Assembly (NCBI RefSeq): GCF_035084215.1
Contig: NC_090352.1
Span: 23,126,001 to 23,190,000, forward strand
Reading direction: 5' to 3'
Source: Heptranchias perlo
Taxonomy: Eukaryota
DNA: 64,000 nucleotides
Shown here one piece after another: positions 1 through 64,000 of this stretch; the first letter of the stretch is position 1, and every line of letters starts with the position of its first letter. Made by a program: the position numbers and the translations under genes. The notes under the pieces are model-generated. The model did not search any database, was not told the origin of the DNA, and saw nothing but the letters and a program-made list of their open reading frames with translations.

Positions 1-35
1 ACTGCATTGCATTTTTTGTGGGTACGAATTACTCA

Positions 36-88
36 ATTTTGGAGGGAATTACTCACTCCATTTTGGAGGGAATCAATCACTCCATTTT
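36..88. repeat. Short tandem duplication, 24-bp unit x2
   Basis: attttggagggaattactcactcc / attttggagggaatcaatcactcc followed by atttt. Confidence 0.8.
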
Positions 89-289
89 CTCTCCAGAAGG
101 CCTTAACTGCCCATCATACCACCTGTGCTCGAGGGTGGATCAGTGTATACCTTTCCATTATCCATCAACAATAATACTCTGAGTGAGCCATTAGAAAATA
201 TCTGGCCTAAGGCAGACTGCTAAAGTATCCCCACAGCAGCAGAAACTCAGTGAAATGGCGATTGAATTGAAAATGCTGGAAATACGAAC

Positions 290-612
290 ATAGGAAAAGA
301 TGGATAGGAAAAGACCAGCCAGTCCATTAAGCCTGTCATGACAGATCAAAGCATCATGACTCCCAGTGTTCCCTTCCAATTGTAGTCATGTCATGTCCTG
401 GGAGAGGTGAAAAAACAGATGAAAAGAAAAACCCTTGCCCAATTCAGAGAAAAATAATCTGGGAAATTTCTCTCCGACCCCTGAAGTGAATCAAAATGAG
501 TTGCAGGAAATCATAGTGACCGTGGGGCACATACCCAATGTCCCACCTACATTTTGTATGCAGTGATATTAGCCACAGCAATGAACTCATCCAGCTCTAA
601 TTTGAACTGTTG
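290..612 (-). mobile_element. Old CR1-type LINE 3' end/3'UTR fragment
   Basis: tggataggaaaagaccagccagtccattaagcctgtc...ctgggagag...ggaaattt matches 48555-48780 (same strand) and, inverted, the terminus at 17325-17370 of a CR1 RT relic. Confidence 0.65.
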
Positions 613-860
613 CAGAGAACAGAATGGATCCATCCCCAGCCGTCACTGCTCCCCCTCCAATTAAAATTGCAGATTGGGTCCCAATGACATCAATGGGACA
701 TGATCTGCATATTTAAAGAGGACCCCACTGCCATCCTGCGGGTGTCCTGCTTGCCTACTCACAACAGCAGGTTAACATTGGGACATGGCGAGAAGGTAAC
801 GGGATCAGAGGGGGTAAGTCGCTGCCCTTATTTTAACTGCCCTCTGCTTGGTTTCCACCA

Positions 861-1007
861 TGATGTGGAGATGCCGGTGATGGACTGGGGTTGACAATTG
901 TAAACAATTTTACAACACCAAGTTATAGTCCAGCAATTTTATTTGAAAATCACAAGCTTTCGGAGGCTTCCTCCTTCCTCAGGTGAAAGTCAAGGAAGCC
1001 TCGAACC
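861..1007 (-). mobile_element. Short Penelope-like terminal (pseudo-LTR) insertion, family A
   Basis: Near-identical to 21443-21565 and to the reverse complement of 41944-42070; flanked by TCCACCA (854-860, 1008-1014). Confidence 0.8.
950..986 (-). ncRNA. Minimal type I hammerhead ribozyme motif
   Basis: Minus strand TCAC-CTGAGGA-A-GGAGG-AAG-CCTCC-GAAA-GC-TT-GTGA: stem I, conserved core, 5-bp stem II, palindromic AAGCTT stem III. Confidence 0.7.
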
Positions 1008-1159
1008 TCCACCAGGCAGTGGGAGTTAAAATTGGGGCCTTAGAGACTGCACTTGTGTCATAAATAAGGGATTATACGCCACTGCAGGTTAGCGTCCAGT
1101 GCCTCTGAATCCAGCACCATTCACCCCTAATGTTCAAGAATAACAGTCCTGAGCTGAGC

Positions 1160-1680
1160 TTTTTACTCCAGATCTGGTCTGTCACCAAGACTGCATTTTT
1201 ACACCTCTAGACCATTACTTGCTTACCTCTTGCCCACTGCTGGTGAAACCTAACCCATCAAGGACTGATTTCTCCAGAGCTCTCTTTGTCAGCCTCCATC
1301 CATTACAAACTTCAGCTAATTCAGAACTTCCTGCACAACATGAGATCTTCGTCTACATCTTCAAGCATCTCCACGGCCTTGCTCCACCCTATCTAAGGTG
1401 ACCTTTTTCAGCCATACACCCTTGCTTGCACCTCCACTTCTCCGATTCTGAATTACTACCTGTTGTCACTACTTCTGCTCCAGCGTAGTCGGAATGTCCC
1501 TCTCCTCTATAATTCTCCCTCAAAACTACTTTTTCTCCCTCCCTGGCTTCAAGCCTCCTGAAAAACCTATTTGACATACCCTGTCATTGTCCCTGCTAAA
1601 TTTCTTGCTCAGTGTTCACTTTCCTGCCTATCTAAGCATTGTGAATTGTTTCTTTTATATCAGAAGTGCTACATAAATCC
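1160..1680 (+). mobile_element. Decayed L2 LINE 3' region
   Basis: Residual peptide IFVYIFKHLHGLAPPYL and a degenerate version of the L2 tail seen in the other copies. Confidence 0.6.
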
Positions 1681-2718
1681 ACACTTATGTTATTTGAATT
1701 TGATAGCTATCAATGTGCACATAGTTGCATAATGTTTTGCTTCTAGGCATTTGATAGCTTTACAATTCCAACTAAATTCAGCTAATACATCAATTGCAGC
1801 AAACTCCACTCCCCTCCCCACTCCCCAAGGTCCACAACAGGGGAATGTTATTTCAGTAACATAATTTGCAATCAAACTGTTCTAAAATAGAAAACCTATT
1901 AATGAATATAATGCACTCAGTCCTAGCTTAAAAGAAAGCAGCAGGTACATTATTTTGAGACTGTGTTGTATTGTTTTGTTATGTGTTTGGGAGACTCAAC
2001 TGAAACAGTAGTTTTTCTGGGATTGAAAGGAAAGATTTCACACTATCCCTGCAGTCAATAGCTACGCATTAGTCATTGTAATGCCATTGTTTATTGCTCA
2101 GAGGCACTGAGTTGTTTAATAATTCAGTGGTATATCTTGTTGTTAAATGGAATTTGGGCTTTACAAGAACCTGAGGCACTACTCGGGAACTAGACTCTGG
2201 CAGAAAACAGCGATTAGCGACTCAGTATTGTCTGAGCAAGAAATGAAAATCTTTGCACAGTTGCTTCTGTGCTTTGTTACACTTTATTAACTCTTTACGA
2301 CTGCAGCAGTCTTTCTGCACTAAAATTAAGATTACCATTAAGAAACCTTCTTTGATCTGTAGATCTCTCCCGTTCTTTTTCCCAACACAGTGCTGGGAAC
2401 CCAAGGGTAGTTTTTGTGAGAGATCAGGTGCACAATGGGCACAGGGGGATCGCAGAACTCGCTCAACAGGCCTCTTGCCTGCTTCCTACGACTTGCGGTT
2501 CTGTGTTTTGCTGAATTTTTTTGAACTGAATTACTTGCATCTATTTCATGCCTCAGCTTCGTTAAGGCCCCGCATTTGATACAAAGCTATGTAAATGAGA
2601 AACCTACCTCAGTTCTGTGGCTTTTGCACCAGGTTTACTCTCTTTTTTCCTGGAGCGCCCATTTTGAATGGGAGCAAGGAGAACTCCGTATCTGAAGGAG
2701 CTTTTAAAGTGGCTCTGG

Positions 2719-2887
2719 CACAACAACAACAACAACAACAACAGTGCATTTATATATCACCTTTAATGTAGTGAAATGTCCCAAGGCACTTCACAGGAGT
2801 GTAATCAGACAAAAATTGACACCGAGCCACAGAAGAAGACATTAGGGCAGATGACTAAATGCTTGGTCAAAGAGGTAAGTTTTAAGC
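2719..2887 (-). mobile_element. L2 LINE 3' tail with (CAA)n end
   Basis: Reverse complement of the tail at 28300-28448 and 33060-33207; (caa)n at 2719-2742. Confidence 0.8.
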
Positions 2888-2889
2888 AC

Positions 2890-3775
2890 CAATGATTTAT
2901 AAACCTCACTGTTTCGGCTCAATATTGACCTTTTTAATATATCCCAACATCTGAGTTGCTTTACTTACTGTCACCGAGTATTGTTGCAATTGCTTCAATT
3001 TATTGTCAACCAGATCTCTTTCCTTTTCCAGACTGATTATTTTCTTTCCATTTAAATAACAGTCCCTTCCTGTACTTTTGTCCCCATGTGAAGTACTTTG
3101 CATTTCTCTACATTGAATTTCATCTGCCATCTGTCTACTCAATTCCCAAGTATATTCAAATCCTCCTGTAGCCCATCCTGTTCTGCTTTGGATTCTACCG
3201 CCTTTGTTAGCTTTATGTCATCCGCAAATTTAGCCATTGTGCTTGTGTCTCCTAGCTCTAGATTATTTATAAAGGTATTAAACTAAAGAGGTCCCAAAAC
3301 AGATGACTGTGGGACCCCACTGTAACAATGTCCCAGGCTGATGACAATCCCTGTACGGCCACCTCTGGGTTCTATCAGTCAACTAATTGCGCATCAATTG
3401 TAAAATATTTCTACTGATTTTGGCTTTCTTTATTTTCAGTACCAGCCTTTCCAGAGAACTGTATCGAAGACCTAACTGAAATCCATGCACACCACATCCA
3501 TTACCTTATCCATATCAACCTTCTTTGCCAGACCCTCAAAGAAAATCAGTAAGTTAGATTGTCAAGACTTCCCCCTTCATGAACCTATATTGACATCTTT
3601 TATGATTTTATTTCAATCCAGATGCTCCATTATCTTATCTTTAATAAAGGTTTCCATAACTTTGCCCACAGCGGATGTCACACTCACTGGTCTGTAGCTT
3701 TATGGGTCACTTCTGCTACCTTTTTTAAAAATAGGAGTAACATCTGCCTTTCTCCAATCCCCAGAGATTGAAGGA
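2890..3775 (-). mobile_element. Decayed CR1 RT fragment
   Basis: Minus-strand motifs: YRPVSVTS-like near 3690, FADD at ~3217-3228, ERDL...MLGYIK (ORF 2906-3142). Confidence 0.75.
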
Positions 3776-3983
3776 GGCTCGTTCTATGAGCACACCATCG
3801 CTGAATCAGCCTTTAAAACAAACACTTAGGATATGTTAATCTTTGCATGGTGTAATTTCAAAGCCGACACTTTTTCATGAAGGTTAACATTTGACTTTCA
3901 CCACAACAAAAACAAGGTGTTAAGCTCATGCTTTTTAACCGTTGAAATTTCAATGCTTTCAAATTTAGCGTCATTGTTGACAT

Positions 3984-4380
3984 ATAACAACAACTACTAC
4001 TACTCACATTTATATAGCGCCTTTAACGTAATAAAACATCCCAAGGCACTTCACAGCAGCGTTATCAAACAAAATTTGATACTGAGCCACATAAAGAGAT
4101 ATTAGGACAGGTGTCCAAAAGAGGTAGGTTTTAAGACATGTCTTAAAGGAGGAGAGGTAGAGATGTGGAGGGGTTTAGGGAGGGAATTCCAGAGCCTAGG
4201 GCCTAGGTGGCGGAAGGCATGGCCGCCAATGGCGGAGTGATTAAAATCGGGGATGCGGAAGAGGCCAGAATTGGAGGAGCACAGAGTCCTTGGAGGGTTG
4301 TAGAGCTGGAGAAGGTTACAGAGATAGGGAGGGGCGAGGCCATGGAGGGATTTGAAAACATGGATGAGAATTTTAAAATC
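3984..4380 (-). mobile_element. L2 LINE 3' end
   Basis: Colinear with 62661-63130 and the reverse complement of 28097-28448. Confidence 0.85.
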
Positions 4381-6039
4381 GTGTGTGTTTACTTTATCCT
4401 CCTTACTCCATCATTAGGCAACAAGTACAAGTCTACTGTTCAAATGGTCTTTCTAAAAGAAAGTAGCAAGTGCAAAAGTGACCCTATTAGTTTGCATAAT
4501 TGAATAGTAAATGAGATATCATCGATGCACAGGATTCCGAAACTGACAATGGGATACAGTCGGATGCCATTTTCTGAACAACATGCAAATAAAGCCCTGC
4601 AGCTGAACTCCCTGTTCCCCATTGATCCACTTCAATATTGTTTTGAAAGACAGCCATGAGACAACATGCACAGCATTAGCCACACAAGCTGCAGAGATGT
4701 ACTATAACATGCCTCTCTGCTACTGGAGCCTGTAGTTTTGCCAGCAGGGAAGTGCAGAGATTCTGATGATTACCCCTGAGGTAATTAAACCGACAGATGT
4801 TATAATTAACAGAAGATTCATCTTATCACTGCTAGCAAACTCCTGCGATGGATCCACTTGAGTTTTTATGTTTCACTTCTAGTAAATTAACTTTCAGATA
4901 CAAGTGTGCAGATTAAAGGGAAAACATAGCAAGAAATAATTCCCTCCGTTATGGTGTTGTAATTGCATCAGCCATTCACCTAGCGTAAAGCGTTGCTACT
5001 TTGGAAGAATCTAGAAGGATTGTCATCCTGCAGCCAAAAAAAAAGCTCCAGGCAAAACACTGTTGAAATTATATGGAAAATCCATTATTGCAAATTAATA
5101 TTTCTGTCATTGATAGTAGTTATTAATCATTAATGCCAGAGAGCAGATATTAAAGTGATAAACCACGTTGTGACCATGATTACAACAGGAATTATCCCCA
5201 GGCAACCAAATAAATAGCGTAGTGAGCTTGGGCTGCTTAATGGCGAGTTGTAAGCAGGTTATTCCCAATGCATTCTGTAAGTGTTGTGGTTTATGACTTT
5301 CTCATAATGCACATAAATCAAAGTCAATGTCGGTTATACCAAAATTAATCCAATCTATGAAGGAAATAGTGACTGGTTTATTTACTTTGATTTGTTCAAA
5401 TAAAAAATATGACAGTCCCTGAGATTCTTAAATATTTATTTGATAACATTTCTTTCTCATTAAAATAACTGCTTTAATGTACCCTACCTTCTGGATTAGA
5501 AGCTGCAACTACAACGAAAGGTGATTTTTCACTTCTGGTGCCACATAAAGACTATACGACCTACACGGATTGTGCTTTACTTAATCATAAAACCAACTTT
5601 TGGGCTAGATTAGAAACCACAAAATAAGATTTCATCTTAATTTCATAACAGAACCTCTATTTATTTCGGTGTGATTTGGAAGATATTACATTTTTCAATA
5701 AAGCCTGTTTTAAAAGGCCTGTTCTTTTAAGACTTCTAAGTTTGTTTTCATGATGAGGAGCTTCTTTTCTTTTCCCTTTTTTAGCTCTCTTGTTAAAAGT
5801 GGAGTGGTTAATCCACCCAACAGTCTTGAGGTCACATTATAGATTTCCTAATCTGGTCAATGCTGATCACTCAAACATGTTTGCTGCGGTTAAAACGATT
5901 TCCTCCAGTTCTCAGTTGGAGTGCTTTGTGATAGTGGCATATTCTCCTGCAGAGAAAAGAAATAACTGACACTCTCAATTCTATCACATTCTAGGACTGT
6001 CTCCTGCTGGCTGATCTCAGAGCAGCATTGGTCATGACT

Positions 6040-7135
6040 CTGGGGACCAGAAATTCGATGGTGCCTGAAAACGGGCATGCAGGATGCTGGCCGCATGCTT
6101 CATGCCTCTTCATATGGTCGCAGGAACCACATTAAATTGGTGCTGTCACTCATTATAACGGCTCAGGCATGCAGTCAGCTGTACATTCATTCCATACTTC
6201 GTCAGTGAGAAGAGGTTGCGGAGAAGGTTAATATCAAGAGCTTAGCTCCCAGGACATGGCTGCAATGTAGAAAAAAGTTCAATGACCCTCACCAGAGTCA
6301 TCAAGGTAAGAATCCTAACTCTCAGGTCTCTTACTCTCTACCCACATCTTCACCACCTGCAGACTAACTACTTACAATATTCTCCTCCCCCACTTACTTT
6401 CACTCTCCTAAAATCACTGCTTTGTGTTCTCTATTCATTGGATGTACACCTGTTTCAGCGGGCAGGAAATCGGTCTTCACTGATGCCACCTAAAGGCAGC
6501 CAGCACCTCTTAAAGGGGAGGTGCACTCAGGCTGTAGACAGATGGGAATGCTTTTGAAGAAAAAGATACAAGCCCTACAGATAGGGCCCCAGGTTCTCCA
6601 GTGCCACTTTGGAGGCCCTGGTCCAGGCTGTCGACTGGAGGAGGGAGATCCTGTTCCCTCAGGGGGAAAGCTCCCCAGGCACCTCCTTTGCCAGCAGGAA
6701 GAATTGCAGAGGAGGTTAATGCCAAGAGCTCAGCTCCCAGGACATGGCTGCAATGTAGAAAAAAATTCAATGACCTCACCAGAGTTGTCAAGGTAACAAT
6801 CCTAACTCTCACTTCAACTACTCTCTCCTCACAACTTCACCACCTGCAGCCTCACTACTCACAATACTCTACTCCCCCGCTTTCTTTCATTCTCCTACAA
6901 TCACTGCACCGCACTTCACTCCACCTCCTTCTCCTCAGACTCACACCTGCTGCACTTTCTACTCTTACCAATATTGCAACCCTCACTTCCCTACACCTCA
7001 CATCTTACACACAACATACAAACTATTGTACCATGACAGGCACATTCTCTAAACACCTCACAAGGCACTGACACCCTCCTTTCTTTCTTGCAGGAAAAAG
7101 TTGCGCACAACTTGCGGCAGGAGGCCAAAACCAAG
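6040..7135 (+). mobile_element. PIF/Harbinger-type Myb/SANT-like gene relic, internally duplicated
   Basis: IAEEVNAKSSAPRTWLQCRKKFNDLTRVVK, GT donor at 6793, CAG acceptor ending 7093, then EKVAHNLRQE; homologous to 60600-61260. Confidence 0.75.
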
Positions 7136-7136
7136 T

Positions 7137-7242
7137 CTTCAGTTCTGAGGGAGGGTTTGACCCCAAAATATTAACCTGCCGTTTCTCTTTTTCAGATGCT
7201 GATGGACCTGTTGCACATATCAAGCATTTTCTGTTTTTATTT
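7137..7242 (+). mobile_element. Penelope-like terminal fragment, family B, with degenerate hammerhead
   Basis: gttctgagggagggtttgaccccaaaatattaac...cagatgctg...gcattttctgtttttattt, similar to 13360-13450 and 41307-41433. Confidence 0.65.
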
Positions 7243-8262
7243 AAAATTAGTCCATGACTCTAGTCGACATCACCAGTATACAGTAACTCTTGGCATTTAA
7301 ATGAGGATGGAGGCCAGACCTGGCTCGGGCCTGAGGCAGGCACGGACTGGGACAAGGTGTGGTCACTGTGCTGACTTAGCGCCTGTTTTGGGCACAAGTC
7401 AAATTTATCCTCCACTTGTCTTTCCAAATAGTGCCATAAATTCTTATAAGAACAATCTTTTCTGTTCCTGCCAGTATGGATTCTCACACCTTGATGGCTG
7501 TAGAAATGCAAGTGTCATTGTCTTGGCAATGCGTGACAAGCTTTACCTCCTCCATTTCACATTTTGTCACCGGCAGTGGATGAAACAGAACATGGATCTG
7601 ACAGTCATAGCAACTTTTAATTAAGAAAAGCATTGTTTGCAACAAATGCATTGTGAGACGCTATACACAGGATGATTAATAATCTGAAAGATTTTTGTCA
7701 GTGTAAAGGATTAGTCTAGCCATCTACAAAATTAAAAAAGCAAGTAGGTATAATGAACAATTGTTATAAAAATCATTTGCTAATTTACTATCCAAATTAA
7801 AATTATACTCCAAAAAAATCTAGCCAATTAAGCAAATAAATGTGGCAAATCTAATTAGGTTTCTATTCAAAGAAATAAAGTACTTTAAAACATCTTCAAA
7901 ATGATATGACTTTCAAACTTTTCTTGCTTGTTTTATACCAGTTTGTGACATTTAAAAAAAAATTTAATTTTCTGCTCAAACAAAGTGATTTCATGAAACT
8001 ACACATACTCTTTGAGTTAATAAGCGTCAAGTATGAGGATAGAAACCAAAATTCTAGAAATCACTCTTGGCGATACTTGATGAATACTTAATGAGCTCAT
8101 ATGATATTCCCTTTTGTGCAATCTTAGTCGAAGCATTAATCTATCTAAACTACGCAGGTTAATGCCTGTGACAAAATAGTGGACAGAGGAATGCCATACA
8201 AATATATCAAGCATTTATCAGCAACAGAAATTGCGAGGCTAAAGTAACCCAAAAGAAAGGTC

Positions 8263-9415
8263 AAAAGCAAAATACTGCGGATGCTGGAAATCTGAAATAA
8301 AAACTGAAAATGCTGGAAATACTCGCGGAGGGGAAGGGAGGAGAAGATGTGTTTGGTGGTGGCGGAAATGGCGGAGGATGATGCGTTGAATGTGGAGGCT
8401 GGTGGGGTGGAAGGTGAGGACAAGGGGGACCCTCTCGTGATTCTGGGGGTGAGGGGAAGGGATGAGGGCAGAAGTGCAGGGAATGGGACGGACACGGTCA
8501 AGAGCCCTGTCAACTAGAGTGGAGGGGAATCCTCGGTTGAGGAAAAAGGAAGACATATCGGAAGCACTCGTGCGGAAGGTGGCTTCGTCTGAACAGATGC
8601 GACGGAAATGGAGAAACTGGGAGAAGGGAATAGAGTCCTTACAGAAAGCAGGGTGGGAGGACGTGTAATCAAGGTAGATGTGGGAGTCGATGGGTTTATA
8701 GTAGATATTGGTTGGCGGCCTATCCCCAGAAATGGAGATAGAGAAGTTGAGGAAAGGAAGGAAAGAGTTGGACCGTGTGAAGGTGAGGGAAGGGTGGAAA
8801 TTGGAAGCAAAGTTGATGAAATTTTCCAGTTCAGGATGAGAGCAGGAAACAGCACTGATACAGTTATCAATGTGCCGGAAAAAAGTGCTGAGGGAGGGGA
8901 CCTGAATAGGATTGGAACAAAGAATGTCCCATATAGCCCATAAAAAGGCAGGCATAGCTAGGACCCATACGGTTTCCCATAGCAACACCTTTTATTTGTT
9001 TTATTTGGAAGAAGTGAGTGGAATCAAAGGAGGAGTTGTTCAACAAAAGAACAAGTTCAGCCAGGTGGAGGAGGGTGTTGGTGGATGGGTACTGGTTGGG
9101 CCTCAATTCAAGGAAGAAGCGGAAGGCCCACCGGGGGATGGAGGCGTAGAGGGACTGGACGTCCATGGTGACAAGGAGGCGGTTAGGGCTGGGGAACAGG
9201 AAACTGTTAAAGTGGCAGAGGGTGTCGGAAGAGTCGTGGAAGTAGGTCGGAAAAGACTAGATGAGGGAAGAAAAAATGGAGTCAAGATAGGAAGAAATAA
9301 GTTCCATGGGGCAAGAACAGGCTGAAACGATGGTTCGACCGGGGGAGTCCTGTTTGTGGATCTTGGGAAGGAGGTAGAAGTGGACTGGGGTTGGGGGACT
9401 ATGAGGTTGGAGGCC
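8263..9415 (-). mobile_element. Penelope-like element RT fragment joined to a family B terminus
   Basis: MDVQSLY, QIKGVAMGNRMGPSYACLFMGY, RHIDNC (degenerate YIDD), IYYKPIDSHIYLDYTSSHP, RVPLVLTFHP; frameshifted. Confidence 0.9.
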
Positions 9416-9676
9416 AGAAGAGAAGTGTTCAGACAGGAAGGTTGATTTACATTAGATTCAGCTAGCGTTAACAGGGTGGTAACAGCCTCAAAATGGGGTC
9501 AGTAGCCTTACTGCCCCTTTAACCCTGAAGATGCGGCCGGCTCCATATTGAAAGGGGCCTATTGCCGTTGCGTCCAAAGCACCTGCCTGTTTTAGATGGC
9601 AGGCCCCTTTTAAAATGCAAATAGGGGTCCAATGACATAAATAGGACCCCGATTGCCATTTTAAGTTGGAATTGGT

Positions 9677-11752
9677 CAGCTGATGAATCAGTCCTCCTCC
9701 ATGTTGAGTGCCACTTGGAGGAAGCACTGAGGGTAGCAAGGGCACAGAATGTACTCTGGGTGGGGGTCTTCAATGTCCATCACCAAGAGTGGCTTGGTAG
9801 CACCTCTACTGACCGAGCTGGCTGAGTCCTGAAGGACATAGCTGCCAGACTGCTAAACAGCGGAAGCAGCTTGCTATAGACAGAGCTAAGTGATCTCACA
9901 ACCAACGGATCAGATCAAAGCTTTGCAGTCCTGCCACATCCAGTCACGAATGGCGGTGGACAATTAAGCAACCAACGGGAGAAGGAGGCTCCATGAACAT
10001 CCCTATCCTCAATGGCAGAGCCCAGCATGTGAGTGCAAAAGACAAGGCTGAAGTGTTTGCAACCATCTTCAGCCTGAAGTGCCGAGTGGATGATCCATCT
10101 CGGCCTCCTCCCGAGATCCCCACCATCACAGAAGCCAGTCTTCAGCCAATTCGATTCATTCCACGTGATATCAAGAAACAGCTGAGTGCACTGGACACAG
10201 CAAAGGCTATGGGCCGCGACAACATCCCGGCTGTAGTACTGAAGACTTGTGCTCCAGAACTAGCTGCACCTCTAGCCAAGCTGTTCCAGTGCAGCTACAA
10301 CACTGGCATCTACCTGATAATGTGGAAAATTGCCCAGGTATGTCCTGTCCACAAAAAGCAGGACAAATCCAATCCGGCCAATTACCGCCCCATCAGTCTA
10401 CTCTCAATCATCAGCAAAGTGATGGAAGGTGTCGTCGACAGTGCTAGCAAGTGGCACTTACTCACTAATAACCTGGTCACCGATGCTCAGTTTGGGTTCC
10501 ATCAGGTCCACTCGGCTCCAGACCTATTACAGCCTTGGTCAAAACATGGACAAAAGAGCTGAATTCCAGAGCTGAGATGCGAGTGACTGCCCTTGACATC
10601 AAGGTAGTATTTGACCGAGTGTGGCATCAAGGAGCCCTAGTAAAATTGAAGTCAATGGGAATTGGGGGAAAACTCTCCATTGGCTGAAGTCATACCTAGC
10701 ACAAAGGAAGATGGTAGTGGTTGTTGGAAGCCAATCATCTCAGACCCAGGACATCGCTGCAGGAGTTCCTCAGGGCAGTGTCCTTGGCCCAACCATCTTC
10801 AGCTGCTTCATCAATGATCTTCCCTCCATCATAAGGTCAGAAGTGCGGATGTTTGCTGATGATTGCACATGGAATTCGCAGTTCCATTCGCAAACGCTCA
10901 GATAATGAAGCAGTCCGTGCCTGCATGCAGAAAGGCCTGGATAATGTCCGGGCTTGGGCTGATAAATGGCAAGTAACACTCGCGCCAGACAAGTGCCAGG
11001 CAATGACCATCTCCAACAAGAGAGGGTCTAACCACATCCCCTTAACATTCAACGGCATTACCATCGCGGCAACCCCACCATCAACATCCTGGGGGTCACC
11101 ATTGACCAAAAACTTAACTGGACCAGCCACATAAATACAGTGGCTACAAGAGCAGGTCAGGGGCTGGGTATTCTGTGGCGAGTGACTCACCACCTGACTC
11201 CCCAAAGCTTTTCCACCATCTACAAGGCACAAGTCAGGAGTGTGATGGAATACTCTCCACTTGCCTGGATGAGTGCAGCTCCAACAACACTCAAGAAGCT
11301 CGACACCATCCAGGATTAAGCAGCCCGCTTGATTGGACCCCATCCACCACCCTGAACATTCATTCCCTTCACCACCGGCGCACCGTGGCTGCAGTGTGTA
11401 CCATCCACAGGATGCACTGCAGCAACTCGTCAAGGCTTCTTCGACAGCACCTCCCAAATCCGGACCTCAACCATCTAGAAGGACAAGGGCATCACTTACA
11501 TGGGAACAACACCACCTGCACGTTCCTCTCCAAGTCACACTCCATCCTGACTTGGAAATATATCGCCGTTCCTTCATCATCGCCGGGTCAAAATCCTGGA
11601 ACTCCCTTCCTAACAGTACTGTGGGAGAACCTTCACCATACGGAATGCAGCGGGTCAAGAAGGCGGCTCACCACCAAGGGCAAGGGCAATTAAGGATGGG
11701 CAATAAATGCTAGTCTTGCCAGCGACATCCACATCCCATGAATGAATTAAAA
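9677..11752 (+). mobile_element. CR1/jockey-group LINE, partial EN + RT + 3' tail, internally deleted and frameshifted
   Basis: VLWVG.FNVHH (EN), NYRPISLLS, GVPQGSVLGP, MFADD; tail gggcaataaatgct...cacatcccatgaatgaat. Confidence 0.9.
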
Positions 11753-11756
11753 ACAG

Positions 11757-12016
11757 ACGTAAGCTTAAAATTAGAGCTAGACCATTCAGGGGTGATGTCA
11801 GGTTCTTCATGCAAAAGGTAGTGGAAATCTGGAACTCTCTCCCCCAAAAGGCTGCTGAGGCTAGGTCAATTGAAAATTTCAAAACTGAGAAAGATAGATT
11901 TTTGTTAGGCAGGGTTATTAAGGGATATGGAATCAAAGCTGGTAAATGGGGTTAAGATACAGATCAGCCATGATCTAATTGAATGGCAGAGTAGGCTCGA
12001 GGGGCTGAATGGCCTA
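11757..12016 (+). mobile_element. CR1 3' end
   Basis: Closely similar to 30058-30322 and 60300-60555. Confidence 0.85.
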
Positions 12017-12759
12017 CGAGCCGAAGAAGCCCACCAAGGTAAGTTTGGATTTTTTTTTGTGGTGGCAGGAGGTGCAGGAATGATATTCCAGGTTCCGCAA
12101 AAATAATCTGGGCCACTGACCCCCCAGGTCCTCCCCATCTCCAGAACTTACCTTGCTGGCAGCCAGGGTGGCCAGATATTGAGAGGCCTCACTCTGCAGG
12201 GCTATTTTGGGACACCTGTTCGGCTCTCCAACTCAATGTAAATGAAGCCAGGGCCTCAAAATTGCGGCCACCTCTTCACTTCGAGTGTGGGCGACCGAAT
12301 GGCACATTCCACCAGTCAGTCGCTCAAAAGTCAAGATCAACCCCAGGTTCCCCAAACGCTCTGCAACATCTTTAGAATGGTGAATAAAGTGAGAAGACAC
12401 TATACAGGGTAACACATGAGTGACACTGCAATAGGAGAATTATTTCAAGATTGTAAAAGGCTTCTAAGTCACTGTCAATTGCATGATGTTTTATTAATTA
12501 GATGGGTTAGCTTCTGGAATATCTCATGCAGTAATAATTAACTGCAGTTAGTTCCATATTTTGTTTGTTTCATGCAGTTAACGTCATTACCTCTGGCTTA
12601 CTGCAATGCCCCTGATAAAAATCATTATTTGCTGGAGTTAATTTAACCCATTCCTCTCACTGGGAGACTGCACCACCTTAAACTCCAGTCACATTTTTCT
12701 CAGCATGTGAGAGCAAGAGCTTCAGAAGCAACAAAATACCCAACAAAAAGTAAGATACC

Positions 12760-23694: not shown

Positions 23695-26300
23695 ATAGGA
23701 ATATAATAAAGAAATATAATCTGAGAGAGAGAGTAATTTAACCAAAGTAAACAAGAGCGTAAACTCGTAGATAGTGTCATTACAGCTTTATACTGCTGTA
23801 CAGTGAAATGATTCATTACGATATCATGGTTGGCCTGCAGGATGAAAGACTGTCGGAAAGGCTTTGGCTCAACTCTACTTAACGGTTGAGAGGGCAATTC
23901 AACAGGCCAGGCAGAGCAAAGCTGTTAAAAAGCAACAGGTGCTAGTTCAAAACTAGCCAGATGGGAAAGCAAATATAGATCCAGGAAGGAATGGGAAAAA
24001 CCTCCCAGCTAAAGTATACTCTGAAGCAAAGCCACAAATAGAGAAAGAAGCCTGGGAATAAACTGAAAGCCAATAATAAGAGTGGACACTTGTCAGCACA
24101 CCCCAGAGATGTGTGTGTAGAAAAAGCTGGTGGCTGCATTACAGAAACCCTCACTACGGTAAACAATCACCATCCTGTTTCTGGTATAACAATTCTTGGG
24201 ACATATATCGCAAGTTCTTAAGATATACATTTAAAGAAGAGAGAACAGTGGAACAAGAAATCTGTTTTGTGAGAGACCTCCTACAAAATCAAGGGGGTAG
24301 AAATTGGACCTCGTTGTGCTCATTTTATGGGCTCAAAACGGGTGCCTAATTTCAGGGATCAATGTTCTGAGCCCCAAGGATGCAGAAATGACGTCCGACC
24401 CAATTTTTTTCAGCTGTCCCTGATGACCACCTAAAACAGGCAATAGGCCCCTTACATAGTGCTCAATGGTAATCATTTGGGAGATAAAAATGGAACTGAG
24501 CAGTTCACCTTCATTGCACGTATTGATCCTGAGAGGGAGACCTCAATGCATTCATCAGATGGCCTTAGTACATTATTGCTAAATTCACAGGAATTACTCT
24601 GGGCTGAATAATTGCATCTCATGAACAATGAGCAACAATGAGTGAAGATAGACATAGATAGAAAGAGGTTTTGGTCACAATGTGGGCATGTGAAAAATTC
24701 AGAAACTATCTAATTAAATTTGTCATATTGAGACTGATCACAAGCCACTCATCATTATTGGGAACTCAAGTTGTGAATTGTCACAGTAAATATAGAGATT
24801 TTGCTTACATCTTATAAGAAAAATAAAATAAGAAAATAAGAAATAGGAGCAGGAGTAGGCCAATCGACCCTTCGAGCCTGCTCCGCCATTCAATAAGATC
24901 ATGGCTGATCTGATCCTAACCTCAAATCTAAATTCATGTCCAATTTCCTGCCTGCTCCCCGTAACCCCTATGAGGTCTCATATCCATGTTCTCATGTGCT
25001 AAAAACACCTGATTATGGCTGATACTCGTCTCATAAGCTGTGGTACCTGGAATGACTAAAACAGTTCAAAGCTCGAGAAAGCTGTGGATGCTTATGGAAA
25101 CCCAATTATCCAGAATCTACCAGCAGGTGAAAAATTGCCCTTACGAAATGGACTGAGCCACAACGTGACAAAGTAAATAGTCTGATTATGGAATGCTGCA
25201 TAGAAGGCAGGAGCAAAGAGAATGAGCTGGATAGCGGATTCAAACCATACTGGCCTGTGAAAAGTGATTTGTTGCTACAAGATGGATAGCTCTTGAGAGG
25301 CACCGAACCAGTGATTATTGTGCCAATGTGACACAAGATTCTGGGGAAAGTCCATAATAGACATCAAGGCATCAGGAAATAGAGCCATGGGATGGTCCGA
25401 CGTTAGTACACAACTCAGGCAAGTTGTTCAGAGCTCTTTCAGATGTTTTGAAGAAAGCACAAATCTGGTCACATTCATGATACCATCTGATCTACCTGAG
25501 TGACTCGGGCACCAAATTGGGTCAGATTTATTTGACTGAAAAGATGGCTCATCTTTTGGTTGTGAACTACTTCTCATGTTTCATGGAGGTAACATGATTG
25601 CCTTGCGTCACACCACAAGATATTGGGGATCATCTGAAATTGATACCTGCATGTCATTAAATACTAGAAGTGGTATTTTCAGAAAATGGACCAGAATTTT
25701 CAGCTCTAGACTTTGATACATTTGCAAAGCAAGAATTAATTTGCTCATTTATGAGCAGCCCCAGGTATCCTCAGAGTAATGGTGAGGCAGAGAGCATTGC
25801 CAACTATCAAAAAATTGTCCACTCAGGAAGTTAAAAGATTCATATTTATACACCATAATATCCTATTAGCCAACTGATAGAGCTCCACAGAACTGTTAAC
25901 AGGCTGACAACCAAGAATAACACCACCAGTGTTCCAGCAAACATAGAAACCATATCTGGGCAGCTTCAAAGAAAGGAAGGAAACATGCAAAACATTTTAA
26001 GTAGGCGACATCAATTTGTGACAAAGAATAATGGAGCTACCAAGACTGAACACTAAGGATCAAGGTTTCATAACAGGAAGCAAAAGAACAGTGATACATG
26101 ATGTATCCACACCTTGACGACACCCAAAAGTTCAGTGTTGCAAGACAGACATCATATTGTGCCTGTCCCAGAGACTGATATTACTGGACACTCTTACACC
26201 ACTACTGCAGGTATTGAAACATCATTTAAAGAGCCAGAGAGGTCAAAATAGGTTGGTAAGTCTAGCCACCCAAAGTGCATGAGAATTGAGGTACTCGCTC
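23695..26300 (+). mobile_element. Decayed Ty3/Gypsy LTR retrotransposon (gag, RNase H, integrase relics)
   Basis: gag-like VGLQDERLSERL...TVERAIQQARQS.AVKKQQ (~23830-23940); RNase H WACEKF and ETDHKPL (~24685-24750); integrase IGSDLF, SENGPEF, SSPRYPQSNGEAE (~25515-25795). Confidence 0.8.
24826..24970 (-). mobile_element. CR1 3' tail inserted in the Gypsy relic
   Basis: ataagaaataggagcaggagtaggcc...ttcgagcctgctccgccattcaataagatcatggctgatc, the reverse complement of CR1 termini in this window. Confidence 0.8.
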
Positions 26301-27766
26301 TTGTTTGGGGAGATTGCCTTTACCACTGAAAAGCTTTCAAACACAAGAAGAAATACTGTATACACTTATATGAGTGTATGATCAGCAAACATACAAAGCA
26401 TATGCTAACCTAAAAATAAATTTGTTTGAAAATGTATGGAATTTTGGAAAGGTATTGATATATACCCCCCAAAGCTAGAGAAATACAAGGATTTCATTAA
26501 ATATTCTTTCAGATAAAGAAGGGTTAAGGATTATTTAGTTACATGGCTATGATAATAAATTATCTATGTTCGGGGCCACGGAGAGTGAAAGGGTTGCTAC
26601 TTTAGATAGCAGGGAATTAGGGAGCATTGTCATCTCTGTCAATTAAAGTTTTCTTGTTTGCTACTCCATGTCTGAGTCTGATAAAATCCACAACACCACA
26701 GGTTCAATTTGGGTTTCAACTGTAGCTTTGGCATTTATTTCTACCAGCGACTGAGAGAGTTGAAAATTGTACAAAGGAAAAGGAAAGTACACTAACCTGA
26801 CTCTAAAGAGATACACTGAGGAAAGAAACTAGTCATGGAACAGAGAATGCTGAAGGCTAATTGTAAGTTTGAACAGCAGTGGGAAAATAGTCATTCATTG
26901 CATGGAAAAATCAATAGTTGTCTGTGTTACAAAGCAAGCACTCCAGAGAAGTCTCTGAGGTGGGTGCGCTGCCAAATACTAAACTTGGGCGTCAGCTTTT
27001 GCTTAGTGTGGACCAGCTAAATTGATTTACGAAGGAAGAGACAATGGCAATTAAAATCGAAGGAAAAATTGGCAGAGATCGAGACCTAAAAAAGGTAAGT
27101 GCCTGGGGGCCCAGATTGGAGGGAAACAAAGTCTCTAGAAAGCCCTCTCTCATTTGCAGACATTGGGGACATTAGTGCTGCTACACTGGGCTTACCAGAA
27201 CCTTCCACCAGGCTGTTCTGGGGAGTGATGGTCACAGGATAGATGGGAGGGAAATGAGATGGGATGCCAGGCTTTGGCCCCCCTCTGCCTCCACTGCCAA
27301 GGGTGACAAGCGAAGGGTGGGGAAGGAGCAGCCAACCATGGTCCCCGGTGGGGGGGGGGGGGGGAAAGAGAAATTGGAGTGGGATTGCAGCGGTAGGTCT
27401 TACTGCCCAACTTTTCCCTCTTTACAGCTCACAAAATCCAGCCCACATTCTGTAGTATTAAGGATAGGAAAACTATTCTGTTTTGGACAAAAAGAATTTC
27501 AGGGCTAATATATCTTTTTGCATGGCATTATATTTTGATAAAAGAAACAATTGGTCCCAGCTTCTCATTCATGCTGCTTTCCAGCTTCTTACTAATTCTA
27601 CTCACAGAGATAATTTAGGCCGAGTGTGGTAATTAATTCCAATTGTAGTAAATTATGTTCTGGAATTTACATAGAGTCCTCACTACATCTTCAGTCTGTT
27701 CAAATATGGAAACATCAGACTCAGAATTAGGCCAGTGTAGACTAATAGATCAACATAGACAAGGCA

Positions 27767-28088
27767 TCAGCCATGGCTCAGTGGTAGCACTCTTGCCTCT
27801 AAGCCATGAGGTTGTGAGTTCAAGTCCCATTCCAGAGACTTGAGCACATAATCTTTAGTGCACTGAGGGAGTGCTGCACTGTTGGAGGTGCCGTCTTTCA
27901 GATGAGATGTTAAACTGACGTCCCATCTGCCCTCTCAGGTGGATGTAAAATATTCCACGGCACTATTTGAAAAAGAGCATGGGAGTTCTCCCCAGTCCTG
28001 GCTAATATTTATCTCCCAACCAATATCACTAAAACATATGGTCTGATCATTATCGCATTGCTGTTTGTGGAACTTTGCTGTATGCAAA
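27767..28088 (+). mobile_element. tRNA-derived Deu-domain-type SINE, head and core
   Basis: A box TGGCTCAGTGG, B box GTTCAAGTCC; core matches the 23250-23682 copy. Confidence 0.8.
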
Positions 28089-28096
28089 TAGATTTC

Positions 28097-28448
28097 TTCG
28101 CCCCTCCCTATCTCTGTAACCTCCTCCAGCCCTCCAGCCTTCCGAGATCTCTGCGCTCCTCCATCTGGCCTCTTGCGCATCCCCGATTTTCATTGCTGCA
28201 CCATTGGCGACCATGCCTTCAGCTGCCTAGGCCCTAAGCTCTGGAATTCCCTCCCTAAACCTCTCTTCCTCTCTCTCCTCCTTTATGATACTGCTTAAAC
28301 CCTACCTCTTTGACCAAGCTTTTGGTCACCTGTTCTAATATCTTCTTACATGGCTCAGTGTCAAATTTTGTTTGATAATTGCTCCTGTGAAGCGCCTTGG
28401 GATGTTTTACTAAGTTAAAGGCGCTATGTAAATGCAAGTTGATGTTGT
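28097..28448 (+). mobile_element. L2 LINE 3' end
   Basis: ctctggaattccctccctaaacc...aaaggcgctatgtaaatgcaagttg. Confidence 0.85.
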
Positions 28449-28562
28449 AAATTGTGCCAATTAATTCAGCATAGCTTCAATCTGCTGATTCATAGTCCAA
28501 ACTTGGGGAAGGAACTCCTGGAGACATATCTTTGGTTGATTTGGATCGGAATTTTACATATT

Positions 28563-29365
28563 GGGCCAGAAATCACGCAGAGCGACGAGGCAACATTAAC
28601 TGCAGCGCCTGCAAATTAAATTAACAAAATACTTACTGTGGGCTCTGTGGCATCGAATTGCTTGAACTTTGAACTTAAAAAGAAATGTGCGCTATCAACC
28701 CAGCCTCTGAGCAGTGCGAGTTGCCGTGCGGCTGGAAACGTCTGTGGGGAGAAGACACGCCCACAAAATCTGTCAGGAAGAGAAGTCATGCCCACAGAAT
28801 CAGGCTGCATTGCTCAAGCAGGCAAGCAGACTTCATTCATTTAAAGTTAGTATTCTGTAAGTCATTGTAAATAAAAATTTTAATTTTTTTTAATACACAA
28901 AGAAATAATTGAATTAAATTAAAGAGACAGAAGGGAAAATATTTTTAAAATTAATGTAATTAAAAAATTTTTAATGAACAAAAATTATTAAAATAAGGAG
29001 TAATATGAGACTCCACATTTTTAAAAGTTAATTTTTAGTTGTTTGGCAGTCATTAAGACTTACCGTGCTGTTAAAACTTAGTTTAGACCTGTATTTTTAA
29101 GTGTACCTGTTTGGTGGCAAAATTAGTTACTTTCCAGCTGGGCAGATAAGCACGTTTGCACTTTTTCAATGATTTCTCTGATTGCAGCATGCGATGTCCC
29201 TTTAATTTGAAGCTGTCATATCGCCGGCAAACCACTAGGAGCAAGTTCCAGATTTCCGCATTTCACTGCGCATTTGCAAACGCGGGAGCTTGCTCCTTCA
29301 ATTCGCCACTAATAACGGAGAACGCTGATGAGCTCCTCCTTTATTTCAGGAGCGATTTCTGGCCC
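28563..29365. mobile_element. MITE (~800 bp) with 12-bp perfect TIRs
   Basis: GGGCCAGAAATC (28563-28574) / GATTTCTGGCCC (29354-29365); GC-rich arms, AT-rich centre. Confidence 0.7.
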
Positions 29366-29736
29366 CATGGTTTTTGTGTTAACAATGTGCTTTGTTTCAC
29401 CATGGACCTCTAATTTTAAGCATTTTGTTCTTGAACTTTCGCTTCAGCATAGCGGTACTTTAAAATATCGCTTTGGAACTATATTCTCAGGCTAAATTGC
29501 TTATTCATTAATGAAGGAAAACAAACTCAGGGCTGCATTTCATAAATATATAAATCAGTTGCAATCCATGTTTAGCGCACAAGCTCAATAAATATTAATG
29601 TAACAATAATATTGGTCGGGGGAAAATGCCTTGCTGTCCAAACACTTATTTTATTACTCAATTAAGGTTTAAGATTTCAATGAAATTCCTAGAACATGCC
29701 ATTAAATATCTTACCCTTAAGAATTCCTTTAAGGTC

Positions 29737-30341
29737 TAGAATACAAAGAGGTGGAAGTTATGTTGCAGTTGTACAGAGCTCTGGTTTGACCCCATCTGGA
29801 GTACTGCATTCAGTTCTAGGCACTACATCTCAGGAAGGATATATTGGCCTTGGAGGGGGTAATGCGCAGATTCACCAGAATGATACTGGGGCTAAAATGG
29901 TTAAATAAAGAGGACAGGTTGCACAGACTAGGCTCATATTCTCATGAATATAGAAGATTAGGGTGATCTAATTGAGGTGTTTAAGATGATTAAAGGATTT
30001 GATAGGGTAGATAGAGAGAAACATTTCCTCTGGTGGGACAGTCCAGAACAAGGGGGCATAACCTTCAAATTAGAGCTAGGCCATTCAGGAGTGACGTCAG
30101 AGAGCACTGCTTCACACAAAGGGTAGTGGAAATCTGGAACTCTCTCCCCCAAAAAGCTGTTCAGGCTGGGGGTCAATTGAAAATTTCAAATCTGAGATTG
30201 ATAGATTTTTTTAGGGAAGGGTATTAAGGATTATGGAACCAAGGCGGGTAGATGGAGTTAAGATACAGATCAGCCATGATCTAATTGAATGGCAGAACAG
30301 GCTCGTGGGGCTGAATGGCCTACACCTGTTCCTATGTTCAT
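29737..30341 (+). mobile_element. CR1 3' fragment
   Basis: PHLEYCIQF, TRGHNLQIRARPFR...FTQRVVEIWNSLP; CR1 tail. Confidence 0.9.
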
Positions 30342-31429
30342 ACGACATTAAACTTTAAGTTTATTATAAGATCAAATCCCTCCTCCGTGTGTAGTGATAG
30401 AGCTGGAGCACGCGAGCCCCAAGCACAGCAGTCTGCATGCGTCTATGCCTGGTTAAGCTGATGTTAAATGGTTATCTTCAATATAGGCAACCTGCTGAGC
30501 GATTGAATACTTTACTGATTCTGAATCCTCCAGCGTCATTCTGTAATGGTCTAAGTAGCAGCGGCGATCAAAATAGCATTAATTCAGCAAATTTGCGATC
30601 GCCATTGATTTTGATGAGGGCGGAGCGATTATAACTGTCTAGGCAAGAGGATCTGCAGAGCGGGTCTAAAGTCCCAGGACATTATGGCACACGTAAGTAA
30701 TGGCATAAATCATTCAAACCATAATTTCCTCGAATGTCTGCACTGTAACAATGGCGTATGCCATAGATAATGGTGCAAGTTTTCAGGAAAGTACGGGCCT
30801 AGTATATATTGCACCACTATTGGGGAAGTCTTTATCTTTAAATACCTCCTAGACTAATAAAAAATGCTCTTGTGCTTGCAGGGGATGAGGTGTAGTTTGG
30901 CATCTCAATCAGATCAATATTTGAGAAAGATTCATCTCTTCTATCCTCATCCAGAATAGAATATTTTAATGATGCACATCAAAAGTCACCACTAATTTGT
31001 CTCAAAACTATGGAAAACCCTCAACGAATATTATGTCAGTCTTGCTTACAGTATATGAGTTTTGAAATCTTTTGGCCAGGAACTGCATAGCTAATAGCCA
31101 AAAAGGTCTCAAAGCTAATATGGACTTGAACAGATGGATAGGCATCTGCAACACAATTATATTGGCAGCAGGGAATTCATGCCTCTGTTTTAATACAAAT
31201 GACGATCCTAAAAGGCAGTACATTATCCATTAGACCTTTACATAAAAATCTTAAACTCAGATGGCTTTTGCTATGGATAAGCCTCATCTGCATCTTATAT
31301 GGGAATATGCTAAATGTGTCCTATTTTTCAATTTAACATATTTTCATGACACACATCCCAGCTTCTGGTTCTTTGGGAAGATTAATTCTATGATACGATT
31401 GCTGTTTATCTTTAACCATTGTCTACTGC

Positions 31430-32230
31430 CCTCCTAAGTCTCATGACAATTTATTTGCCGAGTTCTTCTTCCTTTCTCCTCCCAAAACTATCTCTGAACA
31501 TTTACTCATATCCCTTACCATCCACATCTCCCTAGCTACCTCTAACCCCACTACCCTAACCCTCTGGTATCCCCTGCCCCCACATGATACCCTTACCAAC
31601 TCAATCAACTCCTTCTCCTCTGGTCCTTCACTCATCACAATACAACTACTGCTGTTGATTTGCTCAACAAACTCATTGTTTCCTTCTTCAATATTCTCAT
31701 CCCCACCAATTCACACCTTTTTGGTACAGTTATCACTTTTGCAACCCAAAGTCTGAAGGCCGCAGACCTGAATGTACCTGGAGTGCAACTCATCTTATCA
31801 TCTACTGCCTGACCTGGCTCGACCACGTCAAGCATTACCGGGTCTTCCTCTCCTCAGCCAAATTATCCCACTACTCCAAGATCATCCTGGAAGATGGACA
31901 CAAGTCATGACTCCTTTCCCTAACAGCAAACCAGCTCCTCAAAACCCTTCACACACCCCTTGCACTTCACCAAATGTGAGGAGTTCTTTGTCTCTAAAAC
32001 AAAACTGTGTTTCAGCCTCTACCTTCACCTATTCTAATCCACTGACAACGCCCAATCCTCTCCCCATCAGATTTCCAGTCACTCAACTACCTTTGATGGC
32101 ATCTATGCTTATTGACATTGTAACCAGCTCCCTTTTTCTCACTCCTTTTGTCTACTTTTCCCATAAGTCTGTCCCTCATTCTGTTTCCTCTCTCTTCTAT
32201 ATGTTTCTCATTGTGTCAGGATGCCTCCCA
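31430..32230 (+). mobile_element. Decayed L2 internal fragment
   Basis: C/T-rich strand bias; WLDHVKHYRV.LSSAK..HYSKIILE, shared with 41040-41130. Confidence 0.6.
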
Positions 32231-32949
32231 CAAATTTACTGATTTACTGAATTTGTGCCTTTTACACTTTTTAAAGTCTTGGGCAAACAGCAAGAAGAGA
32301 GCCAAAATGTACATGCTGATCATTTGGACTAGATGGGAACAGACTGCCTGGGAGGTTTCTGTGCTATACATTGTTTTTAATTCTTTGTAACTTAAAGTGG
32401 AAAATTACTTGGAATAAGGGATTCTTTAACAATAAAACATAAATGTTTTGAACACTGCACCAAAAAGAATTCCTACACTTTAATGTTATTTTATTACTGG
32501 GAGCGTCATTCCAACGTTAAATAAGCATAGCTGGTGCCAAGTATATTTTACACATTTATCAATATTCAGTGCAGACCATACATCATTTTATTTCTTGCTT
32601 GTGCTGCCATTTTTGCAACTTTGCTGACAACACTCATTTATTTTTATTGAACTCAAATTTATTACATGAATTCAGTGACACCAGGGTACAATTTTGACAC
32701 AGCAGATGGAAGGTGCTGGAGAAAATGGCACGCAATATGATTAAAAAGAAAAGAAATATCAGTTTAACAACACCACAATTATTTTTCATTTGATTGCATG
32801 AACATTTTGCACCCTTGCCATCACAATATTTAAGACTAATTTAGCAGATTACAAATAATTGCAGCGTCAAATGAATGGTATGATTTCTATGGGAGACAAG
32901 AGGTTATGACAAAACATAGCTGTGCCAGGGAGAAGCACTGACAATGGTC

Positions 32950-33207
32950 TCTTCCCTATCTCCGATTTTCATCATTCTACTATTCAGCTGGCTAGGCCCT
33001 AGGCCTTCCCTAAACATTTCCACCTCTCTACCTCTCCTTCTTCAAGTCGCTCCTTAAAACCTATCTCTTTGACCAAGCTTTTGGTCACCTGTCCTAATAT
33101 CTCCTAGCGGCTCGGTTTCAAATTTTGTTCGATAATCGCTCCTGTGATGTACCTTGGGACCTTTTTACTACGTTAAAGGCACTATATAAATGCAAGTTGT
33201 TGTTGTT
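32950..33207 (+). mobile_element. L2 LINE 3' tail
   Basis: Matches the other L2 tails; ends tatataaatgcaagttgttgttgtt. Confidence 0.85.
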
Positions 33208-33334
33208 CTTCCACCTTGTTTTTGACTTTGGTCAGTAGAATAGTTTAAAGCGGTTCCGTCACATTTCATCTCTTCACCTTCATCGTCTGGGCAGTAACCT
33301 GGTGCAGCAAATCGGCCACCCACTGTAGAACCTG

Positions 33335-33504
33335 GGGTAGAAATTTGTCTTGGGTGATAGTGTCGCATCAGCCGCCTGTTTCAAGCCCGGCCCGAAATTC
33401 GGTTGAATTGCCTTCAACAGAACCGAATTTCCGGTGGGGCCTATAACAGGCGGCTGATCCGATACTGTCCGTTTCGCACTATCGCCCAACGTGAATTTCT
33501 ACCG
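33335..33504. mobile_element. Palindromic Harbinger-type MITE
   Basis: GGTAGAAATT/AATTTCTACC termini, nested inverted blocks, CTG on both flanks (33332-33334, 33505-33507). Confidence 0.75.
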
Positions 33505-35572
33505 CTGCCTGTCTGATTTTCATTCCATTGGCTCAGTAGGATAGAAATCGGGCAGGTTCCACAGCAGGTGGGCAATCCACTCCACCAGATTACTGCCCAG
33601 GCGGTCACGGTGCAAATCACGCCCATAGATTCTGTGTGATGTACACTGCGGCTTAAGCTCTACATGTCATTTATTAATAAATTACCTGCAAAAGGTCCTT
33701 CTGCAGGAACTTATACAAGTCCGCAAATTACGTTGTACAATATTGCTGTGGAAACATCTCGTTTGTCTTCAACTTTAAGATGCCAACCCATTTATTTTAA
33801 GCTTAAAGTGTTTGTAAAGTAACATTACAGAGTGTGGTTTCCAAACTCTAATTGTAATTTTAAGAGGGTGTTTAATGTTCAACTTTTGATGACATCCCTT
33901 GGCCCCAAGCTTATTTTGAGAGGAGGCGAAAAATTGTGAAAGCTACTTTTTCCCTTCTTTTGTTTGTTTTCAACAGAAGAACCTGGATGTGTTTTATATA
34001 TCTAAAATATAATGAACAACATACAAGCGTAAAAAGGGCACAACGAAGCCCAATTTCGGGGACCAACGTCCCACATCCCAAAGGAACCTGAAAGTAGTCC
34101 GGCCTGATAATGGGTCCAGCCAATTTTCAGGTGACCCTGGAGGCCGATTAAACCAGTCATCAGGCTTCTTATATATGTAAATGAGGGGCCTAGGATCCTC
34201 TCTACTAAACTAGACATCGCAGAGGTGACCAGGAGCCATGCCTGCTGCACTTGGGATTCTTCCGTCACTAAAAGGTTAGGTTGTTAAAGAAGTTTTAAAA
34301 AAAAAAAATGTTCTTCTGGGGTCAGCAGACAGGAGTGCTCCCCCGACTCCGCAATATCCTGATTGCTCCCATTGTCTGTTGACCCACCCTTCCAGGATGA
34401 ACATTCTGGCCTTTGCCTGGTGAGGCAAGTGGCCCAAAATTCATCTTTTTAAAATGAGTGAGCTGCCTGTGGAAAGGCGACAGGTGCCGGTAGCTCACCC
34501 AGATAATGATAATGAGGCCCAAGGCCCAATTTCAAGCCGGTTTCAGGCCTGCGGTTAGGGAGCATGCTCCGTGCATGATGCCCATTTAAGGCCCAAAAAC
34601 CATTACAACAGTGACTACACTTCAGAAGTACTTAATTGGCTGTAAAACACTTTGGGACTTCATGAGGTTGTAAAAGGCGCTATATAGTCTTTTCCTTTCT
34701 CCTTTCCTGCGGAAATAAGAAATAGGGGCGTGGAGCTGGGAGGACATCAATGTTGCTTATAGCCTTTGTGCCATCTTGGATTACTGGAGTATGCAGGGTT
34801 TGGGGGAGGGAACGTAATTACCATGAGGCCGACAGGCATTCGCACCATTGTGGGCGCATCCCGAGCACTCACCTGCCCCAAGTTCTCCGAAAATCTGGCT
34901 TCTGCGGCCAAGTCCGGGGAATGTCAGGGACTCCCTGGAAACAATGTAGATCAGCTCCAAGTGGGGGCCCACAGCAACCATAGGAAAATAACTATCTTGC
35001 CAGAAATCTTCAGATGCCCAGGCTGATTCCAAAGCCTTCAAAGTTACACTGGGTGTGTGCGAGGCCAAGAGCCGAGGAACTCCCAGAGTAGAGATTCCCA
35101 CCTCGAGCCCCAACCCCATCTGACATGGGTGCCCTTGCACAATAGATGAAAAATCTAGAGTAGGAAGACTAGAAAAGACCCAAAAACACAACAACAATTC
35201 GAGTACTGATCTATCACTCATTGCAGATTGCATTGTCTCCAGGTTGAGAGGGAAAACAAAAAATCAGAAATCAGTCGAGTTTTCCAATCCTAATTGCTAA
35301 TCTAGTGGCCCTGTAGAAAAGTGCATGAACATCAGATAAAGACAGAATTGAGCTTGGCTGTGAAGCTCCCACTATCACCAAGGAAGAGGTAAGTGATTGG
35401 CTGGTGAGTATTTTCCTGCTGAATTTGTCTAAGGTTAGAGTTTGTGGATTCTCTGGTCTCTGTTGTGTAGTGGGGGACTGCTGTTCAGCAAGGGCCCTTG
35501 AGTATACCTTTTTAATTGAAGTGAAATTGGTGGGATTCATTTAATTTGAATTAATTAGTTAAAGGGTAAGTC

Positions 35573-36523
35573 ATGTCAGGACAGCCCAGCCCCGTGTTAT
35601 GCTCTTCCTGTTCTATGTGGGAAATCAGGGACCCTTCTGGTGTCCCTGACGACCATGTGTGCGGGAAATGTATCCAGCTGCAGCTACTGACAAACCGCAT
35701 TGCGGCACTGGAGCTGCGGATGGATTCATTAAGGAGCATTCGCGATGCTGAGAACGTCGTGGATAGCACGTTTAGTGAGATGGTCACACCGCAGGTAAAG
35801 GTTGTACAGGCAGGAAGTAATTGGGTGACCACCAGGCAGAGTAAGAAGAGCAGGCAGGCAGTGCAGGGGTCCCCTGTGGCCGTCCCCCTCTCAAACAAAT
35901 ATACCGCTTTGGATATTGTTGAGGGGGATGACTTATCAGGGGAAGGCAGCAGCAGCCAACTTCCTGGCACCAGGGGTAGCTCTGCTGCACAGGCTGGGAG
36001 GAAAAAGAGTGGAAGAGCTATAGTGGTTGGGGATTCTATCGTAAGGGGAACAGACAGGCGTTTCTGTGGCCGTAAACGTGACTCCAGGATGGTTTGTTGC
36101 CTCCCTGGTGCCAGGGTCATGGATGTCACTGAGCGGCTACAGGGCATTCTCAAGGGGGAGGGTGAGCAGGCAGAGGTCGTGGTCCACATTGGGACCAACG
36201 ACATAGGTAGGAAGGGAGATGAGGTCCTGCATCAAGAATTTAGGGAGCTAGGTAGCAGATTAAAGAGCAGGACCTCAAAGGTTGTAATCTCTGGATTACT
36301 CCCAGTGCCACGGGCTAGTGAGTATAGAAATAGGAGGATAGAACAGATGAATGCGTGGCTAAAGAGTTGGTGCAGGAGGGAGGGTTTCAGTTTCCTGGAT
36401 CACTGGGCCTGCTTCTGGGGAAGGTGGGACTTGTACAAGTCGGACGGGTTGCACCTGAACCAGAGCGGGACAAATATCCTTGCGGGGAGGTTTGCAAGCA
36501 CTGTTGGGGGGGGTTTAAACTAA
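35573..36523 (+). CDS. CR1 ORF1p: N-terminal CxxC..CxxC zinc finger, coiled coil, SGNH esterase domain
   Basis: CSSC...CGKC; VVGDSIVR, VHIGTND, DGLHLN blocks; uninterrupted 316 aa. Confidence 0.9.
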   Translation: MSGQPSPVLCSSCSMWEIRDPSGVPDDHVCGKCIQLQLLTNRIAALELRMDSLRSIRDAENVVDSTFSEMVTPQVKVVQAGSNWVTTRQSKKSRQAVQGSPVAVPLSNKYTALDIVEGDDLSGEGSSSQLPGTRGSSAAQAGRKKSGRAIVVGDSIVRGTDRRFCGRKRDSRMVCCLPGARVMDVTERLQGILKGEGEQAEVVVHIGTNDIGRKGDEVLHQEFRELGSRLKSRTSKVVISGLLPVPRASEYRNRRIEQMNAWLKSWCRREGFSFLDHWACFWGRWDLYKSDGLHLNQSGTNILAGRFASTVGGGLN

Positions 36524-39070
36524 CTTGGCAGGGGGATGGGATACAGAGTGGAGCTACAATAGGGGGTGATGTGCAGCCAAATATAGAGAAAAAAACAAGT
36601 CAGCTTGGAAGACAGGGCAAATATGTGAGGGCAAGGCTGGATGGCATCTATTTTAATGCAAGGAGTCTTGCGAATAAGGTGGATGAACTGAAGGTGTTGA
36701 TAAACACATGGGAGTATGATATTGTTGCTGTCACAGAGACATGGTTGAGGGAGGGGCAAGACTGGCAGCTCAATATTCCGGGGTACAGAATCTTCAGGCG
36801 AGACAGAGGGGGAGGTATAAGAGGAGGGGGGGTCGCAATATTAATTAAAGAATCAGTTACTGCCATAAGGAGGGATGATATATTAGCAGGTTCCTCTAAT
36901 GAGGCCATATGGGTGGAGCTTAAAAACAAAAAGGGGGCAAGCACTTTGATGGGAGTGTACTATAGGCCCCCAAACAGTCAGGGGGAGATAGAGGAACAGA
37001 TATGTAGGCAAATCTCAGGAAATTGTGCAAATAATAGGGTAATAATAGTGGGGGATTTCAACTTCCCCAATATTAACTGGGATACTCAGAGTGTAAAAGG
37101 CTTAGAGGGTACAAAATTCTTAACGTGCATCCAGGAGAGCTTTTTGAGCCAGCATGTAGAAAGTCCTACAAGAGAGGGGGCGGTACTGGACCTAATTCTA
37201 GGGAATGTGGCCGGCCAAGTGGAAGAAGTGCTAGTAGGTGAGCACTTTGGTGAGAGTGACCATAATTCGGTGAGATTTAAGGTGGTCATGGAAAAGGACA
37301 CGGAGGGGCCGGAAATAAAGGTTCTAAATTGGGGGAAGGCCGATTTTAATAGGATAAGGCAGGATCTGGCCAAAATGGACTGGGATCAGCTGCTTGTAGG
37401 AAAATCCGCATCGGAGCAATGGGAGTCTTTCAGGAGGGAGATTGAGACCATACAATGGCAACATGTTCCCGTAAAGGTCAAGGGTGGTTCCAAGAACTCC
37501 AGGGAACCTTGGATGTCAGGGGATATACGAGAATGGATTAGGAAAAAAAGGAGGGCTTTTGGCAGATATAAAAGGCTAAAGACGGAGGAAGCCCTAGAGG
37601 AGTACAAAAAGTGCAGGGGGATACTTAAAAAAGAAATTAGGAGATCAAGGAGGGGCCATGAAATAACACTGGCGAGCAAAATAAAGGAAAATCCTAAGAT
37701 GTTTTATAAGTATATTAAGGGTAAGAGGATGACTAGGGAAAAAATAGGGCCCATTAGGGACAAAAATGGCAATCTGTGTGTGGAGCCGACAGATGTAGGA
37801 GGGGTTCTAAATGAATTTTTTGCATCTGTTTTCACTATGGAGAAGGACGATGTAGACATAGAAATACGGCAGGGGGACTGTGATATACTCGAACATATTA
37901 ACATCGAGCGGGAGGAGGTATTGGCGGTTTTAGCAGGCCTAAAAATGGATAAATCCCCAGGCCCGGACGAAATGTATCCCAGGCTACTGTGTGAGGCAAA
38001 GGAGGAGATTGCGGGGGCTCTGACACATATATTCAGAACCTCTCTGGCCACAGGGGATGTGCCAGAGGACTGGAGAACCGCTAATGTAATACCATTATTC
38101 AAGAAGGGGAGTAGGGAAAAACCGGGGAACTACAGGCCAGTGAGCCTAACATCAGTGGTAGGAAAATTATTGGAAAAAATTCTGAAGGACAAAATTAGTC
38201 TCCACTTGGAGAAGCAAGGATTAATCAGGGATAGTCAACATGGCTTTGTCAAGGGAAGATCATGTCTGACTAATTTGATTGAATTTTTTGAGGGGGTGAC
38301 TAGGCGTGTGGATGAGGGTAACGCAGTGGATGTGGTATACATGGATTTCAGTAAGGCCTTCGATAAAGTCCCCCACAGGAGACTGGTCAAGAAGGTACGA
38401 GCCCATGGAATCCAGGGTGCCTTGGCACTTTGGATACAAAACTGGCTTAGTGGCAGAAGGCAGAGGGTGATGGTCGAAGGTTGTTTTTGTGACTGGAAGC
38501 CTGTGGCCAGTGGGGTACCACAGGGATCGGTGCTGCGTCCCTTGCTGTTTGTGTTCTACATTAATGACTTGGATATGAATGTAAAAGGTATGATCAGTAA
38601 GTTCGCTGATGATACAAAAATTGGTAGGGTGGTAAATAGCGAGGAGGATAGCCTCAGTCTGCAGGACGATATAGATGGGTTGGTCAGATGGGCGGAACAG
38701 TGACAAATGGAATTTAACCCGGAAAAGTGCGAGGTGATGCACTTTGGAGGGACTAACAAGGCAAGGGAATACACAATGAATGGGAGGACCCTAGGCAAGA
38801 CAGAGGGTCAGAGGGATCTTGGTGTGCAAGTTCACAGATCCCTGAAGGCGGCGGAACAGGTAGATAAGGTGGTAAAGAAGGCATATGGGATACTTGCCTT
38901 TATTAGCCGAGGCATAGAATATAAGAGCAAGGAGGTTATGATGGAGCTGTATAAAACACTGGTTAGGCCACAGCTGGAGTACTGTGTGCAGTTCTGGTCG
39001 CCACACTACAGGAAGGATGTGATCGCTTTGGAGAGGGTGCAGAGGAGATTCACCAGGATGTTACCAGGGC
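36514..39070 (+). pseudogene. CR1 ORF2 (APE endonuclease + reverse transcriptase), one nonsense codon, C-terminus missing
   Basis: NARSL, VTETWL, YRPP, GDFN, SDH (EN); NYRPVSLTS, DFSKAFDKV, GVPQGSVL, FADD (RT); TGA at 38701-38703 where W is expected (WAEQ*QMEFN). Confidence 0.9.
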
Positions 39071-40964
39071 AAAGGGTTTCAAGCACAGGTGGAACCCAGC
39101 AAGAATCAAAATCTTCAGAAGAGGAGGAGAAAAACTGGAAAAGAACTCGGTAGCAGATGTGCATTATAGATGGGTAATGAAATTTCCTGCTTGGTGTGTG
39201 CTAATTGTGCCAAATTTCATGGTAGTTTTTGCGCAGTTCACTCGGAATTTACTTGACGCTGCTCTCACCTAATTTCTCTTTGGACTGTTAACAGCCATCG
39301 GAGAGAACTGACTTTCATTTCATCTGTCCCAACTGAACTCAGGCCACAGAAACAAGGACCGTCTACTGTGCTATCCGCTCCCTTTGATAACATTTACACT
39401 ATTCAGAACATCGCTTATGGTAAAAATGAATGAAGCCACACTCGGACTGGAGATGACTGACAATAGGATACGCTGTTCTGTAAGGGCACTAAGCGATAAT
39501 CACATAAAGCCTTAATGACTCAAAGTTAATTCATCTGTTCATTATTTCATGAGGAAAAAGTAGCGCGTGAAATTGCTTTACAAGAATCTATGGAGAGTCT
39601 GACACGGTGTGAAGAAGCATCGTAAGGTATCATAGAAATGACCTTAAATTGCTTGCTGACACAAAATATGGAAAACATTGCAAAAGGCTTGACAGTTACC
39701 GCAGCCAAAAAAGACACACAGAGACACAGAGGAATACTTGTATTGAAGACAAGATAGACAGCTGTGGGCACTGTGAGGTGCAGGAAATTGGTTGTGTGGA
39801 GAGCACAAAGACAATGCAGAAATGAAACAGAGGCTAGGGATAAACGATTACCTAAATGTTAAATGTCTTCTGACTTGTGTCAGCTGGGATTGAATTGAAG
39901 CTGTCAAGAGTTCATTTCCTTTGGTGACCCAGAAATTCAGTGGGAGATCCTCAGCTGCTTTTCCTGCATTGGATTTGAAGCAAGCTCTCCAGAGGCAAAG
40001 GGCAATGACTGCTACTACCGCCTTAGGGGGGCCATTCAACACTCAAAATATCTTTCACAACAGTAGGTGTAATACGCAGAGAGAACTGGGAGAGAATTAA
40101 GAGGGATAGGATCCAATTCAGAGTGTGTTTGACATATAAAATATTGACAGAGGAAAGGACATAAAAATCAATGTTTTTTTGAATGAGTTCACTTTGGGGG
40201 TGTCAAGTGAAGACAGTTCTCTGTGTGCTCTTGCAGAAATACTGACGTGCTTTCTTCAATGAGAATAGACTTCTTGTACTATAAGTTTCCTGAACACAGC
40301 TCCAATAAAAACTCACGTCACTACTGATCGGATTCAATCCGAAGTGCTGTTGTGCCAGCAAATTGTAAATTGCTCTCTGCCCTCTGAATACGGAGGATGG
40401 GAAGCAATCTATTGCTAATTTATTTCAGTATTTGGATGCACTTTAAATCTATAATATCCGTTATTGTGAAAGTACCAGGAACAGACTGCAAATGAATAAA
40501 TCTCGCTTTATTTCCATGCCATGTATTGTCTAATTTCATTGTCATGTTGCTTGGGCCACAGACATTACCTCATTTTAGTTACCTATACTGAGTGCCCTTA
40601 TTGCTCTTTAATTCCATGACTGTGGAAATCAACATAGAATTTAACGTCTGCTATATAATATCTCCCCGTGCTATTTTTTCCCTTATTTTCCTCTCCCAAA
40701 TTTCCCCCATTGTAACTGTATTGAAAACATTTCTGTTGTTGAGTCTGAATGATGTCAGTGTTCTAATTGCCATTACTATTCACCTCCTTCATCCCTATGC
40801 ATTTCACACCTTTCATATTTCACCTGTAGTTGAATTGTGCGAAGTGTGAAATGGACGGGGAATTATGCAACCTTAATTGATTTTAGCTCTTTAATAAGGG
40901 GATTGACAGAGTCCATTTTAACAGGTGAGTATGTTTGGATTCAAAGCTTATGCAATCGGATCAT

Positions 40965-41306
40965 TCCAATGCCTCTCTTTCAATCCCCATCATTACCCCC
41001 CTAAATCTGAGCAGCGCAAACTCGAGCAAACCTGGTACACAACTGGTCTAGCCATCCATTGCCAGATCTGGTTTGACCACATCAAACACCATTGTGCTTT
41101 TCTCTCCTCAGTCAAAACCACCTACTGCGTGTAAAGTATTGACAGAGCATAAAAATCATCCTGGAGGGTAAGAATAACCCCAGGCTTCTCCACCATTCGC
41201 ACCTCCTTTAAATACCTTCTCCAAATTCATCTCTTCAACCAAGCTATCGGTCACCTCTGTGAAGCACCTTGGAGCATTTTTTAATGTTAAAGGCACTACA
41301 TAAATG
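40965..41306 (+). mobile_element. L2 fragments (internal + 3' tail)
   Basis: WYTTGLAIHCQIWFDHIKH; tail gtgaagcaccttgg...aaaggcactacataaatg. Confidence 0.65.
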
Positions 41307-41433
41307 AAAGGTAATTGACCTGAAACGTTAACTCTGTTTCTTTCTCCACAAATGCTGCCTGACTTGCAGAGTATTTCCAGCATTTTCTGTTTTTATTTCA
41401 GATTTCCAGCATCTGCAGTATTTTGCTTTTGAT
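41307..41433 (+). mobile_element. Penelope-like family B terminus inserted in an L2 tail
   Basis: aggtaattgacctGAAACGTTaac...gcatctgcagtattttgcttttg; ATAAATG duplicated at 41300-41306 and 41434-41440. Confidence 0.75.
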
Positions 41434-41943
41434 ATAAATGCAAGGTGAGACTGTTATTAGAAGATCAGTGTGAATTGAACCCATTCTGATTCAGAACAAG
41501 TATTGGTTACCTAGTACTTAACACTTAGTTGCCACTTAACACCTGACGGGTTGAAGAGTCATCTGAGACAGCTCGGCATTAATTGATAGCTATTATTATT
41601 GCAAACATCCTAACCCACACTAAATCTCCTATCCCTCCCATGCTTGCCCTTGTCACATGGTCCTTCACTGTCTTGGCCCTCCTTATCTCTGCAACTTCCT
41701 TCAGTCCTACATGCCAGTACATGCCCTTCAGTCTCATCACCTTTTGCATCCTCCCACTATCTCCAACCCATCTTAGGTCGCAGAGTCTTCAGCCTTCTTG
41801 CTCCCTCCTCCAGAAATCTATTCCTAAAACTCTCCGTCTGGGAAATTCGTCTCATTCCAAAAACCACTGCAAAGTGGGCAGCACATCTGGAATGCACGCC
41901 TGATGCTTGCTTGAAATGAGGCCTCAGGCCTGATTTCACATAG

Positions 41944-41982
41944 TTCACCTGACGAAGGGGGAAGCCTCCGAAAGCTTGTGAA
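41944..41982 (+). ncRNA. Minimal hammerhead ribozyme motif
   Basis: TTCAC-CTGACGA-A-GGGGG-AAG-CCTCC-GAAA-GC-TT-GTGAA. Confidence 0.7.
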
Positions 41983-42070
41983 TTTAAAATAAAATTGCTG
42001 GACTATAACTTGGTGTTGTAAAATTGTTTACAATTGTCAACCCCAGTCCATCACCGGCATCTCCACATCA
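41944..42070 (+). mobile_element. Short Penelope-like terminal insertion, family A
   Basis: Reverse complement of 861-987. Confidence 0.8.
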
Positions 42071-45000
42071 TACATAATACCGGCGAGCATTGGACGCCAA
42101 TCAGGCATCCCTTTGCAGCTCACCGGTCTTCTCATAATCGGCCAGCTCGGATGCCGAGCTGGACCGCAGGTAAATCCTGGAATTGGTGGGGGGGTTGCGG
42201 GGGGAGGGAGGTGAATGGATGGGGGGGCGGGGGAGGGAGGAGGGAGGTGAATGGGGGGGGGCGGGGGGGAAGTTGAGCGTGGGCTGGCAGCGGCCTGCAG
42301 AATTACTATGGCTCCATATTAAGGTTAGTTAAAAAAACATAAATCTTACCTTTTCTTCAGGGGCCTTTAAGGATTGCTGATTAGGCCACGATAAACCCTG
42401 AAAAACAGAGCCGAGCATGCAAATTTGGCAGTGGGGTCCTAAAACAGCTGTTAATACTCTGATTAGCATATTCAAGGAGCCTATCGCTTGTTTTAGGCGG
42501 GCGTCCCAGGCACTTCTGGGGGGATTGTGCATGTGATAGCGCACCCGGAAATTCGTACCCTGTCGTGAACTTTGCACCCAATAAACAGGTGCGATGGGGT
42601 GAGAGGGGAAACCAATTTCTCCCACCCATCTGGCAACCATCCAATAACAATAATTCCCCTCTTCAAAGTGCATCTCTGTGGCTTTCAGCCACCTCCCCTA
42701 GCTCCTTCCATTGCTGCTGGGTGTCCGGTTTTGCCTCAGTGAAACCCGTTAGAACGTTTTATTACATTAAAGGCATTATACGAATGGAAGTTGTTTAGTT
42801 TTCTTATTCCACGAGTGCAATTATTACTTTGTGTGGCAGTACAATAATCTCAATTGAATGTAAATGATTTGTGTCCTATACTAAGCAACAAGAATGTGGA
42901 CATAATACTAAATACAGGGAAATTCCTCCCTTCACTTATATAAAAACTATGTTCATCTGGTCTATTCAAAATAACAGAGCAACACAACACATTTAAAACA
43001 ATAGTTATTCTCTTAAAACTCCACAATGCAAATAATTTTTTCCCTTCTGAATTAAATTTGTATTACAATTTCAATTTAATTTTTTTCTATATAAAGTGTC
43101 TGAGTGTGTGCCCAAGAATGTAAAACATTCCAACTCACCTGCTGTTCTCTCTGTGATCCTTTATTATCTCAATGTACAAGTGCTTTAACACAGTAGTTCC
43201 TCCATGTCTCATAAAACTTTTACAATCCTCACTCTTGTAGCTTGCTTGTTATTAATTATTTCCATTGTTCATGTATTCCATATGTAAAAAGAACAGTAGG
43301 CAGGTTGATGCTACAGTATTCCGTGGCGCTCAATTGCCATGCTTTGTAATGATGGCAGGCAGGTTCAGTCCCACACTTTGCTGCGTTCCCTGTCTCAGCT
43401 ATCCTGCTCTCAAGAGGCCCAGGCGCTCCCCATGGTAGTTAAATGAAAATAAGAGAAAGAGTTGGTAGAAGACACTGCTGGATGCTTCTCAGCAGCTGGC
43501 TGAGGGGTAGGTCACCCTTCACCCTCCTCTCCCTCCTTGGACAAGAAGGTGCATGGCCCAGCAAGGCCAATGGAATTTCATATATAGCAACTTAGAGGTG
43601 TATAAAACAAAATGGCACACACTCCAGGTGACTGCTTAGGTTTTTGAAGCACATGTACATATGATAAAGCCAATAGACTGATTGACATATGTCAGCAGGA
43701 CATAGGTTACAAAACGGCTAATTAGCAAGTTTCTCCGAAGCAAATGTAGAAGTTTCAGAAATCTGTATTTGTCGGTCTGCTAATTTACCTCAAATTTTAT
43801 GCGAATGGATGGCAAAGTTCGTTGACTTATTCTTTCACCCATGGGGTTTGAAGCCAAATAGTATCAAAGTATCCTCTCTGTTGAAATTATATTCCCTGAC
43901 ATACACTACAGCAAGCTACACAATCCAGTTCCTAATGAATAGGAATCTGGCACCAAACTGTCCGCACATTTGGCATTATTCTCAGTCTCTATGCTTAGCT
44001 TGCTCTACGGCTCCTATTTCATGTGAATTGAAGAGGCTTTATTTTGCTTAGTTATTTATTCAAATCACAATTCCAACTAAAAAGACCCAGTTCTTAACTT
44101 TGAGTAGACCTTTACTCAAACCAGAAGATTTACAAATGGCTGTTATATGTCTAATGGGAATCTTCTATATTGTACAAGGAAGAAAGACTTGAGTGCATGC
44201 ATGTATATGATAAGGTAACACTATTCAACAAATGAACTGAATCTAGGTACCCGTATAGTCGTTTAACTCATCTTAATCCAAATCGAATAGGTTCCTAACA
44301 AAGTAGAAAGGTAAGCACTACTTAAGCAGTAATCCATTCTGAAGATGTGTTACTCCACAAATAATGCACATTCAGCAAGGCTCATTAATGTTTATTGCAA
44401 CAGAGGATCGTGGAGCAGCTATTCCGAGACTCAGGGGTTTGGCTTAATTCCTTCTTAAATTATCCTTCCAAATTTCTCCCTCCTCCTGCCTTGAGCTGAG
44501 GTACAGTTCCACAGGTGCCATCTGCCGACCAGGACTCACCCAGGTGGTTACACTTGTGATTGAACCATTGGGAGTATTATAACTGAGCCAGGTCCTGTTC
44601 TCACCTGACATTCACATAAACACACACATGCACACTTTCCAGTAGGAGCAATTGGGAGTGACAGTCCTGACTAATATGTCTTTCTCCTCTCTCTCTTGCC
44701 TTTACTTTACAAACCTGTTTTACCTTTGACTCTATACTTGTAGATTTGCTTCCATTTCATTTTGCAGGAAGGAAACCTCATAACCTGTGGAAAGACTTGC
44801 AGAAAGGATCCTAAGAAAATGGAAATGTTCTGCGGCTGTATTTCAATAAAAACAGCAGATTATTCTGCAGCTAATTGGAGTCACAAGAGGCATTGTTTAA
44901 CTACATGATGCAGAAGAATCCATTTATTTAAACCAGTACATCAGTATTCTGAATAAACAAGTGGCAGATGGCATCATGTTTTGCATATGTAATTTTGACT

Positions 45001-45281
45001 AATGAGGCTTGTTACAGTTTAAATGTGTTAACATCTGCTTTGAACTCAAATAAAGGTGTGAACTCTTGCTGTTCAATTGATTTGAAGATTAGTGCTCATT
45101 CCCCACGTTACCAGACCATGCAGGTTATCTTTGCTTCATAACATTAAGACTAACAAAAATGAATTCAGTTGTCAAGACGTCACTAGCTATGGTCATAGTT
45201 CATTTGTTAAAGTTGAACATTCAGTTTGCAATCCATGGAGCTGAGGTGCGCAATGATTTCTGCCAAAAAAGTGAAATCAAA

Positions 45282-45456
45282 GACAATTTTAATCTAACCC
45301 GCCCGTCGGGAAACTGACGGGATCAGTTGCAACGCTGGTTTTACACTCCGCCCAGTTTTACTTGCCTTTGTGGAAAGTAATATTGGGTGGGGTGGAAAGC
45401 CAATGCTCCGCTCAATCCCACGGGTTTCCCATCTGGCCAGTTAGGTTAAAATTGCC
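45282..45456. mobile_element. Palindromic MITE (~175 bp)
   Basis: gacaattttaatctaac / gttaggttaaaattgcc termini with internal inverted blocks; related to 56686-56845. Confidence 0.7.
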
Positions 45457-47434
45457 ATCATGGTTTCTTACAATAATTAATATAAGTCAGCATAATTCCA
45501 GTTTTCAAAAAACTCTTGGGAAGTGTCTATATACAACAGGATATTTCATGTTCTATAATGATCACATTTAAGAGCTAGTGGATATCCTGTGGAATTGCTC
45601 ATATAAAGGCTAAAGTGCATTAGTAATGTTGTGGGCATAGGTATGGGGATCTTCTGAAGCTTATAAAACTCCATGTGGCGGTAGGCTACAGGCACAACAG
45701 TGTGTTACAGAATGGTGAAGCCCAAATGAGGAGTACACAACATACATAGCAAATTTAATACTAGTCAATCTCATGTGGTGTTGCACATGGGGAGACAAGA
45801 CCAGGTGAAATGGCATCAAAGGGCTGCGGATGAGTGGACATAATTCCATTTTAAAGTCATAAATTCTGTCCTTATTTTTATATTTCTATTATAAATTTCT
45901 ATTTCCATGTTTATTATAGAAACTGTCTATGCAAACATGTCATGTTGGAATGACATCTTCCCAATAGTGAAGGCACTGCGGCACCTCCATTGGCAGGAGG
46001 GTGTAATTACAAAGGGAGAAATAGGAATTCGTAATGGTAAAGTTGACAGGAAGTGCACGCAGATGTAAGATTTTTAATATCTTACTAGTCAATCTTCCAT
46101 GATGTTTCCCACAGGGAGTCAAGACCAAGTGCAGTCTGCAGGTCAAGCAGGATTAGAGGGTGGCAGGGAATAATTGGTCCAAGGCAGAGGGACATCAATG
46201 ATGACAGTGGCTAGATAAGGAGGGAGAGTGTTGTGTGGAAAGGGGAAATGTAGAGTAGGTTTGAGACCTGAGAGAGAGGAGAAGGTAAAGCACAGTAAGA
46301 GGCCAAAGGAGAGTTAGAGGCCTGGATGGGTGGGGAGAGAAAAGCTTTAAAGAACTGATTAATACTTACCCTGTGGAAGCTCAGCAGAAAGAAAAATCAT
46401 GATGGTGGCCGAGATGGCACACACAGTTTGGAAAGCTGCTCCACATTCACCTGTGATTGTACAATAAGTGTGACAAGTTTGTGTAGGCAAATCCCATTTT
46501 AAGTGTGAACATTGGACTTTATAATGAGAAAATGTTGACATAAAAAGTGTGATAAAAGCCTGACAACAGGAAGTCAAGTGGCACAGACAGGAAGTGCACA
46601 TAGAGACACGATGTTCAACATGTTATAGATAGATGTGTGTCCCTATTATTTCATTGTGGCAGAGTACTAGCTGGTGTTTGACCTAGGTACAGACTAATTG
46701 ATAGCTAGGATGTATCACAGATGGGTACGTGATCTTGAATTGATTTATGTGCAAAGTGTACAGATACCATGAAGTGAAATGTGGGGCTAGTCCCCACAAA
46801 TTGTACTAGTTGATGTGGACAGTATGACAGTGGCCATTGAGTCAGGTGTACACAAAGGTGTGTGTAATAACTCATTGGCTGAATTAACTCATCATATGAG
46901 TGTTTGATATCAAATCTTTGGGGTAATAACCAAGTGTACCATTGGAAACTGATCCATAATACAATTGGGGTGAAACAAATATCATATACCAACTTCTATT
47001 AATGTTGGAAAAATTGTAATAATTGTATTATTTATTTTGATATGTATATAATAAACGGGTGCCTGTGAGTGATGAAGCAGTTATTAAATCTTAGGGCCTA
47101 ATAGTGTCATAAATCACTTGAACTTCATTTTCAGCTTATAAACTTTATCAGAGTCTTTAGATTCACGGTGGAATATGGATCTTTTTTGTGAAATTCTATT
47201 TTACCATTCAGATGTGAAGCTGCAAATTATGTTGAGTGATGTTAAAGTAGCAGAGAGGAAAGTCTCATTGTGCTTGAAGTTATACAATATTACAGGGCCC
47301 GGTGCTATGGTGATGTTAATTTTATTTTTGGTGATAGAATACACAAAACTCTAATAAGATATACATAACTATTTCACAGAGCCTTGTAACACCGAACACT
47401 TTAGTGTGCATCTATGAAACAAAGAACAATTGTT

Positions 47435-47630
47435 ATACAAGCAAATGTGGTAGCCATTTTGTACATAGAAAGATCCCACAAACAGCAATGAGATGAACGG
47501 CAATGAGATGAATGAGCAGTTAATATTTCTTTTGGTGGCGTTGACTGAAGGAGACCTCTCTACTTTTCTTCAAATAATAAAATCTTTAACATCCATCTGA
47601 ACAGGCAGACGAGATCCCAGTTTAAAGTCT
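47435..47630 (-). mobile_element. Degenerate Deu-domain-type SINE fragment
   Basis: aagatcccacaaacagcaatgag...acatccatctgaacaggcagac, similar to 23350-23540. Confidence 0.6.
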
Positions 47631-48554
47631 CGTACCTTGAAAATAAATGACATAATAATAGAAAAATTACGGGGCATCTTCACTGAGGACTATCTGATAG
47701 TGGTGAGATTTGCTTCAGTTCTTTCCAAAGCTAACAGCCATCATTTAGAGCTGACCTTTCTTTCCTCTTGTTTGACTTCATCAGTTTTTAAACTCAATTA
47801 GTTCCCAGTAAATAAATTAATTGTTAAAAAAAAATTAAGTAATGTGTTCTGCCTGACATCTCAAAAGATACAACGTAAGTGAGATTTAAAGTAAGTATTT
47901 ATGGAAATTGAGCACTTCCAACTCTTCATGCATCTATTTGTAAAGCAATTTCAACCACATTACAGTGCATTCCCTTTGAATAATGTACCTCATACAGAAT
48001 CATGAGATTAATGCTGACATCTTTTGTTTGTGAGGTAAAGCGATCAACTTGGGAAGAGGTGAAAATGTCAGCCTGCAAACTTGTCAAAGCACAAATCACA
48101 GAGGGAAAAGGTCTATGAACAACATTCAGACACTACCTGAAAAGGAAAGAAATAAGGTGTTTTTTTTGCATTTTTATTTGTTTCTGTTCATTTATAAGAT
48201 TCCCATTTTTCACGCCGATATCAAGCGACAGAAATAAATGGCATCTACAGCAGTTTTATTTAGTGAATTTATGTAGAAATTTCTTCTCTAATTTTTCAGC
48301 TTTACAAGTCTAACCTTTCACTGTCCCCTTGGGTTTTGCAAAGAGTTTCATCACATTGCTTTATATCCCAGAATAAGGTTTGAGGCCCCCACAACAACCA
48401 CCACCACCCCTCCCCTCACCCCCACAGCCCTCCCACAATTAATTGGGCATTTGTCCCAAGAGGCAATCCAAGATCAGCTGAAGTCAGCAAGGCTGTTGGT
48501 ATCGAATCCAAGTGATTCAGTTCTGCACTTTTGCCTTTTAAAGTGCATTGAAAA

Positions 48555-49900
48555 CAATGGATAGGAAAGGACCAGTCAGTCCATTGAGCCTGTCCTATAC
48601 TGTAATGGCTTAACATCGCACACCATCACCCCCACACCGAGCCATGCAATCTCCTGGGAGAGCCAAAATAAAATGAGAAAAAATCTCAGAGCAATTTAGG
48701 AAAAAAACTCTAGGAAATTCCTCTACAACCCCAAAGAAAAAGACAATCAAACAAGTTCCAGGAGACCACAGTGACTGGGAGATACATCATCCTGTACCTA
48801 TCTACCTTCTAGACTTGTTATGTTGGGCAGACCTAGAAACGCATCCAGGTCCATTTTGAATGCTTGCAGTGAATCTGCACTCGCTACACATGCTTGTTCC
48901 AGGAGTTGATGAATCATAGAATCATAGAATCATAGAAGTTACAACATGGAAACAGGCCCTTCGGCCCAACATGTCCATGTCGCCCAGTTTATACCACTAA
49001 GCTAGTCCCAATTGCCTGCACTTGGCCCATATCCCTCGATACCCATCTTCCCCATGTAACTGTCCAAATGCTTTTTAAAAGACAAAATTGTACCCGCCTC
49101 TACTACTGCCTCTGGCAGCTCGTTCCAGACACTCACCACCCTTTGAGTGAAAAAATTGCCCCTCTGGATCCTTTTGTATCTCTCCCCTCTCACCTTAAAT
49201 CTGTGCCCCCTCGTTATAGACTCCCCTACCTTTGGGAAAAGATTTTGACTATCGACCTTATCTATGCCCCTCATTATTTTATAGACTTCTATAAGATCAC
49301 CCCTTAACCTCCTACTCTCCAGGGAATAAAGTCCCAGTCTGTCTAACCTCTCCCTGTAAGTCAAACCATCAAGTCCCGGTAGCATCCTAGTAAATCTTTT
49401 CTGCACTCTTTCTAGTTTAATAATATCCTTTCTATAATAGGGTGACCAGAACTGTACACAGTACTCCAAGTGTGGCCTCACCAATGCCCTGTACAACTTC
49501 AACAAGACATCCCAACTCCTGCATTCAATGTTCTGACCAATGAAACCAAGCATGCTGAATGCCTTCTTCTCTGTGAAAAGAAATACCTCCTGGTATCTAA
49601 CCTATACTTAACTTGTACTCGTGCCTCTGGTCCCCCCTAAGCTACGTAATTCAAAATAACTTATCCACATGGACCAAATCTAATCATTTTATTATTTTAA
49701 AGCCCTTGGTCAAATCTCAGTGAATTCTATGCTTTTCTATAGAAAGCCCCAGCTTTCTAAGCCCATCGTGGTGACTGAAAGCTCTTAAACAAAGCAACAA
49801 TCCAGTGGTTCCCCCTATGAACTCTTCCAGGGCCTCTACATCATCCACCATGTTGAGGGGACCAAAACTGGACACAGCATTCTAGATGAGGCCGAATCAA
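48555..49900 (-). mobile_element. Old CR1 3' region, host of a nested CR1
   Basis: Minus strand RPHLECCVQFWSP (~49855-49895); terminus matches 290-500. Confidence 0.7.
48912..49569 (-). mobile_element. Young 5'-truncated CR1 with intact RT C-terminal ORF and (TATGATTC)n tail
   Basis: ORF 49002-49553 open (LYRALVRPHLEYCVQFWSP...WNELP); aatcatag repeats at 48912-48937. Confidence 0.92.
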
Positions 49901-50639
49901 GACAGAGACCGTATAGTATTCCTTGTTTAGTGCTTAACTGTCCTGGCAACCTAAACCCAGCATCCAATCTATCGCTTGTGATGTTTTGCATCAGTCATCG
50001 GTGGCACTGCTCCTACCCAATAGGAGCCTGCTTCTTACAAACTCGATTTCAAGTTTTTAAATGCTACTTTCTGAGCAGTGTGAAACACATCGAAGCTTTA
50101 AAAGTGCTCTCTTCTGCCATTTCTCTTCGCTTGATGCTCACAATGTGACAAGCCAGCAACTAACGGAGGAGGTATAACATAAACAGGAATAGAAAATATC
50201 ATTAAAATCCCTTCTATTACAATCAGTCCTTAAATGAATATTGATTGAAGTTTGTTTTTTGATAGTTTTGTAAGATTTCACAAGGCTCCAAAATAACAAA
50301 TAATTCTTGAAATACATTTCTGGTATTAGGAATAGAATGGATGAATTCAGATGCATTAATGGGTATCTACATTTACGTGGCTAATAGTACTAAGTACTTA
50401 CCAGAATGAGTTTCTATTTCCCATACTGTGTATATGGCCAATCTGAATGCGAACAACAGATTAACGTCAACTGAGATAAATTATAGGACAGAGCCATTTT
50501 AATTAGAACCGTGACAACAGAAATAAATGACATTCTGACCAGGAGAACTGAAATTCAGAAAAGCTTTCCCTGCACTTAACATGCTTATAGATTTGTTGCA
50601 TGGATCATACCAACCGTTTATGTGATCAGTGGGAGGGAT

Positions 50640-51800
50640 GATTATTCAAGTAGATTTAAAATTTGAATGATCTGAATCACATCTGAAATTTGATTCAGGA
50701 AGCTAGTGCAGCAGTCGGATGATAGACATCATAAGCTATCTGAGACACTTGAGCTCCACTCCAGGAGGACCTCCTGCGATCCTACTTAAGAGTTTCAGCT
50801 CGACCAGGTATTGATAAAAAAGAGCGCTCAATTCTCTGAAGTGTCGCAAACAGCACAAACTTTGAACAATCAGGTAAAATAACAACAATGAAACCTCAAT
50901 TCTCTGAGTGTACTCCCTGGGGTTGTAGAATTACCCCTATTGAATCCAACTGAGACAAGAGTGAGGCAAGGTTGTCCACCTTATTCAGTATCATCAAGGA
51001 TATATTGAATGGTATCACAAGGGATTTGTCCGAGTGTCTGTCCAAGGCATTTCTGAAAAATATTTCATTGCTCCTTTTTCCAGATGATATTTGGTTGTTG
51101 TCAGATTCTCCCGAGGACCTAGTGATCTCTTCTCGCTATCTTGAACAACTTGCTAACCAATGGGATATGGTGGGTGCCCCCAAGTGAAATATTGTGGCTT
51201 TGCTTGCTCAAGTGATGATTTCAAAGATATTGATCGGAAGATTCAAAGGGTGCCTATTACAATTTGTGAATCATATCAGTACCTCGAATGGTCATGAAAG
51301 CCAATTTTAGTTTGAGCACAGTTCTTTGGGTCTGCAAGGAGAAGGAATGAAGAATGCTTTGATCATTTTTGTCTTTCTTCAATGAAGCAAAATCTTAATG
51401 GAAGTTAAGCCTGTGGCTTCTTAAGACATGTTTCCAAACAATTGTCTATCACAGTTCGGAACTTCTGGGAATAGAATGGAACGGTTTCCTCCAGCCTATG
51501 GCCAAGTTGAGAGGGGGGTTTGTGGTAAAAAAGAGAAAAGATTGCAAGGAGTGAGAGTCCCAGCCTATACTGATAGTATGTCTATTTGCCTGAATTAAGC
51601 AGTTGCTTATGAGCTGGCACTCAGGTGGCTGACACGTCACAAGCTGTCCTGTGCAAGCTCTTCCACTTTGCTGGAGGCAGATATTCATCATACAGCGGAT
51701 GAAGATAGCTTTGAAGCTTGACAGGACAGCTACTAGAAGACATTACCCAGGGCTTGGTACGAGAACACATGTTCATATATCCAGGGTTCCGTGTCTTCCA
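50640..51800 (+). mobile_element. Highly decayed RTE/RTEX-like LINE
   Basis: RVRQGCP (~50960) and ISLLLFPDDIWLLSDSPEDL (~51062-51121) resemble RT motifs 4 and 5; boundaries uncertain. Confidence 0.55.
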
Positions 51801-54129
51801 TAATTAGGTTACAAAGAGAAAAACAGTTGCTGCTGAAGTTCCTTTAACTGGTCTAATCAATGCAGTGTGGTGTGTGCCCATGCTGTGGTCAGAAGGACAA
51901 TGACAATGCACTCTCACGTGTTAAAATGCGTTGTGCTGCTCACTATGATAGTTTTGGAGTTCCTGCTTTGTGATGTCCACTTCATGAAGGTTTAAACTGA
52001 CACTCGTCAGTTATCTAATCACCAATTAGTGACTATTTGCTTGAGTGGGGGATGGGGGGACTAAGCAAGGTCTCTCAGAAGCTGAATTAGCTCTAGGGTG
52101 CCAGTGGCACTGAATCAACCCTTCATGACAGACTCAATAATCTGCCCACAGTACTCCAGGGCACACTTTTTGATAGTCAGCTTGTCTTATGTGACTTAGA
52201 GGGGTAGAGCTGTCACTGGAGGCTGAGATTTTTCATATTGAGCTCCGGATTACCTTGTAAGCCAATGCTCTAATAGTTAGGGTAGTCCTTGCTGGACGAT
52301 CAGTGGGGAGCTTACCAGCACTTTGTGCTGGTAACTAGTACAGTTTTAACTTGTTCGACTCCAGCCTTACCCTGGTGAACACATTTGGGCCCCCAAGCCA
52401 ATCTGTTTTTAGCCTCTTCTGAGTTTAGGTAAGTGGGTTGCATCCTAACAGGGAGTGTACGTGCACTCCATATCAGGCAAAAAGAACCTCTACCTGCATT
52501 CTCAGTTGCTCGCACTGGGGACACTTAAGCACATCCTTTGCATGTCGTATAGTCAGGTGACCAAAAAAAACCTATCAAATGTCCTTGCATTCTTGTGTCT
52601 TCTGTCCTGAAGAGACATCAAAGTTTGTCAACACTGCTGACAAGAATCAAGATAATTTTTCTCTCAGGGAGATTGTCAAAGTTTGGACCTTTAATAAAAG
52701 GCACGTGGGTGAGTGTTGCCATGTACTGAGATACTCTCTATAAAAATAAATCACTCCAAAAGCTTCAATTTGTGTGCGAGTTCACTGAAATTATATGCTG
52801 TGGATTCTAGCTGATTCAATACGCACAAGAGGGTCAGAGAATGGTGTAAATTAGTTATCCAATTAAACAGCGCTAGCTGCAGTTACGGGAGGAAAACAGT
52901 TTGTATTGATGCTCTTAGTGTGTTCTAAAGTGAAAAGTAGACGAGAGTAAGATACACGTAACTGAAGTCTTAAAGGAAAGGTCATTTTGTGGAAAAATCT
53001 TAATCACCAATTCGAGGAGAATAGAATCTTGTGAACTTCTTCAAATAATTGTAGAAAGGCCCAGGTAACACAATTTTCGACTACTAGATGCAGTCAATAT
53101 CCCAGTTACGATACATTGTATTGAAAAGTCTGAATAGATAGCATAAAATATGGATAATTTAAATATTTCTATGCAGCAAAGAAAAAAAACCTTTTCTCAC
53201 TTACACATTGCAGTATACTAATATAGATCATAATGTACAGCCAACAGCGCCTGAGATACCTATTCATACATTCCACGTTGGCAAGTACAAAAATTGTGAG
53301 CCATAATCCTTAGGAGTATGAAAATGTAATGACAAACCGCAATTCTTTCTTTTTAAATAGTCATTCATGTGTTTTGCCAGTTTGTGTCGTAATAAAATGC
53401 AGAATAATATTTTGCCTGCAAAGATAATCATGAAAACTTTACCGATTTCCACTGATCTCAACTGATTAACATGGCAGTGTCATTAGAAATAATCACTGTG
53501 TTGGCTTTATACAGTGACATATTTACACTACGCTGCCTTTTTTAGAGTGATTGTCTTGCCAATGTCGTGAATCCAAATACAAGCACAAAATTACGCCACA
53601 TTTAACCTGATGTAAGTGAGTTGTAAGTGACTCTGCTAGAAAATAACTGGTAATGACCTATACCCGCTCTCTGCACGTTCTCATATACATTAAGCACTTG
53701 AACACAAGTCGTCCTTTCCTATAACTGACGTAGTTTCACAATCAGTTATCATTTTCAGTGTCAGCACACTTGAACCAATATCAGAAGACAACGATTCCTG
53801 GCCCATCTCAAGAAATGACTTCTAATGTCCTCTAATGCACGTTTACTTCGTTATAATTCAGAACACGTTTGTCTTGGATATCACCTTGTCAGTCAGGAAA
53901 TACTGCTCGATGACTAAAATGTAACTGTTCCTGTGCTATCATCAGCAATCTATGCTGTTAGCAAGGCTGACATAATCCCTTGTATCAGCAAAGATTGTGA
54001 CATGAGTTCATGGCAAAGAAGCCAATATGATGTCCAATCAACATTACATAAAATACATTTATGAGCTCATTCAATGGCTCAGTGTAGGAGTGGCCAAGCT
54101 TTCTGACTTTGTGGGCCACTTAGGTGCAT

Positions 54130-54401
54130 ACTAATTCTGGCCTCTTGCACATCCCCGATTTTCATCGCTCCACCATTGGTGGCTGTGCCTCCAGCTACCT
54201 AGGCCCTAAGCTCTGGAATTCCCTCCCTAAACCTCTCCACCTCTCTACCTCTCTCTCCTCCTTTAAGACGCTCCTTAAAATCTACCTCTTTGACCAAGCT
54301 TTTGGTCACCTGTCCTAATATCTCCTTATGTGGCTCGGTGTCAAATTTTGTTTGATAACGCTCCTGTGAAGTGCCTTGGGACTTTTTACAAGTTGTTGTT
54401 G
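54130..54401 (+). mobile_element. L2 LINE 3' end
   Basis: Near-identical to 28165-28400. Confidence 0.85.
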
Positions 54402-56149
54402 TAAGCCACAAATAAGGGTGAATCCATGCTCAAGCTGCAATATTGGGCTTTAAACCTAATACACATGAAATTTGTCACTTTACTGAACTCACATTATCAA
54501 GCCGTGTCAGCTTTTCGAGACGCTAGTGTTGCCAGAGCCCAACGCATTGCTGTCTTGGGTCCACTGCATTATCTGCCCCTAAATTCACAATGAAGGCTGT
54601 ATTTCCATTTAGCCTGGCCTCTCTCTGCTGGCTGGAAGGTTTTTAATGAAAAAATGAGTTTGAACAGTCAGAGTCCAGTTCCTGCTGCACCTTGTCCAAA
54701 TTAATCACAAATTAACATTAATGGGAGATCTCACTCTCCGAGGCCATATGGAAAATAGAAAATCCATATTGGTGAAGGGAGATATATTGTACGAAAGTTG
54801 GGATTAAGGTGCATTGTTGAGCAAAACCTCACTCTGTATCTGCTTTGCTATACCAGCCTTTTGAGTGCTCGATGCTGACATTGGGTGCCAAAAGTAGAAA
54901 ACGTTCCATTTTCCAGTACTGACGTCTTTCACTTTGCTAAACAAAAACAATGTAGATCAGACAAACATTGTCCATGTGACAAGTAAGACTGCCATTCTTC
55001 TGGGCTTTATATTCATCAAGACAGCCATGACCCCTCGCTTATGATTTGACATGGAAGCAGAAAAAACCCTGAAAATGAGCATTCATATTATGTATTTGAG
55101 ACAGTGTTCAATAATAAACTATACTTTGGAAGGTTATGGGTGATGTCTGATAAATGTTAGTGTTGAACTATTTTCTGCTTCACAAAGTAGTCCTTGCCTT
55201 TCACAACACTTCATATGAATTGCATTCTCTTAGGGAATATCATAAAGGGCTACTGTCACTTCTTGGCATCCACTCGTACAATAGCACAGAGTCACACTTG
55301 GTATGATAGAAACCTTGGGCAATGTGGATTTTTAAACATATCCAACTGTAATGGTGCCAAGGAGCTTCCTGAAGAAAACAAACATGAATCTGGCAAAAGT
55401 TTGTTTTTAAAATAATACAATAATTCCAACATCTACGTATGTAACAGTTTAAAATGACAGCTTGATAGACATCGTAGGGTTTCGTATTTGACAAATAAGC
55501 CTAAAAATGACCATGACTGCTAGCCCTAACATTGCACGATTTGAGAGCTACACAGCAGTAATTTCAAGATGCTATATAGCACAGACTTAACAACCCATTT
55601 CTCACATGTTTCCAAATTAGACAAGCACCTTCTATTCGATACAATGGTGAAGCTGTGTGCCACGGTCATTAATCTTGTTGTACAACAGATCAGTAGAAAT
55701 GACACCCTAATCCAATGCTAACACATCACATGTGCAGCCTCTTCACATAACCATTTACCGATAGATGATCTGCTGCATATTTCAGCTGAAACTTACACTT
55801 TTGTGGATACTAACATATCTCCAATGGTGCCATCGGTGGTCAGTCAGAGGTCATGCTGTTGGTGCGTGGAAGTGGGTGAGGGGAGCACATCACCTGTGAA
55901 AGAACATGGAATTAAGTTTGTAAGAGATCTCCCCAGAGACAGTAATACTAAGTTAATACTTGTTAATCAATCCAGCTTGTCAATGGCAGACAATGCCCTT
56001 TATAGTGTCATTAACACATTAGTCAAGGTGCATATTTCCCTCTGTGTACAGGAACTGATAGACTTCAGAATTTATGGGAGATATTTTTAACTTGTCACAT
56101 ACTACCTAAAAGTACAATCAAAGTATTCTCATAACACTACATTGAAAAA

Positions 56150-57950
56150 AATGTGACCCCGATGTGGTGCGCAGGACGGCAACAAGCTGACCTCACACAT
56201 AGTTTGATAGCACCCTAGTGCTTAGCACATGACATCCTGGGAGTGCGCCAAGGGTGCTAGGTGGGTCATCCAGTGCCAGCAGCTCTTAAAAGGTGCCCGA
56301 GTTTTAGTAGGAACAAGAATGGCTTGAAGTAGAATGGTTCCATTCATAGATCAGGCATTTGGAGGCACTGTGCAGGAGGCCCTACAGTGAAGGTTGGCCC
56401 TATTTGAAGAGGGCCATCCAGCAATAAAGAGTGTCATTTTTCAGTCGGCCTCTCTTGAAGCTTCTATTTCAAATGCTGACAGAGATAAGTTTCTTACACG
56501 TTCACTCATGGCAAGTGCTGGTCGTACATAACAGTATTGTTGGCTTACCTTAGCACATTGCTTGGAATATGACATTTTTTCCTTATATCCTTTCATGTCC
56601 TGGATATTCAGGGTATAGCACTGATCCCTTCAGTGATTTTCTACCATATCTGGTGCTCCAGGTGATGCCCATCTGTCACATAGCAGGCAAGTTTAACCTG
56701 CCTGATGGGAAACTGAGAGGATCGAGTTGGCCGCCTGTTTTATGCCCCACCCGATTTTACTCTCCAATGTCTTCAATGGAGAATAAAATTGGGCAGCCGA
56801 CCCGATCTGGTCAATTTTCTGCCAGGTGGGTTAAATTAAAATATCCTTCCTCCATCTCCTTCCTTCAAGCAGGGCTTCTGTTGCCTCATCTGTAAACCTG
56901 CCTTTCCTCTGCCCTGATTGGCTGCATTCTTCAGCAAAATGCTGCGGTAAAAGCTGCCTTAGGCTCCCATGCCTCATCATTATACTTAACAAGTTCTATT
57001 CCGCATTCGTTATTGTGTCTCCTCACAGCAGACACCTACGCTACAGGAAATAAAGAAGCATCTATGAGGGAAAATTTACTATCTTCTCTATTTGTTGAAA
57101 AATTGTAACCACAAGTATAAAGAACACACTTAAAATCTCCCCACTATCATCTGTATAGATACACTAGCCTAGATGCTCTGCTTTTGGCATGGTTTAGGCT
57201 GGAATGACTATTGATGAGCCTGATACACTAGAGGAACAGGAAATAACCCATTCCGCCTGCTACCATACCTTCAGCACAAACCCAGAGATAAGCACCCAGG
57301 AGCATTAGGATAGTGATCAGGAAGGGAGAGCACTGGGCGATATAAAGTGCATGAGTGGACGGGAAGAAGGGGCATGGATGAAGAAGATGATGTTGTCTTG
57401 GATCCAAGGGTCCAGAGACATCAGGCTTTGGCTGAGGAGCTTCAGGACACAGATCACGTGGCTCCTGCTTTCAAACAAAGACATGCTAATGGATCACCCC
57501 AACCCATGTACCAGTACTGTGGGCTGTCTCCCAAAATGTGCTGCACCCATCTGGTCAGCTGGAGAGGTCCACTGCCAGCACATGTAGCATCAATGGGCAG
57601 GGTTTTTCTTCACTGCAGCATTTATTGGAGAAGGTTGGAGCTCCAGGAAGGCTTGCCAAAAGCCATCCCTATGAATGAGGCCTCTGGAACAATTCAGCTT
57701 CCCTAGAGGCAGCTCATACTGCTGACATGGAGGCCTTGGGGGTCTCCCTGGAGAGAAGCATTGATGAAGGATTCATAAAGACCATTCAGTCTGCCTATTC
57801 ACCAAGCATCAGCCCTCTCGGAGAATGGGCCCGACACCAGTGGACTGGCAGGCAGATCTTCTCAGGATCTCGCATTCACTGAAAAAGAACACTATCCCGA
57901 TTTGTGTTCTGAATGGCCTAATGACTCAATCCGCCAGTTGCCCTGACAGT
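56150..57950 (+). mobile_element. Possible decayed Harbinger Myb/SANT-type element relic
   Basis: gcagctcttaaaagg like 6498-6518; weak PF.D..EA..QE pattern at ~56335-56405; acidic low-complexity downstream. Confidence 0.35.
56686..56845. mobile_element. Palindromic MITE related to 45282-45456
   Basis: gggaaactga...cccgattttactctcca / tggagaataaaattggg inverted centre. Confidence 0.6.
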
Positions 57951-59852
57951 CATTGAGCAATGCACATTCTTTGCCAGGCTGAGTGACACAGCTGCTTATG
58001 CCTCATATTTCTGCTCCATTACCCGTCCCTGCCTTTAAAGAGCAGAGCGAGTTTGTTGCCCTTTTCCTCTGTGCAGCTGTAATTCTTCCGATTAATAGCT
58101 CAGATATGTGGCCAGGTTGAACATCATCTGTCCCATCAAATATGATTATCGGCACAGAGCTGAAGAACACAACCCCTTGCGGAATAAAATGAGTAGGTGG
58201 CATTTTGCCACACGGAGCCATGTCTGCTCAAAGCCTCTAATCTGCTTTACAGACTGCACAAGGAAAAATAGCCTGCAACTCAATCCTCACTGATCCGTGA
58301 ATTTACAGGCTCTGCTATCCTCAGGAATAATCTAGTTCAGTTTTGTTGTCTATAGACTAATGACAGTGATAAGAGAAAGGCCAAAGCAGCAAACCTGTAG
58401 TGCTCTGGAAAATAATATATTAACCAATACAGTTATATTTAAGCTGAAATGTGTAAAGAGAGAGAAAAAAATAACAAATGTGATTAAATTTAAAATTGAT
58501 AAAACTACTCAAATGTTTCAGCTACAGTATAATAATAAGTACATTAAATGGTAGTCAACGTAGCTAAATCCTGATAAGCACCTTGCCAGTACATTAAATA
58601 TTAATGCTATGATAAAAATTCATCAGGGATTCTACAGATTTTATCTGTACATTATTAAAACACTTCTGTACATCATATATTTCATGTCCACTAACCTTAT
58701 TTACTGTTCTCACAGATTTTGGTCACATTTTTCTGACAATATTTATCTTTGTAAATTGTCAAAGTTTCACGTTCAATTTTGTTATGTCAACTGTCACAAT
58801 TTAGCTGAATGTTCTGGCCGTTAGGTGGCTCTATGGGGTGATTTTCTGAAATCTCTCTTCCGACTTAGTCACCGTTTTGTATATAAAGAAACATATATTC
58901 ATCAACTGACTGTGGTTAACTTACTAATAACACATTAACAATCTTGCATATGGGAAGTACTTCCTGCCCATATAACCTTACTTCCTGTGTCAGGATTTTT
59001 AAGTCATGTTTTTTATGACAACATTTATAATGGAAAAACTTTACATCAAGATTCGACTGTCATACTTTAAAGCTGTCTTTGCAGGTCTCTGGACAGTAGT
59101 GTGCCCCCTTTCCTATGTTCTCTCTCTCCCATAGCACTCACTGTCACAAATCCATCGTGTACACCACTGGGTTACTTTACCATTTTTAAACACAATCTCT
59201 TTCCCACTCCTTTCTGACCCTCCTTTTCTGGAGAGCAGTTTCAGCCCTGCTCCACTCCCCTCATCACCTCTTCCTCTGAAAAGCACAGCCATAAAATGTT
59301 TGCCACCCTCTCTCCGTCCCCCTCCCCCAATCTTGTCTTCCATCTCAGCTTCTCTGAGTGTATCACCCACACAGCTCTGCCTTCAGCTATCCAGTTGTCT
59401 TGCCCCACTGTTCTCCAGGCTCTGTCTTAGGCTGTCCAGCTCAGCCACCAACCCCATTCTCACGTGGAGAGCTTTTAGCCTGTAAGTCACTTCAGCCCGT
59501 GTCTGCTCCACTCTTCTCTTGCCTCTGCTGCTCTGAGTTGATGTTCAGATTTCTATTTTGCTCCCCAGTTGTCCAATGAGCTTCATTAAAATTTGAATGC
59601 AATGTGCATTGTGTTTTAAATAGCCAGACAGTAACATGGAGTTTGCTTATGTAACATCCTGGCACCTGAACAGTTAACCCACTCAATTGACAAGGACTGA
59701 TCCAATACTGGAAGAAACTTCACTGTGTTAAGGTATTGCAGCTAATCAGTTGCTATGTTACGTTCCAACCAATCACAAGTTACAGTAATAGGCCTTCTAC
59801 AAAGCCAATTTTGGGTAGTTCAAAAATAGCGAAATAGTAATTACTAAATATA

Positions 59853-61835
59853 GGGGTCTAAATTGGGTCACGTAGCGACCATTGTGTAGGCTCCACGCGG
59901 ACTTCTAAGGACCCAAAATGGCATCTGGAATGCGGGTGCACACTTCCAGGGTGACGTGCGCCGGACACCATATTGGTAAAGATATTTGCACACGCACAGA
60001 TAACGAACATCGGCACCATGTAAAGTAGGGAGAATATGTGGTAGATCAGAGTGTAACACTGATTTAAAGGGACAGATACGATTTTGGAACTCAGTGCTCC
60101 ATCCAACACACTGTCTTAACCTCGCACAGCTGAAGAGGTCTTAAACAGCATGGAGGACCGCCCACCCCCACCCCACCAAAGAGATACTTAAAGGGATCAT
60201 GCAGGAGGTACAGGTTAGTTGCTGGATTATTGCTTCTGGCTGCTGATGCATTTGTACCTGTTTTTGGAGGTCTCCTAAATTGAATACTGGGACTAGGGGA
60301 CATGGCCTAAAAATTAGAGCCAGGACTTGCAGGAGTGAAATTAGGAAACCTTGATGCAAAGGGTGGTAGAAGTTTGGAATTCTCTTCCGCAAACGGTAGT
60401 TGATGCTAGCTCAATTGTTAATTTTAAATCTGAGATTGATAGATTTTTATTAACCAAAGGTATTAAGGGATATGGGGCTAAGGTGATGGAGTTAGGTCAC
60501 AGATCAAGCATGATCTCATTGAATGGCAGAACAGGCTCGAGGAGCTAAATGGCCTACTCCTGTTCCTATCTTCCTATAATAAAGTTTCAATACTCTACAG
60601 GGAGCAGGCTGAATAGCTGACAGGCATCAGCAAGGGCATTGGAGGAGTGGCAGGGGTGGGCCAGGAATGCTGCCATCTTGGGAGAGGACAGCAGGTTCAT
60701 GTTCCATGGAGCCACTGCCACTTGCTGCCTCCTGTTATGTGTCACCTTCTCCTACAAGAAAGCGGGACGTGTGTCGGTGAGTGTCCTGCAAGATGCTTGC
60801 GTGATGTGGCTGTCATGGTTGTGTGTGTGACCTGTGAGTTGTGGGTGTGCGGCTTGCAACAGTGGTAATGAGTGAGGGTGAGAGGAAGCATCTGATTGGA
60901 AGAGTTGATTATTGATTGAAAGAGTTTTCTGGTATGTGGGTGATGGGGGTGTAGTGCATGGAGCAGTGGATGCGGCTAGTGGTGCAGTTGGTAGGAGATG
61001 CCACTTGGCAGTTGACCTCACTCACCTTGACCACTCATCTCAAAGCATTGAACTTTTCCCTGCACTGCATCCATGTTCGTGGTGCCATGTGCCTGACATT
61101 GACTTCATCCCCTACTGCCTCCCACTGCCTCAGGAGCATATGTCTGGAGGGCCTCTTGCCCCTGCCCCCTGCAGATATAGGATGCCCCACCTCTTGCACC
61201 AAGGCCTCTAATGCATCATCAGAGAACCTTGGTGCATGCTCTCTAGCAGGCCTGGTACAAACTCAGATCGGCAGATTGGTGAGGTCTGGCATGCAGATTA
61301 GAGGATGTGGGATTTAGTAGTGCGCAACCTTTATTCAATGTTTTAAAATAACTCAACAGTTTGTAAACATCGGGACGGGACCTGCATCTGTGTCTTATGT
61401 GTGCGATGTCTGGTCTCCGTTCAGACTCCTGCGAACCCGTATCTTATATTTTACAAATATCAGAGACCCGCAAACGTTGAGCAGTCCAGTTCTTGCTCAT
61501 TAAAAATTCCAGACATCCCATCGTCACCTTGCTGCACTAATATTGCAGCACAGAGTCACTTCCCAATTGACTTCCACCACTTCCTGCAGCAACAATGCAC
61601 CTTCCCTTTAAGAGGTGCAGGCTGCCTTTAAGTGGTGCTCGTCACTTGCGATATCTGGGCCCCCTGCTGGTGAGCAGCCACTGAACAGCGCAGGCAGGGC
61701 TGGCTGCACGCAGCAATCATAAAAATCACCAGGCAGCATGACTGTTACGTGCTGCCGCATCTCAACGACCGGGTGGGGGTTAATCGGCACTGCAATCCCT
61801 GCGCCCTGTTTCAGGGGTTAGCCAATATAACCCCC
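59853..61835 (-). mobile_element. Non-autonomous PIF/Harbinger element carrying only a Myb/SANT-like gene relic
   Basis: Imperfect 14-bp TIR (11/14) GGGGTCTAAATTGG / CCAATATAACCCCC; ATA on both flanks; APRFSDDALEALVQEV...WEAVGDEVN...PRTWMQCREKFNAL, intron 61025-60752, EKVTHNRRQ. Confidence 0.75.
60280..60575 (+). mobile_element. CR1 3' end nested in the Harbinger element
   Basis: QRVVEVWNSLPQ; tail ggcctactcctgttccta. Confidence 0.85.
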
Positions 61836-62660
61836 ATAATCTCCTGCTGGAGGAATGTCCAACCTTTTATAACTGGGAGCTGCATACTTGTGGCCGATCT
61901 TAACTGGAGTTAGGATCGGTGTGTGGGAGGGACAGTGACGAGTGGCAAGTACGCATGCGAATGCCTCACGAGATGTGGAGAGATTTTAGCTCCGGGGATT
62001 TATTTTAATATGGAAGGTCAGACCGCCACCTAAACCCGTCAGGAATCAGAACCTAGCCAGCGGGTGGGAGCAGGATTTTGGGCAGCAGGTAACCATCACC
62101 AGGGATCTCACGAAATGGTCCCCAGCGCCATGGTAGGACATAAGAGGTGGGGTCTGGAGGCAGTCTCAAATTTTGCTTGGAGGGCCCACAGGAGTAATCC
62201 TACTCCTCCTGGCCCACAAGGAAACTTAAAAAATTAAACTTATCTGGACCTCTTTTGGCCCTCGATCCAGCTCCGACAGGTTTGGCCTGGCAGGGAAGCC
62301 AGAACTGCTCCACCACTCTAGCCCCGGGTTAATATTGTAATCAAATCCCAATGATGGCATTGGAGTCCAATTTGCATATTTAAAAGGACCCCGCCTGCAG
62401 TTTAAAATTGTAGTCGGCCAGATTGGCGCAAGAAGGCAATGGATAAGTTCCTGCTCCCTATTAACTGATCACCGCCCAGTTTCCGCTGGGCGGGGATAAT
62501 TAAAAGTTCCCCTCCACATGTCAAAACCAGTGAGTAGGCTGTATAGTTTCACGGAAAACTCAAAACATCCCCAAACACAAAAATGAAAAGACCCCATAGG
62601 CATAAAAATTAGATTACCTATATACTAAAAAACACTACCACACACACATAAAACTCAAGG

Positions 62661-63195
62661 CAACAACAACAACTATTTGCATTTATATAGCGCCTTTAAC
62701 ATAGTAAAATGTCACAAGGTGCTTCACAGGAGCGTTATCAAACAAAATTTGACACCTAGCCACACAAGGAGATATTAGGACAGGTAACCAAATGCTTGGT
62801 CAAAGAGATAGGTTTTAAGGAGTGTCTTAAAGGAGGAGAGAGAGGTTTTATTTTTATTCGTTCATGGGATGTGGGCGTCCCTGGCAAGGCCAGCATTTAT
62901 TGCCCAGGTAGCGAGCTGGAGAGGTTTAGGGAGAGAATTTCAGAGCTTAGGGCCTAGGCAGCTGAAGCACGGCCACCAATGGTGGAGCGATTAAAATCGG
63001 GGATGCGCAAGAGGTCAGAATTGGAGGAACACAGATCTCAGAGGGTTGTACGGCTGAAGGAGGTTACAGAGATAGGGAGGGGTGAGGCCATGGAGGGATT
63101 TGAAAACATGGATGAAAATTTTAAAATCAAGGCCTTGCTGGACCGGAAGCCAAGGTAGGTCAGCAAGCACAGGGGTTACAGGTGAATGGGACTTG
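62661..63195 (-). mobile_element. L2 LINE 3' end
   Basis: PVLADLPWLPV...DFKI...VFKSLHGLTPPYLCNLL; (caa)n tail at ~62661. Confidence 0.88.
62847..62905 (-). mobile_element. 59-bp 3' tail of the 9677-11752 LINE family nested in L2
   Basis: Reverse complement of ~11697-11752; AGGT on both flanks. Confidence 0.75.
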
Positions 63196-64000
63196 CCTCC
63201 CATACACACAAAGAGCCAGACTCTCCCATACACACCCACAAAACCAGACAAAAAAGCAACCTCTGTATAAAAAAAATTCCAAACTCCTAAAGACAAAAAA
63301 AAATCAAGCCCTCGCCCTCTTCCCACTGTCCTCACCTCTATCCCTCTTCCCCCATCCTTCTCTCCCCATTCTTTCCTTGTCCTTGAAGCTTAAAGAATGT
63401 GAAGAATCAGCCTTTGTTCTTTAAGCTTTCCCAAGCTGAAGGACTGATTGGTGCAAATAGACAGCCCCCTCGTTGGTCTAAAGAAATCAATCAGGCACCG
63501 GTCTTTTCTGGAGCTTCAAGCTAATTTCAACTGCGGTTAGTTTTAGCTACCAAATGAAAGAGCTGTAGGTGAAATACCCTTAGGCATTTAAATTGAGAAA
63601 GGATCTCACAGGCTGGGTTTGGCCCACAGGCCGTATCTTGGGCATTACTTCATCTGCATTGAATATTAAACTTATCCTAGTGCATCTATCTGGAGATATC
63701 TTTGGAGAAACAAGAAATCCAAAGTAAATTTGAGGCCTTAATGTATGCTGCTTATCCTGTCTGAATGGGATAGTCACTCAAAAAGCACTTGAGTGTACCA
63801 GAATTGATTGTAAGAACTGGTTTTCAGTGTAGCTGTCTCAAACCTAGTGCATTATTTAAAGTACAAATGAAAGTGAGATAATGGAGGTAGACTGTGGTGT
63901 GATAATATGAAATGCATTAGTTTCATATTTAGTGCTTTCAATACTTAAAATAATTGAAAAGAATCAGGACCCTTGGGAGTTCAGAACTGCTCAAATATAT

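Follow-up and report, generated by a model that had tools for sequence, protein, structure and literature searches.

The window analysed here, a 64,000-nucleotide stretch of Heptranchias perlo DNA (NC_090352.1, positions 23,126,001 to 23,190,000), carries on its forward strand a LINE that is, judging from its ORF1 matches and the likeness of its ORF1/ORF2 junction to known ones, a vertebrate esterase-type CR1 element (Table 1). The esterase domain of its ORF1 protein is recognized by Pfam (PF13472; E = 5e-16), and the ORF1 profile matches the ORF1 esterase of PDB entry 4c1b (E = 1e-43). The ORF2 frame (36334-38703) contains the Pfam domains PF03372, PF14529, and PF00078 and gives a profile match to L1 ORF2p. 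The copy is dead, because a premature TGA is present at position 38701 within the reverse transcriptase and the ORF2 match ends at about 39070. The 3' UTR of CR1 LINEs carries a short terminal repeat; the window copy is without its 3' end. No second ORF1/ORF2 junction is present within the window. By eye, the 5' UTR resembles the 5' end of the consensus SquAca_CR1-11 in the available part of that row.

Table 1. Features of the CR1 element and of its ORF1/ORF2 junction (positions within the window).
Feature	Position	Strand	Basis
CR1 5' UTR, with splice-donor-like GGTAAGT/GGTGAGT motifs	35380..35572 (start approximate)	+	sequence
ORF1, 316 aa: Cys-rich N-terminus, long helix, SGNH esterase, Gly-Leu-Asn-stop end	35573..36523	+	Pfam PF13472, profile, model
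Slippery heptamer T_TTA_AAC in ORF1 phase	36514..36520	+	sequence; conserved in relatives
G_GGT_TTA, overlapping T_TTA_AAC one codon earlier	36511..36517	+	sequence
ORF1 stop TAA, adjoining the heptamer (TAA/TAG/TGA in relatives); Leu codon in the -1 frame	36521..36523	+	
G-rich motif GGGGGATGGG, starting 10 nt past the heptamer; candidate stimulator	36531..36540	+	sequence; relatives
Variable linker, only the -1 frame open; no in-frame ATG in the window form	36541..36654	+	
APE endonuclease; invariant Asn at 36655, Glu at 36736	36655..37320 (end approximate)	+	Pfam, profile comparison
Remaining ORF2, including reverse transcriptase; 3' part absent	37321..39070	+	Pfam, sequence

A preliminary description of this DNA had placed a T_TTA_AAC heptamer directly before the ORF1 stop codon, and this is borne out: ORF1 ends GGT TTA AAC TAA, and ORF2 is open across the site in the -1 frame (TTT AAA CTA ACT TGG). 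The window copy thus possesses an X_XXY_YYZ heptamer in the upstream frame and a -1 ORF without a start of its own. Equally correct were the statements that a GTG codon is found in the ORF2 frame at 36355, that G-runs follow the heptamer (36531-35, 36538-40, 36550-51, and 36562-66), and that ORF2 offers no in-frame ATG until well within the endonuclease. The first such codon (36949), in the stretch STLMGVYYRPP, follows the heptamer by 145 codons and is downstream of the residues aligning with the endonuclease Asn and Glu of L1 (N14 and E43). Twelve out-of-frame AUGs precede it, among them a strong one at 36536, 13 nt past the stop codon and inside the G-rich motif. Since TTTAAAC occurs 16 times on the two strands of the window, and since a Leu-Asn end would by chance be spelled with the heptamer at a probability of about 0.013 under the element's own codon use, its presence in a single copy is weak evidence; its weight comes from the sequences of relatives.

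Our DNA-level search covered about 1,000 consensus rows, each over its first 400 letters, from the supplement of a study on vertebrate CR1 elements (Stuart et al., 2026; PMC13343379). Within these, 18 of 23 matches to TTTAAAC followed by a stop codon were located at an ORF1 end, in 12 vertebrate species (assigned by reading the consensus rows); the stop was TAA at six of these junctions, TAG at 11, and TGA at one. When the downstream G motif served as an independent anchor, the heptamer was present in all seven complete CR1 junction rows that were found. Six variant heptamer patterns occurred in the consensus rows at 22 places, none of them a junction; five other spellings of Leu-Asn-stop yielded no CR1 junction among 20 of their 47 places, and in the rows listed G_GGA_AAC plus stop never coincided with the end of ORF1. 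In contigs from four runs (14, 116, 52, and 10 aligned), no listed variant attained a frequency of at least 1% between 36512 and 36543; depth peaked over this same island, and diverged contigs matched nothing else, in an alignment to the window that favours well-matched stretches. One contig carried an extra A inside the heptamer, and one of the 18 listed substitutions past the heptamer created a stop in the -1 frame. Aligning junctions of CR1 copies, the check proposed along with the preliminary description, supports its frameshift interpretation: heptamer and -1 phase are both kept far beyond what a Leu-Asn end demands. Vertebrate CR1 DNA was also sought in other collections. Metagenomes gave no match with a one-protein query and 46 loci with alignment A1 as the query, none of them a close vertebrate CR1 junction; viral contigs (three scans) and plasmids gave none, prokaryote genomes a single unrelated match, and phages one esterase only.

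The same signature can be followed in the ends of ORF1 proteins, in counts whose related sequences are not independent. Leu-Asn-stop forms the C-terminal end of 86 out of 120 ORF1 homologues, from sharks to a hummingbird. Of 124 residues directly before Leu-Asn, three have codons that rule out a final T; at the next two positions, the figures are 50 and 41 of 124. Ten proteins end in Gly-Asn, preceded by Gln in nine and by Ser in one, as G_GGA_AAC would need; Leu-Asn never follows Gln, and one protein ends in Ser-Lys-Asn. Ends of the Leu-Asn, Gly-Asn, and Lys-Asn types are intermixed within one clade. Read from the proteins, the distant Gln-Gly-Asn and Ser-Lys-Asn ends look as they should if the heptamer had been replaced by G_GGA_AAC or A_AAA_AAC. 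Atlas look-alikes of the Gln-Gly-Asn proteins are chordate esterase clusters. The heptamer rule is not universal among esterase LINEs, because 29 of 168 anchored ORF1 ends are other than Asn and seven of the 139 that are Asn depart from it. Four slipped copies or gene models (ray P0038, P0083, turtle P0265, and frog P0435) have Phe-Lys-Leu in exactly the place of Leu-Asn, and P0038 continues for 108 codons into the endonuclease. The N-termini of ORF2 homologues are mostly the first Met chosen by the gene caller, and Phe-Lys-Leu is present in only one of 120. None of 10 matches proved to be a fused ORF1-ORF2 protein, in a search that is weak because only the range of 859-2450 aa was covered.

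A G-run is found 9-10 nt past the heptamer in nine of the 18 consensus junctions and is absent from four, in rows that are gappy; in these rows the residue encoded by the codon before GGG varies (Gln, Pro, Leu, Arg), and its third-position G is kept. The downstream pseudoknot that had been left unconfirmed in the preliminary description was not found, nor was a hairpin: the segment 36521-36620 folds no better than shuffled sequences (z = +0.76), and over five lengths z ranged from +0.45 to +0.87, in tests that were made on a decayed copy and did not directly model pseudoknots. A two-tier G-quadruplex fared no better (-12.6 versus a shuffle mean of -12.5), and the junction had no Rfam match. 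The best long-range duplex, with an upstream site at 35875, reached -23.1, not clearly better than shuffled sequences, whose best values in a coarser scan were -14.8 to -22.9. Because no 3' RNA structure was found 5-9 nt downstream, we do not class the site with the classic pseudoknot type; what relatives do keep downstream is the short G-rich motif, a candidate stimulator that looks linear rather than folded. UGGGA is a TURBS-like motif. We rejected a TURBS-like role for it, since it is located 3' of the stop codon and is not retained in crocodilians or chimaera.

Collectively, these observations favour a programmed -1 ribosomal frameshift as the route to ORF2, with an ORF1-ORF2 fusion as its product, and we put the probability of this reading at roughly 0.7. 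The copying enzyme is likely made by a -1 slip, because ORF1 has a slippery end that is common to relatives ranging from sharks to crocodiles, and ORF2 lies one base back, in the window copy without a start codon. To the heptamer, the adjoining stop, the open -1 frame, the lack of a usable AUG in the window copy, and the conservation at the nucleotide level, all of which are observed, the frameshift reading would add the following sequence of events. At the codon that follows U_UUA_AAC, translation would end for the majority of ribosomes, with release of ORF1p, a minority would slip one base back and produce an ORF1-endonuclease-reverse transcriptase fusion, and the G-rich motif might stimulate this slip. 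The purpose of the slip, as for Gag-Pol, may be to hold the ratio of ORF2 to ORF1 products at a fixed low value and to keep the reverse transcriptase tethered to the ORF1 particle.

Initiation of ORF2 on its own is unlikely, but we keep it as a rival because the sister form described below has an AUG just before the endonuclease and because UAAUG is present in three of the 18 consensus junctions. Ribosomes would here restart at or near the stop codon, either at a SART1-type UAAUG or independently of AUG as in L1, or at an AUG in the linker, and the conserved bases would signal this restart. An AUG ahead of the endonuclease had been named beforehand as evidence against frameshifting, and such codons do exist. 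In the sister form (runs X14 and X15; loose ends of 28 and 20 contigs, among the variant rows listed), the linker is 15 nt longer and contains an in-frame AUG in an RxxATGG context, corresponding to window position 36628 and located seven codons upstream of the endonuclease motif; many ORF2 relatives have a Met before the endonuclease at a varying position, and the UAAUG overlap, whose AUG is in the ORF2 frame, yields the same -1 phase. SART1 is reported to use UAAUG (PMC3894237), and L1 ORF2 to tolerate loss of its AUG (PMC1965478). However, these AUGs are not conserved, whereas the heptamer is. The window form, which is also found in another organism (X12 record 9), has ACT in place of the AUG (TAACT), and its 145 codons without an in-frame AUG include the strong out-of-frame AUG noted above. 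In the consensus rows, the overlap codon is free to vary, yet the seven bases before the stop are invariant. Reinitiation does not predict the covariation of Leu, Gly, and Lys with the preceding residue.

We consider it improbable that the conservation reflects a constraint on the proteins (the Leu-Asn tail of ORF1, Gly-Asp-Gly in ORF2) or another RNA or DNA element, for instance a binding site for ORF1p or ORF2p, with no recoding involved. Alignment A1, whose members were hand-picked, shows no variation at Leu315 or Asn316, and the failure to find a stimulator structure would also fit. However, synonymous freedom goes unused: in the junctions seen, the Leu-Asn end is spelled TTA AAC after T only, although TTA accounts for just 13 of the 82 Leu codons of the element, the codon before GGG changes its residue yet keeps its third G in the consensus rows, and a binding site would need no phase. 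The ORF1 tail is predicted to be disordered; residues 314-316 follow the last helix in the structure model with a pLDDT below 50, and the alignment with the solved zebrafish-type esterase reaches no further than profile position 316 of 320, so that there is no evident structural reason for them. Translation of ORF2 from a spliced RNA is highly improbable, for although the window copy has a possible branch point (CTAAC, 36520-24), a possible acceptor (CAG|G, 36529-31), and donor-like motifs in the 5' UTR (at about 35389, 35404, and 35566), the CAG reads CCG, TTG, or AGG in the crocodilian and chimaera rows, the base after the stop varies, four runs whose status as RNA is a guess gave no joint at 36531 and none there among the loose ends listed, and splicing from the UTR brings no AUG.

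A broader form of the frameshift reading is a tentative one, which we would not expect to hold in all its parts. Esterase CR1 LINEs across jawed vertebrates, and relatives beyond them, would make their reverse transcriptase as a Gag-Pol-like fusion by a -1 frameshift, with the heptamer swapped among U_UUA_AAC, G_GGA_AAC, and A_AAA_AAC; the linear G-rich motif 10 nt downstream, acting as stimulator in place of an RNA fold, would be recognized either by rRNA or by a protein, which might be a G-tract binder of the host or, as feedback, ORF1p itself; and sister lineages would use a single in-frame stop, so that esterase LINEs in general would recode into a fusion.

The mechanism by which ORF2 is translated in LINEs with two ORFs has been called an open question (PMC3894237), and CR1-group elements are described as dominant among the retrotransposons of most vertebrate species (PMC13343379). 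Thanks to the conserved 30-nt cassette, a single reporter assay could address this mechanism. If the frameshift reading is true, CR1 ORF2p bears the esterase ORF1p at its N-terminus, which would change the annotation of CR1 ORF2, the design of active CR1 constructs, and the view of how the reverse transcriptase joins the particle; a very old cellular frameshift signal would also be added to those known, with a stimulator possibly of a new kind. The main text of PMC13343379 makes no mention of the terms frameshift, slippery, overlap, start codon, or translation, and in the literature on CR1 and LINE translation we found no -1 frameshift for CR1, which early papers (Haas 1997; Kajikawa 1997) may already propose.

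The canonical CR1 elements of vertebrates (Stuart et al., 2026; PMC13343379) have the same esterase ORF1, APE-reverse transcriptase ORF2, and, in their consensus rows, junction motif as the window element, whose nearest row by eye is SquAca_CR1-11. SART1 and L1 are two-ORF LINEs that likewise need ORF2p from a bicistronic RNA (PMC3894237; PMC1965478); the UAAUG of SART1 gives the same -1 phase, whereas the window copy and 15 of the 18 consensus junctions are without an AUG at the stop. Dictyostelium TRE5-A and TRE3-A, reported to need a -1 frameshift for ORF2, are APE-type non-LTR elements as well but belong to another clade, have an amoebal host, and carry an unrelated ORF1 (PMC5911963). The available part of PMC5009743 favours unusual initiation for the ORF2 of mammalian LINEs, without mentioning CR1, and counts U_UUA_AAC, G_GGA_AAC, and A_AAA_AAC among the most shifty heptamers on mammalian ribosomes. 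The first of these is used by the coronavirus IBV and at the arterivirus 1a/1b junction, and in viral -1 frameshifting, retroviral gag-pol included, a structural protein precedes a polymerase in the -1 frame, as in CR1; viral sites differ in having a stem-loop or pseudoknot 5-9 nt downstream (PMC5009743), where none was found in the window copy. Closer in layout may be the protein-stimulated sites of arteriviruses (nsp1beta with PCBP) and cardioviruses, whose conserved, possibly linear elements are located farther from the shift site than usual, 11-14 nt downstream compared with 10 nt in the window copy, although the candidate stimulator of CR1, unlike theirs, is G-rich (PMC5009743).

The CR1 copy encodes an ORF1 whose best matches come from sawshark, rays and skate, which suggests that the window is vertebrate DNA, most probably of a cartilaginous fish. 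The profile of the ORF1 family hits the solved ORF1 esterase 4c1b (E 1e-43); an APE-RT ORF2 follows downstream in the −1 frame. The copy is dead, because ORF2 carries a premature stop codon and the 3′ end of the element is missing. It breaks off at about 39070 yet keeps its 5′ UTR, the opposite of the usual 5′ truncation, and the 3′ end was likely lost through a later deletion. Three splice-donor-like motifs are present in the 5′ UTR (35389-35412 and 35566-35572), the last of which adjoins the ORF1 ATG, and comparable motifs are visible in the 5′ ends of other shark CR1 consensus rows. None of the six other LINE ORF2 fragments of the window contains an ORF1 junction.

Coordinates of the CR1 features and of other LINE fragments in the window
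Feature	Position	Strand	Basis
ORF1, 316 aa, SGNH esterase	35573-36523	+	domain match
Slippery heptamer T_TTA_AAC	36514-20	+	sequence
Premature stop TGA in ORF2	38701	+	sequence
Other LINE ORF2 fragment	3082-3759	-	sequence match
Other LINE ORF2 fragment	10050-11334	+	sequence match
Other LINE ORF2 fragment	13860-14084	+	sequence match
Other LINE ORF2 fragment	15013-16702	+	sequence match
Other LINE ORF2 fragment	29733-29891	+	sequence match
Other LINE ORF2 fragment	49374-49568	-	sequence match

As the preliminary description had noted, ORF1 ends in T_TTA_AAC and TAA, and ORF2 reads through this site in the −1 frame. That frame is free of stops from the heptamer to the endonuclease; the other two frames contain four and three stops, and an open stretch of this length occurs in about 5% of shuffles. 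It was also right that the first in-frame ATG lies within the endonuclease. This codon, at 36949, is preceded by 12 out-of-frame ATGs and lies downstream of the invariant Asn and Glu, which align with N14 and E43 of human L1, residues that we take to be catalytic. A product started there would lack both. In a single copy the heptamer is only modest evidence (chance of about 0.013, given a Leu-Asn end). At 36506-36520, an eight-G run leads into a second in-phase heptamer, G_GGT_TTA, one codon earlier and overlapping T_TTA_AAC; positions 36510 and 36511 vary among relatives.

Within the first 400 letters of each of the approximately 1,000 consensus rows of PMC13343379, TTTAAAC plus a stop codon matched 23 times, and 18 matches lay, as judged by eye, at an ORF1 end (halosaur, bowfin, coelacanth, bullfrog, bearded dragon, alligator, crocodile, elephant shark, stingray, sawfish, catshark and dogfish). 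The stop itself varies (TAG 11, TAA 6, TGA 1). Since this search had itself required the heptamer, we anchored a second one on the downstream G motif; in the covered part of the library, the heptamer was present in all seven complete CR1 junction rows, and an eighth row ends inside it. First-base or AAT variants matched at 22 places in these first 400 letters, none of them a junction, and other Leu codons yielded no junction among the 20 of 47 matches listed. In the consensus row ScyCan_CR1-1a, the −1 frame runs by eye uninterrupted from heptamer to endonuclease; several other rows are too gappy for such a reading. Two dogfish rows, SquAca_CR1-18 and SquAca_CR1-3, also carry TTTAAAC plus stop, with a G-rich stretch after it, in their 5′ UTR.

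Among the contigs of four sequencing runs, no variant of at least 1% was listed across 36512-36543, depth is maximal over 36510-36540, and diverged contigs align to that island alone; one contig has an additional A within the heptamer. A second contig comparison agrees in the 40 of 72 rows listed. Because read alignment favours matching stretches, we regard the contigs as supporting, not decisive, evidence for conservation.

The protein ends of relatives can be read in the same way. Leu-Asn terminates 86 of 120 ORF1 homologues, and most of the remainder look truncated or mis-modelled. From 254 pooled proteins we removed 86 that had no DxxH anchor or whose C-terminus fell outside the range of 20-45 residues past it; 139 of the 168 kept end in Asn (124 Leu-Asn, 10 Gly-Asn, 1 Lys-Asn, 4 other). 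The remaining 29 end differently and fall mostly into separate clades, so that the signal is not universal in esterase LINEs. Anchored cluster members fetched later (n = 116) comprised 96 Leu-Asn, 10 Gln-Gly-Asn, 2 Ser-Lys-Asn and 8 other ends. T_TTA_AAC requires T as the last base of the preceding codon, which E, Q, K, M and W cannot provide; these residues stand directly before Leu-Asn in 3/124 proteins, and at the two positions ahead of that one in 50/124 and 41/124. At the protein level, Gln (9/10) or Ser (1/10) precedes Gly-Asn, matching the requirement of G_GGA_AAC, and one Ser-Lys-Asn end is compatible with A_AAA_AAC. All three heptamers are counted among the most shifty on mammalian ribosomes in a section of PMC5009743. 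In a tree of the esterase core without its last residues (74/165 sequences after thinning), Gly-Asn and Lys-Asn ends form one clade that includes a Phe-Leu-Asn end, and Ser-Gly-Asn is the sister of Ser-Lys-Asn; the Leu/Gly/Lys changes thus reflect a small number of switches rather than ten separate events, so that a Fisher value calculated on these ends does not represent a probability. A sub-clade of the Gln-Gly-Asn group (P0323, P0373, P0334, P0358, P0283) ends in Phe-Phe or Gly-Phe motifs, behind which T-rich heptamers, for example G_GGU_UUU, might lie. Two shark-type CR1 proteins filed under Pseudomonas aeruginosa (P0008) and Carnobacterium maltaromaticum (P0121), on 3-4 kb contigs, likely stem from host DNA that contaminated the bacterial assemblies.

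Four slipped copies or gene models, P0038 (ray), P0083, P0265 (turtle) and P0435 (frog), have Phe-Lys-Leu at the exact place of Leu-Asn, and this pins down identical bases and the identical phase; the P0038 frame reads on for 108 codons into the endonuclease. Heptamer and −1 phase, whose comparison among relatives had been suggested, are kept in consensus junctions, contigs and slipped copies. We consider the CR1 junction signal real and, from the separation of sharks and bony vertebrates more than 400 million years ago, very old.

Downstream, the conserved element GGGGGATGGG starts 10 nt past the heptamer in the window copy. Across the 18 consensus junctions, as far as the rows extend, a run of at least four G lies 9-10 nt downstream in nine, at other distances in five, and is missing from four. 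The codon preceding GGG specifies Gln, Pro, Leu or Arg with its third-position G retained; the G is kept while the residue changes, which points to constraint at the nucleotide level. The suspected pseudoknot found no support: folding of this decayed copy, by a method that leaves direct pseudoknot modelling aside, gave no structure (z +0.76 and +0.45 to +0.87), the G-quadruplex score of the downstream region equals that of shuffles, and an Rfam search of it gave no match. Sections of PMC5009743 place folded stimulators at 5-9 nt, report 11-14 nt at arterivirus and cardiovirus sites, and link more distant stimulators with trans-acting factors. Since no fold was found, the G motif is conserved and distant sites are tied to such factors, the stimulator may be a linear G-rich motif, a proposal that we hold with less confidence than the frameshift itself.

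From these conserved features we infer, with a probability of about 70%, that ORF2 is made by programmed −1 frameshifting at U_UUA_AAC. Ribosomes would initiate by scanning at ORF1; a minority, with help from the G motif and from the stop next to the heptamer, would slip by −1 and produce an ORF1-linker-EN-RT fusion, and the others would release ORF1p. The main rival, in our estimate unlikely, is reinitiation at or near the ORF1 stop, because a sister form has an AUG, TAATG occurs at junctions, and L1 tolerates AUG loss. The absence of an AUG upstream of the endonuclease holds for the window form but not for a form seen in loose ends of runs X14 and X15 (28 and 20 contigs), whose linker is 15 nt longer and carries an in-frame AUG in good context immediately upstream of the endonuclease. 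The AUG-less form is likely a real subfamily, since it recurs in full length in another organism (X12 record 9, with two differences) and X1 depth is continuous, without the dip of X14 and X15; it could nevertheless have been copied in trans. TAATG, the stop-start layout of SART1 in the same −1 phase (PMC3894237, in part), is found in 3/18 junctions of the covered library, and the consulted part of PMC1965478 reports that L1 ORF2 tolerates loss of its AUG. However, reinitiation explains neither seven fixed bases ahead of a variable stop nor the Leu/Gly/Lys pattern of ends. Another constraint, such as a need for these residues in the protein, is still less probable; residues 314-316 are predicted to be disordered, although termini often score low in such models. 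Splicing as the source of ORF2 is very improbable, as relatives do not keep the acceptor-like CAG and no joint was seen in contigs of the four runs.

Programmed frameshifting at the CR1 junction would work like that of retroviral gag-pol and nidovirus 1a/1b; because no folded stimulator, the classic mark of that type, was found, we do not class it there. For non-LTR elements, recoding is already on record: Dictyostelium TRE5-A and TRE3-A are stated to need a −1 frameshift for ORF2 (PMC5911963), and +1 shifting, reinitiation or readthrough was suggested for Paramecium LINEs (PMC5405496), each in the part consulted. For CR1, no −1 frameshift proposal appeared in the literature searched, including portions of PMC13343379, PMC4120745, PMC2734521, PMC3905857, PMC11835228 and PMC5009743; the 1997-2003 CR1 papers, Repbase and bioRxiv supplements lay outside the search and may hold an earlier mention. 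In distant esterase-ORF1 LINEs (L004:1589, L006:2966, L041 and L037, one family; L001:1827; L042 at about 2820), ORF1 and the endonuclease ORF share a frame and are separated by a single stop codon, which is TAG for the L004 family and TGA for L001 and L042. A Met precedes the endonuclease Asn by 4 residues in the L004 family and by 68 in L001, so that ordinary initiation is possible there; readthrough of the dividing stop, the other gag-pol solution, could operate in these same-frame LINEs.
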